From Rhizomicrobium sp. (GTDB lineage Bacteria; Pseudomonadota; Alphaproteobacteria; Micropepsales; Micropepsaceae), in assembly GCA_035551495.1 (NCBI GenBank), contig DASZMT010000056.1, positions 37,290 to 101,289 on the forward strand: a stretch of 64,000 bases of DNA, read 5' to 3'. The position numbers and the translations under genes were made by a program. This document shows, in pieces, positions 1-64,000 of the stretch. The notes beneath the pieces were generated by a model, which saw only the letters and a program-made list of their open reading frames with translations, was not told where the DNA came from and ran no database searches. Position 1 is the first letter of the stretch; every line of letters starts with the position of its first letter.

Positions 1-551
1 ATCTGCTTCTTGCCGAGGTCCTCGGCGAGATAGCGCACGCTGGCCTCGAGCGCCGCCTTGGCGACGCCCATCACGTTGTAGTGCGGCATGACCTTCTCGC
101 TGCCGTAATAGGTCAGCGTCACCATCGAGCCGCCATTCGTCATCATCTTCTCGGCGCGCTGCGCCACCGCGGTGAACGAATAGCAGGAGATGTCCATCGT
201 CATCCGGAAGTTCTCCGGCGTCGTGTCGACATAGCGGCCGTCGAGCTGGTCCTTGTCCGAGAAACCGATCGCATGCACCACGAAGTCGAGCGATGGCCAT
301 ACCTTGGCGAGGTCGGCGAAGGCGGCGTCGATGGAGCCCTGGTTCGACACGTCGCAATCGATCATCGCGGCGGGCTTCAACGGCTCGACCAGCGGCACGA
401 CGCGCTTCTTGAACACGTCGCCCTGATAGGAGAACGCGAGTTCCGCACCCGCCTTGTGCAGCGCTTCGGCGACGCCCCACGCGATGGAGCGGTTGTTCGC
501 AACGCCCATGATGAGGCCGCGCTTGCCCTTCATGAGTCCGTCAAATGACAT
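1..551 (-). CDS. fabI: Enoyl-ACP reductase FabI (3' end runs off window)
   Basis: Manual translation of the minus strand gives MSFDGLMKGKRGLIMGVANNRSIAWG...LTYYGSEKVMPHYNVMGVAKAALE, the FabI signature with YxxMxxxK. Absent from the ORF track because it is truncated at the edge. Confidence 0.95.
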   Translation of the reverse strand, partial: MSFDGLMKGKRGLIMGVANNRSIAWGVAEALHKAGAELAFSYQGDVFKKRVVPLVEPLKPAAMIDCDVSNQGSIDAAFADLAKVWPSLDFVVHAIGFSDKDQLDGRYVDTTPENFRMTMDISCYSFTAVAQRAEKMMTNGGSMVTLTYYGSEKVMPHYNVMGVAKAALEASVRYLAEDLGKKQ

Positions 552-714
552 GTCGCAACGCTCCTCGGGCGGTCCCGGTTTGGCCCCCTCTGTGGCGGGA
601 AAAGCCTCGGAATTCAAGGACTATCGCTGACGCGGGGTCAGGGGCGTTGACAGTCCGCCCGCGCCATACCCACAATTCGAAACAAGAGAGAAGACGACCT
701 CGGGAGGAACGGCC

Positions 715-1866
715 ATGGGATATGCGGGAACACGCATCATGTGCGATGCGGACAGCCACATCATGGAAACATTCGATTGGCTGAAATCCTATGCCGATCC
801 CGACATCCGCGACGCTTTGCCGGGCCTGCGCCTCGGCGGCGCGGGCAAGATGGCCGAGAAGGCGATCTCGAAGGCACAGGCCGCGCGGCTCGATGAAACC
901 ATCGTCGCGGAACAGCGGGCCAACATCATCGGCGGTTCCAAAGGCTGGGCGGCGTACGGCGCGTTCGACAAGGACGACCGCCGCAAGGCGCTCGACGATC
1001 TGGGTTTCGCGCGGCAACTCGTGTTCTCGACGTTCGCGCAGACTCAGTTCGCGTCCGAGAAGGATCCTGCGCTGCGTTACGGTGGCGCGCGGGCGCACAA
1101 CCGCGCCATGGGGGATTTCTGTGCCGGCGATTCGCGGCTGATGGGCATCGCGGTGGTGCCGCTCGACACGCCGGAGCTTGCGGTGGAGGAGATCAAGAAC
1201 GCCGCGAAGTTCGGTAACAAGGCGATCTGGATCAATGCCTCGCCCGTCGGCGGCCGCTCGCCCGGTCACGGCGATCTCGATCCGGTGTGGCAGACGATGG
1301 TCGATCTCGGTCTGCCGTTCATGCTGCACATCGGCGGCGGCACGCGCGTGATGGACAAGGCTTACGACAACAACGGCCTGCCGCGCCCGACCGACTGGCT
1401 CGGCGGCGGCGAGAACCTGCGCGTGAAGGACTACATGACGATCAGCTTCGCGGCGCAGATGTTCCTCTCCGCGATGGTGTTCGACTGCGTGTTCGAGCGC
1501 TTTCCGGCGCTGAAGGGCGGCGCGATCGAGCTCGGGGCCGGCTGGGTGCCGCACTATCTGCGCTCGCTGGATGCCGGCCAGCGCATGTTCAAGAAGACCG
1601 ACCCGCAGGTCGGCACGCTGTCGCTCAAGGCGTCGGACTACATCCGCCGCCAGGTCCGTTTCACGCCGTTCGCCGGCGAGGATGTCGGCGCGATGATCCG
1701 CGAGGCGGGTGACGAGCTGTTCCTGTTCTCCAGCGACTACCCGCATCCCGAAGGCGGCAAGGACCCGATCCGCAAATTCGACGAGACGCTGGAAGGGCTG
1801 GGCGCCGGCGCGGTGGAGAAGTTCTATCGCCGCAATTTCGAGGACATGATGAATCTTGCGGCGTAA
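715..1866 (+). CDS. Amidohydrolase family protein (Amidohydro_2-like)
   Basis: DADSH metal motif, FMLHIGG and FSSDYPHPEG; GGAGG RBS upstream. Confidence 0.85.
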   Translation: MGYAGTRIMCDADSHIMETFDWLKSYADPDIRDALPGLRLGGAGKMAEKAISKAQAARLDETIVAEQRANIIGGSKGWAAYGAFDKDDRRKALDDLGFARQLVFSTFAQTQFASEKDPALRYGGARAHNRAMGDFCAGDSRLMGIAVVPLDTPELAVEEIKNAAKFGNKAIWINASPVGGRSPGHGDLDPVWQTMVDLGLPFMLHIGGGTRVMDKAYDNNGLPRPTDWLGGGENLRVKDYMTISFAAQMFLSAMVFDCVFERFPALKGGAIELGAGWVPHYLRSLDAGQRMFKKTDPQVGTLSLKASDYIRRQVRFTPFAGEDVGAMIREAGDELFLFSSDYPHPEGGKDPIRKFDETLEGLGAGAVEKFYRRNFEDMMNLAA

Positions 1867-1896
1867 CGCCGTGATACGGCCATGCTATAAGCGGGC

Positions 1897-2817
1897 ATGA
1901 TCGAGGATTCCACGAAAGGCCGGCACTATCGCCAACTGTTGGCGCAATGTGCCGGCCTTGCGCCGCTCAAGACCGCCGTCGTGCATCCGGTGGACGCGCT
2001 TTCGCTTACCGGCGCGATCGAGGCGGCGCGCGCCAATCTGATCGTGCCCGTCCTCGTCGGACCCGAGCAGAAGATCCGCGGCGCGGCCGACGCGGCAAAG
2101 CTCGACATCGCGCCCTATACGCTGATCGCCACCGAGCACAGCCACGCGGCAGCGGCCAAGGCGGTCGAACTTGCGCGCGTGCTCGGCGTCGAAGCCATCA
2201 TGAAAGGCAGCCTGCACACCGACGAGCTGATGCACGCCGTGGTCGCAGAGCCGGCGATCCACACCGACCGCCGCATGAGCCATGTCTTTCTGATCGACGC
2301 GCCGCTCTATCCAAGGCCGCTCTACATCACCGACGCGGCGATCAACATCTATCCGACGCTCGACGACAAGCGCGACATCGTGCAGAACGCCATCGATCTG
2401 GCGCAGGCGCTCGGCGTCGCGGCGCCGAAAGTCGCGATCCTTTCCGCCGTCGAGACGGTCACCGACAAGATCAAGTCCACCATCGACGCCGCGGCGCTGT
2501 GCAAGATGGCGGACCGGCGCCAGATCACCGGCGGCGTTCTCGACGGCCCGTTGGCGTTCGACAACGCCGTCTCCGCCGAAGCCGCCGCGGCCAAGGGCAT
2601 CGTCTCGGCGGTCGCGGGCAGCGCCGACATCTTCGTCGTGCCGGATATCGAGGCCGGCAACATGCTGGCGAAGCAGCTCGAATATCTCGCCGGCGCCGAC
2701 CTGGCGGGCGTGGTGCTGGGCGCGCGCGTGCCGATCATGCTGACCAGCCGCGCCGATGGAACGCTGGCGCGGCTCAGCTCCTGCGCCGTCGCGCTGCTCA
2801 GCGTGCGCCGCAAATGA
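1897..2817 (+). CDS. pta: Phosphate acetyl/butyryltransferase
   Basis: MKGSLHTDELM, DGPLAFDNA and PDIEAGNMLAK motifs; ATGA overlap with ackA. Confidence 0.9.
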   Translation: MIEDSTKGRHYRQLLAQCAGLAPLKTAVVHPVDALSLTGAIEAARANLIVPVLVGPEQKIRGAADAAKLDIAPYTLIATEHSHAAAAKAVELARVLGVEAIMKGSLHTDELMHAVVAEPAIHTDRRMSHVFLIDAPLYPRPLYITDAAINIYPTLDDKRDIVQNAIDLAQALGVAAPKVAILSAVETVTDKIKSTIDAAALCKMADRRQITGGVLDGPLAFDNAVSAEAAAAKGIVSAVAGSADIFVVPDIEAGNMLAKQLEYLAGADLAGVVLGARVPIMLTSRADGTLARLSSCAVALLSVRRK

Positions 2818-3974
2818 ACGATACGATCCTCGTTCTCAACGCCGGATCGTCCAGCATCAAGTTCTCCCTGTTCGACGGTGCCGAAGCCTTGTGCGATGGC
2901 GCGATCGACAAGCTCGGTCCCGCTGCCGAACTGCGGGCCCACGCCGCCGATGGCGCGCCGCTGGTTCATCGAACATTGGACGCCACGACGCATGAAGACG
3001 CCTTGCGCGTCCTGCTCGACTGGCTTGAGAGCGCGTTCGCGGCAACCCGGCTGGCGGCGGCCGGCCATCGCGTGGTGCATGGCGGTACGCAGTACGTGGC
3101 CCCTGTGCGCGTGGACGACGCCGTGATGGCCGATCTGGGCGCATTGATTCCGCTCGCGCCGCTGCACCAGCCGCACAATCTCGGTGCCATCGAGGCGGTC
3201 GCCAAGCTGCATCCAGGCCTGCCGCAGGTCGCCTGTTTCGATACCGCGTTCCACGCGACACAGCCGCCGCTCGCGACGATGTTCGCGCTGCCGCAAGCCA
3301 TCACGGACCTCGGCGTGCGCCGCTACGGCTTCCACGGCCTCTCTTACGAGTACATCGCATCGCGCTTACCGGAGGTCCTCGGTCCCGGCACCGCACGCGG
3401 CCGTGTCGTGGTGGCGCATCTGGGCTCCGGCGCTAGCCTGTGCGCGTTGCGGGACGGCAAAAGCATCGCGACGACGATGAGCTTCACCGCCCTGGACGGC
3501 CTGATGATGGGCACACGCGCCGGCGCCATCGATCCCGGCGTGGTCCTCTATCTGCTCGAAGAGCGCCGCATGGGTGCCGCCGAGATCGGCGATCTTCTCT
3601 ACAAGCAATCCGGTCTTCTCGGCGTCTCGGGCGTCAGCGACGACATGCGCGTGCTGGAGGCCAGCGCCGATCCCCGCGCCAAGCTCGCCATCGACCTCTT
3701 CGCCTATCGCGTCGGGCGCGAGCTGGGCTCGCTGGCCGCGGCGCTGGGTGGCCTCGACGCGCTGGTCTTCACGGCGGGCATCGGCGAGCATTCGGCACGG
3801 ATCCGGCGCCGCGTGTGCGAGGACGCGGGCTGGCTCGGCATCGAGCTGGACGACGCGGCGAATGCGCGCGGCGACATCTGCATCTCGCAAAGCCGCGTGT
3901 CGGCCTGGGTGGTGCCGACGAACGAGGATCTGATGATCGCCCGTCACACCGCCGCCTGCCTCGGGGCCGGTTGA
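2814..3974 (+). CDS. ackA: Acetate/propionate kinase
   Basis: LNAGSSSIKF, GHRVVHGG, PLHQP, CFDTAFH, YGFHGLSY, HLGSGAS and FTAGIGE. True start is at 2814 inside the 1947 ORF. Confidence 0.95.
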   Translation: MNDTILVLNAGSSSIKFSLFDGAEALCDGAIDKLGPAAELRAHAADGAPLVHRTLDATTHEDALRVLLDWLESAFAATRLAAAGHRVVHGGTQYVAPVRVDDAVMADLGALIPLAPLHQPHNLGAIEAVAKLHPGLPQVACFDTAFHATQPPLATMFALPQAITDLGVRRYGFHGLSYEYIASRLPEVLGPGTARGRVVVAHLGSGASLCALRDGKSIATTMSFTALDGLMMGTRAGAIDPGVVLYLLEERRMGAAEIGDLLYKQSGLLGVSGVSDDMRVLEASADPRAKLAIDLFAYRVGRELGSLAAALGGLDALVFTAGIGEHSARIRRRVCEDAGWLGIELDDAANARGDICISQSRVSAWVVPTNEDLMIARHTAACLGAG

Positions 3975-4030
3975 ACCGCGCGCCGTTCCTTGCCACCATT
4001 GCCCCAACAACCATCCCAGGACGCTTCCCC

Positions 4031-5287
4031 ATGGACAAAGTCGTGACCAACCCCAAGGGCTTCGCCGCCGAAGGCCTTGCCAAGATCGCGCCGACCCTGA
4101 CGCCCATCGCCGAATCCGGCGATCTCTCCGGCTTCGTCACGCTGCTCTTCCGGCATGGCGAAATCGCGCAGGTCAACACCATCGGCCACCGCGACCTCGA
4201 GAAGAAGCTGCCCATGGAGCGCGACACGCTCTTCCGCATCGCTTCGATGACCAAGCCGGTCACCTCCATCGCCGCGCTGATGTTGATGGAGGAGGGCAAG
4301 TTCAAGCTCGACGATCCCATCACAAAGTGGGCGCCGGAGTTCGCCAACATGCGCGTGCTGAAGGATGCGCAAGGCCCGCTGGACGCCACCGAGCCGGCGG
4401 CGCGCGACATCACGTTCGACGACCTCTTCACCCATCGCGGCGGCCTCGCCTACGGCTTCTCCTCGCTCGGCCCTATCGCGCACGAATATCAGCGCGTGCT
4501 CGGCGACGTGCTCTCCAACGACACGACCTCCGACGAATGGATGAAGAAGCTTGCCAGCCTGCCGCTGCTCTACCAGCCCGGTGAGCGCTTCCACTACAGC
4601 CACTCGACCGACGTGCTCGGATTCCTCGCCGGCCGCATCGCCGGCATGCCGTTCCGCGATTTCCTGACGCAGCGCATCTTCGGGCCGCTCGGCATGAGCG
4701 ACACCGATTTCTACGTGCCGCCGCAAAAGCGCGCCCGCGCCGCGGTCGTCTACCGGATGAACAACGAGAAGAACGTGCTGGAGCCGCTGCCGTTCAAGCA
4801 ATACGACGCGCCGCCCGCCTTCTGCGGCGGCGGCGGCGGACTGATCTCGACCGCCGACGACTACCTCAAATTCGCCCGCATGATGATGAACAAGGGCGAG
4901 CTCGACGGCACGCGTCTCGTCACGCCCGCGACCGTCGAATTGATGTGCACCAACCGGCTGACGCCGGCCCAGCGCGCCATTCCATTCCTCGGCGCCATCC
5001 CGATGTGGGATGGCATGGGCTTCGGTCTCGGCGTCAGCGTGGTCGACGCGCCGGAGAAGCTCGGTTTCCTCGGCATGGGGGGCGTCGGCAGCTTCGGTTG
5101 GCCGGGCGCCTTCGGCACCTGGTGGCAGGCCGATCCGGCGAACGACTTGATCATGATCTACCTGATCCAGAACTCGATGCCGCTGGAGCCCGGTGCGATG
5201 GCGAACCTCGCCGCCGGCCAGCGCATGGCCGGCCGCCTTGCCCTGCCGATGTTCCAGCGCATGACCTATGAGGCGCTGACGAAATAG
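4031..5287 (+). CDS. Serine hydrolase, beta-lactamase class C/EstB-like esterase family
   Basis: FRIASMTK (SxxK), LFTHRGGL, FHYSHSTD and FGWPGAFGT. Confidence 0.85.
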   Translation: MDKVVTNPKGFAAEGLAKIAPTLTPIAESGDLSGFVTLLFRHGEIAQVNTIGHRDLEKKLPMERDTLFRIASMTKPVTSIAALMLMEEGKFKLDDPITKWAPEFANMRVLKDAQGPLDATEPAARDITFDDLFTHRGGLAYGFSSLGPIAHEYQRVLGDVLSNDTTSDEWMKKLASLPLLYQPGERFHYSHSTDVLGFLAGRIAGMPFRDFLTQRIFGPLGMSDTDFYVPPQKRARAAVVYRMNNEKNVLEPLPFKQYDAPPAFCGGGGGLISTADDYLKFARMMMNKGELDGTRLVTPATVELMCTNRLTPAQRAIPFLGAIPMWDGMGFGLGVSVVDAPEKLGFLGMGGVGSFGWPGAFGTWWQADPANDLIMIYLIQNSMPLEPGAMANLAAGQRMAGRLALPMFQRMTYEALTK

Positions 5288-5458
5288 CGCCCGGCGCGGC
5301 GCGGCAACAATTCCTGGGATTGCATGTTCGGTCCGATGCGCGAGGCCATGACGGTCGGCAAGGTCGATGGCGTTGGCGGCTTCTGGGACGGCGCGGCGCG
5401 CGCCGCCTATCTCGCAGGCGTGCTGCACCTGCCGGTCCGCGACCTCAAGGGCAGATGA

Positions 5459-6379
5459 TCATCCCCCGTGGGTGCGCCGGTATTCGCGGTACTCGCCGCC
5501 GAACGGCGCCGCCGCCTTGCCCAATGCCCGCGCGAAGGTGAAGACCGCGCGGGTGCGCCGCGCCGGATCCAGCATCTCGAACGGCGAGACCACCAGCGCC
5601 CCGGCCAGTTTGCCGCTCTCGCGCGCCAGCGTGCCCAGCGAGCGGTCGTATTTGCGCGTGATGCGCAGATCGCAATTGCCGGCGCGAAAGGCGCGCGCCA
5701 GGGCCCAACTGAAGCGCATCCGCGATTCCGGGATGGACGTATAAGCGACCGCCTCCTGCGCCCACGCGAACCGCGCGCCGAGGCTTTCCATATGCGCGAA
5801 GAAGTCCTTGTCCTCGCCGCCCGTCAGTCCGAATTGCGGATCGAACCACAGACGCTCGGCGGCCGTCAGGCAGCGGCTCGACACCAGCACGTTGCCGCCG
5901 GCATCGGCACGCGGGATGAGGCCGGAGCCCACGCGCGGTGGCACGCAGGTGTTCGACAGCACTGCCCAGTCTGCCGGCGCGGCGGCGAACTCGCACAGCA
6001 CCGGGCCCTGCACGATGTCGGCGCCGGTCTCGTGCTGCACGGCGAGCAGGGCGCCCAGCCAGTCGCGCGACGGCCACTCGTCGTCGTCGAGCATGGCGAG
6101 GAAGAAATCGTCATCGGTCCGCGCCAGCGCATGCGCCACCAGCGCGTTGCGCGCCTGCGAGATGCCGCGCTCCTTCACCGCGAAGCCCTCGACCGGCCAG
6201 CGATAGCCGTCGCGCACCAGCGTGCCGGCCGCTTCGAGGCCGGCCCGTCCGTGCGCATCGTTGTCGGCGATAAGGATGGTGACCGCTGCATCGGTATCGA
6301 GCGCCGCGAGCGCATGCAGCAGCCGCGTCAGGCCATGCGGCCTGCGGAAGGTGGGTATGGCGATGACGATGTCGGTCAT
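5459..6379 (-). CDS. Glycosyltransferase family 2
   Basis: IAIPTFRR, ILIADND, GISQARN, MLDDDEW (DxD) and GGEDKDFF. Confidence 0.88.
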   Translation of the reverse strand: MTDIVIAIPTFRRPHGLTRLLHALAALDTDAAVTILIADNDAHGRAGLEAAGTLVRDGYRWPVEGFAVKERGISQARNALVAHALARTDDDFFLAMLDDDEWPSRDWLGALLAVQHETGADIVQGPVLCEFAAAPADWAVLSNTCVPPRVGSGLIPRADAGGNVLVSSRCLTAAERLWFDPQFGLTGGEDKDFFAHMESLGARFAWAQEAVAYTSIPESRMRFSWALARAFRAGNCDLRITRKYDRSLGTLARESGKLAGALVVSPFEMLDPARRTRAVFTFARALGKAAAPFGGEYREYRRTHGG

Positions 6380-6523
6380 GACACGGCTCTTTCGCGTTCG
6401 GGTTCCGGCGTACGCGCGACACCGCGAAGGGCCAATCGGCGGCGTGTTGCTTGGTAAATGCGGGTTGATCCGAAGCGGTACAGGCAATTTTCTTCATACT
6501 GTTTTGCGGTATGTATTTATTGT

Positions 6524-6552
6524 TTGACAGAAAGTGTTTGCTGTCATATAGA
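6524..6552 (+). promoter_or_regulatory. Sigma70 promoter TTGACA-N17-TATAGA overlapped by palindrome TGACAG-N10-CTGTCA
   Basis: Read directly. AT-rich island upstream of the DUF2975-HTH operon. Confidence 0.75.
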
Positions 6553-6578
6553 ACGTTAAATCTTGGAGAGAAAGCGCC

Positions 6579-7175
6579 GTGGCTGACGTCCTCGATTTCC
6601 CGCAGTCCACCGTCGCGCCGATCGAAGCGCCGCGCCGTCTGATGAAGCTCAGCCGTGCGCTGTCGTTGCTCTTCGCCGTTTTGATTGCGCTGTCGCTGAT
6701 CTGGACGCTTGGCGCGGCGGTGGTGGCCTTTATCTTTCCGGACCACGCGTTGATCGGCGCGCAAGGCGTATGGCTCGAATTTCCGCATCCGCCGCAAGCG
6801 CATCCCGGCTTCGTGGTGTTCGCATCGCAGCCCTTCGTCACGCGCCTCGCCGGTTTCGTCGACGTCGTCATCGCCATCGCGCCTCTCGCGGCGGTGTGCT
6901 GGCATCTGCGCGCGCTGTTCGCCCTCTATGCGCGCGGCATCGTCTTCGCGCACGCGAACGCGACGCACCTGAAGCGTGTCGGGCTGTGGCTGCTTGCCTA
7001 TCCGGCGGCCAAGCTCGCCGCCAACCTGTTGTTCCGCGCCTTCGGCGGCACAGACACGGCCTGGGCGCAGGCGGCGCTGCTCTATGCCCTTCTGCTCGGC
7101 GCCGTGGTGACCGTCATCGCGCAGGTGATGGAGCTCGGCCGCGAGATCGAAGAAGAAAAGGACTCGTTCGTCTGA
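6579..7175 (+). CDS. DUF2975-like membrane protein
   Basis: About 4 hydrophobic helices; C-terminal VIAQVMELGREIEEEKDSFV; coupled to an HTH gene; GGAGAG RBS and GTG start. Confidence 0.8.
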   Translation: MADVLDFPQSTVAPIEAPRRLMKLSRALSLLFAVLIALSLIWTLGAAVVAFIFPDHALIGAQGVWLEFPHPPQAHPGFVVFASQPFVTRLAGFVDVVIAIAPLAAVCWHLRALFALYARGIVFAHANATHLKRVGLWLLAYPAAKLAANLLFRAFGGTDTAWAQAALLYALLLGAVVTVIAQVMELGREIEEEKDSFV

Positions 7176-7408
7176 TGCCCATCCTCGTCCGCCTCGATGT
7201 CATGCTCGCCAAGCGCCAGGTGCGCTCCAACGAACTCGCGCGCGCCATCGGCATCACGGAATCGAACCTGTCGCTGCTGAAGTCCGGCAAGGTGCGCGGC
7301 ATGCGCTTCTCCACGCTGGAGGCGATCTGCAAGCATCTCAAATGCCAGCCGGGCGACATCCTCGAATATGTCGACGAGACGCGCGCGCGGCTGCGGCGAA
7401 CCGCCTGA
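7175..7408 (+). CDS. Cro/C1-type (YozG-like) HTH transcriptional regulator
   Basis: MPILVRLDVMLAKR...ELARAIGITESNLSLLKSGKVRGMRFSTLEAICKHLKCQPGDILEY; TGATG overlap. Confidence 0.92.
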   Translation: MPILVRLDVMLAKRQVRSNELARAIGITESNLSLLKSGKVRGMRFSTLEAICKHLKCQPGDILEYVDETRARLRRTA

Positions 7409-7419
7409 CGGAGACCACC

Positions 7420-8691
7420 ATGCGAGCCTTGAAGAACGCGCTTTGCGCGATGCTGTTCTGCGCCGTCGGCGGATGCATCCGGCTGCCGCCGGTGGCCGAT
7501 TTCTCGCACGCCGTGACGGCAAACGGCGCCACCGCGACGGTGCCGGTCACGCTCGACGACAATCGCGTCTTTGTGGAGATCGCCTTCGTCCGCCCCGATG
7601 GCGGCACGCGCAAGGCGCTGGCCTGGATCAACCAGGGGCAGGGCGGCTTGGTGTTGTCGAACGCACTTTACCGCGAACTCGACCCGCAAAAGACGCTTCG
7701 CCTGCGCATCGGAACGCTGGACATCGCCGTTGACGCCGCCGCCGTACAGCCGGAGTCGATCGCCAACGACGCCACCATCAGCCTCGATCCCTTCGCCGGG
7801 CCGCCGAGCGCGCGCGACGCCGCGAAAGGCCCCGGCGGCGAGATGGCGGCGTTCGCCGCGCCGATGCCGGTCGAGGCGATCCTGCCGCCGGGCCTGTTGC
7901 AGCATTTCGTCGTCACCTTCGACTATGGCGCAAAGACCCTGACGCTCGCGCCGGCCGGCGGCGCGCAACCCGAGGGCACGCCCGTCCCGATCCGCGTCGA
8001 TCCGTGCACGGGCTTCGCGATGCTGGACGTGACGATCGATGGCACGCCGCATGTCTTCGTGCTCGACGACGGCGGCAGCTACAGCGGCATCCGCGACGCC
8101 GATCCGCTGACCAAGGCGCATCCCGATTGGCTGCGCGCCTCGGGCGGCGTCGGCCCCGCGAACCTCGTGATGCAGGCGAGCGATATCGCGCCTGTGGTGA
8201 AGGTGCCGCGCGTGCGCGCCGGCGCGCTGTCGCTCGACGACGTCGGCCTGATCCAGATGGGCAGCGGCGTCGTCGGCCGCCTGTTCTTCGACCGCATCTA
8301 TTCCGTCAAGGCGGGCGAGACCGTCGACGGCATGATCGGCGGCAATGTGCTGGGGCGCTATCGCCTCACGATCGATTATCCCGCGCGGATGACCTATTGG
8401 CAGGCCGTGGCGCCTGCCGATACGCACGACCTCGACCAGGTCGGCTTGGTGCTCCAGCGCGATCACGTCCACACGACCATCGCCGCTGTCGCGCAGAAGA
8501 ACGGCACGGATACCGTCGCCGGCGTTGCGGAGGGCGACGCGCTGCTCGCGATCGACGGCGCCGGCACCGCGACGATGACGCGCGGCGAGCTCCACGCCGC
8601 GCTGCACGGCACGCCCGGTACCCGCAGGCATCTGTGGCTGGAGCGCGACGGCAGGCGCTTCACCGTCGACGTGCCGGTCACGGCGTTCTAG
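7420..8691 (+). CDS. Exported retropepsin-like (aspartyl protease fold) protein with C-terminal PDZ-like domain, possible lipoprotein
   Basis: Signal ending AVGGC; VLDDGGS and GMIGGNVL retropepsin-like motifs; GVAEGDALLAIDG PDZ-like segment. Confidence 0.65.
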   Translation: MRALKNALCAMLFCAVGGCIRLPPVADFSHAVTANGATATVPVTLDDNRVFVEIAFVRPDGGTRKALAWINQGQGGLVLSNALYRELDPQKTLRLRIGTLDIAVDAAAVQPESIANDATISLDPFAGPPSARDAAKGPGGEMAAFAAPMPVEAILPPGLLQHFVVTFDYGAKTLTLAPAGGAQPEGTPVPIRVDPCTGFAMLDVTIDGTPHVFVLDDGGSYSGIRDADPLTKAHPDWLRASGGVGPANLVMQASDIAPVVKVPRVRAGALSLDDVGLIQMGSGVVGRLFFDRIYSVKAGETVDGMIGGNVLGRYRLTIDYPARMTYWQAVAPADTHDLDQVGLVLQRDHVHTTIAAVAQKNGTDTVAGVAEGDALLAIDGAGTATMTRGELHAALHGTPGTRRHLWLERDGRRFTVDVPVTAF

Positions 8692-9920
8692 GAATTGATC
8701 TGCGCCTTCTGCACCGAGGCGCGCACCACCGGTATCTGATCGTCGGCCAGCGGCGCCATCCATTTCTTGCGCGCCATCGCCGCGGCGATATAGGGCGCCA
8801 GCTCCGCCGCCTTCTTCGCCTCGCGCGCCGCGACCTGCGCCTTGAAGCGCGGCATCACGGCGGCGGCGAACAGCTCCAGGCTCTCGCAGATGTGCTGATG
8901 CCGGTTGCGCCCCGCCTGTTGCAGGAAGATCACCTGGTCGATGCCGGCCGCCTGGAAGCCGTCGATATGTGCCGCGATATCGTCCGGCGTGCCGATGCCG
9001 TTGGCGTTGCGCGCCGCGCCCTTGGTTGCCGCGATGATCTCGTCGTCCTGCCGCGCCCGCGACTTCAGGAAGTCGGCGAATAGCGACGAGCGGCCGGGCA
9101 CCGTGTCGTGCGCCACCAGCGCGTTGATCGCATAGGAGAAGAACTCGAAGCCCTCCTGGCCGCGCCGTATCGCCTCCGCGCGGTCGGGATGCACCGAGAA
9201 GTTCGAAACCATCGCGATGTTCGCGTTCACCGCATGGCCCAGCGGCACGCACTGATCGGACTTGATGATGCCGTAGTAGATGTCGGCCCAGGTCTTGGCC
9301 TCGCCCGGATCGACGAAAGAGAAGGCGAGCGCGCCGATGCCGTTCTGCGCCGCGATCTTGATCGTCTCGCGATTGGTGCACGCCATCCAGATCGGCGGAT
9401 GCGGCTTCTGCACAGGCTTGGGCACGATGTTGCGGCAGGGAAACGAGAAGCTCCTGCCCTCATAGCCGGGGTAAGGCGTCATCGCCATCATGTTGGCGAT
9501 CTGCTCCGCCGCCTCCAGCGCCATGGCGCGTTTCTCGCGCGCCGGAATGGAGAAGCCGCCGAGCTCGAGCCGCGTCGCACCCTCGCCGATGCCGAAATCC
9601 AGCCGCCCGTTCGACACGATGTCGAGCGTGCCGAGCCCTTCCGCCGTACGCGCCGGGTGGTTGTAGTTCGCGATCACCTGGCGGATGCCGTGGCCGACGC
9701 GGATGGTCTTCGTCAGCGCCGCGCAGGCCGACAGGAACACCTCGGGCGCCGAGGAGTGCGAATACTCCTCAAGGAAGTGGTGCTCCACCTCCCACGCATA
9801 GTCGTAGCCGAGCCTGTCGGCGAGGACGACCTGATCCAGCGCCTCGTGGAAAAGCCGCGCCTCGTCGCCCTCGTTCCAGGGCTTGGGCAGCTGGTGCTCG
9901 TAGAAGATGCCGAACCGCAT
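8688..9920 (-). CDS. LLM-class (luciferase-like) flavin-dependent monooxygenase
   Basis: MRFGIFYEHQLP, WEVEHHFLEEYSHS, LDIVSNGRLDFGIG and PKPVQKPHPP. Confidence 0.92.
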   Translation of the reverse strand: MRFGIFYEHQLPKPWNEGDEARLFHEALDQVVLADRLGYDYAWEVEHHFLEEYSHSSAPEVFLSACAALTKTIRVGHGIRQVIANYNHPARTAEGLGTLDIVSNGRLDFGIGEGATRLELGGFSIPAREKRAMALEAAEQIANMMAMTPYPGYEGRSFSFPCRNIVPKPVQKPHPPIWMACTNRETIKIAAQNGIGALAFSFVDPGEAKTWADIYYGIIKSDQCVPLGHAVNANIAMVSNFSVHPDRAEAIRRGQEGFEFFSYAINALVAHDTVPGRSSLFADFLKSRARQDDEIIAATKGAARNANGIGTPDDIAAHIDGFQAAGIDQVIFLQQAGRNRHQHICESLELFAAAVMPRFKAQVAAREAKKAAELAPYIAAAMARKKWMAPLADDQIPVVRASVQKAQINS

Positions 9921-9962
9921 TGGCGTTCCCCGTGTTCTGTCTGCGGGAAGGGTAGAGGCGGA

Positions 9963-10011
9963 TTGACAACCGCGCCAGTCTCCCTAATACTTCGCTAAGT
10001 GGTGAAGTATT
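9963..10011 (+). promoter_or_regulatory. Sigma70 promoter (TTGACA 9963, TAATACT ~9985) with 8-bp inverted repeat AATACTTC-N10-GAAGTATT
   Basis: Read directly. Upstream of the ArsR-SRPBCC operon; GGAGG RBS follows. Confidence 0.75.
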
Positions 10012-10024
10012 TGGAGGTGTTGCG

Positions 10025-10696
10025 ATGCACAAGATTGCTCCCCTGTTCGGATTAAGCCTGGGCCTGTTGGCGTCGCCGGCGTTGGCCGCCGGCGGCATGG
10101 CGCCGCTGGCCGATTACATGATGCCGCGCGACGCCGAAATCGCGCTGGCCCGCAGCGCCGCGCCGCCGTCGATCTCCGCCGATGCCACGGTCCTGGTGCT
10201 TGGCAAGCAGGGCTACGAGACCGCTGCGCCCGGCACCAACGGCTTCACCTGCCTGGTGGAGCGCGGCTGGGAAGCCGATTTCGGCAATCCGGAGTTCTGG
10301 AATCCCAAAGTGCGCGGCCCGATCTGCTTCAACGCCGAAGCGGCCCGCACCGTGTGGCCCGCGCACAGCGAGCGCACCGATTGGGCGCTCGCCGGAGTCG
10401 CTATGGACGACATGCGCGCCGCCGCCCGAAAGTCCAAGCTCGCCAACACGGCGCCCGCGACCGGCGCGATGTGCTTCATGATGTCGAAGGACGGCTATCT
10501 CACCGGCGCCGACGGCCACTGGCATCCGCACCTGATGTTCTACCTGCCCAGCGTCGGCGTCGCCTCCTGGGGCGCCAACGAGAAAGGTTCGCCGGTGCTC
10601 GGCGGGCCCGGCGATCCGGAGCCCGTCGTCACCTACATGATCCCGGTCACCAAGTGGTCGGACGGCGCGCCGGCGATGGAGATGCCCGCGAAATGA
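10025..10696 (+). CDS. Secreted hypothetical protein
   Basis: Sec signal (SPALA-A); motifs GTNGFTCLVER, PEFWNPK and WHPHLMFY; strong RBS. Confidence 0.75.
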   Translation: MHKIAPLFGLSLGLLASPALAAGGMAPLADYMMPRDAEIALARSAAPPSISADATVLVLGKQGYETAAPGTNGFTCLVERGWEADFGNPEFWNPKVRGPICFNAEAARTVWPAHSERTDWALAGVAMDDMRAAARKSKLANTAPATGAMCFMMSKDGYLTGADGHWHPHLMFYLPSVGVASWGANEKGSPVLGGPGDPEPVVTYMIPVTKWSDGAPAMEMPAK

Positions 10697-11043
10697 CGCC
10701 GTCCGAGCGCCTCGACCGCACTTTCGCCGCGCTCACCGATCCGACGCGCCGCGCCATCCTCGCGCGGCTGGAGCGCCAGGACGGCGCCACGGTGAGCGAG
10801 CTGGCAAAGCCGCACGCGATCAAGCTTCCCGCGGTGATGAAGCATCTCGACGTGCTCGACGACGCCGGCCTGATCGTGCGCAGCAAGACGGGCCGCATCG
10901 TCACCGTGCGCCTCCAGCCCAAGCCGATGCGCGAGGCGATGGAGTGGCTGCGGCGCTATGAGCGCTTCTGGACCCTCAGCCTCGACCGCCTCACCACGCT
11001 CGCCGAGGCCAAGGAAGCCGAACTGCGAAAGGCGGGCAAATGA
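10693..11043 (+). CDS. ArsR/SmtB family transcriptional regulator
   Basis: LDRTFAALTDPTRRAILARL...KHLDVLDDAGLIVRSKTGR; ATGA overlap. Confidence 0.92.
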   Translation: MTPSERLDRTFAALTDPTRRAILARLERQDGATVSELAKPHAIKLPAVMKHLDVLDDAGLIVRSKTGRIVTVRLQPKPMREAMEWLRRYERFWTLSLDRLTTLAEAKEAELRKAGK

Positions 11044-11455
11044 CGAGCCTCACACTGGTGCGCGCGATCAAGGCGCGGCCCGGCATCGTGTTCGATCTGT
11101 GCGTCACGGCGGAGGGCATTGCGCAATGGTGGGGCCCGGACGCGGGTCCTGTCGTGATCTCGGAATCGGATCCGCGCGTCGGCGGCCGCTACCGGCTGCG
11201 CTTCCGCATGCTCAGCGGCGACGAATCGAGACATCCGGTGAATTCCTCGAGATCGTGCCGCCGGAGCGCGTACGGATGACCTGGCAATGGGAGGGCGATG
11301 CCGACGCCTCGCTGATCGAGATCGTGCTGCGCCCGGTGCCGGAGGGCACCGAGCTGACCTTCACCCAGTCGCGCCTGCCCGACGACGAGACGGCACGCGG
11401 CCATGCCAAGGGCTGGAGCGGCTCGCTCGACAAGCTCGCGGCGCTGTTCGCATGA
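11040..11455 (+). pseudogene. SRPBCC/AHSA1 domain gene split by a 1-nt deletion near 11226
   Basis: N-half in the 11040 frame and C-half in the 10958 frame; both match the intact neighbouring paralog. Could be a sequencing error. Confidence 0.8.
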
Positions 11456-11880
11456 CCAGTCTCACCCTCGTACGCCGCATCAAGGCCCGCCCCGCCGTCG
11501 TGTTCGACGCGCTGGTGACGGGCGAGACCATCGCGCGCTGGTGGGGCCCGGACGACGGCCCGGTGCTGATCAGCGAGGTCGACGCGCGCGTCGGCGGGCG
11601 CTTCCGCATCCGCTTCCGCCGCCTGATCGGCGACGAGCACGAGGCGACCGGCACCTTCCTCGAGGTCGCGCCGCCGCATCGCGTCCGCATGACCTGGCGC
11701 TGGACCGAGGGCGGGGCGGACGCGGGCGACTCCGAACTCTCCTTCGCGCTGCGCCCGATCGCGGAAGGCACCGAACTCACGCTCACCCACGCTCTGCTGC
11801 AGGACGAAGAGAGCCGGCTCAGCCACGAGGGCGGCTGGTCGGGTGCCCTCGACAAGCTCACCGTGCTCTTGGAGCGATAG
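11452..11880 (+). CDS. SRPBCC/AHSA1 domain protein
   Basis: MTSLTLVRRIKARP...WWGP...DARVGGRFRI...HEGGWSGALDKL. Confidence 0.9.
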   Translation: MTSLTLVRRIKARPAVVFDALVTGETIARWWGPDDGPVLISEVDARVGGRFRIRFRRLIGDEHEATGTFLEVAPPHRVRMTWRWTEGGADAGDSELSFALRPIAEGTELTLTHALLQDEESRLSHEGGWSGALDKLTVLLER

Positions 11881-11885
11881 GCGTC

Positions 11886-12377
11886 CTAGACCTTATCGAT
11901 CTGCGCGATCCGCCGCGCGTGGCGCGCTTCGCCGGGAAACGGTGCCGCGAGCCAGCGCGCGACGGCCTCCTTGGCCTGATCGAGCGTCAAAAATCGCAGC
12001 CCCAGCGACAGCGCGTTGGCGTCGTTGTGCTCGCGCGTCGAGGCGAGGATATCGAGACGCTTGCCGGACGCATCCACCTGCGCGTTCCCCGGATCGCCGT
12101 AATAGAGCGCGCAGCGCACGCCCTTGAACCGGTTCGCGACGATGGCCTCGCCTTGTCCGGATCCTCCGGCCACGATGGCGCGGCTGTCCTTCCCCGCCGC
12201 GACGTCGTCCGACAGCTTACGCGCCGCGGCGGCGATGATTTCCGGATAGTCGTCCTGCGGATCGTCGACGAACGCGCCGCAGTCCTCGACGTCGTGGCCC
12301 AGCTGGTGGCGGACATAGGCGACGAGCGCGTTCTTGGTCTCGAACCCGGCGTGGTCCGAGGCGAAATAGACTTTCAT
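11886..12377 (-). CDS. rpiB: RpiB/LacA/LacB ribose-5-phosphate isomerase B
   Basis: ASDHAGF, DDYP, GGSGQGEAIVANR, REHNDAN and RHARRI. Confidence 0.92.
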   Translation of the reverse strand: MKVYFASDHAGFETKNALVAYVRHQLGHDVEDCGAFVDDPQDDYPEIIAAAARKLSDDVAAGKDSRAIVAGGSGQGEAIVANRFKGVRCALYYGDPGNAQVDASGKRLDILASTREHNDANALSLGLRFLTLDQAKEAVARWLAAPFPGEARHARRIAQIDKV

Positions 12378-12395
12378 GGCGATACCGTCTCCAGC

Positions 12396-12427
12396 AAAAA
12401 GGCCGGGCGTTCGCACGCCCGGCCTTT
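12396..12427 (-). terminator. Rho-independent terminator downstream of thiolase
   Basis: 13-bp stem aaaggccgggcgt/acgcccggccttt, GCGA loop on the minus strand, followed by a T-run. Confidence 0.8.
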
Positions 12428-12451
12428 CGCATGTCGCTTAAAGCGCTGGGC

Positions 12452-13630
12452 TCAGTTGTAGCACTCGAACACGCCCGCGCCGCCCTGGCCGCCGCCGATG
12501 CACATCGTGACGACCGCGTACTTCACATTGCCGCGGCGCTTGGCCTCCTGGAGGATGTGGCCGGTGAGGCGCGCGCCGGTCATGCCGAAGGGATGGCCGA
12601 TGGCGATCGAGCCGCCGTTCACGTTGTACTTCTCCGGATCGATGCCCAGCTTGTCGCGGCTGTAGAGGCACTGCGAGGCGAACGCCTCGTTGAGCTCCCA
12701 GAGGTCGATGTCCTGGACCTTCAGGCCGAAGCGCTCGAGCAGGCGCGGCACGGCGAACACCGGGCCGATGCCCATTTCATCGGGCTGACACCCGTAAGTC
12801 GCCCAGCCCATGAAGCGGCCCATCGCCTGCAGGCCGCGCTTCTCCGCTTCCTTGGCTTCCATCACGACCACCGCGGCGGCGCCGTCGGACAGCTGCGAGG
12901 CGTTGCCGGCGGTGACGAAGTTGCCCGGGCCTTTCACCGGCTCCAGCTTGGAGAGGCCGGCCATCGAGGTGTCGGGGCGATTGCACTCGTCCTTGTCGAC
13001 CGTGTAGTCGACGATCGACTCTTCCTTCGTCTCCTTGTTGACGGTCTTCATCTTGGTCTTCATCGGGACGATCTCGTCCTTGAACTTGCCGGCCTGCTGC
13101 GCGGCGGCCATGCGGCGCTGGCTCTCGAGGCTGTACTCGTCCTGGTACTCGCGGCTGACGTTGTAGCGCTTCGCCACGATGTCGGCAGTGTCGATCATCG
13201 GCATGAAGATCGCCGGATATTCCTCGACCAGCTTCTTATCGACGTTGTTGGGACCGGCGCCCGGGTTCTGGATCGAGATCGACTCGACGCCGCCCGCCAC
13301 GATGCACTGGCTGAGGTCGCCGCGGATCGAGTTCGCCGCCATGGCGATCGACTGCAGGCCCGAGGAGCAGAAGCGGTTGATCGTGACGCCCGAGGTCGAG
13401 ACCGGCAGGCCGGCGAGCAGCGCCGCCTGGCGGCCGATATTGCCCGCGCCATGGGCGCAGTTGCCCATGTAGCAGTCCTCGATGAATTCCTTGTCGACGC
13501 CCGAGCGCTCGGCGGCATGCTTCACGGCATGGGCTGCCATGCTCATGGTGGGCGTGATGTTGAACCCGCCGCGGCCGGACTTGGCCAGGCCGGTACGGGC
13601 GTACGATACGATGACGGCTTCTCTGCTCAT
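12452..13630 (-). CDS. Acetyl-CoA C-acyltransferase (thiolase)
   Basis: [28 protein letters not shown] and TMCIGGGQG. Confidence 0.95.
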
Positions 13631-13756
13631 GGGACTTCCTTCCCCGGGGGTGAATGGTTATTGGTCGCGACATTAGAAGGGCGGGTACGACGGGTCTAGG
13701 GGTGGTCTAACCACACAGCCCGTACGTACATTTTGACGCGGAAGACGGGTGCCGAA

Positions 13757-14566
13757 ATGACCGATCGCAAGGCAGTTTTCATCACCGGCGCGGCGTCTGG
13801 CATCGGGCTGGGCACCGCCAAGCGCTTCGCCAAGGAGGGCTGGTTCGTCGGCCTCGCCGACATCAACGCCGCCGGCCTCAAAAGCGCGCTGGACGCCATC
13901 GGGCCCCCAAACGGCGCGACCTATCTGCTCGACGTGCGCGACAGCGCCGCTTGGACCGACGCGCTATCCGTGTTCGCGGCGGCCAGCGGCGGGCGGCTCG
14001 ACGCGCTGATCAACAATGCCGGTGTCGCCACCTATGGCTATCTGGAGGACCAGAGCGACGACGAGGTCGCGCGGCAGCTCGACGTCAACGTGAAGGGCAT
14101 GATCGCCGGCGCCCGCGCGGCGGTGCCGTACCTCAAGAAGACGCCCGGCGCGCAACTCGTCAATGTCGCGTCGGCCGCCGCGTTCTATGGCGCGCCGAAG
14201 ATGTCGGTCTACTGCGCCAGCAAATTCGCGATCCGCGGCCTGTCCGAAGCGCTCGACATCGAGTTCGCGCGCTTCGGCGTCGGCGTGAAATGCATCATGC
14301 CCTGGTTCGTCGAGACGCCGATCCTCAACGCCGGCGCCCAGGCCACCAACGAGAAGATGTCCGACATGCTGCGCGACGCGGGCGTCGAGGTCTACAGCGT
14401 CGAGGAAGCGGCCGGCGTGATCTGGGACTCGCTCGCTTCCAAGAAACTCAAGCACATCGTGGGCCGGCGTGGGCGCGAGCTGTCCGTCATGGCGCGTTTC
14501 GTGCCATGGCTCATGCGGCGCCAGCTCAAGGCCTCCAACGCTGCCGGAGACGCGCTGGGAGCGTAA
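13757..14566 (+). CDS. Short-chain dehydrogenase/reductase
   Basis: TGAASGIG, NNAG and YCASK (YxxxK). Confidence 0.92.
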   Translation: MTDRKAVFITGAASGIGLGTAKRFAKEGWFVGLADINAAGLKSALDAIGPPNGATYLLDVRDSAAWTDALSVFAAASGGRLDALINNAGVATYGYLEDQSDDEVARQLDVNVKGMIAGARAAVPYLKKTPGAQLVNVASAAAFYGAPKMSVYCASKFAIRGLSEALDIEFARFGVGVKCIMPWFVETPILNAGAQATNEKMSDMLRDAGVEVYSVEEAAGVIWDSLASKKLKHIVGRRGRELSVMARFVPWLMRRQLKASNAAGDALGA

Positions 14567-14629
14567 AGCGCAATAGGGTGAAGCGCACTTCGGCTTCACC
14601 CGAAAATTGCGCGAAAATCCAAAGAGTTC

Positions 14630-16096
14630 TCAGTGATGCCGCCGCTTGTGCTTGCGCGCCGGCTTCTTCGCCCAGAGCGGAAGCTTCGTCATGTCGTCGG
14701 CCGCCGGTGTTGCGCTCGGCGGACATTCGGCGAGCGGCGCCAGATGGCTCGCCGGCTTCTGCGCTTTCAACACCGTGTCGATGCGCGTCATGGTGGCGGC
14801 CAGCGGACCCTCGGGCAGGGCGTTGCTGTTGAGGGCGCGCTGTGCGGTGCAGACCGTCACCGCCTCGGTGGTCGTGGCGCCGAACGCCGTCAGGAATTCC
14901 GCCTTGCCGTAGATCGGTTCGCCCGCGACCATCACCAGATCGAGCGCCCCCGGCTGCGATTGCACCAGGGCGTCATAAGGCTTGGCCGGATCGCCCGGGA
15001 TCAGGAACAGGTCGGCATACAGTCCCGGCACCAGCGATCCCACGCGGTCGTCGATATGCGCGATCTTGGCCGGCACGCTGGTCGCCATGTCGAACAGATC
15101 CTTCGGCGTCAGCGTCGCGCCGCTCTTTGCCGGATCGAGCGCGGCGGCATAGCGGATCTCGGCCAGCGTGTTGTCGCTGCCGCTGGGCGACCAGTCCGGC
15201 GCCAGCGCCACCGGCACTTGCGCCGCGCGCGCCGCGCCGATGTCGGTGGTCTCGCCGTACAGCTCCATATTGCTGCGCGGCGACCACACCAGGCTTGCGC
15301 CCGCCTTGTGCACGCGCGCGAAGGCCGCGGCATCGAGCGCCACGCCGTGCACGATCGCCGTGCGGCTCGTCAGCAGTTGTGCCTTGTCGAGCAGATCGAG
15401 CTCGCCCTGCGAGAGCTTGTCGCTCCGCTTGCCCTCGCCGATATGCACCGCGAACAGGTCGAGGTCGCCATGCGCCAGCTGGGCGCGGATCTCGGCGGCT
15501 TTTTGCGGCGTCATGTCGTGGGCGAGGTTGTCCTGGTCCTCCACGCCGATCTCGTTGCGGATGCGCTCGGCGGCGCCGCGCGGATAGAATCCGGTGGCGA
15601 GATCCAAATTGCGCGCCAGCCCGCCGAAACAGGCCGGCACCGTGCCATAGCTCGAGATGCCGATGATCGAGGTGGTGCCGCCGATCAGCGCCTTCACCTC
15701 GGAGAACTCGTCATCGTCGCAGACCCCGCCCGCCTTCATCAGCGCGCTCTGCGGCCCGGCGATCGCCGCCTTGTAGCCGGCGTCGTTGCGCCACTGATAG
15801 CGGTTGTCGAACAGCCGCCCCGGCTGCCAGCGCGGGATCACGTTGTACAGCGGGTGATTGTGCAGATCGACGAAGCCCGGAAAGATCAGATCGGTGGTTG
15901 GAATCATCTTCGAGCCGGGGATCGCCGGCGGCGTCGTCATGATCGAGACGATCTTGCCCTGATCGATCACCACCCAGGCGTTCGGCACCGGACCCGTCGG
16001 CGTGATCACGGTGCCGCCGATCACCAGCGGTGCCGCGGCGGCGGCCGCGAACGACAGGCAAACGCCAAGCGCGGCGGCAGCATAACGAGCCAACAT
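14630..16096 (-). CDS. Exported amidohydrolase/deaminase-family protein
   Basis: Ala-rich signal peptide; PGFVDLHNH, HIGEG, IVHG, LAPDW and GSLVPGLYAD. Confidence 0.8.
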   Translation of the reverse strand: MLARYAAAALGVCLSFAAAAAAPLVIGGTVITPTGPVPNAWVVIDQGKIVSIMTTPPAIPGSKMIPTTDLIFPGFVDLHNHPLYNVIPRWQPGRLFDNRYQWRNDAGYKAAIAGPQSALMKAGGVCDDDEFSEVKALIGGTTSIIGISSYGTVPACFGGLARNLDLATGFYPRGAAERIRNEIGVEDQDNLAHDMTPQKAAEIRAQLAHGDLDLFAVHIGEGKRSDKLSQGELDLLDKAQLLTSRTAIVHGVALDAAAFARVHKAGASLVWSPRSNMELYGETTDIGAARAAQVPVALAPDWSPSGSDNTLAEIRYAAALDPAKSGATLTPKDLFDMATSVPAKIAHIDDRVGSLVPGLYADLFLIPGDPAKPYDALVQSQPGALDLVMVAGEPIYGKAEFLTAFGATTTEAVTVCTAQRALNSNALPEGPLAATMTRIDTVLKAQKPASHLAPLAECPPSATPAADDMTKLPLWAKKPARKHKRRHH

Positions 16097-16292
16097 GGAA
16101 AAATCCCTCTGGTTGCGCGAACGGCGCGTCGCGGAATCCTATCACGCGGAAACCGGCGCATGGCGCCCTCGCTTGGCAAACAGCGTTAGCGGCCGGCAAC
16201 CAACGCGCGCACCACGACAAGGGCGCCGGCAAGCAAACACGACGTGTTGACAGTGAAAGTTTGTCCGGTTTGGAACGTTTCTTTTGTCTTTT

Positions 16293-16307
16293 CGTTGAAA
16301 TTCAACG
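16293..16307. promoter_or_regulatory. Palindrome CGTTGAA-A-TTCAACG in the AT-rich divergent intergenic region (candidate operator)
   Basis: Perfect 7-bp inverted repeat read directly; TTGACA hexamers at 16247 and 16354. Confidence 0.5.
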
Positions 16308-16377
16308 GAAGATGAAATATTAATCTCTGTAAAGAAAAGACGGCTGCGTTGCGTTGACAGCCCTTCGGGAGGACGCG

Positions 16378-16791
16378 ATGGACATGGCGTCTGCGCACGG
16401 CAGCGTGCAAGCCCTTTTGAACGGTCACGAGTGGTATCACATCACGACGCCGCTGGATTACGTGCGGGCCGTGCTCTGGTGTCTCGCGAACTTCCTGACG
16501 GCGATCGCCTATTTCCTCATTCCGTACGAGCTGCGCGCGTGGCGTCGGGCACTGCCGTTTCCGGCGACCTCGCTGATCGTGATGCTGTTCATCGCCTTCA
16601 TCGCGCTGTGCGGCACCTCGCACTTCGCCATGCTCTTCATCATGCAGACCGGCCCGTGGTGGGCGATCCTCCTGATCTACCTTCCGATGGCGGCCGTATC
16701 GCTCGCCACCGTCGCGGTGCTGCGTGTCAACCGGCGCCTCATTCTAAGCGTTTTGCAAAGCGTAGGGGCGGCGCTCAAGGCACAGACATGA
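16378..16791 (+). CDS. Stand-alone ethylene-receptor-like (ETR1-type) transmembrane sensor domain
   Basis: GGGAGGA RBS. ANFLTAIAYFLIPYEL and FIAFIALCGTSH match ETR1 SDFFIAIAYFSIPLEL and FGAFIVLCGATH (recalled) with identical spacing. Three hydrophobic helices. Confidence 0.85.
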   Translation: MDMASAHGSVQALLNGHEWYHITTPLDYVRAVLWCLANFLTAIAYFLIPYELRAWRRALPFPATSLIVMLFIAFIALCGTSHFAMLFIMQTGPWWAILLIYLPMAAVSLATVAVLRVNRRLILSVLQSVGAALKAQT

Positions 16792-18239
16792 GCACATCAT
16801 CCGGCGACGGAGCAGGGGCACACTGGACCACGGCACGGCATTCGCTGGCACGGCTGGAGATGGCGACGACGCGGTCGTGGCGCAGTTGGGCCGGCGGCAC
16901 CGGTGCACTCCTGGCCGGCGCGATCCTGCTGTGTCTCGCGGCGCTCCTGGTGAGCGTGAACGTCACGCAGCTGCGCGCCTCCTTCGGCTGGGAGCGCCAC
17001 ACCGACGCCGTCCTCCTGCAGCTCGAGCGCGAGCGCGAGGCCTTGCTCCAGGCCGAATCCGCGGCGCGCGCCTATGTGCTGGGCGGCGGCAATCTGGCGC
17101 TCGCGACGCTGCAGGACGCGCATGCCGATGCGACGCGCCGCATGGCCGCGCTCGGCAAGCTGACCGCCGACAACCCGGCCCAAGTGGCGCGGTTGAAGGT
17201 TCTCGGCCCCATGATCGCCCAGCGGCTCGCGCATCTCTCCCAGGCGCGGGCGCAGCAGCCCATCCAGACCACCGATCCCGCCACCGCTCGCGGGCTTGCC
17301 GCCAAGGTGCGGGAGAACGAGCGGCTGATGGAGGACATCCGCGCCCAGCTCGACGCGTTCCGCGGCACCGAGATCGCGCTGCTGACGGCTCGGCAGGCGG
17401 ACGCCGACCGGCGCGCCACGCGCTCCATCGGCCTGGCGATCTTCACCGCGCTGGTCGCGCTCGGCCTCGGTGTCGCCGGACTCCTGCTTCTGTTGCGCGA
17501 GCGCACCGCGCAACAGGTCCGCGAGGTGCGCACCGAGCTGATGCACACCCAGCGCCTGGCGCTGATGGGCCAGACCGCTTCGATGCTGGCGCATGAGCTG
17601 AACCAGCCGCTGGCCGCCGCCTCGAACTATCTCGCGGCGCTGCGCCGGCTCGCCTCCGGCAACGCGACGCGCGAGCGGGTCGACGAGACCGCGCAGAAGG
17701 CGCTGGCGCAGATCCAGCGTGCCGGCGGCATCGTCAAGCGCCTGCGCGGCTTCATCGACAAGCGCGACGCCGAGCGTTCGCTGGAGAACCCCGCCACGCT
17801 GATCGCCGACGCGGTGATGCTGCTCGGCACGCTCGACGAGTCGATCAAGCTCGAGACCGTGCTGCCGCAGCGCATGCCTGCGGTGCTGATCGACCGCATC
17901 CAGCTGCAGCAGGTGCTGGTGAACCTGCTGCGCAACGCGATCGAGGCGATGCGCGGCTGCACGCGGCGCGAACTCACGCTCAGGGTGAGCGAACGCGACG
18001 GCGACATGGTCGAGATCTGCCTGCAGGACACCGGCCCGGGCCTGCCGAAGGAGGTCGCGGCACGGCTGTTCCAGCCCTTCGTCACGAGCAAGAAGGAAGG
18101 CATGGGCGTCGGGCTATCGATCTGCCACAGCATCGTCGTCGATCACGGCGGACGGATCTGGGCCCAGGACGCGCCCGGCGGCGGCACGCTGTTCTGCTTC
18201 ACGCTGCCCTCCGTCGAAGAGGCGCGCGAGGCGGCTTGA
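16788..18239 (+). CDS. CHASE3 sensor histidine kinase (FixL/NtrB-like transmitter); start may be 16860
   Basis: TM-CHASE3 (LTADNPAQVARL)-TM; H-box AHELNQPL; N-box NLLRNAIEA; DTGPG; FQPFVTSK; GMGVGL. Confidence 0.9.
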   Translation: MSTSSGDGAGAHWTTARHSLARLEMATTRSWRSWAGGTGALLAGAILLCLAALLVSVNVTQLRASFGWERHTDAVLLQLEREREALLQAESAARAYVLGGGNLALATLQDAHADATRRMAALGKLTADNPAQVARLKVLGPMIAQRLAHLSQARAQQPIQTTDPATARGLAAKVRENERLMEDIRAQLDAFRGTEIALLTARQADADRRATRSIGLAIFTALVALGLGVAGLLLLLRERTAQQVREVRTELMHTQRLALMGQTASMLAHELNQPLAAASNYLAALRRLASGNATRERVDETAQKALAQIQRAGGIVKRLRGFIDKRDAERSLENPATLIADAVMLLGTLDESIKLETVLPQRMPAVLIDRIQLQQVLVNLLRNAIEAMRGCTRRELTLRVSERDGDMVEICLQDTGPGLPKEVAARLFQPFVTSKKEGMGVGLSICHSIVVDHGGRIWAQDAPGGGTLFCFTLPSVEEAREAA

Positions 18240-18347
18240 TCCAAACCCGTCATCCGCCGCATTCGCGGCGGACGACATCTGATTTCATTGGCAGACATTC
18301 AGTCCAGGCGCTAAACTCCCCGCGTTCAACCCGTCCCAGGAGGCGCC

Positions 18348-18422
18348 ATGTCCACCGCAAGCCGCCGCGCAGTCGCGCGATGGGCGGGCGTGCGCGCCGC
18401 CGGCCTCACCTTCTTTTACTGA
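18348..18422 (+). CDS. Putative 24-aa small ORF
   Basis: AGGAGG 4 nt before ATG; MSTASRRAVARWAGVRAAGLTFFY. No family recognised. Confidence 0.3.
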   Translation: MSTASRRAVARWAGVRAAGLTFFY

Positions 18423-18508
18423 AGGGCCAGCCTCATCGCCAAACCGTTTCGAACGCCGCCTTCGCGCGGCTTGACGGCGCTCGCACATGCGGGCGCGATG
18501 GAGACTTT

Positions 18509-19270
18509 ATGACCAAAGACGAATTGGATGTGTTGAACCGCAAGCTGCTCGGCTATCTGCGCGCGTCCGCCGAACGGCGTCCGCGCACACGGCGCACCAG
18601 GCCGTTCCTCGCGACCTTCGACGACGATCCGAACATCTATCTCAACTACGCCATGCCCGACGACGACGCCGATCCGTCGCCGGCCGATATCGCCGCGCTG
18701 ATCGCGCTGTTCGCGGAGCGGCAGCGCAAGCCGCGTTTCGAATACATCGCCGGCGCCGCGCCGAAGGTCGAGGCGGCGCTGCTTGCCGCGGGCTTCGCGA
18801 TCGAGGATCGCCCGCCGGTGATGCTGTGCACGCCGTCCATGCCGGTGACGATGCCGCAGACGCATGGCCTCGAGGTCTTCCTGCCCATCACGCAAGACGA
18901 CCTCGCCGCGACCGACCGCATGCAGGGCGAAGCCTATGGTTCGCCGCCGCGCGGGGTTGCCGGACTCCGGCGCACGCTGCGTGCACACGGCCTGGTCGCG
19001 GCGGCGCGCGACGTCGCGAGCGGCGCGATCGTCGCCGGTGGTGTCGCGACGCCGCCGATAGACGGCATCAGCGAGATCGCCGGCATCGGTACGGCGCCGG
19101 CCTTCCGCAGGCGCGGCGCGGCCGGCGCGATGACGGCGCTTCTGGCGCGCGAAGCGTTCGCGCGCGGTTGGGAGCTTCTGTGGCTCACGCCCGGCGGCCG
19201 CGAGGCCGAGCGCATCTACGCCCGCGCCGGCTTCGTCGCGGTGTCGGAGGCGCTGCACATGTCGTGCTGA
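18509..19270 (+). CDS. GNAT family N-acetyltransferase
   Basis: EIAGIGTAPAFRRRGAAG acetyl-CoA motif and AERIYARAGF. Confidence 0.88.
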   Translation: MTKDELDVLNRKLLGYLRASAERRPRTRRTRPFLATFDDDPNIYLNYAMPDDDADPSPADIAALIALFAERQRKPRFEYIAGAAPKVEAALLAAGFAIEDRPPVMLCTPSMPVTMPQTHGLEVFLPITQDDLAATDRMQGEAYGSPPRGVAGLRRTLRAHGLVAAARDVASGAIVAGGVATPPIDGISEIAGIGTAPAFRRRGAAGAMTALLAREAFARGWELLWLTPGGREAERIYARAGFVAVSEALHMSC

Positions 19271-19278
19271 TCGTTATC

Positions 19279-19305
19279 GGAGCGGCGGCCGCGTGCCGCC
19301 GCTCC
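19279..19305. terminator. GC-rich hairpin between convergent genes
   Basis: ggagcggcggc-cgcgt-gccgccgctcc; no U-tract. Confidence 0.45.
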
Positions 19306-19315
19306 GGTCGCGGCG

Positions 19316-19498
19316 TTATGCGTCCAGCGCCGCGATCCACGCCCGCTGCTCGTCCGTGTCCGGCACCGTGAGGCCGCGCGCTGCGCCGATGCCCTGCGCG
19401 TTCAGCACCGCGATCTCGTCATCGAGCCGGTCGCCGCCCAGCGGACGCGCCATCAGCGCCAGCCGTCGCCCTTCGATCCAGAAGATGCGCGAGACCAT
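19316..19498 (-). pseudogene. Internally deleted protein-tyrosine/dual-specificity phosphatase remnant
   Basis: N-terminal IFWI..RLALMARP.GGDRLDDEI fused directly to C-terminal AARGLTVPDTDEQRAWI; no HCxxGxxR core. Confidence 0.55.
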
Positions 19499-19512
19499 CG
19501 CGGCTCACCGTA

Positions 19513-19821
19513 TCACGCCGCCGCGCGGCGCGCCTTGCGTTCGGCGAGGAGGCTGCCGATGGCAAGCAGGACCAGCGGCGGGAGGACGATCCAGGGGCCG
19601 TCTTGCGCAACCAGACGGGACCAGAAGGCCGAATTCGCCAAGGCGCTGTGCGCGGCGACGCAGGCGGCATAGGCCTTGGGCGGCGCATCGGGATAGCCGC
19701 AGGCGATGGCGATGACGTTCGCGAGCATCATCTGCTCGCGCGACACGAACCACGCCAGCGCGAGCAGCAGCCACACCGCCGCCAGCACGATCCACAAAAT
19801 GCCGGGCCGCTTGAACATCAT
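19513..19821 (-). CDS. Hypothetical membrane protein
   Basis: Two hydrophobic segments, GC-rich codon usage, 4-nt overlap with the dnaJ-like gene. Confidence 0.65.
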   Translation of the reverse strand: MMFKRPGILWIVLAAVWLLLALAWFVSREQMMLANVIAIACGYPDAPPKAYAACVAAHSALANSAFWSRLVAQDGPWIVLPPLVLLAIGSLLAERKARRAAA

Positions 19822-20765
19822 TTCGTCTTGGCGCGGGGATCGTAGTCGGCGGCTTTCCAGCCTTCGACGAACGCCGCCAGCTCCGCGTCGCCGCCGTCGG
19901 GCAGGGTGACCACCAGGCGCACATAGAGATCGCCGGCCGCGCCGTTGGCCGGCGTCACGCCCTTGCCCTTCAGCCGCAGCGTCGTGCCGGTGTTCGAGTT
20001 GGCCGGCACGCTCAGCGCCACCGTGCCGCTCGGCGTCGTCACCGGCACCTTGCCGCCCAGCACGGCCTCTTTCAGCGAGACCGGAAGGTCCATGCGGATG
20101 TCGTTGCCCTCGCGCGTCATGCCGGGATGCGGCGCCACCTTGATGTCGATCAGGATGTCGCCCGGCGGCCCGCCATTACGCCCCGCGCCGCCGCGGCCCT
20201 TCACGCGGATCTGCTGGCCGTCCTTGATGCCGGCCGGGATCTTGACGTCGATCTGCTCGCCGTTCGGCATCATCACGCGGCGCGTGCCGCCCTTGATCGC
20301 CTCGTCGAAGCTGACCGTGGTCGCGACCGCGAAGTCCTCGCCCTTCGCCGGCTGCCGTGCCCCACGCCGCCCGCGTCCGCCGAACAAATCGGAGAACAGG
20401 TCCTCGGCCCGGAAGCCCTCTTGCGTCTCGCCGCCACGGGAGTTGTCCCAGGTGAAATGGAAATCGCCCGGACCGCCGCCTTGGCGGCCGCCGCCGAAAC
20501 CACCAGGGCCGCTGCCGTGCTGGCGTGGATCGAAGCCGCGCGGATTGCCGCTTGCGTCGATCTCGCCGGCATCGAACTTCGCGCGCTTCTCCTTGTCGCC
20601 CACGATTTCGTAGGCGGCCGAGATTTCCTGGAATTTCGCCTGTGCCTTGGTGTCGCCCGGATGGGTGTCGGGATGGTTCTTCTTGGCGAGCGAGCGGAAG
20701 GCCTTCTTGATCTCGGCCTCGCTCGCGCCTTTCGAAACACCCAGGACTTCGTACGGATCGCGCAT
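19818..20765 (-). CDS. DnaJ-class chaperone (CbpA-like; J domain, G/F region, DnaJ_C, no zinc finger)
   Basis: MRDPYEVLGV...HPD and GRGGAGRNGGPPGDI...EAVLGGKVPVTT. Confidence 0.92.
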   Translation of the reverse strand: MRDPYEVLGVSKGASEAEIKKAFRSLAKKNHPDTHPGDTKAQAKFQEISAAYEIVGDKEKRAKFDAGEIDASGNPRGFDPRQHGSGPGGFGGGRQGGGPGDFHFTWDNSRGGETQEGFRAEDLFSDLFGGRGRRGARQPAKGEDFAVATTVSFDEAIKGGTRRVMMPNGEQIDVKIPAGIKDGQQIRVKGRGGAGRNGGPPGDILIDIKVAPHPGMTREGNDIRMDLPVSLKEAVLGGKVPVTTPSGTVALSVPANSNTGTTLRLKGKGVTPANGAAGDLYVRLVVTLPDGGDAELAAFVEGWKAADYDPRAKTK

Positions 20766-20832
20766 GATCTCTCCCGCCGGGCGCCGGAATCGGCGGCCAG
20801 CCGTCCCCAATATAGTGCGCAAATCCTGAAGA

Positions 20833-21429
20833 TTAAGGGTCCGGATTGTCCGGCGTCGGCAGGGGCGGTGGCGTCGGAACCGCGGGCGGTCCGCCGAGTC
20901 TCGCCAGCCGTACCTTGGCGTCCGGAACCCCGGCCGCCGCCGCCTCGGCATAAAGCGTGCGGGCGAAGCCGAGGTTCTTCTCGACCGCGATGCCCTCTTC
21001 ATAGAACACGCCCAGCCGGTATTCGGCGATCGGATGGTGCGCCGCCGCCGCGCTGGTCAGCCAGGGCAGGGCGGCCTTCGGGTCGGGCGACCCCGCCTCG
21101 CCGTTGATCAGCATCTCGGCCAGGTCGTATTGCGCGGTGGCGAGGCCGGCATCGGCGGCGCGCTCCAGGATTTCCTCCGCCGCCTTCGAATCCTTCGCCG
21201 TGCCCTGGCCCTTGCGCAGCATCAGGCCTTCGTTGCGCATCGCCGCGACGTCTTCCTCGTCGATCGACTGGAAGATTTTGAACGCTTCCTCGTAGCGTCC
21301 GGCGTCGTACGCCGCGAGGCCCTGGTCGAAGATCGTCTTGAGCTCGTCGGTGTCGTGCACGACGGTGCAGCCGCCTGCGAACGCGACGCAAAGACCAATG
21401 GCGATGACGGCGGACAGACGTGAACGCAT
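20833..21429 (-). CDS. Sel1-like repeat (lipo)protein
   Basis: Lipobox-like AGGC; AQYDLAEM and [15 protein letters not shown] Sel1 repeats; Pro-rich tail. Confidence 0.85.
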
Positions 21430-21487
21430 GGCTCCTCCCGGGCGTTTAAAGCTACCGTGGCCCGAAGCAGGATGCTATCTCCAAACT

Positions 21488-22123
21488 ATGAGCGATATCG
21501 GCGGACCGATCGACGACGGCGGCATTTCGGCGAAGGACGACCCCTTCGCGCTGTTCGACACCTGGATGGCGGAGGCGAAGGCCAAGGAGCCCAACAACCC
21601 CGACGCGATGTCGATCGCCTCGGTCGACGGTCAGGGCCGCCCGAATGTGCGCATGGTGCTTCTCAAGGAAGCGAAGAACGGCAGCTTCGTCTTCTATACG
21701 AACTATGAGAGCGCCAAGGGCGTCGAGCTGATCGGCCAGCCCTTCTCGGCGCTGTGCTTCCATTGGAAGAGCCTTGGGCGGCAGGTTCGCGTGCGCGGCG
21801 CGGTGGAGAAGACCAGCGCCGCCGAATCCGACGCCTATTTTGCGACCCGGCCGAAGGACAGCCAGATCGGCTGCTGGGCCTCCGATCAGTCGCGCCCGAT
21901 GGACGGCCGCTGGACCTTCGAAAAACAGATCGCCAAATACGCCGCGCAATATGCGCTGTCGAAGGTGCCGCGCCCGCCGAACTGGGGCGGCTTCCGCGTC
22001 ACGCCGTTCGAAATCGAGTTCTGGCGCGACCGCCCCTTCCGCCTGCACGACCGCCTGGTCTATCGCCGCGAGGGCGCTCTTGGGTCCTTTGGGCCCTGGC
22101 GCACGGAACGGCTCTTCCCCTGA
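21488..22123 (+). CDS. pdxH: Pyridoxamine 5'-phosphate oxidase
   Basis: [37 protein letters not shown] and [13 protein letters not shown]. Confidence 0.96.
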
Positions 22124-22998
22124 TGGAGGAGCACGCCGCCTCCATGCGCCGCGCCGCCTGGGCGTCGCTCGGCGTGTCGCTGGTGCTGACGGCGCTCAAG
22201 CTCTTCGCCTATCTGGCGACCAATTCCGTGGCGATGCTGGCGTCCTTCGCGGATTCGGCGATGGACCTCTTCACCTCGACCCTCAACCTGGTGGCGATCC
22301 GCAGCGCATTGCAGCCCGCCGACCGCGAGCACCGCTTCGGCCACGGCAAGGCCGAGCCGCTCGCCGGCATGGCGCAGTTCGCCTTCATCGCCGGCTCGGC
22401 GGTGTTCCTGGTGATCCAGGGCCTCTCGCGCATCGCGGCGCCGGAGCCCATCGATCACATCCGCGCGGCGCTGATCGTGATGGCGATTTCGATCGCCGCC
22501 GCGGTCAGCCTTGTCCTCTATCAGCGGCGCGTGGTGCGCGAGACAGGCTCCACCGCGATCGCCGCCGACGCGGCGCACTATGTCGGTGACCTTGCCAGCA
22601 ATATCGGCGTGGTGATCGCGATTCTGCTCTATATCGCCTTCGGCTGGACGCTGGCCGATCCCGTCATCGCGCTGTTCGTCGCCGCCGTGCTGGTGTTCAA
22701 CGCCTTCGGCGTGTTCCGCGCCGCCTATGATCAGCTGATGGACCGCGAGTTGCCCGACGAAGACCGCGACCGCATCAAGGCGATCGTGCGCGGCCACAGA
22801 GACGTCTGGGCTTTACATGATTTGCGCACCCGCGCCTCGGGCCTGAACGCCTTCATCCAGCTTCACCTGGAGCTCGATCCGCAGATGAGCTTGACCCGGG
22901 CCCACGCGATCAGCGACGAGGTCGAGGCCGAGCTTTGCGCCGCCTTCCCGCACGCCGAGGTGATCATCCACCAGGACCCGGCGGGCCTGGAGCGTTAA
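22123..22998 (+). CDS. fieF: Cation diffusion facilitator (FieF-like)
   Basis: ASFADSAMD, DREHRFGHGKAE, ADAAHYVGD and IIHQDP. Confidence 0.9.
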   Translation: MEEHAASMRRAAWASLGVSLVLTALKLFAYLATNSVAMLASFADSAMDLFTSTLNLVAIRSALQPADREHRFGHGKAEPLAGMAQFAFIAGSAVFLVIQGLSRIAAPEPIDHIRAALIVMAISIAAAVSLVLYQRRVVRETGSTAIAADAAHYVGDLASNIGVVIAILLYIAFGWTLADPVIALFVAAVLVFNAFGVFRAAYDQLMDRELPDEDRDRIKAIVRGHRDVWALHDLRTRASGLNAFIQLHLELDPQMSLTRAHAISDEVEAELCAAFPHAEVIIHQDPAGLER

Positions 22999-23033
22999 TG
23001 GCGAGCGCCGCGCCGCCGTGCTAACCTTGCCGC

Positions 23034-23783
23034 ATGAGCACCGGCACGAACGAAGAGCGTAAAACCCTGATCCTGACCGGCGCCTCGCGCGGCATCGGCC
23101 ACGCGACCGTCAAGCGCTTCTCGAGCGCGGGTTGGCGCGTCATCACCTGCTCGCGCCACGCCTTCCCGGAGAACTGCCCCTGGGCGGCGGGGCCTGAGGA
23201 TCATATCCAGGTCGACCTCGCCGATCCCGACGACACCGAGCGCGCCATCGCCGAGATGCGCGCGCGGCTGGAGGGCGGCAAGCTGCACGCGCTGGTGAAC
23301 AATGCCGGCATTTCGCCGAAGGGCGACGGCGGCTCGCGGCTGGGCGTGATGAATTCGCGCAAGCACGTCTGGCGCCAGGTGTTCGAGGTGAACCTGTTCG
23401 CGACGCTCTGGCTGGCGCGCGGGCTTATCGATGAGCTCGCGGCGGCGCACGGCGCCATCGTCAACGTGACCTCGATCGCGGGCAGCCGCGTGCACCCCTT
23501 CGCCGGTGCGGCGTACTCGGTTTCCAAGGCGGCGCTGGCGGCCTTGACGCGCGAGATGGCCGCGGACTTCGGCCCGCTCGGCGTGCGCGTGAACGCCATC
23601 GCCCCGGGCGAGATCGACACCGCGATCCTCTCCCCCGGCACCGACAAGATCGTCGAGACGATCCCGCTGCGGCGCCTGGGATTGCCGGAGGAGGTCGCCA
23701 AGGCGATCTACTATCTGTGCACGGACCAATCGAGCTACGTCACCGGCGCCGAGCTGCACATCAACGGCGGGCAGCATGTGTGA
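23034..23783 (+). CDS. Short-chain dehydrogenase/reductase
   Basis: TGASRGIG, NNAG, YSVSK and VNAIAPG. Confidence 0.92.
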   Translation: MSTGTNEERKTLILTGASRGIGHATVKRFSSAGWRVITCSRHAFPENCPWAAGPEDHIQVDLADPDDTERAIAEMRARLEGGKLHALVNNAGISPKGDGGSRLGVMNSRKHVWRQVFEVNLFATLWLARGLIDELAAAHGAIVNVTSIAGSRVHPFAGAAYSVSKAALAALTREMAADFGPLGVRVNAIAPGEIDTAILSPGTDKIVETIPLRRLGLPEEVAKAIYYLCTDQSSYVTGAELHINGGQHV

Positions 23784-23794
23784 GCTTGCGCTTT

Positions 23795-23845
23795 AAACAC
23801 CCCTGTCATCCCGGCTCTCGCTCGGCCGGGATGACAGGGGTGTTT
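23795..23845. repeat. REP-type perfect 21-bp inverted repeat (GTCATCCCGG family); likely also a terminator
   Basis: aaacacccctgtcatcccggc-N9-gccgggatgacaggggtgttt. Confidence 0.85.
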
Positions 23846-23905
23846 TGGCTTCGATTTTCCGAACGACAGCTTGACCCGCCACACTCCCATGCCACTTTCC
23901 TCCCA

Positions 23906-24019
23906 ATGGACACCGTCTCGTGGGAGGACAATCCGAACGGCTTCTGGTGGGCGCTCGGCCTGTGCCTGGCCGTGGTCGCCGCCAGCTATATGCTTTTGCG
24001 CCGCTTCCGCATCCTCTAG
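23906..24019 (+). pseudogene. Small membrane ORF resembling a CorA/ZntB C-terminus (possible remnant)
   Basis: WEDNPNGFWWALGLCLAVVAASYMLLRRFRIL; no GMN motif or N-terminal domain. Confidence 0.35.
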
Positions 24020-24044
24020 CATCGCCCGGCAGGGGAGATTCCGC

Positions 24045-24557
24045 ATGCCAGCGAAAAAGGCGATGTTCGAGGGCGGCTGTCACTGCGGCGCGGTCCGCTA
24101 TGCGCTCGGCGCCGCGCCGATGTTCGTGCATTGCTGCCACTGCCTCGACTGCCAGAAGCAGACCGGCGGCGCCTTCGTCCTCAATGCGCTGATCGAGACC
24201 GCCGCCGTCAAGCTGAAGAAGGGCAAGCCCGTCGCCGTGGCGATGCCCACCGAGTCCGGCCGTCCGCACCACATCTTGCGCTGCGCCAAATGCCAGGTCG
24301 CGCTGTGGAGCCATTATGGCGGGCGCACGCCGGTGGCGTTCCTGCGCGTTTCGACGCTCGACAAGCCGCACGCGATCAAGCCCGACGTGCACATCTTCAC
24401 CCGCTCGAAAGTGCCGTGGGTGAACCTCGACGGTCCGCTCCCGAAGGGCACGGCGACGAAACGCCCCGCGCTGGTCGCGAAGGTGTACTACGATATGAAG
24501 AAGGAGTGGCCGGCGGCGTCTCGCGCGCGCCGCGAAGCCGCCATCGCTGGAGGATGA
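24045..24557 (+). CDS. GFA (CENP-V/glutathione-dependent formaldehyde-activating) family protein
   Basis: EGGCHCGAVRY, CHCLDCQKQTG, CAKC and PDVHIFTRSK. Confidence 0.92.
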   Translation: MPAKKAMFEGGCHCGAVRYALGAAPMFVHCCHCLDCQKQTGGAFVLNALIETAAVKLKKGKPVAVAMPTESGRPHHILRCAKCQVALWSHYGGRTPVAFLRVSTLDKPHAIKPDVHIFTRSKVPWVNLDGPLPKGTATKRPALVAKVYYDMKKEWPAASRARREAAIAGG

Positions 24558-24559
24558 TC

Positions 24560-25708
24560 ATGATGCGTTTTCGCGTTGCTGCTTTCGCCACCGCCCTGTG
24601 CCTCGCCGCGCCCGCCATCGCTGCGCCGCCGGCCTATCCGAGCGCCATCCACCACGTCTTCGTCATCGTGCTCGAGAACGAGGACTACAACACCATCTTC
24701 GGTCCCGACACGCCGTCGCCCTATCTCGGCCACGAGCTGCCGCAGCAGGGCGCGCTGTTCACCAACTACTACGCCACCGGCCATGCGAGCCTGGGCAACT
24801 ACACCGCGATGATCAGCGCCCAGCCCGAAGCGCCGATGCTGCAGGCCGATTGCGACAAGTACATCGACTTCGCGCCCGGCACGCTCGATGCGCACGGCGT
24901 CGCGACCGGCAATGGCTGCGTCTATCCGCCGAGCGTGAAGACCGTCGCCGATCAGCTGGAGCAGAAGGGCTTCACCTGGCACGGCTATATGGAGGACATG
25001 GGCAACGATGCGCTGCGCGAGGCCTCGACCTGTGCCCATCCGGTGCCCGGCGGCGACGGCGTGCTGCGCGCGACGCCGACCGACAGCTATGCCTATCGCC
25101 ACAACCCGTTCATCTATTTTCACTCGATCATCGACCGCCAGGCGGCCTGCGACGCCAACGACGTGCGTCTCGACAAACTGACTGACGATCTCGCCGATCC
25201 GTCGAAGACGCCGAACCTGTCGTTCATCGTGCCCAGCGTGTGCAATGACGGTCACGACATCCCGAAATGCGCCGACGGCACGCCAGGCGGCCTGCCCAAG
25301 GCCGATGCCTGGCTGAAGGTGTGGGTGCCGCGCATCCTGGCCTCGCCGGCGTTCAAGCAGGACGGCTTGCTGATCGTCACCTTCGACGAGGCGGCGCGCG
25401 ACGCAAGCGCGTGCTGCAACGAGCCCTCCGGCCCGAACGTCAAGCAGCAGGGCTTTTACGGTCCGGGCGGCGGGCGCATCGGCGCGGTGGTGCTGTCGCC
25501 CTTCATCGCGCCCGGCACGCTGGTCACCGATCCGGTGAACCATTACGGCCTGACCAGGAGCATCGAGGACATCTTCGGTCTGCCGCATCTCGCGCTGGCG
25601 GGCGATGCAAATCTCGGGACGCTGCGCCCCGCCTATTTGCGTGCCTTCAAGTCCGGCAAGAACGCGGCGAGCAGCCCGATCAGCGGCAGGAACGCGCACA
25701 AGCGGTAG
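24560..25708 (+). CDS. Exported phosphoesterase (acid phosphatase/phospholipase C family)
   Basis: Signal peptide; HVFVIVLENE, SLGNY, YRHNPF, CNDGHD and LIVTFDE. Confidence 0.88.
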   Translation: MMRFRVAAFATALCLAAPAIAAPPAYPSAIHHVFVIVLENEDYNTIFGPDTPSPYLGHELPQQGALFTNYYATGHASLGNYTAMISAQPEAPMLQADCDKYIDFAPGTLDAHGVATGNGCVYPPSVKTVADQLEQKGFTWHGYMEDMGNDALREASTCAHPVPGGDGVLRATPTDSYAYRHNPFIYFHSIIDRQAACDANDVRLDKLTDDLADPSKTPNLSFIVPSVCNDGHDIPKCADGTPGGLPKADAWLKVWVPRILASPAFKQDGLLIVTFDEAARDASACCNEPSGPNVKQQGFYGPGGGRIGAVVLSPFIAPGTLVTDPVNHYGLTRSIEDIFGLPHLALAGDANLGTLRPAYLRAFKSGKNAASSPISGRNAHKR

Positions 25709-26841
25709 ACGAAGTCGATGCTGGTGCGGTCCGCGATCACACCCAGCGCCGCGGCGCCCAGCCCGCCCATGCCGAACGAGAGGCCGAAGAACAGGCCGCT
25801 CACCGTCCCGACGCGCCCGGGCAACAACTCCTGGCCATAGACGACGATGGCCGGAAACGCGCTCGACAGGACGAGGCCCGCGCCCATGCTGAGCACACCG
25901 GTCCAGAACAGGTTCGCGAACGGCAGCGCCAGCGCGAAGGGCAGGGTGCCGAGGATCGAGAACCAGATGAGATATTTGCGCCCGAAGCGATCGCCCAGCG
26001 GCCCGCCGCAGATCGTCCCCACCGCCACCGCGACCTGGAACATGAAGAGGTGCAGCTGCGCCGACGGCACGCCGACATGGAATTTGTGGATCAGGTAGAA
26101 GGTGAAATAGCTGCCGATGCTCGCCATGTAGACGAACTTCGAGAAAATCAGCACCACCAGGATCGCCAGCGACCATTTCACCCGCGCCGGCGTCAGCGCC
26201 TCGGTGAGATGGATATGGCCGTGCGCCGCGGCGCGCGTCGTGCGGTTCTTCTGATACCACTGGCCGAGCCACCACAACACCGCGATGGCCACGAGTGCCG
26301 CGATGGCGAAGAACGCCACGCCGGTGCGCTGGCCCGGCCGAATGGCGAGCGCCGCAAGCAGCGGCCCGAGCGCGCCGCCGATCGATCCGCCGACCTGGAA
26401 CATCGACTGCGCCAGCCCGCGCCGCGGCCCCGCCGCGAGATAGGCGACGCGCGAGCTTTCCGGATGGAAGGTCGACGATCCGACGCCGACGAGCGCGGCG
26501 GCGGCGAGCAAAAGCGGATAGGTCGGCGCCAGCGCCAATCCGATCAATCCGAAGAACGTGAACACCATGCCGGCGGGCAGGGCATAGGGCACCGCGCGGC
26601 GGTCGGTGTAGGCGCCGACGAGCGGTTGCAGCAGCGACGCCGTCACCTGGAACACGAACGTGACGAGGCCGATATGCGCGAAGTCGAGATCGAAGGTCTG
26701 CTTGAGGTTGGGATAGATCGCCTGCAGCAGGGACTGCATCATGTCGTTCAGCGCATGGCAGAAGCCGACGGCGAACAGGATGACGAAGACGGTGGAATGC
26801 GCTTGGAGCGGGGCGGGCTTGGCGGCAGTCGTATCGGTCAT
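25633..26841 (-). CDS. MFS transporter, fosmidomycin-resistance Fsr-like
   Basis: HALNDMMQSLL, SSTFHPESSRVA, GGPLGDRFGRK and YGQELLPGRVG. Confidence 0.9.
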   Translation of the reverse strand: MTDTTAAKPAPLQAHSTVFVILFAVGFCHALNDMMQSLLQAIYPNLKQTFDLDFAHIGLVTFVFQVTASLLQPLVGAYTDRRAVPYALPAGMVFTFFGLIGLALAPTYPLLLAAAALVGVGSSTFHPESSRVAYLAAGPRRGLAQSMFQVGGSIGGALGPLLAALAIRPGQRTGVAFFAIAALVAIAVLWWLGQWYQKNRTTRAAAHGHIHLTEALTPARVKWSLAILVVLIFSKFVYMASIGSYFTFYLIHKFHVGVPSAQLHLFMFQVAVAVGTICGGPLGDRFGRKYLIWFSILGTLPFALALPFANLFWTGVLSMGAGLVLSSAFPAIVVYGQELLPGRVGTVSGLFFGLSFGMGGLGAAALGVIADRTSIDFVYRLCAFLPLIGLLAAFLPDLKARK

Positions 26842-26980
26842 GACGGCGCGAACTTGGCCTGCGCGCGCCGCCGTCGCAACCCTCGCACGCGCATACCACG
26901 TCCGCCGTGTGCCCGCGACGGCCCGGGCGGTCGTTTTCCTTGTTCAACCCGGGCGGGTGGCGTGCCATACTCGCGGTGCT

Positions 26981-27538
26981 ATGCAGACGAAACCTCCGGG
27001 GGAGTTTGAATACGCGACGGCGGCCGCCGCCATAGCATCGCTTCACCTCGAAGACATCAATCAGCAGCTTGCGGACTATTGGTTGTCCTTGTGGGACGGG
27101 AATGAACTTCCGGCGCGCTCGACATTCAACCCGGCCAAGGTCAAGTCGTTTCTCCCCAGTCTGCTCATGTTCGATGTGGTACTCGACAGGAGCGTGACTG
27201 TTCGCCTGGCCGGAACGGGCTTCGCCATCGTGCTCGGCTCCGAACTTACCGGCAAGGATTGGTTGGCGCTCGCACCCGACAGCCACCGGACGACGCGGCT
27301 TCACCTGTTTTCGACTGTCGCTCGCGGCGCGGTACTCATGGCCCACCGCCGCTTGCGCTTACTGACGGGACAGGACTTCATCAGCGAGGAAATCCTGTTG
27401 CCGTTTGCGGGCGACGGGCATGGCACCCATCAGGTGCTTGTGCACGTGAACTGGAAGTCGGGGCAGGCGCAGAAGATCGCTTCGGTGTCTCAGGTGCTCG
27501 GTGACCCGATCGATCACAAGATGGTCTCGTTGAGATAG
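26981..27538 (+). CDS. Stand-alone PAS (PAS_5/DUF1457-like) protein
   Basis: LADYWLSL...LPAR..FNP...LPSLLMFDV...VRLAGTG. Confidence 0.75.
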   Translation: MQTKPPGEFEYATAAAAIASLHLEDINQQLADYWLSLWDGNELPARSTFNPAKVKSFLPSLLMFDVVLDRSVTVRLAGTGFAIVLGSELTGKDWLALAPDSHRTTRLHLFSTVARGAVLMAHRRLRLLTGQDFISEEILLPFAGDGHGTHQVLVHVNWKSGQAQKIASVSQVLGDPIDHKMVSLR

Positions 27539-27586
27539 ACGCGCGCTTCGGCCCTCATGCCATCGCCGCGCGGGAAAGGGATCAAT

Positions 27587-27817
27587 TCACTTATCCCGCG
27601 CCTTCGCCTCGTCCTCCATCAACTCGGCGATCATGTCCTTGCCGTCGGGCGAGTGCAGCCAGGCTTCGGCGGCCTGCATCGTCTCGAACTGCTTGGGCGC
27701 GCGCAGCGGCTTGTTGCGGCCCTCGACGGGGATCAGCACCTCGAACGTGCCGGCAAAGCGCGCATCCTTGGTCTCGGCAGCGTAAGGCTGCGGCGTCTCG
27801 TATTTCTTCTTTTTCAT
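27587..27817 (-). CDS. Small hypothetical protein (76 aa)
   Basis: MKKKKYETPQPY...; typical codon bias; fills the gap between neighbours. Confidence 0.65.
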   Translation of the reverse strand: MKKKKYETPQPYAAETKDARFAGTFEVLIPVEGRNKPLRAPKQFETMQAAEAWLHSPDGKDMIAELMEDEAKARDK

Positions 27818-27858
27818 GGGCGCCTCGCGGATGTGGGGATATCGAGGCCGGGCTTCTA

Positions 27859-28461
27859 TCAGCCCTTCGAAGAAATGCCAAACCACATCGTGTTCCAGGG
27901 CTCCGGCAGTTGCTCGATCAGGTGGAACCCATAACGCTCGTAAAACCGCACCGCGCGTGCGTTGCGCGGCCCCACGCCCAGATGCATCGCCGGCACGCCC
28001 GCGTCCCGCATCGCGCCCAGGAATGTGTCGATCAGCCTTTTGCCCAGCCCAATGCCTTGCATGCGCGGCAGACAATCGATGTGGAGATGCGCGGGATAGG
28101 GCTCGTTGATCCGCCGCGGCGTCTTCGAGGGGTTTCGAATAATGTGCGCCATCCGCGCATCGGCGCCGTCCAAATCGGGATCGAGACTCTCGCGCACGCG
28201 CGGCCACCATTCCGCATCGAGCCGCTTTTCGAAGCGATGCGTATCGCGCGTCCCGATGATGTAAGCACCGACGCCTGCTTCGTCCTGCGCCACCCAGCAT
28301 GTCTGCGGCTCCAGCACGCCATAGGGCGCGGCATAGACGTTCCCGACGATCTTGGGATCGCGATAGAGGTGCGAGGCATCCTGCCCGGCATCGCCGGTCT
28401 TCAGGCAGATGTCGTACAGCGCCTCGAGGTCGTCGGCGCGATAGGGACGAATGGTCGGCAT
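27859..28461 (-). CDS. GNAT family N-acetyltransferase
   Basis: DICLKTGDAG, YAAPY and AHLHIDCLPRMQGIGLG. Confidence 0.9.
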   Translation of the reverse strand: MPTIRPYRADDLEALYDICLKTGDAGQDASHLYRDPKIVGNVYAAPYGVLEPQTCWVAQDEAGVGAYIIGTRDTHRFEKRLDAEWWPRVRESLDPDLDGADARMAHIIRNPSKTPRRINEPYPAHLHIDCLPRMQGIGLGKRLIDTFLGAMRDAGVPAMHLGVGPRNARAVRFYERYGFHLIEQLPEPWNTMWFGISSKG

Positions 28462-28499
28462 CGCGCTAGGATAGCCGCCGCGGCACGAAGGGCAACATC

Positions 28500-29327
28500 A
28501 TGACACTGGCGCAAAAGCTCGGATATGCACCGGACGCCCGGCTGCTGATCGTCAATTGCGACGACATCGGCTCCTCTCACGCCGCCAATGTCGCGAGCGA
28601 GGCGGCGATGCGGCACGGCCTCGCCACCAGCGCGACGCTGATGGTGCCGTGCCCCTGGGCGCGCGAGGCGGTGGAGCGCTTCCACGATCTCGACACCGGC
28701 GTGCATCTGACGCTGACCAGCGAGTACCCCACCTATCGCTGGCGCGGGCTGACCGGCGCGCCCGGCTTGCGCGACGATCAGGGCTTCCTGCCGCGCACCG
28801 CCGAGGCGCTGTGGCAAGCCGACCCGATCGATGTCGAAGCCGAATGCCGCGCCCAGATCGACCAGGCGCTTGCCTGGGGTGTCGACGTCACCCATCTCGA
28901 CAATCACATGGGCACGCTGCAGCTCAACGCGCGGCTGTTCCCGATCTATGTGAAACTGGCGCGCGAGTACCGGCTGCCGTTGCGCATGGCGAGCCAGAGC
29001 GGCGATGCGCGCCTCGGCTTCGGCGGCCGGGCGCAATGCGACGCGGCGGGGGTGCTCTATCCCGATCACTTCGGCTTTCAATGGGGCACCAGGACCGCCG
29101 GCACCTTCGCCCGCTATCTCGACGCGCCGCGTACCGGCGTGCTGGAGACCGTCCTGCACCCCGTCCGGCCCGGCGAAGAACTCGACGCCTACGACCCCAA
29201 GGAAAAATGGATCCGCGAGCACGACGCGGCCGTCGGCGTGGACGATGTGCTGCGGACAAAGCTCGACACCGCCGGCATCGAACGCATCAGCTTCCGCCCG
29301 CTCCGCGACGCGATGCGGGCGCAGTAA
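28500..29327 (+). CDS. YdjC/ChbG-family carbohydrate deacetylase
   Basis: LIVNCDDIG, SATLMVPCPW, GVHLTLTSE and THLDNHMG. Confidence 0.9.
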   Translation: MTLAQKLGYAPDARLLIVNCDDIGSSHAANVASEAAMRHGLATSATLMVPCPWAREAVERFHDLDTGVHLTLTSEYPTYRWRGLTGAPGLRDDQGFLPRTAEALWQADPIDVEAECRAQIDQALAWGVDVTHLDNHMGTLQLNARLFPIYVKLAREYRLPLRMASQSGDARLGFGGRAQCDAAGVLYPDHFGFQWGTRTAGTFARYLDAPRTGVLETVLHPVRPGEELDAYDPKEKWIREHDAAVGVDDVLRTKLDTAGIERISFRPLRDAMRAQ

Positions 29328-29347
29328 AAACAGCTCGCAAGAAATCC

Positions 29348-29445
29348 TATTGTCATTCGCCGCGAATGCGGCGAACCCAGTTGGGTTCTTGACGGTTCCT
29401 GCAAGATGTCACCTGAGTCCGCCGCATTCGCGGCGGATGACAATA
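29348..29445. repeat. REPIN-like inverted REP doublet (TGTCAT-CGCCGC type)
   Basis: tattgtcattcgccgcgaatgcggcgaacccag...gccgcattcgcggcggatgacaata. Confidence 0.88.
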
Positions 29446-29650
29446 GCGTTCAATTCCATAGCTTCATCGCACGGCATCGGCGATGCGCGTCGGCGGCGGT
29501 GCGAAAACGCACGCCACCCTTCCGTCATCATCTGTCCACGCACGAAATGGGTGCGGCGCTTTGTGCGTTAAGCATCGCCTACCCGAACCGGGTCTGGTGG
29601 CGCATGACTTTTTTGATATGGTCGCGCCATTGTAAAGGGGGCGTACCGAA

Positions 29651-30094
29651 ATGAAGAAGATCATCACCGCCGCGGCATTCGCCGCGATGGGCGTAGCCGT
29701 GTCCGGCTGCGCCACTGTCATCGAGGGCACGACACAATCGATCGCCGTGACGTCGATGCCGCGCGCCGGCGCGAAGTGCACGCTGTCGAGTTCGGAAGGC
29801 ACGTACTACGTGACCACGCCGGGCAACGCGATCGTGCACAAGACCAAGAACGACATCGCAGTCGACTGCACGCATGAGGGCTATCAGGACGCGCACGTCG
29901 TCGTCAGCCCGCACTTCAACTACGTGACCTTCGGCAATGCGATCCTCGGCGGCCTGATCGGCGTCGCCGTCGACGCCGCGACGGGCTCGGATTTCAATTT
30001 CCCGAGCGCCGTCAACGTGACGCTGGTGCCCGTACCGGGTGCGGCCGCCATGCCGCAGGAAGAGACCGCGCCGGCCGCCAAGCCCGCGTCTTGA
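29651..30094 (+). CDS. Hypothetical lipoprotein
   Basis: Lipobox VSGC followed by ATVIEGTTQ...GNAILGGLIGVAVDAATG. Confidence 0.8.
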   Translation: MKKIITAAAFAAMGVAVSGCATVIEGTTQSIAVTSMPRAGAKCTLSSSEGTYYVTTPGNAIVHKTKNDIAVDCTHEGYQDAHVVVSPHFNYVTFGNAILGGLIGVAVDAATGSDFNFPSAVNVTLVPVPGAAAMPQEETAPAAKPAS

Positions 30095-30142
30095 GACCGG
30101 ACCGCGAGGGCCTCGCCGCAGCGCCGGCGAGGCTCGCGCGCG

Positions 30143-30664
30143 TCAGTTCACCTTCACGCGTTTCTTCGCCGCCTCGAATCTGCGGTTCATTTCGATGCGC
30201 GCCGCGCCGTCGAAGTGCTTGCGCACGTCGCGCCAGACGTTGCGTTCCTCTTCCTTCACATGGTGCTCGACGAGCTCCTTCAGCACCTTCGCCGCCGCGG
30301 TGAATGCCGGCGACGTCGCGGGCTTGATCGAGGCCAGCTTCTTCAGCGCCATGTCGGCATGGGCGTGCTCGAGATAACCCTCATTGCCGTCGATCTTCGC
30401 CGCCTTGTCGCGCTTGGCGAGGATCGCGTCGTACACCACCTTCTCTTCCGCGCGGGTGTGCGGCACGAGCGCGGCCTTGATCTTCTTCACCAGCGCGCCC
30501 CGCGCCGCGGCGCTCTCGCTGTCGACCAGCTTGGCCAGAAGCTCCTGTACCTCGTCATGCTCCTCCTTGAGCGTGTCGAGAACGTCGCGATCGCCGGGCT
30601 TGTCACGCCCTTGCGGCGCCTTCGCCTTCGCGGTGGAGGACGAGAAGATGTCGAGCAAGGCCAT
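30143..30664 (-). CDS. Hemerythrin-like (HHE) domain protein
   Basis: KEEHDEV, HTRAEEKVVY, EHAHAD and HHVKEEE. Confidence 0.88.
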   Translation of the reverse strand: MALLDIFSSSTAKAKAPQGRDKPGDRDVLDTLKEEHDEVQELLAKLVDSESAAARGALVKKIKAALVPHTRAEEKVVYDAILAKRDKAAKIDGNEGYLEHAHADMALKKLASIKPATSPAFTAAAKVLKELVEHHVKEEERNVWRDVRKHFDGAARIEMNRRFEAAKKRVKVN

Positions 30665-30744
30665 GGCGCGATCCTTTGAGGCGTTCCGACCTCGGCAACG
30701 CGGGCCTCGCGGGATCGGTTCCGAAGGTACGGTTCGGAACCGCG

Positions 30745-31578
30745 TCAGTCCTCGGGCGCGCGCTTCCTGCGGCCGATGCCGAGCTGCTCGCGCCACAGCT
30801 TCGCGGGGATCTCCTCCACCGCGCCTTCGCCGAGGTGTCCGAGATGGAACGGCCCGTATTGCGTGCGGATCAGGCGCGCCACTTTGAGTCCCAGCCGCTC
30901 CATCAGCCGCTTCACTTCGCGGTTCTTGCCTTCCTTCAGCTGCACGCTGGCCCAGGCATAGCGGCCCTTGGCGCGCTCGAGGTCGGCGATCACCGGTCCA
31001 TACTTCACCCCGTCGATCACCATGCCCGTCGCCAGCTTGTCGAGGTCGTCCTGCGTCACCTTGCCGAACAGCCGTGCGCGATAGGTGCGCGTCCAGCCCG
31101 AGGCCGGCAGCTCCAGCCGCCGCGCCACGTCGCCGTCATTGGTCAGCAGCAAGAGGCCTTCGGAGTTGAAGTCGAGCCGCCCCACCGACACCACGCGCGG
31201 CAGGTGCTTGGGCAGGTTCATGAACACGGTCGGCCGCCCCAGCGGGTCCTTGTGCGTCGTGACGAGGCCGTTCGGCTTGTGATAGCGCCACAGCCGCGTC
31301 TGTTCCTTGGCGGCGATCGGCTTGCCGTCGACGCTGATGACGTTGGCCTCGGTCACATTGCGCGCCGGCGAGGTCAGCACCTGGCCGTCGACCTTGACGC
31401 GGCCCTCGGCGATCATCTTCTCGGCGTCGCGGCGCGAGCAGATGCCGGCGCGCGCGATCGCCTTGGCGATGCGCTCGCCGGATTTGGTCTCGGTTTCCGC
31501 GAAGCTTTCGGGCGCCTCCGCGCCGGTCGAGGGCGACCACTTGCCTTTGCTCGTCTTTGCCAATTTAACGTCCGCCAT
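30745..31578 (-). CDS. rluB: 23S rRNA pseudouridine synthase (RluB/RsuA family); start uncertain (31563, 31578 or 31596)
   Basis: S4 domain ERIAKAIARAGICSRR; VGRLDFNSEGLLL; EGKNREVKR. Confidence 0.9.
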   Translation of the reverse strand: MADVKLAKTSKGKWSPSTGAEAPESFAETETKSGERIAKAIARAGICSRRDAEKMIAEGRVKVDGQVLTSPARNVTEANVISVDGKPIAAKEQTRLWRYHKPNGLVTTHKDPLGRPTVFMNLPKHLPRVVSVGRLDFNSEGLLLLTNDGDVARRLELPASGWTRTYRARLFGKVTQDDLDKLATGMVIDGVKYGPVIADLERAKGRYAWASVQLKEGKNREVKRLMERLGLKVARLIRTQYGPFHLGHLGEGAVEEIPAKLWREQLGIGRRKRAPED

Positions 31579-32029
31579 GACCGACGAGGAAGCCATAGCA
31601 CTGGCGCTTCAAGAAGCGCAAAGCGCCGCCGAGCGGGGCGAGGTGCCGGTGGGCGCCGTGCTGCTGGCCGCCGACGGCACGCTGCTGGCCGCCGCCGGCA
31701 ACCGGATCGTGGAGCGGCACGATCCGACGGCCCATGCCGAGATCCTGGCGCTGCGCGAAGCGGCGCAAAAGCTGGGCAACGAGCGCCTCGGCGGCACGTC
31801 TTTATTCGTCTCGCTGGAACCCTGCGCGATGTGCGCCGGCGCGATCAGCCTGGCGCGAGTGGCGCGGCTGGTGTTCGCGGCCGACGATCCCAAAGGCGGC
31901 GCGATCCTGCATGGCCCCAGATTCTTCGAGCAGCCCACCTGCCACCACCGCCCGGCGGTGGCGCGCGCCGGCGATGCGGCGGCGGCGGGTGAGATGTTGA
32001 AGGCGTTCTTCCGGGCGCGGCGGAGTTAG
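31577..32029 (+). CDS. tadA: tRNA adenosine deaminase
   Basis: GEVPVGAV, PTAHAE and LEPCAMCAGA. Confidence 0.92.
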   Translation: MTDEEAIALALQEAQSAAERGEVPVGAVLLAADGTLLAAAGNRIVERHDPTAHAEILALREAAQKLGNERLGGTSLFVSLEPCAMCAGAISLARVARLVFAADDPKGGAILHGPRFFEQPTCHHRPAVARAGDAAAAGEMLKAFFRARRS

Positions 32030-32044
32030 AGCCCAGCTATCAAT

Positions 32045-32127
32045 TTGTCATTCCCGCGAATGCGGGAATCCAGAGCGAGCGGCACTGTGGCTGATCCCCT
32101 GGATGCCCGCCTTCGCGGGCATGACAA
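32045..32127. repeat. REPIN-like element (TGTCATTCCCGCG type)
   Basis: ttgtcattcccgcgaatgcgggaatccag...ctggatgcccgccttcgcgggcatgacaa. Confidence 0.88.
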
Positions 32128-32132
32128 TAAGC

Positions 32133-33212
32133 TCAGTTCACATTCCCGATCTCGACCGCGTCCGACTTGCCCGGCAGCCGCACCACCATCCCGTCATGCG
32201 CCACGCGCACGCCGTCGGGCCGCACGTCGCTCACGCCTTTCAGGAACGCCCGCACCGCGATCTCGTTCGGCAGGATCGGCAGCAGATGCGTGAACACCAA
32301 CAGTTTCGCATGCGCCTCGTTCGCCACCCGCGCCGCATCGACCGGTGCGGTGTGATAGCCTGGGATGTCGTGCATGATCTTTGCCGCGCGCGGCCGCCCC
32401 GCCGCCAGCATCTCGTCGCGCATGATGCCGACCAGCTCCGGCGCCAGCCCCTCATGGACCAGAACGTCGGTGCCGTTCGCGGCGCGCGCCAGATCCTCGT
32501 CGTAGATCGTGTCGCCGCTGATCGTCACGCTGCGCCCGTCGAAGTCGAAGCGGTAGCCGTAAGCCGGATTGGCCGGCTCGTGCTTCACCCGCACGGCGGT
32601 GACCTTCAGGCCGCCGATGTCGAACACTTGCGTCGTCGTCGTGCTCGCGGGGATGACGATCGGCACCGCCACCAGCTTCACCGCATCCGGCGGCAGCATC
32701 GCCGCGCCGTGGTGCTTCACGCGATAGCCGTCGTCGAGCGCATAGGCCTCGTTGAAGCCCGCGACCACCCGCTCGATGCCCGGCGGGCCATAGACCTTGA
32801 GCGGGCTCTTGCGCCCCGCCACCCAGGTCTGCAGCCGCACCTCGGCGAGCCCGCCGATATGATCGGAATGCAGATGCGTGATCAGCACGCCGTCGATCCT
32901 GTCGAGCGGCACGCGCCAGAGCTGCAGGTTGCGCGCGCAATCGATCCCGGCATCGACCAGCCACAGATGCGAGCCCGCCGCGATCATCGTCGACGGCCCG
33001 GCACGCGTCACGTCGGGTAACGGCGTGCCGGTGCCGACCGTCAGCACCGACAGCTCGCCGTCCTCCGCCAGCTTGGCGTCCGGCGTCTGCATCGCGTGGT
33101 GCACAACCTGGCGGAACAGCCACACATCGACCGACGGCATGTGCAGCACGAAGGCGCCCGCCGCCACCAGGGCGACCAGCACGATCGCCGCGATCAAAAG
33201 CCCACGTCTCAT
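32133..33212 (-). CDS. Membrane-anchored MBL-fold hydrolase (RNase Z/AtsA-like)
   Basis: GTGTPLP, LVDAG, THLHSDH, SGDT, DVLVHE and YHT; N-terminal TM helix. Confidence 0.88.
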   Translation of the reverse strand: MRRGLLIAAIVLVALVAAGAFVLHMPSVDVWLFRQVVHHAMQTPDAKLAEDGELSVLTVGTGTPLPDVTRAGPSTMIAAGSHLWLVDAGIDCARNLQLWRVPLDRIDGVLITHLHSDHIGGLAEVRLQTWVAGRKSPLKVYGPPGIERVVAGFNEAYALDDGYRVKHHGAAMLPPDAVKLVAVPIVIPASTTTTQVFDIGGLKVTAVRVKHEPANPAYGYRFDFDGRSVTISGDTIYDEDLARAANGTDVLVHEGLAPELVGIMRDEMLAAGRPRAAKIMHDIPGYHTAPVDAARVANEAHAKLLVFTHLLPILPNEIAVRAFLKGVSDVRPDGVRVAHDGMVVRLPGKSDAVEIGNVN

Positions 33213-33862
33213 CGGCGCTGCAATCCTCTTTGCTTGAGCCGCCACAACAGCACGTCGAGGCGGTCCTGCCCGAAGAACGGCTCACCCTCGAACGCCATGG
33301 TCGGCACCCCCCAATGGCCGGCCGCTTGATGCGCCGCCTGGTTCGCCTGGATGATCGCTTCATACTTTTCGGGATCGGCTTCGATTTTCGCATCGAGCGC
33401 CGCGAGATCGAGACCGGCGCGCGCGCTCGCCTGCGCCAGATGATCGCCTTCGTTCCAGCCGTCGACGGTGCCCGACCAGATCGTGTGGCTCACCTCTTTG
33501 AGGAACGGCAGCCCACATCCCGCCTCCGCCGCCGCACAGCCGAGTCGCGTCAGGCGGTGGATATAAGGCTGCTCCGCCACGCCGGCGCGCGTGACGGGAT
33601 CGACCTTCACCGGATCGGGCCGCGGCCAGCGATAGGGCAGGCCGAGCATCTGGCCCAGCCGCATCGTGTCGCGCATCAGATAGCCGACCCAAAGCGGGTT
33701 CACCTGCGAGAAGAATTCGCCCGAGCGCACGGCGAGCGGATAAACCGGCCGCACCTTCACATCGAGGTCGTATTCCTGCGCCATCTCGCCGAGGCGCGGC
33801 GTCGCAAGATACGAATACGGACTGCGGAACGACCAGAACAGGTCGATGGAAAGCGTCACCAA
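33209..33862 (-). CDS. 2-hydroxychromene-2-carboxylate isomerase / kappa-class GST (DsbA fold)
   Basis: FWSFRSPYSYL and GHWGVPTM..FFGQDRL. Confidence 0.88.
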   Translation of the reverse strand: MVTLSIDLFWSFRSPYSYLATPRLGEMAQEYDLDVKVRPVYPLAVRSGEFFSQVNPLWVGYLMRDTMRLGQMLGLPYRWPRPDPVKVDPVTRAGVAEQPYIHRLTRLGCAAAEAGCGLPFLKEVSHTIWSGTVDGWNEGDHLAQASARAGLDLAALDAKIEADPEKYEAIIQANQAAHQAAGHWGVPTMAFEGEPFFGQDRLDVLLWRLKQRGLQRR

Positions 33863-33980
33863 ACGGCCCCTTATTGACGGCGCGCGCGAACGGTGCCCTA
33901 GTCTGAACCGGAATACAAGTTCGCATTATCCATCAACCATCATGGCCGCCCTCGTGGCGGCCACCTACGATCTCGATGTG

Positions 33981-34122
33981 TCACGCGGAGGCGCGGAGCC
34001 GCGGAGTTCGAGAATCCCTCTGTGTCCTCCGTGTCTCTGTGTGAATCAAAAAAGCAGTTGTCATACAGAGACACAGAGAACACGGAGGCGCGAACCTCCG
34101 CGTTCTCCGCGGCTCCGCGTGA
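33981..34122. repeat. Second REPIN-like doublet built from cRcRgag units
   Basis: Unit 34061-34122 is an approximate reverse complement of unit 33981-34044, with a 16-nt spacer. Confidence 0.75.
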
Positions 34123-34162
34123 GTCCTTATCTGCCGCGGCGTGTGTGAGAAGGGGAATAAGA

Positions 34163-35161
34163 ATGCACTACACCATCCATGGCGGCCTCGGCTCGCCCTA
34201 TTCGATGAAGATCCGCGCGATCTTCCGCTATCGCCGCATCCCTTATGTCTGGCAGCAGGTCGACATGGCGAACCGCGCGATCTTCGCGCACGTCAAGGCG
34301 CCGGTGATCCCGATCGTGGAATTCCCCGACGGCTCCTGGCACAACGATTCCACGCCGCTGCTCTACACGCTGGAGCGCCTGCATGCCGAGCGCTCGATCC
34401 TGCCGCCCGACCCGGTGCAGCACTTCCTCGCCTATCTGCTGGAGGACATGGCCGACGAGTGGGGCACCAAGGCGATGTTCCACTATCGCTGGTACCGCGA
34501 GCGCGATCAGAAACAGATGAGCGAATGGCTCGCCTTCGACCGGCTGAGCGGGCAGGGCCGTGACGCAATCCTCAAGAACGCCGCCGCCTTCCGCACGCGC
34601 CAGGTCGGCCGCATGGCGCTGGTCGGCTGCACGCCCGAAAACGCGCCGATCATCGAGGAAAGCGCCAACCAGATCCTCGCGCTCTTCGAATCCCACGTCA
34701 CCGAGGAGCGCTTCCTGTTCGGCAGCCGCCCTTCGCTCGCCGATTTCGGCTGGATGGGTCAGCTCAGCCAGCTCGCCGTCGATCCGACGCCCGACGATCT
34801 GATGCGCGAGACAGCGCCCTTCACCTTCCGCTGGCTGATGAACCTCGACGACGCCAGCGGCATCGCGGGCGATTGGCGCGATCCGTCCGCACCGCTGCCG
34901 CCGTCGGTGAAGGGTCTGCTGGAAATCGCCGGCCACACATACTTCCCATTCCTCCTCGCCAATGCCGCCGCCTTCGAGAAGAGGCAGGAGACCTTCACCG
35001 TCACGCTCCTCGGCCGCACCTACACCCAAGGCGCTTTCCGCTATCAGCAGCGCTGCCTGTGGGACTTGCGCGAGGCGTATGCCAAGCTCGACGGCGCGGC
35101 GCGCGAACGCATCGATCCGATCCTCAAAGATACCGGCTGTCTCGAACCCCTGAAAGGCTGA
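34163..35161 (+). CDS. Glutathione S-transferase family protein
   Basis: GSPYSMKIR, VIPIVEFPDG, NDSTP and FLFGSRPSLADFG. Confidence 0.88.
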   Translation: MHYTIHGGLGSPYSMKIRAIFRYRRIPYVWQQVDMANRAIFAHVKAPVIPIVEFPDGSWHNDSTPLLYTLERLHAERSILPPDPVQHFLAYLLEDMADEWGTKAMFHYRWYRERDQKQMSEWLAFDRLSGQGRDAILKNAAAFRTRQVGRMALVGCTPENAPIIEESANQILALFESHVTEERFLFGSRPSLADFGWMGQLSQLAVDPTPDDLMRETAPFTFRWLMNLDDASGIAGDWRDPSAPLPPSVKGLLEIAGHTYFPFLLANAAAFEKRQETFTVTLLGRTYTQGAFRYQQRCLWDLREAYAKLDGAARERIDPILKDTGCLEPLKG

Positions 35162-35163
35162 CC

Positions 35164-36747
35164 ATGGGCCGCAAGATCCTGTTCATCACCACCGATCAGC
35201 AGCGCTACGATTCGCTCGGCTGCACCGGCAACATCTTCTGCAAGACGCCGAACATCGACGCGCTGGCGGCGCACGGCCTGAACTATGGTCGCGCCTACAA
35301 CCAGAACACCGTCTGCATGCCGGCGCGCTCCTCGATGCTGACGGGTCAGTACGTCCGCACCCACGGCGTCTTCGCCAACGGCGTGCCGCTGCCCGAAGAC
35401 GCGCCGAGCTTCGCGCAGCACTTGAAGGACAAGGCCGGCTACAAGACCGCGCTGATCGGCAAGGCGCATTTCGAGCCCGCCTTCGATCCGCAGATGAAAT
35501 TCCTCGAAAACCGCCGCCAGCGCGACAACGATTTCGGCCCCTGGCGCGGCTTCGACTATGCGATCCACGCGATGCACACCGCCAGCTTCGCCGGCCGCCC
35601 CGTCGGGCACTATGGCCGCTGGCTGCGCGCGCAGAGCAAAGAGGTGTTCGACGCCTGGCCGCCGCTGCTCAACGCCGCCGGCGGCGGCGACACCGGTGCG
35701 CCCGAGACATCGAACCACCAGATCCCGCGCGGCCTCTATCACACCGACTGGCTCTGCGGCTTGGCGCTCGACTGGCTCGACACGCTCGACAGCGACGACG
35801 ACTGGATGCTGTGGCTGAGCTTCCCCGATCCGCATCATCCCTGGGACCCGCCGGCCGCGGAGAACGCCCGCTGCGACTGGCGCGACCTGCCGCTGCCGGC
35901 CGGCTATCCCGGCTCGCCGGAGAAGATCCGCGAAGTGCTGGCGCGCAAGCCGGCGCATTGGCTCGACTACTACGACGGCAAGTTCATCAACGCCGAGGGC
36001 GGGCCGCAGAATTTCCGCCCGCAGAACCTCACGCCGGACAACATCCGCGAGATCAACGCCAAGGTCCATGTGATGAACGAGCTGATCGACGAGGCGGTCG
36101 GCAAGGTGATGGGCAAGATCGCCGCGCGCGGCTGGAACGACGATACCGATGTGATCTTCACCACCGATCACGGCGAGCTGCAGGGCGATTTCGGCCTCGT
36201 CTACAAGGGCCCGTTCCACACCGACGCGCTGATGCGCCTGCCGTTCCTCTGGCGTCCCGCGCCGAGCGCCAAGATCGCGCCCGCGCACATCGCGCAGCCG
36301 GTCGAGCAGGTCGATATCGCCGCCACCGCCTTCGCCATCGCCGGCCTCGAGCGGCCGGATTGGTGCCAAGGCCGCGCGCTGCCCACCAGCGAGGACGGTT
36401 CGCGCCAGCGCGCGATCTGCGAATGGGACAGCCAATTCCCCGGCTACGGCATGCACTTCCGTTCCATCGTGCGCGACGGTCTCAGCCTGACGCGCTACGA
36501 GCCCTCGACGGCGGGCCAGCCGAACGGCTTGGAGACGCATTTCCCCGCCTATGCCGGCTTCGAGACGCATATCCGCTACGACGGCACCGAGGGCGAGCTC
36601 TACGACCTCGCGAACGACCCGCACCAGTGGGAGAACCTCTGGAACGATCCCAAATGGCAGACGAAGAAGCGCGACCTGATCGCGGACTTGTACGACAACC
36701 TGCCGCCCGAGCGCTCGCCCAAGCTGGAAGTGATGGGCCCGGCGTAA
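35164..36747 (+). CDS. Formylglycine-dependent sulfatase
   Basis: ILFITTDQQR, CMPARSSMLTG (CxPxR), GKAH, PDPHHP and FTTDHG. Confidence 0.93.
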   Translation: MGRKILFITTDQQRYDSLGCTGNIFCKTPNIDALAAHGLNYGRAYNQNTVCMPARSSMLTGQYVRTHGVFANGVPLPEDAPSFAQHLKDKAGYKTALIGKAHFEPAFDPQMKFLENRRQRDNDFGPWRGFDYAIHAMHTASFAGRPVGHYGRWLRAQSKEVFDAWPPLLNAAGGGDTGAPETSNHQIPRGLYHTDWLCGLALDWLDTLDSDDDWMLWLSFPDPHHPWDPPAAENARCDWRDLPLPAGYPGSPEKIREVLARKPAHWLDYYDGKFINAEGGPQNFRPQNLTPDNIREINAKVHVMNELIDEAVGKVMGKIAARGWNDDTDVIFTTDHGELQGDFGLVYKGPFHTDALMRLPFLWRPAPSAKIAPAHIAQPVEQVDIAATAFAIAGLERPDWCQGRALPTSEDGSRQRAICEWDSQFPGYGMHFRSIVRDGLSLTRYEPSTAGQPNGLETHFPAYAGFETHIRYDGTEGELYDLANDPHQWENLWNDPKWQTKKRDLIADLYDNLPPERSPKLEVMGPA

Positions 36748-36760
36748 ATTGCCTTTAAAT

Positions 36761-36786
36761 TGTCATTTCCGCTGTTGCGGGAATAA
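36761..36786. repeat. Degenerate solo REP
   Basis: tgtcatttccgctgttgcgggaataa, immediately before the next REPIN. Confidence 0.5.
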
Positions 36787-36793
36787 CCCATAT

Positions 36794-36884
36794 TGTCATC
36801 CGCCGCGGATGCGGCGGACCCAATTGGGTTTTGCACGCGCGCGCAAGATATCACCTGGGTTCGCCGCATTCGTGGCGAATGACA
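36794..36884. repeat. REPIN-like element (TGTCAT-CGCCGC type)
   Basis: tgtcatccgccgcggatgcggcggaccca...ctgggttcgccgcattcgtggcgaatgaca. Confidence 0.88.
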
Positions 36885-36906
36885 GGGCGGAAAACGGGAG
36901 AAAACC

Positions 36907-37578
36907 ATGTCCTACATCGTCTATGGCGGGGCCGTGTCGCCCTTCGTGCGCAAGGTCCGCATCGCGCTGGCGGAGAAGAACCTGGCCTACACGCTGGACC
37001 AGGTGAACCCTTTCAACCCGCCGCCCGAATTCCTCGCCATCTCGCCGCTCAAGCGCATCCCCGTGCTGCGCGACACCGAGCGGGCAGAGCCCAACACGCT
37101 TCCCGACAGCTCGATCATCATCGACTATCTCGAGCACAAGCACCCGGCGCCGGCGCTCTATCCCGCCGACCCGTTCGAGCGGGGCCGTGCGCTGTGGTAC
37201 GAGGAATATGCCGACTCCGTCCTGGCGCAGAACATCGGCCGCGGCCTGTTCTTCGAGCGCTTCGTCAAGCGCATGATGCGCGGCCAGCCCGACGAGGCGG
37301 TGTGCAGCAAGACGCTCACCGAGGTCCTGCCGCCGCTGTTCGCGCATCTGGAGACCGAGATCGGCGGCAAAGAATTCCTCGCGGGCGACGCCTTCTCGAT
37401 CGCCGATCTGTCGGTCGGCTCGATGCTGGTGAACTTCGCCCATTGCGGCGAGAGCGTCGACGCCGCGCACTATCCGAAGCTCGCGGCCTACACCGCGCGC
37501 ATCCACGCCCGCCCGTCGTTCAAGACGCTGATCGACGAAGAAACCCCGATGGTCAAGCACATTATGAAGGCGGCGTAG
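36907..37578 (+). CDS. Glutathione S-transferase
   Basis: SPFVRKVRIAL, SPLKRIPVL, DSSIIIDYL and FSIADLSV. Confidence 0.92.
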   Translation: MSYIVYGGAVSPFVRKVRIALAEKNLAYTLDQVNPFNPPPEFLAISPLKRIPVLRDTERAEPNTLPDSSIIIDYLEHKHPAPALYPADPFERGRALWYEEYADSVLAQNIGRGLFFERFVKRMMRGQPDEAVCSKTLTEVLPPLFAHLETEIGGKEFLAGDAFSIADLSVGSMLVNFAHCGESVDAAHYPKLAAYTARIHARPSFKTLIDEETPMVKHIMKAA

Positions 37579-38209
37579 GGCGGGTGCGGGCGGCTGCGAC
37601 GGCGAGGATCGCCGCCACGCCGGCGGCGGTCCAGAGCGCACCTTGCCCCCAATAACGTTCGGCGGCGGCGCCGGCGATGGTTCCGGCAAGAAGTCCCAGC
37701 CACAGCAAGAGATATGGCAGCCATTCCATGCGCGGCCCGCCCAGCATTGCGGCGGCGATTCGTTGCCCGCACCGAACCAGCGTGCCGGTCATGTAGGTGA
37801 GACCGATCTGCACGTCGCCGTCGCGCTCGAACACGGCGTTCTCCGCGCCCATTGCGGAGGCCAGCGCGAACGCCGCCGTCCAGCGGAGCCCGAAATGCGC
37901 GAGCACCGCCGCCGCTGCGAGCAGCAGCGAGACGAAAACCATCACGCCCGGCCTGCGGCGTTCGCCGGCGGCGTGTCCGCACAGCGAACCCGCGACGACG
38001 CCCAGCACGAAAGCGCCGAGAAGAAGCGCCGCCGCCTGCGCCGCGCCGGCCGCGCCGGTCGCGAGGCCGACACCGAACCGCGTGGTGTTGCCGCTCATGA
38101 ACGAGACGAAGAACCCGCCGAGCATGATGAAGGCCGTGGCGTCGACATATCCCGCCAGCGCCGCCAGCGCGATGGCCAGGACGCGTGCCTCGCGGTCGTG
38201 GCGGATCAC
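37562..38209 (-). CDS. YoaK/DUF1275 family membrane protein
   Basis: LAGYVDA...FVSFMSGNTT...MGAEN...TYMTG; GTG start overlapping the TerC stop. Confidence 0.88.
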   Translation of the reverse strand: MIRHDREARVLAIALAALAGYVDATAFIMLGGFFVSFMSGNTTRFGVGLATGAAGAAQAAALLLGAFVLGVVAGSLCGHAAGERRRPGVMVFVSLLLAAAAVLAHFGLRWTAAFALASAMGAENAVFERDGDVQIGLTYMTGTLVRCGQRIAAAMLGGPRMEWLPYLLLWLGLLAGTIAGAAAERYWGQGALWTAAGVAAILAVAAARTRPTPPS

Positions 38210-38973
38210 GGCAGCGTGCCCGATCTCGGCCGGACCTCGTTCTCCCGCTTCCTGCGTCCGCGCCGGTGCGCGACGAACTGGTTCAGGCCCTCGACCATCC
38301 CCGAGAACGCCACCGCGAAGTACAGATAGCCGCGCGGGATGTGGAAGTGCAGCGCGTCGGCGATCAGCGCGGTGCCGATCAACAGTAAAAAGCTCAGCGC
38401 CAGCATCTTCACCGTCGGATGCCGCTCGACGAACTCGCCTACCGCGCCTGACGCGATCAGCATCACGAACATCGCGAACACCACCGCCGCGATCATGATC
38501 GACAGCTGCTCGGCCATGCCGACCGCCGTCACCACCGAGTCGATCGAGAACACGATGTCGAACAGCGCGATCTGCACCACCGCGGCCATCAGCGTCACGG
38601 ACGGCTTGTTCGCATGCGCCTCGTAATCCTCCGACATCTCGTGGATCTCGCGCGTGCTCTTGGTCAGCAGGAACAGGCCGCCGGCGATGAACACCATGTC
38701 GCGCCACGAGAACGGCAGGCCCCACACCGTGATCACCGGGTCGGACAGATGGATGATCCACGCGATCGACGACAGGAAAGCAATGCGCAGCACCAGCGCC
38801 AGCGCCAGACCGATGCGCCGCGCCGTCTTGCGCTCCGACGGCGCCACGCGGTTCGCCACCAGCGCCAGGAAGATGATGTTGTCGATGCCGAGCACGATCT
38901 CCAGCACCGCCAGCGTCAGGAGCGCGATCCATCCGTCGACCGTGAAGAAGGGCGCCAGAAAAGGTCCAAGCAT
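38206..38973 (-). CDS. TerC family membrane protein
   Basis: LEIVLGIDNIIF, DIVFSIDSVVTAVG and KMLALSFL. Confidence 0.92.
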   Translation of the reverse strand: MLGPFLAPFFTVDGWIALLTLAVLEIVLGIDNIIFLALVANRVAPSERKTARRIGLALALVLRIAFLSSIAWIIHLSDPVITVWGLPFSWRDMVFIAGGLFLLTKSTREIHEMSEDYEAHANKPSVTLMAAVVQIALFDIVFSIDSVVTAVGMAEQLSIMIAAVVFAMFVMLIASGAVGEFVERHPTVKMLALSFLLLIGTALIADALHFHIPRGYLYFAVAFSGMVEGLNQFVAHRRGRRKRENEVRPRSGTLP

Positions 38974-38980
38974 GGCGGGA

Positions 38981-39604
38981 TCAGAACCAGGGCGGCGGAA
39001 GCTGCGGGAACAGGTATAGCAAGGTCTCGCGGGCTGCGAGAAGCCCGATCCCGCCGCCGATGAACACGTCGGAGAGGAAATGCGCCGTCAGAAGCGCGCG
39101 GGTGACCGACAGCCAGAACGCCACCGCGAACCACACGATCGCCCACCCGGGCGCGACGCAGCTCGCGATCACCGCCACCATCGTGATGGTCAGCGAATGG
39201 CCCGACGGGAAGGAGTTGTACGCCGTGTCGAACTTGAACCAGACGAACTCGTAGAGCCCCATCTCCATGTCGTCGCGCGGGCGGCGGCGGCCCACCACCA
39301 GCTTCATGCCGTGGAGGATCGCGCTGCCCGCGCCCAGGCACACGATGAACGCCCAGGCATAGGTCCACATGCGCGTGAAGCTGTCGTCGCCGGGGCGCCA
39401 GGCAAGCCCGATCTTGGCGACGACCAGCGCCATCACCGCCGCGACCAGCCAGTGCGCCGCCTTGGCCCAATGGGTTGTCTTTTCGAGAAAGTTCTGGAAC
39501 GCCGCGCTCTCATGGTCATAGAGCGCGTGCGCCGCCTGCCGGTCGATGGCGAAACAGCCGGCGCCGAGAACGATGAAAAAGACGCCGGCCCAGAGCAGGA
39601 TCAT
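38981..39604 (-). CDS. PAP2 family phosphatase
   Basis: KLVVGRRRP, SFPSGHS and TRALLTAHFLSDV. Confidence 0.9.
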   Translation of the reverse strand: MILLWAGVFFIVLGAGCFAIDRQAAHALYDHESAAFQNFLEKTTHWAKAAHWLVAAVMALVVAKIGLAWRPGDDSFTRMWTYAWAFIVCLGAGSAILHGMKLVVGRRRPRDDMEMGLYEFVWFKFDTAYNSFPSGHSLTITMVAVIASCVAPGWAIVWFAVAFWLSVTRALLTAHFLSDVFIGGGIGLLAARETLLYLFPQLPPPWF

Positions 39605-39718
39605 GGCCGCTGCTTGCCGTGGCGGGGCGCCGCTGTCAAACGCCTCCGCACGACGCCGGGAGGCTTGGTACAGCGCGGGCCGGAAAACCGGGTGGCGGCT
39701 CGCGTCTTCGGTATCGCG

Positions 39719-40261
39719 TCAGGTCCGAACACCGGCCGTGAGCCGCGGGTCGAGCGGCGGATGGAATACGTGCTCGTGGTCCCATGTGAAGACGAACGAG
39801 CCGAGGATCATATCGACGGCCACGCCATCGTCCGACAGCGGCGCCAGCAGCGCGTCGAAACGTTTGGGGTCCTGACCGTAAAACGAGCCTGCGCCGCTGA
39901 GCCGCACGGGGGCGCATCGTTCGACGACACCGCGATAGGTTTCGAGCGTCAGCCGCACGGTTTCTTCGCCGAACGGCGCGATGACCTCGCTCATCAATCT
40001 TCCCGACGGCTCGTCGTAGAAGAACTCGCGCAGCTGCGTTCCCACGAGGCGGTAACGAAAATCCGTTCCGCCGTCGACCACGTCGGCCAGCAGGATATGG
40101 GACAGGTGCGGCTTGATGAACTGAGTCGGCGAGATATCGTCCCGGCTCGGCATGGCGCGCGTGCCGCGTTTTTCATTCCAGTAGTCGTGCACGGCCACGA
40201 GAATCTCGGGCCAGTCGGCGCGGTCCATCCCAGCGCTTTGGGTCGGCGGTTGACTCAACAC
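39719..40261 (-). CDS. Stand-alone PAS (PAS_5-like) protein
   Basis: [19 protein letters not shown]...LSHILLADV...FRYRLVGT. Confidence 0.82.
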
Positions 40262-40596
40262 ATTCTCCCTTGGGCTGGAGGAATGCGGTTACGGCAAAGC
40301 CTGCCACGATGCAGACGCTATATCGCGGCGCCGCCTCTGGCCAGTTGAAGGACCATGCAGCGCTCTCGGGGATTGTACGCAGTCGCGGACGGCTGGGAAA
40401 CCTCGGGCCTCGATCCGTCAAATTCTGTTCCTCATTTGTCTCAAAAGACTTGGGAGGAAGGACGCCGGCCGTCACGCCCAATCCGTCGCCGCGCACCTTG
40501 TGTCGCGGCGGCGGATTTCGTGTGTCCGCCCGGCTGGCAGGGCGCGCCCGCGACCAGTACAGTCCCGCCACTTGCTATCGAAAATGGAGGAAACGG

Positions 40597-41841
<1,245 letters not shown>

Positions 41842-41862
41842 CGCTCGCCGCTATCGAATGGG

Positions 41863-41890
41863 AAAGGGCGGTCGAAAGGCCGCCCTTTTT
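41863..41890 (+). terminator. Rho-independent terminator
   Basis: aaagggcggtc-GAAA-ggccgccc-ttttt. Confidence 0.85.
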
Positions 41891-41898
41891 GCTCGTCC

Positions 41899-41990
41899 TG
41901 TCATCCGCCGCGAATGCGGCGGGCCCAGTTGACGTCTTCTCAAGTGGTACAAAATGTCACCTGGGTTCGCCGCATTCGCGGCGAATGACA
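41899..41990. repeat. REPIN-like element (TGTCAT-CGCCGC type)
   Basis: tgtcatccgccgcgaatgcggcgggcccag...ctgggttcgccgcattcgcggcgaatgaca. Confidence 0.88.
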
Positions 41991-41996
41991 CCAGTG

Positions 41997-43907
<1,911 letters not shown>

Positions 43908-44043
43908 ACTTTCCCCGAACGGACGCTCGCCGTCGAGGTTGCACGCTAGCGTACGGTGGTTAATCAAGACTTGCGCGGGGTTTCCGCGGCGCCGGCGCGT
44001 TAGGAGGGTGTTTACACTTACCCCGTCGCGCCGAAGGCGCGCA

Positions 44044-45132
44044 TCAATCCATGGCCCCCGCGCGCTTGGCGTACATCCACGCGCGCTGCGCCAGCGGGCG
44101 CACGGCGCTCGCGTTCTGCGCCGCGTTGGCGTTCGCCGCCGTGCCGTCGCGCACGCGCCCGACGATACCCTGCAGGATGCCGGCGAGGCGGAAGAAGTTG
44201 TAGGCCGCGTAATAGTCCATGTTCGGCGTCGTGGTCCGCCCGGTGCGCTCGCAATACATCTTCACGTATTGCTCCAGCGTCGGGATGCCGAGCGCCTCGA
44301 AATCCGCGCCCATCACCGAGCCGGCGCTGGTGCCGCGGCCTTCCTGCTGCCACTGCATCAGATGATAGGTGAAGTCCGCGAGCGGATCGCCGATCGTCGA
44401 CAGCTCCCAGTCGATCACGGCCAATACTTTCGGCTCGGTCGGATGCAGGATCATGTTGTCGAGCCGGTAATCGCCATGCACCACCGACGGGCGCCCTTCC
44501 GCGGGCAGGTGCTTGGGCAGCCAGTCGATCAGCTTGTTCATCTCGTCGATCGTCTCGGTCTCGCTCATCTGGTACTGCTTGGTCCAGCGCGAGATCTGGC
44601 GTGCGACATAGGCGGTGGGCTTGCCGAACTCCGCCAGCCCGATCTTGACGTGGTCGAGGTTGTGCAGCCGCGCCAGCGTCTCGTTCATCGCATCGTAGGT
44701 CGCCCAGCGTTCCTTCTTGTCCATGCCGGGAAGGATGCCTTCCCACAGCACGCGGCCTTCGACGCAATCCATGATGTAGAACATCGTGCCGGTGATGCTC
44801 TCGTCCTCGCACAGCAGATACGGCTTGGCGACCGGAAAGCCCGTGGGATGCAGCGCCGAGATCACCTTGAACTCGCGGTCCACCGCATGCGCGCTGGGCA
44901 GGAGCTTACCCGGCGGCTTGCGCCGCATCACATATTTGCGGTTCGGCGTGACGAGCTGATAGGTCGGGTTCGACTGGCCGCCCTTGAACTGGCGCACCTC
45001 GAGCGGCGTCTGGAAGCCCTCGATGCGGTCGGCGAGATAGGCTTCGAGCTTCTTGACGTCGATGACATGCGCGGCGGTGACCTCCTTGGTGCCCGAATAG
45101 GTCTCCTGCCGGCTGGCGCCCTGGTCGCTCAT
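44044..45132 (-). CDS. APH-family phosphotransferase (LvaA/ACAD10 kinase-like)
   Basis: FKGGQSNPTY, RRKPPG.LLPSAHAVDRE, HGDYRLDN and IDWELSTIGDP. Confidence 0.92.
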   Translation of the reverse strand: MSDQGASRQETYSGTKEVTAAHVIDVKKLEAYLADRIEGFQTPLEVRQFKGGQSNPTYQLVTPNRKYVMRRKPPGKLLPSAHAVDREFKVISALHPTGFPVAKPYLLCEDESITGTMFYIMDCVEGRVLWEGILPGMDKKERWATYDAMNETLARLHNLDHVKIGLAEFGKPTAYVARQISRWTKQYQMSETETIDEMNKLIDWLPKHLPAEGRPSVVHGDYRLDNMILHPTEPKVLAVIDWELSTIGDPLADFTYHLMQWQQEGRGTSAGSVMGADFEALGIPTLEQYVKMYCERTGRTTTPNMDYYAAYNFFRLAGILQGIVGRVRDGTAANANAAQNASAVRPLAQRAWMYAKRAGAMD

Positions 45133-45215
45133 CGCCATACTCCCGTTTCGAATTGTTATTGGGCGCATTTTGACTGCTGCAGCGCCGTACACAAGGTACA
45201 AATCCAACCTATCCC

Positions 45216-45317
45216 GTCATCCCGGACGAGCGCAGCGAAGACCCGGGACCCATGGAGCATGCGGCGCGCTAGGTCTCGGCTCGGCGCGATGCTGACGCAT
45301 CGCTTGGCCGGGATGAC
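45216..45317. repeat. REPIN-like element (CGTCATCCCGG type)
   Basis: cgtcatcccggacgagcgcagcgaagacccggg...ggccgggatgac. Confidence 0.8.
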
Positions 45318-45335
45318 AGCGGTGGATTTGGATCG

Positions 45336-45947
45336 CTAAGCGATCAGCGGCTCCAACGCTGCGGCAATATCGTCATTCGACCGCACCAGCACCGTCTGCA
45401 GTCCCGCGGCGCGGGCGCCTTCGATATTCGCCGCGGAGTCGTCGAAGAACAGGATGCGCTCGGGCGGCACGCCGATCTCGCGCACCACGTGGTCGAACGC
45501 CTCCCGGTCCGGCTTGCGCAGCCCGATGGTCGACGACACGAACACCGTCTTGAAGTGGCTCAGCATGCCGGCATAAGCGGCCGACCAGAACGCCTCATGC
45601 GCCCGGTTGGTGTTGGTGAAGGCATAGACCGGCAGCCGCGCCGCCGCCGCCGCGAGCTGCGCCTCGATCTGCGGAAACACGCCGATGAAGATCGCATTCC
45701 AGCCGTCGAGAAACTGCGCGTCGGTGAGGTCCACCTGGAATTCGTCGCGCAGCGACGCGAAGAACGCGGCATCGCTGATCAGCCCGCGCTCATGCTTGAA
45801 ATAGGTCTCGCCCGGCACATAGGCCTTCCACAGCGGCGCAAGATCGCGCCCCGCGAGCTCCGACCACCGCCGCACCACGCGGCCGACGTCGATCTCGGTG
45901 GTCACGCCGCCGAAGTCGAACAGCAGGGCTTCGACAGGTTCGCTCAT
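45336..45947 (-). CDS. HAD-family phosphatase (YihX-like)
   Basis: [25 protein letters not shown] and FFDD..NIEGA. Confidence 0.88.
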
Positions 45948-47215
45948 CGCCGCGCCAGCGCGCGCCGTCCGATATCGCGTCGCGCGAAACAGCCGTCCCA
46001 ATGGATCAGGTCCACCGCGGCATAGGCGCGGGCCTGCGCCTCGGCGACGTCCTTGCCGGTCGCGGTGACGCTCAAGACGCGCCCGCCCGCAGCCACGATG
46101 CGGCCGTCACGCTTTTCGGTTCCGGCATGGAAGATCTGCACGCCGGGCAGCTTCGCCGCCGCCGCGAGGCCCGTGATGACCTGCCCCTTCTCGACCGCGC
46201 CCGGATAGCCCTTCGACGCCATCGCCACGGTCAGCGCGGCTTCGTCGCTCCAGCGCAGATCGACGTCCTTCAGCATCCCGTCGCGCATCGCCAGCAGCAC
46301 CGTCAGCAGGTCGCTCTTCAGCCGCGGCATCATCACCTGGGTCTCCGGATCGCCGAAACGGCAATTGTATTCGACGAGCTTCGGCCCCGCCTTGGTGAAC
46401 ATCAGCCCCAGATACAGCACGCCGGCATAGGGCATGCCCTTGGCGCGCATCGCCGCGACGGTCGGCTTGATGAAGCGCTCCATCGCGACGCTCTCCATCG
46501 CCGGCGAGATCACCGGCGCAGGCGAGTAGGCGCCCATGCCGCCGGTGTTCGGCCCCCTGTCGCCGTCGAAGACGCGCTTGTGGTCCTGCGCGCCGGCAAG
46601 CGGAAGAACGGTCGTCCCGTCGCTGAGCGCGAAGAAGCTGCCTTCCTCGCCCTCCATGAATTCTTCGACGACGACCGCATGGCCGCTGTCGCCGAAGGCG
46701 CCTTCGAACATGCCGTCGATGGCCTTGTGCGCGTCGGCGCGGCTCTCGGCGATGATCACGCCCTTGCCGGCCGCCAGCCCGTCGGCCTTGATCACCACCG
46801 GCAGGCCGAGACCGTCCGCGAACGCCTTGGCCGGCGCCGCCGTGCGGAAACGCCGATAGGCCGCCGTCGGGATGCCGTATTCGGCGCAGAGGTCCTTCAC
46901 AAAGCCCTTGGAGCCTTCGAGCACTGCCGCCGCCTTGCTCGGCCCCGTGGCGCGGATGCCGGCCGCTTCGAACGCATCCCACAGCCCGCCGACCAGCGGC
47001 GGATCGGCCGCGATCACCGCCAGATCGATGCCCGCCTGCAGCGCGAACGCCACCTGGCCCGCGAAATCCATCGCCGGGACCGGCACGCATTCCGCGACCT
47101 CGGCGATCCCCGCATTGCCCGGCGCGCAATAGAGCTTGGTCAGCAGCGGCGACGCCGCCAGCTTCCACGCCAGCGCATGCTCCCGGCCACCCGACCCGAC
47201 GAGAAGGACTTTCAT
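45944..47215 (-). CDS. purD: Phosphoribosylamine-glycine ligase
   Basis: [29 protein letters not shown] and [18 protein letters not shown]. Confidence 0.97.
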
Positions 47216-47277
47216 GGTTCCTCTTTAGCACGCGGGGGGAGGGTGAAAATCGACATCCGTTGTATCATCTGTGAATC

Positions 47278-48696
47278 ATGTCCGACGCCGCGACCGCCAA
47301 GCCCAACATGCCCGAGTTCTCGGTCACCGAGCTCTCGTCCGCCCTCAAGCGCACCGTCGAGGACGCGTTCGGCTTCGTGCGGGTGCGCGGCGAGATCAGC
47401 AACCTGAAATTCCACTCCTCCGGCCACATCTATTTCGACCTCAAGGACGAGAAGGCCTGCCTCAACGCCGTGGTCTGGCGCACCGGCGCCGGGCGCCTGC
47501 GCCAGAAGCCGCAGGCCGGGCTCGAGGTCGTGTGCACCGGCAAGATCTCCACCTATGCCGGCTCGTCGCGCTACCAGATCATCGTCGAGCAGGTCGAGCT
47601 CGCCGGCGCCGGCGCCCTCATGGCGATGCTGGAAGCGCGCAAGAAGGCGCTCGCCGCCGAGGGCCTGTTCGAGCCCGCGCACAAGAAGCCGCTGCCCTTC
47701 CTGCCCGGCGTGATCGGCGTGGTGACCTCGCCGACCGGCGCCGTGATCCGCGACATCATGCACCGGCTCCAGGCGCGCTTCCCGCGCCGCGTGCTGGTGT
47801 GGCCGGTGGCCGTGCAGGGCGAGCGCGCCGCGGCCGAGGTCGCGGCGGCGATCCGCGGCTTCAACGCCATCGGCCCGGGCCACGCGCTGCCGCGCCCCGA
47901 TCTTCTGATCGTGGCGCGGGGCGGCGGCTCCATCGAGGATCTGATGGCGTTCAACGAGGAGATCGTGGTGCGCGCCGCGTTCGAGAGCGCGATCCCGCTG
48001 ATCTCCGCCGTCGGGCACGAGACCGACACCACGCTGATCGACTTCGCGTCCGACGTCCGCGCGCCGACACCGACCGCCGCCGCCGAGCTCGCCGTGCCGG
48101 TGCGCACCGAGCTGCTCGGCCAGACGCTGGATTTCACGCGCCGCCTGCTGCGCGCCCACACCAAGGGCATGGACGACCGCCGCCGTCATCTTGCGCAGTT
48201 GGCGCGCGTCCTGCCGCGCGCCGAGGCGCTCTTCTCGCAGCCGCGCCAGAGGCTCGACTATGCGAGCGAAAACCTCGCCAAGGCCCTGCGCACCAACCTG
48301 CAGGAGCACCGCCGCGCGTTGACAGAGGCCGGCGCGGTGCTGCGCCCGAACCGCATCGCACTTCAGATCAAGCGCGGCAGCGAGCGGGCCGACGCCCTGG
48401 CGCAGCGCCTGGCGCGGGCCCAGCGTGTCCGGCTGGCGAAGCAGCGGCAACATCTGGACGCCCTCGGCCGCGTGCTGGAGAGCGCCTCCTACCGGTCCGC
48501 GCTGGATCGCGGCTTCGCGCTGGTGCGCGGCGAGGATGGCGCGATCCGCCGCCGCGCCGGCCAGGTCGCGCCGGGCGAGCACCTCACGCTGAGCTTCGCC
48601 GACGGCGAGCAGGGGGCGGTGGCCGACGGCATGGCGGTCGCACCGAAGGCGAAAGCCAAGACGAAAGCCGGTGGCGGCCAGGGGAGCTTGTTCTGA
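47278..48696 (+). CDS. xseA: Exodeoxyribonuclease VII large subunit
   Basis: VRGEISN, SGHIYF, VTSPTGAVIRD, RGGGSIEDL and VGHETD. Confidence 0.96.
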   Translation: MSDAATAKPNMPEFSVTELSSALKRTVEDAFGFVRVRGEISNLKFHSSGHIYFDLKDEKACLNAVVWRTGAGRLRQKPQAGLEVVCTGKISTYAGSSRYQIIVEQVELAGAGALMAMLEARKKALAAEGLFEPAHKKPLPFLPGVIGVVTSPTGAVIRDIMHRLQARFPRRVLVWPVAVQGERAAAEVAAAIRGFNAIGPGHALPRPDLLIVARGGGSIEDLMAFNEEIVVRAAFESAIPLISAVGHETDTTLIDFASDVRAPTPTAAAELAVPVRTELLGQTLDFTRRLLRAHTKGMDDRRRHLAQLARVLPRAEALFSQPRQRLDYASENLAKALRTNLQEHRRALTEAGAVLRPNRIALQIKRGSERADALAQRLARAQRVRLAKQRQHLDALGRVLESASYRSALDRGFALVRGEDGAIRRRAGQVAPGEHLTLSFADGEQGAVADGMAVAPKAKAKTKAGGGQGSLF

Positions 48697-48708
48697 CGCT
48701 GCCCAACT

Positions 48709-48809
48709 TGTCATCCGCCGCGAATGCGGCGGACCCAGGTTGCGCATCGCTCATCTTGCAAGGTTCGCGAAGACGGCATCTGGGTTCGCCGCATTCGCGG
48801 CGAATGACA
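48709..48809. repeat. REPIN-like element (TGTCAT-CGCCGC type)
   Basis: tgtcatccgccgcgaatgcggcggacccag...ctgggttcgccgcattcgcggcgaatgaca. Confidence 0.88.
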
Positions 48810-48857
48810 CTGGTTTTTTCGTTCAAATCGCCTCGCAACCACTCTACACTGGACGGC

Positions 48858-49085
48858 ATGAACAAGATGGACCGCGATTTTCGCGCGCAAGGCGAGGCCG
48901 TTCTGGAATATCTCGACGGCGAGTTCCGCGTCGTGAAGGCCGGCTCGTTCGTCGTCTGCGCCGTCACCGGCGTGCATATCCCCGTGGAGTCGCTGCGCTA
49001 CTGGAACGTCGACCTGCAGGAGGCCTATGCCAATCCCGTCGTGGCCCTGAAGCGCCAGCAGGACGCCGGAAAGATTCCCAAGTGA
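48858..49085 (+). CDS. DUF2093-like small protein
   Basis: YLDGEFRVVKAGSFVVCAVTG..IP...LRYWNVDLQEAY. Confidence 0.85.
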   Translation: MNKMDRDFRAQGEAVLEYLDGEFRVVKAGSFVVCAVTGVHIPVESLRYWNVDLQEAYANPVVALKRQQDAGKIPK

Positions 49086-49915
49086 TTACACGCAGGCTGG
49101 CCCTTGGCTGCGGCGTAGCAGCGGCGTTCGTGCCTGTTCTCGTGCGCGCCGCGGGACGCCTGACGCTGACGGGTTCGATGGAGCAGGGCGGTCTGGTGGT
49201 CGGCCGCGCCGAACCCGGCGCCAAGGCGACGCTCGACGGCGATCCGATCCACGTCTCGCCCGAGGGCGTGTTCGCCTTCGGCCTCGGCTGGGATCAGGCC
49301 AAGCCCTCGCATCTCGCACTCACCTTCGCCGACGGTTCGACCGAGAGCCGCGACGTCGTGCCCACGGCGCGCAAATACGACGTCCAGCGCGTCAATGGCC
49401 TGCCGCAGAACACGGTCACGCCTTCGCCCGAGATTCTCGAGCGCATCAGGCGCGAGCACGCGCGCCTCAACGAACTGCGCAAGACCGACAGCGATCACCT
49501 GTGGTTCGCGGAGAGCTTCGACTGGCCGGCGCCCGGCCGCATGAGCGGGGTGTTCGGCAGCTATCGCATCGACAACGGCACGCCGATGACGCCGCATTTC
49601 GGCGTCGACATGGCCAATGTCGAAGGCACCCCGATCCACGCGCCGACCGATGCCGTGGTGCTTCTCACCGACGATTTCCATCTCGAAGGCGGCTTCACGC
49701 TGCTGGACCACGGCCATGGCGTGACGACGCACTACATGCATCAGTCCAGGCGTCTGGTGCAGGAAGGCGACGTGCTGAAGCGCGGCGACGTGCTCGGCAA
49801 GATCGGCATGACCGGCCGCGCCACCGGCCCGCATCTGCACTGGGGCATGAACTGGTTTGCGGTCCGGCTCGACCCGTCGCTCTCCACCCGCACGCCCGAG
49901 CCGCCGAAAGCCTAA
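49082..49915 (+). CDS. M23 family metallopeptidase
   Basis: HFGVD, LDHGHG, YMHQS and TGRATGPHLHW; GTG start. Confidence 0.9.
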   Translation: MITRRLALGCGVAAAFVPVLVRAAGRLTLTGSMEQGGLVVGRAEPGAKATLDGDPIHVSPEGVFAFGLGWDQAKPSHLALTFADGSTESRDVVPTARKYDVQRVNGLPQNTVTPSPEILERIRREHARLNELRKTDSDHLWFAESFDWPAPGRMSGVFGSYRIDNGTPMTPHFGVDMANVEGTPIHAPTDAVVLLTDDFHLEGGFTLLDHGHGVTTHYMHQSRRLVQEGDVLKRGDVLGKIGMTGRATGPHLHWGMNWFAVRLDPSLSTRTPEPPKA

Positions 49916-50883
49916 CCCAGGCCTTGCGCCTTGATCGCGCGTTGCAGCGGCTCCTGGTCCTGCGCCCGGTCGGTCGGCCAGCGGCGATGGATCCACAGCC
50001 ATTGCGACGGCCGATGGCGCACGCCCTTCTCGACCGCGTCGTTGATCAGGCAGGTCAGCGTGTAGATGTCGCGCTTCTCGTCGCCCGTCGGCGTGAAGGC
50101 GATGGGTGCGTGCACCGTCATGCGGAAGCGCGAGCCCGGCAGGCGTTCGTTGGAGACCGGCAAAAGGGTCGCGCCCAGCCGCAGCGCCAGCATCGCCGGC
50201 GCCGGCGTCGTCATCGCGAGATGGCCGAAGAACGGCGCCGCGATGCCCTCATTGGTCTTCTGGTCGGTGAGCAGCACGATGGCCTTGGCGCGCCGCAGGA
50301 GCGTGAAGATCTTGCGCGTGCCCGCCGCGCCTTTCGCGATCTGGTCCTTGGGCCCGTTGGTGCGCCGCTGCTCGACCAGCCAGCGGTCGATGTAAGGATT
50401 GTTCTGCGGCCGATAGACCTCGCCGCCCTCGAACCCGACCTGCACCGCGACGAAGGGCATCAGCTCCCAGTTCGCGAAATGGCCGGAGAAGAACATGATC
50501 CCCTTGCCGCTGTCCTTCAGCGCCATCGCGGTCTCGAGATTGGCGACCTGCAAGCGCGGGTTCGGACCGTGGATCGAGAACTTGTCGAGATGGGCGTACT
50601 CCGCGACCGTGCGGCCCAGGCAGTCGCACATCTCCAGCACGATGGCCTCGATCTCGGCCTTGTTCTTCTCCGGGAACGCGAGGCGCAGGTTCGCCCGCGC
50701 GCGGTTCATGATCCCGCCGATGCGATAGAAGATGTGGCGCCCGATGAAGCCGCCCACCGCCGACGACACCGTCAGCCCGAGCAGCCGGCAAAATCCGATG
50801 AAGGCGAAGAAGGCCGCCGCCTCGGCGCCGTAGCGCAGGCGCAGTGCAAGCGGCGTGGAAGACTGGTCTGACGCGTCACTCAT
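49912..50883 (-). CDS. lpxL: Lipid A biosynthesis acyltransferase (LpxL/HtrB family)
   Basis: SGHFANWE, LTDQK, FFG and PSQWLWIHRRW. Confidence 0.88.
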   Translation of the reverse strand: MSDASDQSSTPLALRLRYGAEAAAFFAFIGFCRLLGLTVSSAVGGFIGRHIFYRIGGIMNRARANLRLAFPEKNKAEIEAIVLEMCDCLGRTVAEYAHLDKFSIHGPNPRLQVANLETAMALKDSGKGIMFFSGHFANWELMPFVAVQVGFEGGEVYRPQNNPYIDRWLVEQRRTNGPKDQIAKGAAGTRKIFTLLRRAKAIVLLTDQKTNEGIAAPFFGHLAMTTPAPAMLALRLGATLLPVSNERLPGSRFRMTVHAPIAFTPTGDEKRDIYTLTCLINDAVEKGVRHRPSQWLWIHRRWPTDRAQDQEPLQRAIKAQGLG

Positions 50884-51871
50884 GCGGTGGGGGCGGTAGC
50901 GCAGCCGTCGCGAGCCTGTCAAGCAAGCCGTCCAGCGCCGCCGGCTCCTCGAACCGCGAATGGACCGGAAGCGCGACGATTCCCTCGCGTTCCGCGGGCG
51001 TCAGGCGGACGTAATCTTTCTCCGTCGTAACCAATGCCGCGTGTTCCGCGGCGGCGCGGCGCTTGAGGCGCGCGATCTCGGACTGGGTGTAGACATGGTG
51101 GTCGCCATAGGCCTTGGCGTCCGCGATGACGAGGCCGAGCCGCGTCAGGGCATCGAAGAACTTGCCCGGCCGCCCGATGCCGGCGAACGCCACGACCCGC
51201 GCCCCGGGCGCAAGACGCGTCTCGTCCTGCACCAGCGTTGTGTGCAGCACCGGGCCTGCAAAGCTGCTGAGATCGGGCGGCGTGCCCGCGCCCGCGACGA
51301 TCACCGCGTCGGCGCGCGCCAGGCCCTGCGCCACCGGCTCGCGCAGCGGCCCCGCCGGCAGGACGCGATGGTTGCCGAAGCCGGCCTCGGCATCGACGAC
51401 GATCAGCGACAGGTCCTTGGCCAGTGTGAAGTTCTGGTGGCCGTCGTCCATGATGATGGTGTCGAAGCCGTGCGCCTCGGCCAGCTGCGCCCCCGCCGCG
51501 CGGTCGGCCGACACGATCACCGGCGCGATCGCGGCCAAAAGCAAAGGCTCGTCGCCGACATGCGTCGCGCGGTCGTCGGGCGCGACGAACGCGCTGCCGC
51601 GCACCTTGCCGCCATAGCCGCGCGTCAGGAAAACGGGCCGCCGCCCGCGCACGATCAGCGCCCTGGCGAGCGCGACGCAGATCGGCGTCTTGCCGGTGCC
51701 GCCGGCGGTGAGGTTGCCGACGCAGATCACCTGGATCTTCGAGCGGTAAGGCTGCGCATGGGCCGCGCGCCACGCCACCGTCCACGCATACAGCCAGCCG
51801 AGCGGCAGCAAGAGCGCGCCGGCGATGCGCGACAGCGTATCGGTGCGGGTCCAGAAATCAGGCGGACGCAT
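50876..51871 (-). CDS. lpxK: Tetraacyldisaccharide 4'-kinase
   Basis: VGNLTAGGTGKTP, LTRGYGG, GDEP, MDDGHQN and TTEKDYVR. Confidence 0.96.
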   Translation of the reverse strand: MRPPDFWTRTDTLSRIAGALLLPLGWLYAWTVAWRAAHAQPYRSKIQVICVGNLTAGGTGKTPICVALARALIVRGRRPVFLTRGYGGKVRGSAFVAPDDRATHVGDEPLLLAAIAPVIVSADRAAGAQLAEAHGFDTIIMDDGHQNFTLAKDLSLIVVDAEAGFGNHRVLPAGPLREPVAQGLARADAVIVAGAGTPPDLSSFAGPVLHTTLVQDETRLAPGARVVAFAGIGRPGKFFDALTRLGLVIADAKAYGDHHVYTQSEIARLKRRAAAEHAALVTTEKDYVRLTPAEREGIVALPVHSRFEEPAALDGLLDRLATAALPPPPHE

Positions 51872-53129
51872 GGCTGGCCAGGAATCCGTCGACCACGGCG
51901 ATGGTCTTGGCGACCGCGCCGCCCAGCGTCGCCGCGCCCTTCGCGGCCGCGTCGCCCAGCGCCTTCGCCTCGCCGGGATTGTCGAGCAGCCGCGCCGCGA
52001 GCGCCGCGATCTCGACGCTCGATCGAACGAGCCCCATGCCTTGCGCCGCGAAGAGCGCCGCATAGGCGCTCTCGGAGTTGAACACGTGCGGGCCCGCCAG
52101 CACGCCGCAGCCCAGCCGCGCCGGCTCGAGCGGATTGTGCCCGCCCGCCGGAACCAGCGTGCCGCCGACGAAGCAGAACGGCGTCAGGCGATAGAACAAT
52201 CCCAGCTCGCTCAGCGTATCGGCGATATAGACCGCGGTGTCGGGCGTGATCGCTTCGTCCGCGGCGCGGCGCGCGCTGACGCGCGTGTCGCACAGCATCG
52301 CGATGTCGGGTCCGCGATTGGGATGGCGCGGCACGATGATGGTGAGCAGATCGGGATGCGTGCGGCGCAGCGTGTCGTGCACCGGCAATATCGTCTCGTC
52401 CTCGCCCGGATGCGTCTGCGCCGCGAGCAGGATCGGCCGCGCGCCGATGGCGGCCTTCAGCGCGTCGAGCTTCACCGGATCGTAGGGCAGGGGCGGGGCA
52501 TCTTCCTTCAGGCTCCCGACCATGCGCACGTCCGGTGCGCCGAGAACGCGGAAGCGGCCCGCGATCTCCTCGTCCTGCGCCAGGCAGACGTCGAACGCCG
52601 ACAAGACCATGGCCGCCGTCTTCTTCGCCCAGCGCCAGCCCTCGAACGAGCGTTGCGAGATGCGCGCATTGACCTGCGCCATCTTGGTGCCGCGCGCATG
52701 CGCCCCCAGGATCAGGTTCGGCCACAGATCGGAATCGACGAACAGCCCCGCATCCGGCCTCCAGTGATCGAGAAAGCGCCGCGTCGCCGCCGGCGTATCC
52801 ACCGGCACGAACTGATGGATCGCGCCGGCCGGAAGGCGTTCGTGCATCAGCTCCGCGGAGGTGACGGTGCCGCTGGTCATCAGCACGTTCACGCCCTTCG
52901 CCGTCAGCGCCTCGATCAGCGGCAGCGCCGCGAGGCATTCGCCATTGCTCGCGCCGTGCACCCAGACCAGCTTTCCGGCCGGGCGTTCCACACCGGCATA
53001 GCCGAGGCGCTCGCTCGCGCGGTCGCGATGCTCCTTGCCCTGGCGCTTGCGCCGGCGCAGCAGCAAGGGCGCGGCGGGCGACAGCAGCTTGGTCGCGGTG
53101 CGATAGGCAAGGAGGCCGAAGGGCGCCAT
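51858..53129 (-). CDS. waaA: 3-deoxy-D-manno-octulosonic acid transferase
   Basis: VWVHGASNGE, DLWPNLI, VPRHP and GGHNPLEPA. Confidence 0.95.
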   Translation of the reverse strand: MAPFGLLAYRTATKLLSPAAPLLLRRRKRQGKEHRDRASERLGYAGVERPAGKLVWVHGASNGECLAALPLIEALTAKGVNVLMTSGTVTSAELMHERLPAGAIHQFVPVDTPAATRRFLDHWRPDAGLFVDSDLWPNLILGAHARGTKMAQVNARISQRSFEGWRWAKKTAAMVLSAFDVCLAQDEEIAGRFRVLGAPDVRMVGSLKEDAPPLPYDPVKLDALKAAIGARPILLAAQTHPGEDETILPVHDTLRRTHPDLLTIIVPRHPNRGPDIAMLCDTRVSARRAADEAITPDTAVYIADTLSELGLFYRLTPFCFVGGTLVPAGGHNPLEPARLGCGVLAGPHVFNSESAYAALFAAQGMGLVRSSVEIAALAARLLDNPGEAKALGDAAAKGAATLGGAVAKTIAVVDGFLASHASA

Positions 53130-53132
53130 GCG

Positions 53133-54926
<1,794 letters not shown>

Positions 54927-54976
54927 GGGCGAAGCTCTAGCACGGCCGGCGCGCGGCGTGCGAGCGGCGCGAAACC

Positions 54977-55789
54977 TCAAACCGGGCGCAGGATCGCATA
55001 CATGTAATCGTTGAGAGGAATGCGCCCATAAACGCGGAAATAGGCGCTGAAGCCGGTCTCCTGCGCCATGCGGCCCATGGTCTTGGGCGTGAAATACTGG
55101 GTGTGGTCGGGAAACCAGAAACCGGTCCACTTCTTGCCCAGGATCGAGCGATTCCAGCAGGCGTAGTTCGGCACCTTCACCACCACAACCGCGTCTTTCT
55201 TCAGCACGCGGCGCAAGCCCTTCAGCGCGTCCTTCGGATTGGCCTCGTGCTCCAGATAGCCCCACAGCGCGGCGCCGTTGAAGTATTCCGCCGGCAGCTG
55301 CGCCAGCCCGCTGACGCCGTCCGCCAGAATCACCTGGCCGCCGCGCGGCTCGAAGATGGACCGCGCCGTCTGCGCCGCCGACCGCTCGATCTCGACGCCG
55401 AAGGGGATATAGCCCGGCGCCAGCTTGGCGAACTCGTCGCCGTCGCCGCAGCCGACGTCGAGCACCGGCCCCGGCTTGGCCCAGGCGCGCATGCCGCTCG
55501 CCGGCGTCGGATCGCCGAGCATGCCGAGCCGCCACAGCGTCAGCTTGTCGAGCGTCGCCAGGATCGGCTGCTCTTTGAGCCGCTTCTCCCAATACTTGTC
55601 GTGCTGCGTCGAAAAGCCGAGCTCGTCCTCCAGCCGCGCATAGTCCGGCACGTATTCGAGGTAGACCATCGTGCAGTTCGGGCACTGCTTCAGCGGCCAG
55701 TCCGGATCGGAATAGCCGAGCGGCGGCCCATCCGGCGGCGCGGTGCCGCACAGCGGGCAGTTGCGATGGACGCGGCCGGTCTGCGACAT
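54977..55789 (-). CDS. Class I SAM-dependent methyltransferase with N-terminal Cys cluster
   Basis: CPLC...CPNC, VLDVGCGDG, YLEHE, VPN and DHTQYFT. Confidence 0.88.
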   Translation of the reverse strand: MSQTGRVHRNCPLCGTAPPDGPPLGYSDPDWPLKQCPNCTMVYLEYVPDYARLEDELGFSTQHDKYWEKRLKEQPILATLDKLTLWRLGMLGDPTPASGMRAWAKPGPVLDVGCGDGDEFAKLAPGYIPFGVEIERSAAQTARSIFEPRGGQVILADGVSGLAQLPAEYFNGAALWGYLEHEANPKDALKGLRRVLKKDAVVVVKVPNYACWNRSILGKKWTGFWFPDHTQYFTPKTMGRMAQETGFSAYFRVYGRIPLNDYMYAILRPV

Positions 55790-55852
55790 CACTTGCCTGA
55801 CAGGAGCTGGGGAGTTTGCGGCGACGCGTTTAGCATCTTGGGCGGCAAAAGC

Positions 55853-56107
55853 CTACCCATGATGGTCATGCCCGTGGTCGCGATCCGGCTCCATCAGCCG
55901 GTGGATGTGGACCACGAAATAGCGCATCTGCGCGTTGTCGACCGTCGCCTGCGCCTTGCCGCGCCAGGCCTTCAGCGCCTCGGCGTAGTTCGGATACATC
56001 CCGACGATGTCGAGTTTCTTGAGGTCCTTGAACTCCATCGAATGCGTGTCGGTCAGCTCCCCGCCGAACACCATATGGAGCAGCTGTTTCGGTTCATGGT
56101 CGGTCAT
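55853..56107 (-). CDS. DUF4170-like protein
   Basis: LHMVFGGEL...DIVGMYPNYAEA..AWR.KAQATVDNA.MRYFVVH. Confidence 0.85.
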   Translation of the reverse strand: MTDHEPKQLLHMVFGGELTDTHSMEFKDLKKLDIVGMYPNYAEALKAWRGKAQATVDNAQMRYFVVHIHRLMEPDRDHGHDHHG

Positions 56108-56115
56108 CTGTCCTC

Positions 56116-56937
56116 CTATCGCCGCGGCAGGTTCAGGTGCGACACCCGCGCCAGCATCGCGTCATGCAGCTTCGGTCCGGCCGCGATCAGCGAGGGCTGA
56201 AGCGTGCTCTCGCGATTATAGACGAACCGCGCCCCGGTATGGGTGGTGGCGATGCCGCCCGCTTCGGTGAGAATGATCTCGGCGGCCGCCAAATCCCAGT
56301 CGCGTTTCGACGACAGCGCCAGCATGGCGTCGAACGCACCCGCGGCGACCAGCGCCATGCGATAGGCGATCGAGTTGCGCGTCTCCACATGCATCGGCGG
56401 CCAGGGCGTGTTCGGCGGCGTGTTCCAGGCTGTGTGCTCCAGCATCGGCTTGTCGCCCAGCATGCGGCAGCCTTCCAGCGCGGCGCGGTCGCCGACGTGG
56501 ATGCGCGCACCGTTCAGGAACGCGCCATGGCCCGCCCGCGCGGTAAAGCACTCTTCCGTCATCGGATTGTACACCGCGCCCGCCACCGGCACGCCGTCCG
56601 TCACCACACCGGCGCAGATCGTGAAATGCGGCCGGTGCTTGATGAAGGCGACGGTACCGTCGATCGGATCGACCACGAACACCGAGCGGCAGCCGAGCCG
56701 CGCCGGATCGTCCTTGGTCTCCTCCGACAGCCAGCCGTAATCGGGCCGCGCCGCGCGCAGCGTCTCGCGCAGATAGCCGTCGACGGCAAGGTCGGCCTCG
56801 GTGACCGGATCGCCCTTGCCCTTGTCCCATTTCTTGAATTCGCCGCTCTCGAACAGATCGCGCGCGATGCGGCCGCCCTCGCGCACCGCCGCTTCCAGCA
56901 GCGCCAATGTCTGTGCCGTGGCCTCAGGCGCCGGCAA
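56116..56937 (-). CDS. Inositol monophosphatase/CysQ-family phosphatase
   Basis: PVTEAD, LSEE, VVDPIDGT and DWDLAAA. Confidence 0.9.
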   Translation of the reverse strand: MPAPEATAQTLALLEAAVREGGRIARDLFESGEFKKWDKGKGDPVTEADLAVDGYLRETLRAARPDYGWLSEETKDDPARLGCRSVFVVDPIDGTVAFIKHRPHFTICAGVVTDGVPVAGAVYNPMTEECFTARAGHGAFLNGARIHVGDRAALEGCRMLGDKPMLEHTAWNTPPNTPWPPMHVETRNSIAYRMALVAAGAFDAMLALSSKRDWDLAAAEIILTEAGGIATTHTGARFVYNRESTLQPSLIAAGPKLHDAMLARVSHLNLPRR

Positions 56938-58264
56938 CGGTCATCCCTTCGATGCGGATCGTCGGCGCGTTGGTGCCGTATTTGAAGGCGAGATCGTTGG
57001 CCGGCACCAGCACGCGGAACATGTCCTTCAGGTTGCCGGCGATGGTGATCTCCGACACCGGATAGGCGATCGCGCCGTTCTCGATCCAGAAGCCGGCGGC
57101 GCCGCGGCTGTAATCGCCGGTGACGGTGTTGACTCCCATGCCGATCAGCTCGGTGACGTAGAAGCCCTGCTTGATGTCCGCCATCAGGTCTTTCGGCGAG
57201 AGCGTGCCCGCCGCCATGTAGAGATTGGTCGCCGACGGCGCCGGCGGACCGCCGGTGCCGCGCGCCGCATGGCCGGTCGTCTGCAACCCGAGCTGCCGCG
57301 CGCTGGCGCTCTCCAGCAGCCAGGTCTTCAGCACGCCGCTTTCGATCAGCGCCCAGCGCCTGTTCGCCACGCCTTCGCCGTCGAACGGCTTGGAGCGCAG
57401 CCCGCGCGACCGGTGCGGATCGTCGATGATGTCGATGTTGGAGGCGAACACCGCCTCGCCCATGCGGTCCTTGAGGAACGACACGCCGCGCGCGATGGCG
57501 CTGCCCGAGATCGCCCCGGCGAAATGCCCGACAAGCCCGTTCGACACGCGCGGGTCGTAGACGATCGGCACGCTCTGCGACTTCACCTTGCGCGGACCCA
57601 GGCGCGCCACGGCGCGTTCGCCGGCGGCCCGGCCGATGGCTTCCGGCGATGCGAGATCGCCCGAATGCCGCGCGCTGTCGTAATCGTAGTCGCGCTCCAT
57701 GCCGGTGCCTTCGCCGGCGATGACGGAGGCGCTGAAGCTGCTGCTGGTCCCGGCATAGCCGCCGAAGAAGCCGTCCGAGGTCGCCAGCGCGATGGCGGTG
57801 CGGCTGTAGCTCGCGCCGCCGCCCTCGGAGTTGGTCACGCCTTTCACCGCCATCGCCGCGCCTTCCGCGCCGCGCGCCCATTCGACCAGCGTGCCGGCCG
57901 GCGGCTCGCTCCGGTCCTCGATGTCGAGCGCCGGAAACGTCTTGGCGAGGCGATCCTTCGGCGCGAGCCCCGCGAACTTGTCCTCCGGCGCCAGCTTCGC
58001 CATCGCCACGGCGCGGCCGGCCAGTTGGCCCAGCGAATCCTTCGAGAAATCGGTCGACGAGATGAACGCGACTTTCTGGCCGACGAAGACGCGCAGGCCC
58101 ATGTCCTGGCTCTCCGCGCGCTCGATGTCCTCGAGCTTGCCGAGCCGGTAGGAGACCGAGGCGGCGACGCTCTCCACCATCAGCGCGTCCGCGGCATCCG
58201 CGCCGGCGGCCTTGGCGCCCTGGATCAGGCCTTCGAGGACGGCTTGAGGATCGATGCGCGCCAT
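56924..58264 (-). CDS. pmbA: TldE/PmbA metalloprotease subunit
   Basis: MGLRVFVG, PFDGEG, TTGHA, GVNTVTGDYSRG and TIAGNLKDMF. Confidence 0.92.
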   Translation of the reverse strand: MARIDPQAVLEGLIQGAKAAGADAADALMVESVAASVSYRLGKLEDIERAESQDMGLRVFVGQKVAFISSTDFSKDSLGQLAGRAVAMAKLAPEDKFAGLAPKDRLAKTFPALDIEDRSEPPAGTLVEWARGAEGAAMAVKGVTNSEGGGASYSRTAIALATSDGFFGGYAGTSSSFSASVIAGEGTGMERDYDYDSARHSGDLASPEAIGRAAGERAVARLGPRKVKSQSVPIVYDPRVSNGLVGHFAGAISGSAIARGVSFLKDRMGEAVFASNIDIIDDPHRSRGLRSKPFDGEGVANRRWALIESGVLKTWLLESASARQLGLQTTGHAARGTGGPPAPSATNLYMAAGTLSPKDLMADIKQGFYVTELIGMGVNTVTGDYSRGAAGFWIENGAIAYPVSEITIAGNLKDMFRVLVPANDLAFKYGTNAPTIRIEGMTVAGA

Positions 58265-58265
58265 C

Positions 58266-58685
58266 TCAGGCTCCGACCAGCGCGAGCCACAGGAGGATCG
58301 CGATGGCGATGATGAGGGACAGCCAGGTCAGCGCCATGCCGATCAGCCGCGGCGTCGACGCGCCGACGTTGCGCGACAGGCCGAAGGCATGGAACAGCCG
58401 TCCGAGCGTCAGCGTCCCGCCGACCACGTGAATAACCAGCACGCTCGCGCCGGTCGCGTAGAGCAGCATGAGTAGAACGATCGCCATCGGCACGTTCTCG
58501 GTGTTGTTGCCATGGGCGCGCAGCGGCCCCAGCAGCGCCGGATCGGCGCCGTCGCCGATCTCCGTCCTGGTGCGGACGCGGGCGCGCACCACCAGCATGG
58601 CGAGCACCAGCATGATGAGCGCGTTCAGCGCGGCATAGAGCGCCACCATCGGCAAGGGCAGGGTGAAGGGGCTGGCGTCGTCCAT
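58266..58685 (-). CDS. MAPEG family protein
   Basis: RAHGNNTENVP and GRLFHAFG. Confidence 0.88.
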   Translation of the reverse strand: MDDASPFTLPLPMVALYAALNALIMLVLAMLVVRARVRTRTEIGDGADPALLGPLRAHGNNTENVPMAIVLLMLLYATGASVLVIHVVGGTLTLGRLFHAFGLSRNVGASTPRLIGMALTWLSLIIAIAILLWLALVGA

Positions 58686-58736
58686 GGCATCCTCGCGGCA
58701 GGGGCCCGCCCTACCTAGAACAGGCAGCGGAGCCGA

Positions 58737-59243
58737 TCAATCGGCGCCTGTGGCTCCCGCGATGGAGAGCAGCAGTTCCCACGACACGATGGTGGCGGAG
58801 ATCAGCAGGACCAGGATGCCGACGGCGGTGTAGTCGAGCATGTCCTTGTGCGCGAATGATATGTCCGCGCCGCTGTAGACCAGCATGCCGAACCCGATCA
58901 CCGATGCCGTATAGCGCCGGGCCAGCTTGAAGGGCGAGCCGCTGCGCGCGCCCTCGCGCAGTGCCTCGACCATGCGGATCACCACCCACACCGCCCAGAT
59001 CGCCGATGTGCCCAGGATGAAATCTCCGAAACCCCATAATGCCGGTCGCGGCAGCATCGCGCCCAGCGAGACGATGAGGATCACAAGATAGTTCTGGAAC
59101 GCCTGCTCGGCGAGCCGGCGCGACGACCGGTGCGCATCGGAGAGGATCGCCTTGGCATTCACCGAGGCCGAGACGAACAGAAGCCCCAGCAGCGTCGCCG
59201 CCGCGCCGCCGGCCATCTCGAAGAAATTGAACCAGGGGGACAT
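58737..59243 (-). CDS. Hypothetical membrane protein
   Basis: WFNFFEMAGGAAATLLGLLFVSASVN; about 5 hydrophobic segments. Confidence 0.75.
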   Translation of the reverse strand: MSPWFNFFEMAGGAAATLLGLLFVSASVNAKAILSDAHRSSRRLAEQAFQNYLVILIVSLGAMLPRPALWGFGDFILGTSAIWAVWVVIRMVEALREGARSGSPFKLARRYTASVIGFGMLVYSGADISFAHKDMLDYTAVGILVLLISATIVSWELLLSIAGATGAD

Positions 59244-59271
59244 GATCGGTTTCATAACCTCCCCTCCAACA

Positions 59272-59403
59272 TGTCATGGCCCGCGACTGCGGGCCATCCG
59301 GTTGGGTTCTGCACGCTATGCGCAGGTTGGCGAGAATCGATCCCGCGAACCTCCAAGCACCTTGCCGCTATCACCTGGATGGCCGCAGTCGCGGGCCATG
59401 ACA
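59272..59403. repeat. Long REPIN-like element (TGTCATGGCCCGC type)
   Basis: tgtcatggcccgcgactgcgggcc...ggccgcagtcgcgggccatgaca. Confidence 0.88.
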
Positions 59404-59425
59404 CTTTTTAAGGCGCCTGTTGCCG

Positions 59426-60952
59426 TTACTTCCAAACCGGCTTGCCATCTCCCGGCAGCCCGAGTCTCGCCCACTTCTTCGTGACGGTCTCGATCACGTC
59501 CATATCCATCGCGATCTTCCGCCCCCATTCGCGGCTCGTCTCGGGCGGCAGCTTGTTCGTCGCGTCCAGGCCGATCTTCGAGCCCAGCCCGCTCTGCGGC
59601 GAGGCGAAGTCGAGATAGTCGATCGGCGTGTGCTCGATCATCGTCACGTCGCGCGCCGGATCCATGCGGGTGGAGATCGCCCACATCACGTCCTTCCAGT
59701 CGCGCGCGTCGATGTCGTCGTCCACCACGATCACCCATTTGGTGTACATGAACTGGCGCAGATACGACCACACCGCCAGCATCACGCGCTTGGCATGGCC
59801 CGGATAGGCCTTCTTCATCGACACCACCGCGATGCGGTACGAGCAGCCCTCGGGCGGCAGCCAGAAATCGACGATCTCCGGAAACTGCTGCTTGAGCAGC
59901 GGCACGAACACCTCGTTCAGCGCTTCGCCCAGCACGCTCGGCTCGTCCGGCGGACGCCCCGTATAGGTCGACAGGTAGATCGGATCGCGCCGCATCGTGA
60001 CCGCGGTGACGGTGAACACCGGGAACGGCTCGACCGAGTTGTAATAGCCGGTGTGGTCGCCATAAGGCCCTTCGTCGCGATAGTCGGTCAGCGACACCTC
60101 GCCCTCGAGCACGATCTCCGCCTCGGCCGGCACCTTCAGCGGCTGCGACACGCAATCGACCAGCGCGACGCGTTCTCCACGCAGCAAACCCGCGAACTGA
60201 TACTCCGACAGCGTCTCCGGCACCGGCGTCACCGCGGCCAGGATCGTGCCCGGATCGGCGCCCAGCACCACGGCGGCGGGAAGTGGCGCGGTCTTCTCCT
60301 TCGCCCAGCGCTGATGATGCTGCGCTCCGCCGCGGTGCTTCAGCCAGCGCATGATCGTCTGGGTCTTGTTCAGCACCTGCATGCGGTAGATGCCGAGATT
60401 GAAATTGTCCTCGCGGCTCTCGCCCGGGCCTTTTGTGACGACCAGCGGCCAGGTGATCAGCGGCGCCGGCTCGCCCGGCCAGCAGGTCTGCACCGGCAGG
60501 GCACCCAAGTCGATTTGATCGCCGCGCAGCACGACGTCGTGCACCGGCGCGCGCGACACGCTCTTGGGCTTCATCGCCAGGATCGTCCTGGCCAGCGGCA
60601 GCAACTCGAACGCCTCGCCGAGCGAGCGCGGCGGCTGCGGCTGGCGCAGCGTCGCCATGACCTCGCCGACCTCGCGCAGCTCGCGTGATGTGGTGCGTTC
60701 CTTGCCGTCCATGGTCACGCCCATCGCGACGCGCTTCACGGTGCCGAACAGGTTGACCAGCACCGGCATGCTGCTCGGCGTTCCGTCGGCCTTCACCGGC
60801 TTTTCGAACAAGACGGCCGGGCCGCCCTTGGCGATGAGCCGGGTCTGGATCTCGGTCATCTCCAGGACGGTGGAGACCGGTTCCTTCACCCGCACCAGCT
60901 CGCCGGCGGCTTCGAGCTTGGCCAGGAAATCGCGGAGCGAGCGGTAGGGCAT
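59426..60952 (-). CDS. ubiD: UbiD-family decarboxylase (4-hydroxy-3-polyprenylbenzoate decarboxylase)
   Basis: [29 protein letters not shown] and [10 protein letters not shown]. Confidence 0.93.
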
Positions 60953-61003
60953 GGCGCGGTTCTAGAGCATTTTCGGTTGGGTTTGAATCGGCCACCCTCA
61001 ACT

Positions 61004-61086
61004 TGTCATTCCCGCGAAGACGGGAATCCAGGGGGCAGCCGGCACGGTGCCTGGGTCGCTGGATGCCCGCCTTCGCGGGCATGACA
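61004..61086. repeat. REPIN-like element (TGTCATTCCCGCG type)
   Basis: tgtcattcccgcgaagacgggaatccag...ctggatgcccgccttcgcgggcatgaca. Confidence 0.88.
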
Positions 61087-61188
61087 GTGGAAGGAAGTCT
61101 CCGGCTCCAGCTTGCGCGCGCGCCAAGAGCCGTTAGGCTCGTCCGCGAAGCACCGGGGCCGTTCGCGGCCTTCGAAGGGGGAATGTTC

Positions 61189-62772
61189 ATGCTTTTTGGC
61201 CGGATCAAGCCGCTGGAAGCGATTCTGGCGACCGCGGAGAAGAGGGGACTTCACCGCTCGCTAGGCGCCTTCCAGCTCACGCTCCTGGGCATCGGTGCGG
61301 TGATCGGCACCGGTATCTTCGTCTTGACCGCCGAGGCCGCCCAGAAGGCCGGCCCGGGCATGCTGTTCTCCTTCATCATCGCCGGCTTCGTCTGCGGCGT
61401 CGCGGCGCTGTGCTATTCCGAGCTGGCCTCGATGGTGCCGGTGGCGGGCTCGGCCTACACCTACACCTATGCGGTGGTCGGCGAGCTGTTCGCCTGGATG
61501 GTCGGCTGGGCGCTGATCCTGGAATACGCCGTGGGCGCCAGCGCGGTCGCCGTCGGCTGGTCGAACCACGCGGTCGGCCTCCTGCACGGGCTCGGCATCA
61601 TCATACCGCCCGCGATATCCAACGCCGACGCGCTGATGGCCAAGGTGCAGCTGACCTTCGGCGCCGCCGCGACGCCGGACCTCGTCACCGCCCTCAACAC
61701 CGGCGGCTGGATCAACGTTCCGGCCATCCTGGTCTCGGCCTTCGTCACCTGGCTGCTGATCATCGGCACGACCGAAAGCGCGCGGGTCAACGCGGTGCTG
61801 GTGCTGATCAAGATCGCGGCACTGACGCTGTTCATCGCGCTGACCCTGCCGATCCTCAACACCGCGCATTTCGAGCCCTTCATGCCGACCGGCTATAGCG
61901 GCGTGTTCGGCGCGGGCGCCTCGATCTTCTTCGCCTATGTCGGCTTCGACGCGGTGTCGACGGCGGCGGAGGAGACCACCAACCCGCAGCGCAACGTGCC
62001 CATCGGCCTGATCGGCAGCCTCCTGATCTGCACCGTCTTCTATCTCGCGGTGGCGGCGGGCGCGATCGGCGCCATCGGTGCGCAGCCGGTGATGGCGAAC
62101 GGCGCCTCGCTCGAGCCCGGCTCGGCCGAGATGACCGGCCGCTGCGCCGCCATCGTCGCCGGCGGCGCGATGCAGCCGCTGGTCTGCTCCAAGGAAGCGC
62201 TGGTGCATGTGCTGGAGAGCGTCGGCTTCCCGTCGCTGGGCCGCGTCGTCGGCCTCGCCGCCGTGCTGGCGCTGCCGTCGGTCGTGCTGATGATGATGTA
62301 CGGCCAGACCCGCATCTTCTTCACCATGGCACGCGACGGCCTGCTGCCGGCGCGCCTCGCATCGGTGCATCCGCGCTTCCGCACGCCCCATGTGGTGACG
62401 CTCATGACCGGCACGGGCGCGGCCATCGCCGCGGCCTTCCTGCCGGTGGGCAAGCTCGCGGACTATTCCAACTCGGGCACGCTGTTCGCGTTCTTCATGG
62501 TGGCGATCTCGGTAATGGTGCTGCGCCGCACCGATCCGGGCCGCAAGCGCCCGTTCCGCACGCCGGGCCTGTGGGTCGTCGCGCCGCTCGCCATCGTCGG
62601 CTGCGTGGTGCTGTATTTCTCGCTGCCGCTGACCGCCATCCTGGTGCTGCCGGTGTGGGGCGTGATTGGCCTCGTCGTCTACTTCGCCTACAGCCGCTCG
62701 CGCTCCTATGTCGGCCGCGGCATCCTCGACGTGACCGAGGACGACCCGCTCATCCACGGGGTGAAGGATTAA
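61189..62772 (+). CDS. APC-family amino acid permease
   Basis: GIGAVIGTGIF, ELASMVPVAGSAY, FAYVGFDAVST and HPRFRTP. Confidence 0.93.
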   Translation: MLFGRIKPLEAILATAEKRGLHRSLGAFQLTLLGIGAVIGTGIFVLTAEAAQKAGPGMLFSFIIAGFVCGVAALCYSELASMVPVAGSAYTYTYAVVGELFAWMVGWALILEYAVGASAVAVGWSNHAVGLLHGLGIIIPPAISNADALMAKVQLTFGAAATPDLVTALNTGGWINVPAILVSAFVTWLLIIGTTESARVNAVLVLIKIAALTLFIALTLPILNTAHFEPFMPTGYSGVFGAGASIFFAYVGFDAVSTAAEETTNPQRNVPIGLIGSLLICTVFYLAVAAGAIGAIGAQPVMANGASLEPGSAEMTGRCAAIVAGGAMQPLVCSKEALVHVLESVGFPSLGRVVGLAAVLALPSVVLMMMYGQTRIFFTMARDGLLPARLASVHPRFRTPHVVTLMTGTGAAIAAAFLPVGKLADYSNSGTLFAFFMVAISVMVLRRTDPGRKRPFRTPGLWVVAPLAIVGCVVLYFSLPLTAILVLPVWGVIGLVVYFAYSRSRSYVGRGILDVTEDDPLIHGVKD

Positions 62773-62778
62773 CCCCAA

Positions 62779-62912
62779 TTGTCATGGCCCGCGAATGCGG
62801 GCCACCCAGTTGGGTTCTGCACATAAGGAAAAGGTTCGCGGGATTGATCTCGCGAACCTCCAATCGTCATACCGCTATCACCTGGGTGGCCCGAATTCGC
62901 GGGCCATGACAA
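62779..62912. repeat. Long REPIN-like element (TGTCATGGCCCGC type)
   Basis: ttgtcatggcccgcgaatgcgggccaccc...ggcccgaattcgcgggccatgacaa. Confidence 0.88.
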
Positions 62913-62918
62913 GTTTTT

Positions 62919-64000
62919 CTATTTCTGCGTCGCCAGTGCACTCTCACCGTCCGCAGCCGCCCGCATCTTCCCCGGTCCCGAGATCGCCGCCGCCGTCGCC
63001 GCGAGGTCGTTCAAATCGTCGCGCAGGCTCTGCAAGAGGAAGGGCAGGGCCTCCAGATGCGCCTTGCCGCCGCCCGGCAGCTTCTCCAGCCGCGCCGAGG
63101 CCGACGCCACGCTGGCATCGAGCTCCGCGCCCGCGCCGGCCGGCTGGCCCTCCGCCAGGAGATGATGGATCGCGCCGAACCGCGCCCGCGCGTCGCGCAC
63201 GAAGGGGCGCAGCGCCGCCGTCACCGCGTCGGGTACCGGCGCACCCGACAGCGCGCGGTTGATGAACACGATCGCGCCATGTGCCCGGCTCAGCGCCTGG
63301 GTGAACTGGAGCGGCAGCGACTCCTCGTCGCCTTTCGCCTTGATTTGCCGCGCCGCGATGGTGAGTTCGCGCATCTCCTTGCGCGTCTTGGCGCCCAGGC
63401 GCGTGAACTTGTCCTTCGCCTCCGCATCGTCGGGCCGCATGCCGGTCGAGAGCAGATTGGCCATCGGCATCATCAGCGCGGCGGCGTTCTTGCGCAGCGC
63501 CGCCATCGCATTCGACGGCAAGACGACATAGGACACGAACAGCGCCACGACGGTGCCGAGCCCGACATCGAGCACGCGCAGCGCCGCGACGCCCAGGCCG
63601 AACGCGGCGCCCCCATGGCCCACCTTGCCGCTGCCCGCCGCCGACAGCACGATCATCGCCGCCATCGGCGCGGCGCGGAACGCGGTGTAGTCCGCCGACA
63701 GGAACGCCATCGGCGCCATCGCGAGGAAGAGCAGCGCCCAATCCGGAATCCCGAAGCGATGCATCTGCGACGCGACGAGCCCCACCGCGGCGCCCGCCAG
63801 CGTGCCGATCAGCCTGTCGCCCGCCGAGCCGCTCGCGCCCTTGGCTCCGCCGCGCGCCACGATGACGGCCGACATCACGGGCCAATAGGTCTCCGGCATG
63901 TGCTGCAGCGTGGCGACGAGATAGGCGAGGGTGGCCGACAGCCCGACACGCCCCGCGACCAGCAGGCCGTCCTGGTGATCCTGGAACAGGGCGCGGGCGC
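62919..64000 (-). CDS. FUSC-family membrane protein (5' end off window)
   Basis: YWPVMSAVIV, DRLIGTLAG, RVLDVGLG; the frame stays open to the window edge. Confidence 0.82.
   Translation of the reverse strand, partial: ARALFQDHQDGLLVAGRVGLSATLAYLVATLQHMPETYWPVMSAVIVARGGAKGASGSAGDRLIGTLAGAAVGLVASQMHRFGIPDWALLFLAMAPMAFLSADYTAFRAAPMAAMIVLSAAGSGKVGHGGAAFGLGVAALRVLDVGLGTVVALFVSYVVLPSNAMAALRKNAAALMMPMANLLSTGMRPDDAEAKDKFTRLGAKTRKEMRELTIAARQIKAKGDEESLPLQFTQALSRAHGAIVFINRALSGAPVPDAVTAALRPFVRDARARFGAIHHLLAEGQPAGAGAELDASVASASARLEKLPGGGKAHLEALPFLLQSLRDDLNDLAATAAAISGPGKMRAAADGESALATQK

Follow-up and report, generated by a model that had tools for sequence, protein, structure and literature searches.

To our knowledge, all characterised ethylene receptors, from plants, Synechocystis and Azospirillum, have their ethylene-binding domain (EBD) fused to output. 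The window analysed here, a 64-kb stretch (64,000 nucleotides) of DNA from Rhizomicrobium sp., a soil bacterium, carries on its + strand an open reading frame running from an ATG at 16378 to a TGA ending at 16791, the 137-aa product of which had been taken, in a sequence-only reading, for an EBD standing on its own. The locus raises the question of whether such a free-standing EBD is genuine and, if it is, with what partner and in what role it might act. The literature searched, outside which some background papers on receptors lie, yielded no description of stand-alone bacterial EBDs.

The stand-alone EBD gene and its product

A ribosome-binding site, three hydrophobic helices and the lack of an output domain had been read from the sequence, and all are seen again in the start region, in an AlphaFold2 model and at the end of the reading frame, which stops 20 residues past helix 3; the same chain has no GAF, kinase or receiver domain. 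A GGAGG-type element likewise lies 5' of the start in loci homologous to the EBD gene. The features of the locus are as follows.

16367–16373, + strand: Shine-Dalgarno sequence GGGAGGA, 4 nt 5' of the EBD ATG (read from sequence)
16378–16791, + strand: stand-alone EBD (ETR1_N) gene, 137 aa (PF25487 match, homologues, AlphaFold2 model)
16420–16482, + strand: N-terminal segment of the clade, predicted periplasmic, running into the start of transmembrane (TM) helix 1 (alignments)
16450–16542, + strand: TM helix 1, residues 25–55, with N38, Y45, I48, P49 and E51 (AlphaFold2 and alignment)
16564–16641, + strand: TM helix 2, residues 63–88, with I75, C78 and H82
16657–16728, + strand: TM helix 3, residues 94–117, with Y101, S108 and T111 (hmmalign)
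16732–16785, + strand: predicted cytoplasmic C-terminal helix, residues 119–136 (AlphaFold2 and conservation)
16788–16791, + strand: ATGA overlap, kinase start on EBD stop, translational coupling (read from sequence)
16788–18239, + strand: partner sensor histidine kinase, 483 aa (Pfam)
16824–16859, + strand: kinase motif W13-TT-A-R-HS-L-AR-L-E24, ∼12–15 residues ahead of the first kinase TM helix, a candidate docking element for the EBD subunit

The protein matches the Pfam family PF25487 (ETR1_N) over residues 33–116, scoring 45.1 bits (E=1.2e-11) where the family cut-off is 27, and profile comparison thus upholds the proposed EBD identity. A six-frame search of the genome shows it to be the sole ETR1_N copy (45.3 bits). 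The AlphaFold2 model, made with 24 homologues (pLDDT 83.6, pTM 0.71), has helices at residues 4–15 (N-terminal), 25–55, 63–88, 94–117 and 119–136 (C-terminal), and includes the three TM helices of ETR1_N. An NCBIfam scan of the protein returned no family, a PDB sequence search returned nothing at E≤10, and a Foldseek comparison of the model with the PDB returned nothing at E≤0.001, the top TM-score being ∼0.3. No experimental structure of the domain thus came to light in the PDB. Since profile, fold and copper ligands are all those of the family, we conclude that the 137-aa protein is a true ETR1_N/EBD family member.

We compared the protein with the Arabidopsis ETR1 sequence, redoing an alignment given in the sequence-only reading. 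Residues 38–82 correspond without gaps to ETR1 25–69, with 18 of the 45 identical, and the pairs N38=D25, Y45=Y32, I48=I35, P49=P36, I75=I62, C78=C65 and H82=H69 all hold, as does the pairing of AAVSLAT in helix 3 with AVVSCAT in ETR1. The codons of the putative Cu(I) ligands are where they had been placed, TGC at 16609–16611 for C78 and CAC at 16621–16623 for H82. Six of the seven ETR1 ethylene-binding residues (D25, Y32, I35, P36, I62, C65 and H69) are therefore present, the exception being D25, which is replaced by N38 (codon AAC, 16489–16491). The ETR1 K91 column is occupied, according to hmmalign, by Y101 (codon TAC, 16678–16680), and the protein has a single lysine, K134, at its C-terminal end, in the tail, so that the earlier observation of an Asn at position 25 and no Lys at position 91 is confirmed and the Asp25–Lys91 polar bridge is absent. 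In ETR1 the pair C65/H69 holds Cu(I), and these two columns are almost universally Cys and His among ∼200 aligned domains.

The protein shares with Arabidopsis ETR1 its three TM helices and the residues Y32, I35, P36, I62, C65 and H69, and with ETR1-D25N the Asn at position 25 that is found in engineered and natural variants. It differs from ETR1 in having no output domain on the chain, in the replacement of K91 by Tyr, in a loop between helices 2 and 3 that is three residues shorter, and in its N-terminus, where the Cys4/Cys6 dimerisation segment of ETR1 is replaced by a conserved segment of 24 residues. Within this N-terminal segment N15, H17, W19, Y20, D27, R30, A31 and W34 are invariant and C35 nearly so, and it has no ETR1 equivalent.

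A word-indexed search recovered 50 homologues of 126–165 aa, all matching PF25487 and all from Rhizomicrobium metagenome-assembled genomes and metagenomes. In an alignment of 24 homologues, extending down to 52% identity, N38, Y45, P49, E51, I75, C78, H82, Y101, S108 and T111 are invariant. The invariance of N38 and of Y101, the latter at the K91 column, indicates that a fixed Asn/Tyr pair replaces the canonical Asp/Lys, and the strict conservation of C78, H82, Y45, I48, P49 and I75 speaks for retention of the Cu(I)/ligand pocket. Conserved residues in or near the C-terminal helix are R116, R119, I122 and L126.

The overlapping histidine kinase

The TGA of the EBD gene (16789–16791) overlaps the ATG, at 16788, of a gene that the sequence-only reading did not mention. 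Its product is a sensor histidine kinase with a cytoplasmic N-terminus, a TM helix, a periplasmic CHASE3 domain (residues 68–204, 66.6 bits), a second TM helix, HisKA (260–320, 32.7 bits) and HATPase_c (369–475, 94.8 bits). The HisKA phosphoacceptor histidine is present, H269 being nearly invariant among the aligned partner kinases, and the kinase core is FixL-like according to NCBIfam, albeit with a score under the cut-off of that family. When all ORFs of the 64-kb window were searched by phmmer with the CheY, PhoB and NarL receivers, none proved to have a receiver domain, which makes the kinase an orphan. Around the pair lie genes for a thiolase, an SDR, an amidohydrolase, a GNAT protein, DnaJ, a Sel1 protein and a PNPOx. 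The neighbourhood is chromosomal and partly syntenic in relatives, with no phage or copper genes among the neighbours.

The arrangement is conserved throughout the clade. At all 16 clade loci (the window, L001, L003, L005, L008–L012, L014–L018, L105 and L106) the EBD stop overlaps the next gene, by four nucleotides in every case but L014, where the overlap is one nucleotide. Fourteen of the partners were scanned with Pfam profiles: HisKA and HATPase_c were found in 13, CHASE3 in 12 and MASE3 in two, one of the latter having the order MASE3-GAF-HK-REC. Signalling in trans, which had been proposed from the EBD gene by itself, is strongly suggested by the overlap with a kinase gene at 16 of 16 loci, and the organisation suggests a two-piece receptor made of the EBD and a co-translated membrane sensor kinase.

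A second feature ties the two genes together. The pattern W-x2-A-[RK]-x2-[LMV]-x2-[LF]-[EG] is found at the N-terminus of all 16 partner kinases, of the CHASE3 and MASE3 types alike, and is absent from both of the other CHASE3 proteins of this genome. The first 243 residues of the kinase served as a query against 151 genomes of the order. Motif-bearing CHASE3-type partners occur in four of them, in each directly 3' of a stand-alone EBD, while the remaining CHASE3 matches begin at query residue 14 or later, that is, beyond Trp13 of the motif. The EBD is thus co-inherited with a motif-bearing kinase. The distribution of positive-inside residues places the C-terminus of the EBD and the N-terminus of the kinase both in the cytoplasm.

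Independent soil-metagenome assemblies contain the region of the EBD/kinase junction free of indels, which bears out the view that the EBD is encoded by a gene of its own and not by the 5' part of a fused one. In a strain variant of the region, 11 of 12 listed differing sites are third codon positions. From this purifying selection and the independent assemblies we conclude that the EBD gene is a real, selected and separate ORF. That it is an artefact, a longer fused EBD–kinase gene broken by a frameshift, an assembly error or pseudogenisation, is so improbable that we set it aside, given the identical stop/start overlap at 16 loci of diverged sequence, the want of indels in the independent assemblies, close relatives that are all of 77–165 aa, and EBD and kinase frames that are one base apart at a junction without a conserved slippery site.

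Two further candidates were considered and rejected. Fusion of the two ORFs by a frameshift or by read-through can be dismissed, as the junctions vary between loci and share no conserved slippery site. An upstream palindrome, TTGAAATTCAA, occurs in this genome only, with no conserved counterpart among the relatives, and for that reason was not counted as an operator.

Searching 1.84 billion representative sequences with a profile of the family (HMMER) gave 309 matches. Every match with E<1e-13 is a protein of 159 aa or less, indicating that the kinase-paired EBD clade is never fused.

Rarity of stand-alone EBDs and the Asp25/Lys91 pair

In an unbiased survey of 401 Pseudomonadota genomes with Pfam, 30 full ETR1_N matches turned up in 27 genomes; 29 of the matches lie in ORFs of 401–1253 aa and score 49–143 bits. 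The EBD of the window is the only stand-alone protein among the 30, in keeping with the expectation that a free-standing EBD is unusual. It is also the lowest-scoring (45 bits). Of the fused Pseudomonadota EBDs, 25 could be aligned; 23 have the Asp/Lys pair and none has Asn. Within the 151 genomes of the order the pair of EBD and kinase has a patchy distribution, the stand-alone EBD being present in five, and five others have fused Asp/Lys EBDs in proteins of 391–577 aa; the two kinds occur together in none of the 151. Fused EBDs of the same genus (391–577 aa; L102–L104) belong to the same family, and the three examined all have Asp and Lys.

The closest characterised bacterial comparisons are AzoEtr1 of Azospirillum brasilense, a root-associated alphaproteobacterium, in which the fused EBD has D35 and K98 (PMC11819568), and SynEtr1 (Slr1212) of Synechocystis (PMC6682694). 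Both are bacterial ETR1_N proteins acting from histidine kinase to response regulator. Unlike the window system, they have the EBD fused to the kinase and retain the seven binding residues and the Lys, whereas here the EBD is separate, has the Asn/Tyr pair and accompanies a kinase with a CHASE3 sensor of its own. The window EBD thus departs from the characterised receptors in three features, namely the full set of seven residues, the Asp–Lys bridge and the fused output.

The published properties of ETR1 bear directly on these substitutions, and the background assumed in the sequence-only reading, that D25N lowers affinity and that D25 is linked to K91, agrees with them. D25N lowers the ethylene affinity of ETR1 and natural Asn variants exist; in planta, ETR1-D25N keeps both its metal cofactor and its ability to signal, and its release of ethylene is faster by a factor of at least 100 (PMC10266040). 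Ethylene binding by ETR1 falls to 6% in K91M and to 1% in K91A, and D25 and K91 co-evolve (GREMLIN 0.96, EVcouplings 0.997; PMC10266040).

We tabulated the two positions in the best 150 of the 309 profile matches, a sample biased to stand-alone proteins. Among these best 150, the Asn-class comprises 77 domains, 71 of them in proteins of 220 aa or less, and at the K91 column it has Lys in one, Asp in 28 and Tyr in 11. The Asp-class comprises 61 domains, 33 of them in long proteins, and has Lys at that column in 52. Some of the short metagenomic EBD proteins may be fragments, and a few Asn-class domains do have fusion partners, namely STAS, PAS-HK or GGDEF modules. The raw association, with kinship ignored, has a Fisher p of 2.5e-26, and a phylogenetically independent test of D25 against K91, and of D25 against length, has just two pairs on supported branches. 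The suggestion that the losses of Asp25 and Lys91 are coupled fits this survey (Lys in 1/77 of the Asn-class versus 52/61 of the Asp-class); coupling of D25 and K91 is suggested by the raw table and the published co-evolution, and by these only. With Asp25 and Lys91 replaced together, by Asn and Tyr, the protein offers a natural test of the coupling model.

A predicted split sensor, its alternatives and phage-borne relatives

The two genes at 16378–18239 can be read as a predicted operon for a split, two-polypeptide membrane sensor. The EBD subunit would span the membrane with three TM helices, N-terminus out and C-terminus in, and the kinase would be produced in step with it by termination–reinitiation at the ATGA. 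Probably as a dimer, the EBD would pack on the kinase within the membrane, its cytoplasmic C-terminal helix (residues 119–136), the proposed kinase contact surface, meeting the W-x2-A-R-x2-L-x2-L-E helix and first TM helix of the kinase. Binding of a small ligand at the Cu(I) site, candidates being ethylene and other small molecules that are unsaturated or gaseous, would alter autophosphorylation of the kinase, which would pass the signal on to a response regulator whose gene lies elsewhere. A neutral polar N38/Y101 contact would stand in for the charged D25/K91 bridge of the fused receptors.

There are precedents for this kind of division of labour. In UhpC-UhpB, LiaF-LiaS and BceAB-BceS a separate membrane protein from the same operon supplies or gates the input of the kinase. 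These systems differ in their unrelated sequence and fold and in having no Cu/ethylene-type site, and in the present case we infer the EBD–kinase contact, as well as Cu(I) binding by the EBD and the direction of signalling. We judge it on balance probable that the EBD serves as a Cu(I)-type sensing subunit and acts in trans on the orphan kinase translated with it. Points against this reading are the Pfam score, the lowest of the 30 Pseudomonadota matches, the patchy occurrence of the pair in the order, the lack of a receiver gene in the window, the Tyr at the K91 column and the phage-borne relatives described below; a search of RNA-seq runs turned up none that contain the gene.

As to the ligand, any identification is speculative; ethylene is possible, albeit doubtful. 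If the N38/Y101 pair behaves as the Asn of ETR1-D25N does, binding would be weaker and exchange faster, and, to go by K91M and K91A, Tyr at the K91 position may be poorly compatible with ethylene binding. It is conceivable, though on present evidence unlikely, that the pair is a prototype two-polypeptide receptor for ethylene (or an alkene or gas), in which an EBD derived from the phage clade described below plugs into various kinases via a docking helix and Asn25/Tyr91 would be the signature of an in-trans, fast-exchange mode; were this so, the protein would be a natural EBD suited to a first experimental structure of the domain. At 137 residues it would in any case make a minimal natural target for structural work and for Cu/ethylene-binding chemistry. 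A conserved, free-standing EBD of this size would show that the domain is able to function as a subunit in its own right, or at the least to fold and be maintained as one. The locus also points to an unstudied means of giving CHASE3 and MASE3 kinases a further input, via a specific N-terminal motif.

Copper or redox sensing is the foremost alternative to a sensing subunit of the ethylene-receptor type, and we regard it as improbable. The Cys/His site would bind Cu(I) or be oxidised, and the EBD would relay the copper or oxidative status of the membrane or periplasm. The invariance of C78 and H82 is as expected for such a site, which could be extended by the nearly invariant C35, one turn before N38, and by the invariant H17, and D25 and K91, which tune ethylene affinity and signalling in ETR1, are replaced. 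Against this, the operon has no copper-homeostasis genes for neighbours, the residues corresponding to Y32, I35, P36 and I62, which ETR1 needs for ethylene beyond copper, are all retained, and copper is a fixed cofactor in ETR1 (PMC10266040).

Slightly less probable again is a non-sensing accessory or scaffold role, in which the EBD, like the small membrane modulators MgrB and SafA, would only help to stabilise, localise or tune the kinase and the sensing would be done by CHASE3 or MASE3/GAF. The partner kinases do own such sensor domains (CHASE3 or MASE3-GAF), and the D25/K91 signalling bridge has been lost; however, the invariance of C78, H82, Y45, P49, E51 and I75 down to 52% identity places the ligand/metal pocket under selection, and the kinases paired with this one type of EBD differ in sensor domains that are unrelated to each other, suggesting that the EBD brings an input of its own.

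A third alternative arises from relatives of the EBD in phages. The closest relatives beyond the kinase-paired clade are P0054–P0060 (E values of 1e-28 to 1e-40), and none has an adjoining kinase gene; P0054 and P0056 are the nearest by profile score (1e-35 to 1e-40) and also possess the N-terminal segment of the clade. The gene of P0056 comes directly 3' of one for a papain-like peptidase, on a viral contig of 30.8 kb from IMG/VR that also has portal and head-morphogenesis genes, and P0054 lies among genes with PHROG matches, including a tail-lysozyme-like segment. The more distant P0066, which has Asn at position 25, Asp at the K91 column and the motif CGLHH, adjoins an i-spanin-like gene and a muramidase endolysin gene. 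P0057 and P0060 belong to runs of small genes that share one strand and have no Pfam matches and, among the genes tested, no PHROG matches, and P0055 is on a short contig with no kinase downstream; the contexts of these three are phage-like by organisation only. The phage stand-alone ETR1_N proteins (P0054, P0056 and P0066, at L091, L092/L094 and L089) resemble the EBD of the window in their length of 130–160 aa, Asn-class and Cys/His pair. They differ in lying in phage gene strings, some beside an endolysin or peptidase gene, in having no kinase 3', and in a K91 column that may be Tyr, Phe, Asn, Met or Asp.

With its closest outside relatives phage-borne, and some of them beside lysis genes, the ancestral role of the stand-alone clade may not be sensing, and since these relatives are phage membrane proteins the clade as a whole need not be a hormone sensor. 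The kinship raises the question of a role for the EBD fold outside hormone sensing. That the window EBD itself is a domesticated phage membrane protein with a pore-forming, holin-like or ion-permeation function, linked to the kinase through co-expression or regulation only, as LrgAB is to LytSR, seems to us more improbable still than a scaffold. A quick, weakly supported tree nests the kinase-paired clade (SH-aLRT 92) in a short-protein group with the phage proteins; this group consists of 44–47 domains, nearly all Asn-class (SH-aLRT 87–90), and its other members of known context are phage-borne. The topology of three TM helices, N-terminus out and C-terminus in, is that of class I holins, and a preprint reports that ETR1 and ERS1 are Ca2+-permeable (10.1101/2025.10.20.683334). 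On the other side, PHROGs gave no match, holin or otherwise, for the stand-alone EBD (P0001), nor for eight of nine other stand-alone relatives, and a tblastn search with P0001 of 50,697 GenBank phage records found none. The locus carries no phage genes in its conserved chromosomal setting, and the 4-nt overlap, together with a kinase motif specific to the partners, speaks for a stoichiometric complex rather than for an effector.

Among the relatives, P0062 has a weak PHROG holin match (E=7.5e-4). We also note that several of the phage-type EBD genes are followed by genes for coiled-coil, tail-anchored proteins of ∼90–100 aa.

Stand-alone ethylene-binding-domain proteins in phages

Stand-alone proteins with the ETR1-type ethylene-binding domain (EBD; Pfam ETR1_N) are also encoded by phages, at the following loci:

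L092 4001-4420 (= L094, IMG/VR UViG), phage-encoded stand-alone ETR1_N protein
L091 4001-4480, phage-encoded stand-alone ETR1_N protein
L089 4001-4399, phage-encoded stand-alone ETR1_N protein

All of these retain the Cys/His pair. The ETR1_N genes lie downstream of a papain-like peptidase gene or beside a muramidase endolysin gene and an i-spanin-like gene, and are followed by genes for coiled-coil, tail-anchored proteins of ∼90-100 aa. The phage proteins may be holin-like or otherwise associated with lysis.

Longer and fused relatives

Asn-class EBD proteins of 190-210 aa (among others P0080, P0081, P0090, P0126, P0138 and P0199), with Asn at the column of ETR1 D25, form a separate group with a C-terminal extension of ∼80 residues, in which Pfam scans of four members found no domain. 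Fused EBD proteins of the canonical kind, 391-577 aa long and with the Asp/Lys pair (ETR1 D25 and K91), occur in other Rhizomicrobium species:

L102 1491-2663, fused EBD gene
L103, - strand, fused EBD gene
L104 738-2468, fused EBD gene

No genome in the 151-genome sample of the order carries fused and stand-alone copies together.

Upstream palindrome and partner kinase

Two short features flank or follow the EBD gene in the window:

16295-16305, perfect palindrome TTGAAATTCAA in the AT-rich intergenic region 5' of the EBD gene
16824-16859, N-terminal motif of the partner kinase (residues 13-24), A-R-x-S-L-x-R-L-E-x-A

The palindrome occurs once in the window (chance expectation 0.01), and when sought upstream of homologous operons it was not conserved. 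At one related locus (L012 5411-6196) the partner gene is of the MASE3 type and encodes just 262 aa without kinase domains; this short gene may be truncated or frameshifted in its MAG.

Follow-up and report, generated by a model that had tools for sequence, protein, structure and literature searches.

Can the ethylene-binding domain (EBD) of an ethylene receptor exist as a protein of its own, encoded beside the kinase that it controls? The locus examined herein, part of a 64,000-nucleotide stretch of DNA (the window), raises this question with a small EBD gene that runs into a sensor histidine kinase gene:

16378..16791, + strand: stand-alone EBD gene, 137 aa (open reading frame translation and Pfam ETR1_N match), with its TGA stop at 16789-16791
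16788..18239, + strand: orphan sensor histidine kinase, 483 aa, comprising an N-terminal helix, TM1, CHASE3, TM2, HisKA, and HATPase_c
16788..16791, + strand: ATGA, in which the kinase start codon lies over the EBD stop codon

The ATGA, read directly in the sequence at the position given in the first-pass annotation, indicates that the EBD and the kinase are translationally coupled. A promoter scan 5' of the EBD gene found no consensus promoter, and a terminator scan 3' of the kinase gene gave nothing convincing. Our preferred reading, to which we assign a probability of roughly 0.55, is that the gene pair is an operon-like unit making a two-polypeptide membrane sensor, in which the EBD docks on the kinase and modulates it. 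Our literature search found no stand-alone or split EBD, although "EBD-only" proteins may already have been mentioned in passing.

The 137-residue protein matches Pfam ETR1_N (PF25487) at 45.1 bits (cut-off 27, E 1.2e-11, profile positions 5-88 of 97), which is a modest score next to the 80-130 bits of fused bacterial EBDs, and it is the sole match to this profile in the whole genome. Its AF2 model (mean pLDDT 89.3, pTM 0.78) consists of a periplasmic N-terminal helix (residues 4-15), transmembrane helices at 25-58, 62-88, and 94-117, and a cytoplasmic C-terminal helix (119-136), predicting three membrane passes with the N-terminus outside and the C-terminus in the cytoplasm. Both loop 1 (RAWRRA) and the tail (RVNRR) are Arg-rich, consistent with the positive-inside rule, and R119 and L126 are invariant family-wide. 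A PDB sequence search with the EBD gave no match and Foldseek of PDB and BFVD nothing better than E = 1.7, so that no experimental EBD structure was found in PDB by either sequence or fold. The positions on which the ligand and contact questions turn are the following:

16489..16491, + strand: Asn38, at the ETR1 Asp25 position; invariant in alignments of the kinase-coupled clade and its closest phage-linked relatives
16609..16623, + strand: C78-G-T-S-H82 in TM2, equivalent to the ETR1 Cys65/His69 copper-ligand pair, both invariant in alignments
16678..16680, + strand: Tyr101, at the ETR1 Lys91 position by alignment; TM3 holds no Lys
16732..16785, + strand: cytoplasmic C-terminal helix RRLILSVLQSVGAALKAQ (AF2 helix 119-136), a candidate contact surface

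The copper site has the geometry of Arabidopsis ETR1, and C78 and H82 are invariant across 46 family members. Aligned to ETR1, residues Y45, I48, P49, I75, C78, and H82 correspond to ETR1 Y32, I35, P36, I62, C65, and H69, meaning that six of the seven ethylene-binding residues are strictly kept (both copper ligands and four of the five others), with Asp25 as the exception. AzoEtr1 and SynEtr1 keep all seven including Asp25, whereas the window EBD has Asn there and Tyr at Lys91; in one alignment the Lys91 position is Tyr throughout the clade and Lys in fused bacterial EBD kinases. As Lys91 pairs with residue 25 in ETR1, the window clade is without both bridge partners. In ETR1 itself, Asp25Asn lowers affinity/sensitivity ~100-fold (PMC11971883) and makes ethylene binding undetectable in a yeast assay, and yet Asn occurs naturally at this position in 3.67% of known EBDs (PMC10266040). 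Since the copper ligands and four of five other residues are kept but Asp25 and Lys91 are replaced, ethylene is a plausible candidate ligand. Cu(I) would most likely be held by Cys78/His82 with Asn38 nearby, and the domain may sense ethylene or another small pi-ligand like it, with an affinity that is probably below that of plant receptors.

The alternative that survives best, although we consider it unlikely, accepts a real complex but has the small protein report copper/redox or membrane/ion state, or serve as a channel- or holin-like element that the kinase monitors. The exchange of Asp25 for Asn and Lys91 for Tyr throughout the clade speaks for it, as do Met85/Met89 and an M-x-T-G/A-P-W-W loop, which are conserved in the EBD family and are not ETR1 features. 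Phage relatives of the small EBD protein lie in lysis cassettes without any kinase, where they adjoin endolysins and spanin-like genes and display class-I-holin topology; the EBD fold thus has an activity independent of kinases. Plant ethylene receptors, too, are reportedly Ca2+ permeable (bioRxiv 10.1101/2025.10.20.683334). Set against this, the six retained binding residues include four that are not ligands (Y, I, P, and I), none of which would be needed for copper or channel function alone. The loci moreover derive from soil metagenomes, and ethylene is present in soil air. Finally, ETR1-D25N keeps signalling in planta (PMC10266040). Searching deposited phage genomes by tblastn with the window EBD and a phage-type EBD gave no match, and PHROGs holds no family for these EBD proteins. 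We also considered whether the N-terminal helix and TM1 of the kinase are homologous to the small coiled-coil/TM proteins encoded after phage EBDs, a likeness that was suggestive by eye but gained no support from an HMM of the kinase segment (E at least 0.08).

Turning to the presumed partner, the kinase was resolved into the following parts:

16893..16961, + strand: TM1, about residues 36-58, a hydrophobic stretch within AF2 helix 9-99
16989..17399, + strand: periplasmic CHASE3, residues 68-204 (Pfam PF05227, E 2.9e-18)
17424..17495, + strand: TM2, residues 213-236 (AF2), continuous with the DHp helix with no HAMP/PAS between
17565..18212, + strand: transmitter, HisKA plus HATPase_c (Pfam), with the phospho-acceptor His269 at 17592-17594

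Profile searches matched HisKA (residues 260-320, E 8e-08) and HATPase_c (369-475, E 5.8e-27) in addition to CHASE3, and returned no PAS, GAF, or HAMP match. This bears out the proposed architecture of a kinase with its own CHASE3 input, a FixL-like transmitter, and neither PAS nor GAF, where "FixL-like" is to be read loosely since FixL is the closest NCBIfam model but scores far under the equivalog cut-off. A268-H269-E270 (the AHE motif) is invariant in the alignment, whereas conservation within the kinase is lowest in CHASE3. In the AF2 model the last CHASE3 helix, TM2, and the H-box with His269 lie on a single unbroken helix. The 4.35-Mb assembly contains 51 Response_reg matches, of which none falls on contig C56 that holds the window, in agreement with the earlier claim that no response regulator is linked; on this basis the kinase is called an orphan. 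Receiver proteins do occur elsewhere in the genome next to paralogous FixL-like kinases, on contigs C33, C66, and C83. Similarly, no response regulator adjoins the kinase in four related loci (L012, L014, L015, and L018).

What links the two proteins most specifically is a short element at the start of the kinase:

16824..16859, + strand: N-terminal amphipathic helix W13-T-T-A16-R17-H-S-L-A-R-L23-E24, a candidate EBD-docking element

A W-x2-A-R-x5-L-E helix opens every partner kinase; W13 and A16 are, besides M1 and R94, the sole invariant columns before residue 250 of the kinase alignment, and R17 is conserved in at least 90% of partner kinases. Its codons vary, drawing on all four Ala, five Arg, five Leu, and both Glu codons, and the motif is evidently under protein-level selection. 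The 1-4-8-11 spacing yields a single hydrophobic face, and the segment is helical in AF2, with a pLDDT of only ~63 when the kinase is modelled alone. As expected for a split receptor, the models place the EBD C-terminal helix and the kinase N-terminus on the same (cytoplasmic) side of the membrane.

A second alternative, considerably less probable than the first, is that the two genes are co-expressed neighbours whose products make no direct contact, with the EBD acting alone or the kinase regulating it indirectly, and with the helix serving some other purpose such as membrane targeting. Adjacency and overlap by themselves prove only co-translation, and to that extent this explanation holds; it does not, however, account for a helix that is specific to EBD-coupled kinases. 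By regex and HMM the motif occurs once in the genome, and it is absent from all other frames there as well as from EBD-less CHASE3 proteins, the strongest matches among which begin at query residue 34-39. MASE3-GAF-HisKA-HATPase-REC kinases with the same N-terminal motif are coupled to one EBD clade (support 96/91), and judged from this grouping the motif and the EBD moved jointly to a MASE3 kinase that is unrelated. The two genes are also strictly present or absent together: of the 301 genomes of the order, 15 (5%), all in one genus, have both the EBD and this kinase type, a patchy distribution that counts against our preferred reading. In 12 of the 14 EBD-positive genomes besides that of the window, the match covering the kinase N-terminus directly adjoins the EBD.

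In the two-polypeptide sensor that we favor, the 137-aa protein would belong to the ETR1-type copper/ethylene-binding domain family and act in trans, its synthesis tied to that of the CHASE3 kinase by the ATGA overlap. It would dock on the kinase both within the membrane and immediately below, with its TM3 and cytoplasmic C-terminal helix meeting TM1 and the N-terminal amphipathic helix (W13-x2-A16-R17-x5-L23-E24) of the kinase. Ligand-dependent movement could then spread laterally to the TM2-DHp helix, predicted to continue uninterrupted to His269, and alter autophosphorylation, after which the kinase would signal to a response regulator encoded elsewhere. Integration of this signal with a periplasmic CHASE3 ligand is plausible; like the physical contact, the direction of regulation, and the identity of the ligand, it is something that we infer. 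The split ethylene receptor put forward in the first-pass annotation thus finds partial support: as a split receptor it agrees with the genomic evidence, given a recurring pair, a native split, a partner-specific helix, and termini on the same side, while ethylene as its ligand has become less certain with Asn38 and Tyr101. More tentatively still, and with the odds against it, the W-x2-A-R-x5-L-E helix might be a portable input port for the free-standing EBD, the EBD a general trans-acting copper/gas switch of kinases and, in phage, of lysis timing, and the pair an ethylene receptor of two polypeptides, the first of its kind.

The same annotation had cautioned that an indel near 16740-16860 might have broken a single fused protein, a caveat that the data remove. 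In four soil metagenome runs, Logan contigs span this interval with 0 gaps, and one of the four represents a different strain, with eight substitutions and no indel across the junction. Nor is the pairing confined to the window genome, as the search for related pairs recovered the two-gene layout in 42 other non-identical loci (EBD of 125-138 aa, mostly ~137 aa). Stop and start overlap or abut in 40 of these (36 at -4, 3 at -1, and 1 at +1), one has an EBD-kinase gap of +6, and start codons are ATG, GTG, or TTG; in a single locus (L055) both genes share a frame with a TAA between them. EBD homologues form 50 clusters of 126-165 aa (mostly ~137 aa), and a phmmer search of 1.84 billion representatives with the EBD retrieved almost exclusively proteins of 77-206 aa, the nearest of them nearly all 100-160 aa long, with fused EBD kinases surfacing only at E ~1e-4. 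From these comparisons the split into two genes is native and not an indel. That the locus is a frameshifted, mis-assembled, or decaying single-chain EBD-TM-CHASE3-TM kinase can consequently be discounted almost entirely, for although the topology is compatible with one chain and the kinase frame stays open as far upstream as 16431 (which is common at such G+C content), four independent assemblies are gap-free, the stop is retained in 42 loci at 47-91% identity, the varied junction geometry (-4, -1, +1, +6) rules out a single conserved frameshift site, and the 1.84 billion representatives contain no fused EBD-CHASE3 protein.

Among known systems, the native pair resembles the proven bacterial ethylene receptors AzoEtr1 (Azospirillum brasilense) and SynEtr1 (Synechocystis PCC 6803) in its three-helix EBD, the Cys/His pair on helix 2, and the histidine-kinase output (PMC11819568), and the window organism shares with the AzoEtr1 host an alphaproteobacterial, plant/soil-associated character. 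Those receptors are single chains that join the EBD to a PAS or GAF domain and the kinase, and a response regulator gene lies next to theirs, whereas the window EBD is a separate protein, its kinase has a periplasmic CHASE3 of its own and neither PAS nor GAF, and the pair is without a linked regulator. ETR1, unlike the window pair, dimerizes through disulfide linkage and contains GAF, kinase, and receiver domains. Another parallel in arrangement is HnoX-HnoK, where a stand-alone H-NOX gas sensor is encoded beside, and controls, a partner kinase that lacks this sensor; H-NOX is however a soluble haem protein and the window EBD an integral-membrane domain of the copper type, and the window kinase, unlike HnoK, also has its own periplasmic input. 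Accessory membrane proteins likewise act through transmembrane or juxtamembrane contacts in MgrB/SafA-PhoQ, MzrA-EnvZ, YycH/YycI-WalK, and LiaF-LiaS. To our knowledge, none of these accessory proteins derives from the ligand-binding domain of a receptor family, and we know of no equivalent conserved N-terminal docking helix in their kinases.

Conservation in ~40 related loci suggests that this type of receptor, hitherto known solely in single-chain form, also comes naturally in two pieces. There is continuing debate over how the three-helix bundle relays ligand binding to the output domains (PMC10266040), and a free 137-residue EBD separates binding from output, such that the halves can be expressed, mutated, and reconstituted singly, with a short conserved helix marking the candidate contact surface and nature supplying ~40 co-evolved pairs plus one partner swap. 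Abundant, mostly uncultured soil alphaproteobacteria labelled Rhizomicrobium/Micropepsaceae would also join the bacteria with ethylene-type sensing, and were the portable-port reading true, the 137-aa protein would be a minimal natural ethylene-type sensor. As for its setting, the pair is flanked in the window by SDR, amidohydrolase, GNAT, DnaJ, and Sel1 genes, which do not make up a lysis cassette, and the same chromosomal surroundings were found again in relatives.

The small gene and its partner lie on the forward strand, with ORFs read from the sequence as follows.

Gene pair in the window
ATG 16378 to TGA 16789-16791, + strand, small protein with an ETR1-type ethylene-binding domain (EBD; P0001), 137 aa
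ATG 16788 to 18239, + strand, CHASE3 histidine kinase (P0002), 483 aa

The kinase start and the EBD stop share the four bases ATGA (16788-16791). The EBD protein matches Pfam ETR1_N (‘Ethylene receptor 1-like, N-terminal domain’) with E 1.2e-11 and 45 bits (cut-off 27 bits) and is the sole ETR1_N match in the genome, while the kinase comprises CHASE3 (residues 68-204), HisKA (260-320) and HATPase_c (369-475), with no Pfam match to PAS, GAF or HAMP. Among NCBIfam models its transmitter resembles FixL best, at a score far under the equivalog cut-off. The assembly (132 contigs, 4.35 Mb, 96% complete) holds 51 Response_reg matches, none of them on the window’s contig. The first-pass annotation had described the stop/start overlap, a CHASE3 kinase with a FixL-like transmitter lacking PAS or GAF, and no response regulator in the 64 kb; our check of ORFs, domains and regulator counts found this correct in every particular. 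The kinase frame stays open for 357 bases upstream of its ATG (16431-18239, 602-aa ORF), overlapping the EBD in another frame; since orthologues begin at an ATG or GTG overlapping the EBD stop, this is an open frame of high-G+C DNA and not an N-terminal extension. Just 5′ of the EBD start, an A+T-rich stretch (16255-16345; …gaaattcaacggaagatgaaatattaatctctgtaaagaaaag…) in an otherwise G+C-rich genome is likely the regulatory region of the pair, and a sigma-70 consensus scan of it found nothing.

Judging from the sequence, the EBD and the kinase are two polypeptides with coupled translation. Logan contigs from four soil-metagenome runs were compared with 16300-17300; each run has one that covers part of 16740-16860, in two cases the whole of it, and none shows a gap there. 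With its 8 substitutions, one full-length contig must belong to a different strain. In a word-indexed search, 50 homologue clusters were recovered, mostly of 133-138 aa (range 126-165) at 52-91% identity, and phmmer run exhaustively against 1.84 billion representatives found 49 proteins, 77-206 aa long in nearly all cases. Fused EBD kinases appeared in the latter search only at E ~1e-4, as EBD-HisKA(_2)-HATPase or EBD-GAF-kinase-REC, none with CHASE3. Exact look-up yielded loci from genomes (11) and from metagenomes (43) besides several contigs; among these, junctions were counted in the 42 non-identical loci of the kinase-coupled clade (EBDs coupled to CHASE3 or MASE3-GAF kinases) with readable downstream sequence. 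A 4-base overlap (ATGA, GTGA or TTGA) occurs in 36, a 1-base overlap (TAATG type) in three, gaps of 1 and 6 bases in one locus each, and a broken partner in one (L039); this varied geometry excludes a single programmed frameshift site. An indel at 16740-16860 hiding one fused protein, against which the first-pass annotation had cautioned, is ruled out by the gap-free independent assemblies, the short database relatives and the two-gene related loci, in which the stop is kept. Nor is the pairing unique to the window’s genome, as separate EBD and CHASE3-kinase pairs recur in the synteny comparison. Two MASE3-clade loci have damaged partners, which could be long-read MAG frameshift errors or real partner decay: at L039:1173-1660 a stop cuts off the overlapping kinase frame after 13 codons, and at L026:5411-6199 that of the MASE3 kinase is 262 aa long.

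The partner kinases share a distinctive N-terminus. In an alignment of 29 CHASE3-type partners, only Met1, Trp13, Ala16 and Arg94 are invariant before residue 250, and Arg17 is at least 90% conserved. The consensus W-x2-A-R-x-[SAR]-[MVLI]-x2-[LFMY]-E lies ~12 residues ahead of TM1, after a variable low-complexity leader. Across 39 different DNA versions, the invariant Ala is written with all four of its codons, while five codons each appear for Arg and for Leu and both for Glu, a synonymous variety indicating that selection acts on the protein. Positions 1, 4, 8 and 11 (W, A, M/V/L, L) make one hydrophobic stripe, and AF2 models kinase residues 9-30 as helical (pLDDT only ~63 with no partner in the model), so this segment (the N-helix) is predicted to form an amphipathic helix. 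In five loci (L016/L072, L026, L037, L041) the EBD is coupled to an 892-aa MASE3-GAF-HisKA-HATPase-REC hybrid kinase that opens with the same helix (DPWAKARDAMQKLE) and is otherwise unrelated to the CHASE3 partner. In an EBD tree the five fall into a single clade (ultrafast bootstrap 96, SH-aLRT 91) inside the CHASE3-coupled sequences; the EBD gene and the partner’s 5′ end therefore moved together once onto a new kinase.

The N-helix was not found in CHASE3 proteins of EBD-less relatives; the closest full-length homologue there (genome G009) matches from residue 38 onward, lacks the helix and is preceded by a non-EBD ORF of 220 aa. By regex and HMM for the helix plus TM1, the partner kinase is the only hit among 19,706 open frames of the window’s genome. 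When kinase residues 1-235 were searched against 301 genomes of the order, matches covering the N-terminus (starts 4-12) lay directly beside the EBD in 12 of the 14 other EBD-positive genomes; among EBD-less matches the strongest begin at query residue 34-39, and a few weak CHASE3-only ones at residues 12-18. The split-receptor reading thereby finds support at the genomic level, sharpened by a candidate docking helix and a natural partner swap.

AF2 of the EBD with 46 family members produces a confident model (pLDDT 89.3, pTM 0.78): a short helix at the N-terminus precedes three long ones (25-58, 62-88, 94-117), and a further helix lies at the C-terminus (119-136). The Arg-rich loop 1 and tail imply an outside N-terminus and an inside C-terminus, as in ETR1, which would place the EBD tail and the kinase N-helix together in the cytoplasm next to the membrane. 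Binding-site residues were mapped by aligning the window EBD with fused bacterial EBD kinases and ETR1 residues 1-136.

Binding-site positions by alignment
ETR1 Tyr32, window Y45
ETR1 Ile35, window I48
ETR1 Pro36, window P49
ETR1 Ile62, window I75
ETR1 Cys65, window C78
ETR1 His69, window H82
ETR1 Asp25, window Asn38 (16489-16491), invariant in the clade
ETR1 Lys91, window Tyr101 (16678-16680), helix 3 without Lys

The fused kinases keep Lys91 in this alignment, and family invariants absent from ETR1 include H17, W19, Y20, M89 and a T-x-P-W-W loop. Schaller and colleagues showed co-evolution of Asp25 with Lys91 and a polar bridge between the two. Position 25 is naturally Asn in 3.67% of EBDs; ETR1-D25N no longer binds measurably in yeast yet signals in planta, at an affinity lowered roughly 100-fold (PMC10266040, PMC11971883). 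As both bridge partners are replaced together in the kinase-coupled clade, a coherent variant site fits better than decay. On these residues the window domain is a genuine but divergent EBD. Its leading candidate ligand is ethylene, which it would probably sense at concentrations above those that plants respond to.

The main rival to ethylene sensing accepts a real complex, in which the small protein senses something else or is channel- or holin-like. It draws on distant members of the small-EBD family (39-52% identity) that lie in phage contexts and imply a kinase-independent membrane activity of the fold.

EBD genes in phage contexts
L020:5001-5381, directly after an endolysin gene and overlapping it
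L069:2284-2736 (= L102:3920-4372), after a peptidase
L070:3968-4369, after a tail fibre gene
L071:2851-3273, before a primase gene
L074:169-603, before a primase gene
L104:3974-4348; L105:3914-4294; L107:3932-4312; L108:3974-4348; L109:3827-4309, IMG/VR contigs

At most of the metagenome loci (L020, L066, L068, L069, L071, L074) the gene after the EBD encodes a coiled-coil protein of 69-120 aa with a TM helix at its C-terminus. Eight IMG/VR contigs encode EBD relatives. In the five listed, a GH108-type endolysin ORF and spanin-like ORFs are followed, ~1 kb further on, by an EBD-like ORF of 124-160 aa whose residue at position 25 is Asp. The domain calls come from Pfam matches in L104 (ETR1_N, E 7.2e-19; endolysin Glyco_hydro_108 plus PG_binding_3), whose EBD has Arg at position 91. 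Endolysin neighbours of the phage-contig EBDs are phrog_7 and GH108+PG_binding_3. The family was absent from deposited phage genomes (INPHARED), PHROGs v4 and BFVD. These may be membrane proteins with a role in lysis (holin/antiholin-like) and with the Cys/His copper site retained.

For the window’s split receptor, the EBD would bind alongside the kinase through its own TM3 and C-terminal helix, contacting the N-helix and TM1, and ligand binding would modulate autophosphorylation, with output to an unlinked regulator; the contact, the sign of regulation and the ligand are all three what we infer. AF2 models the last CHASE3 helix, TM2 (213-236) and the stretch up to His269 as a single continuous helix, and with no cytoplasmic sensor domain in the kinase, shifts in TM1/TM2 packing should be passed straight to the catalytic core. 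In how it would work, the pair is like the gas sensors of the H-NOX/HnoK type and the small membrane proteins that modulate PhoQ, EnvZ, WalK and LiaS. SynEtr1 and AzoEtr1, the proven bacterial ethylene receptors, each consist of one chain and have a regulator next to them (PMC11819568), whereas here EBD and kinase are separate and the contig lacks Response_reg. A stand-alone EBD coupled to a separate kinase was not described in the literature searched (Lacey & Binder 2016 and Carlew et al. 2019 lying outside it), and the pair should interest ethylene-signalling and two-component researchers. The genome also encodes three paralogous FixL-like kinase cores (C33:14823-15937, C66:52541-54357, C83:15782-16881), 35-44% identical to the partner’s transmitter and directly adjoined by receiver domains, which are candidate sources of the orphan kinase’s regulator or of cross-talk.

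Named EBD matches are MAGs labelled Rhizomicrobium sp., Micropepsaceae or uncultured Alphaproteobacteria. The gene occurs in 15 of 301 species genomes of the order, all within the window’s own large genus, and in none of a first sample of 36 congeners, and is thus patchy (~5%). Several relatives share the arrangement SDR, SHMT, EBD, kinase, GNAT, DnaJ, Sel1 (an amidohydrolase fills the SHMT slot in the window), and only the EBD-kinase pair is constant; this shared context argues for inheritance with loss over recent transfer. Relatives also carry tandem arrays of two or three CHASE3-only frames, 230-280 aa each and without a kinase domain (G275:C12:52936-55041, G034:C23:141340-143594, G135:C74:9818-11210, G134:C52:4154-5481), which look like a family of kinase-less CHASE3 membrane proteins.
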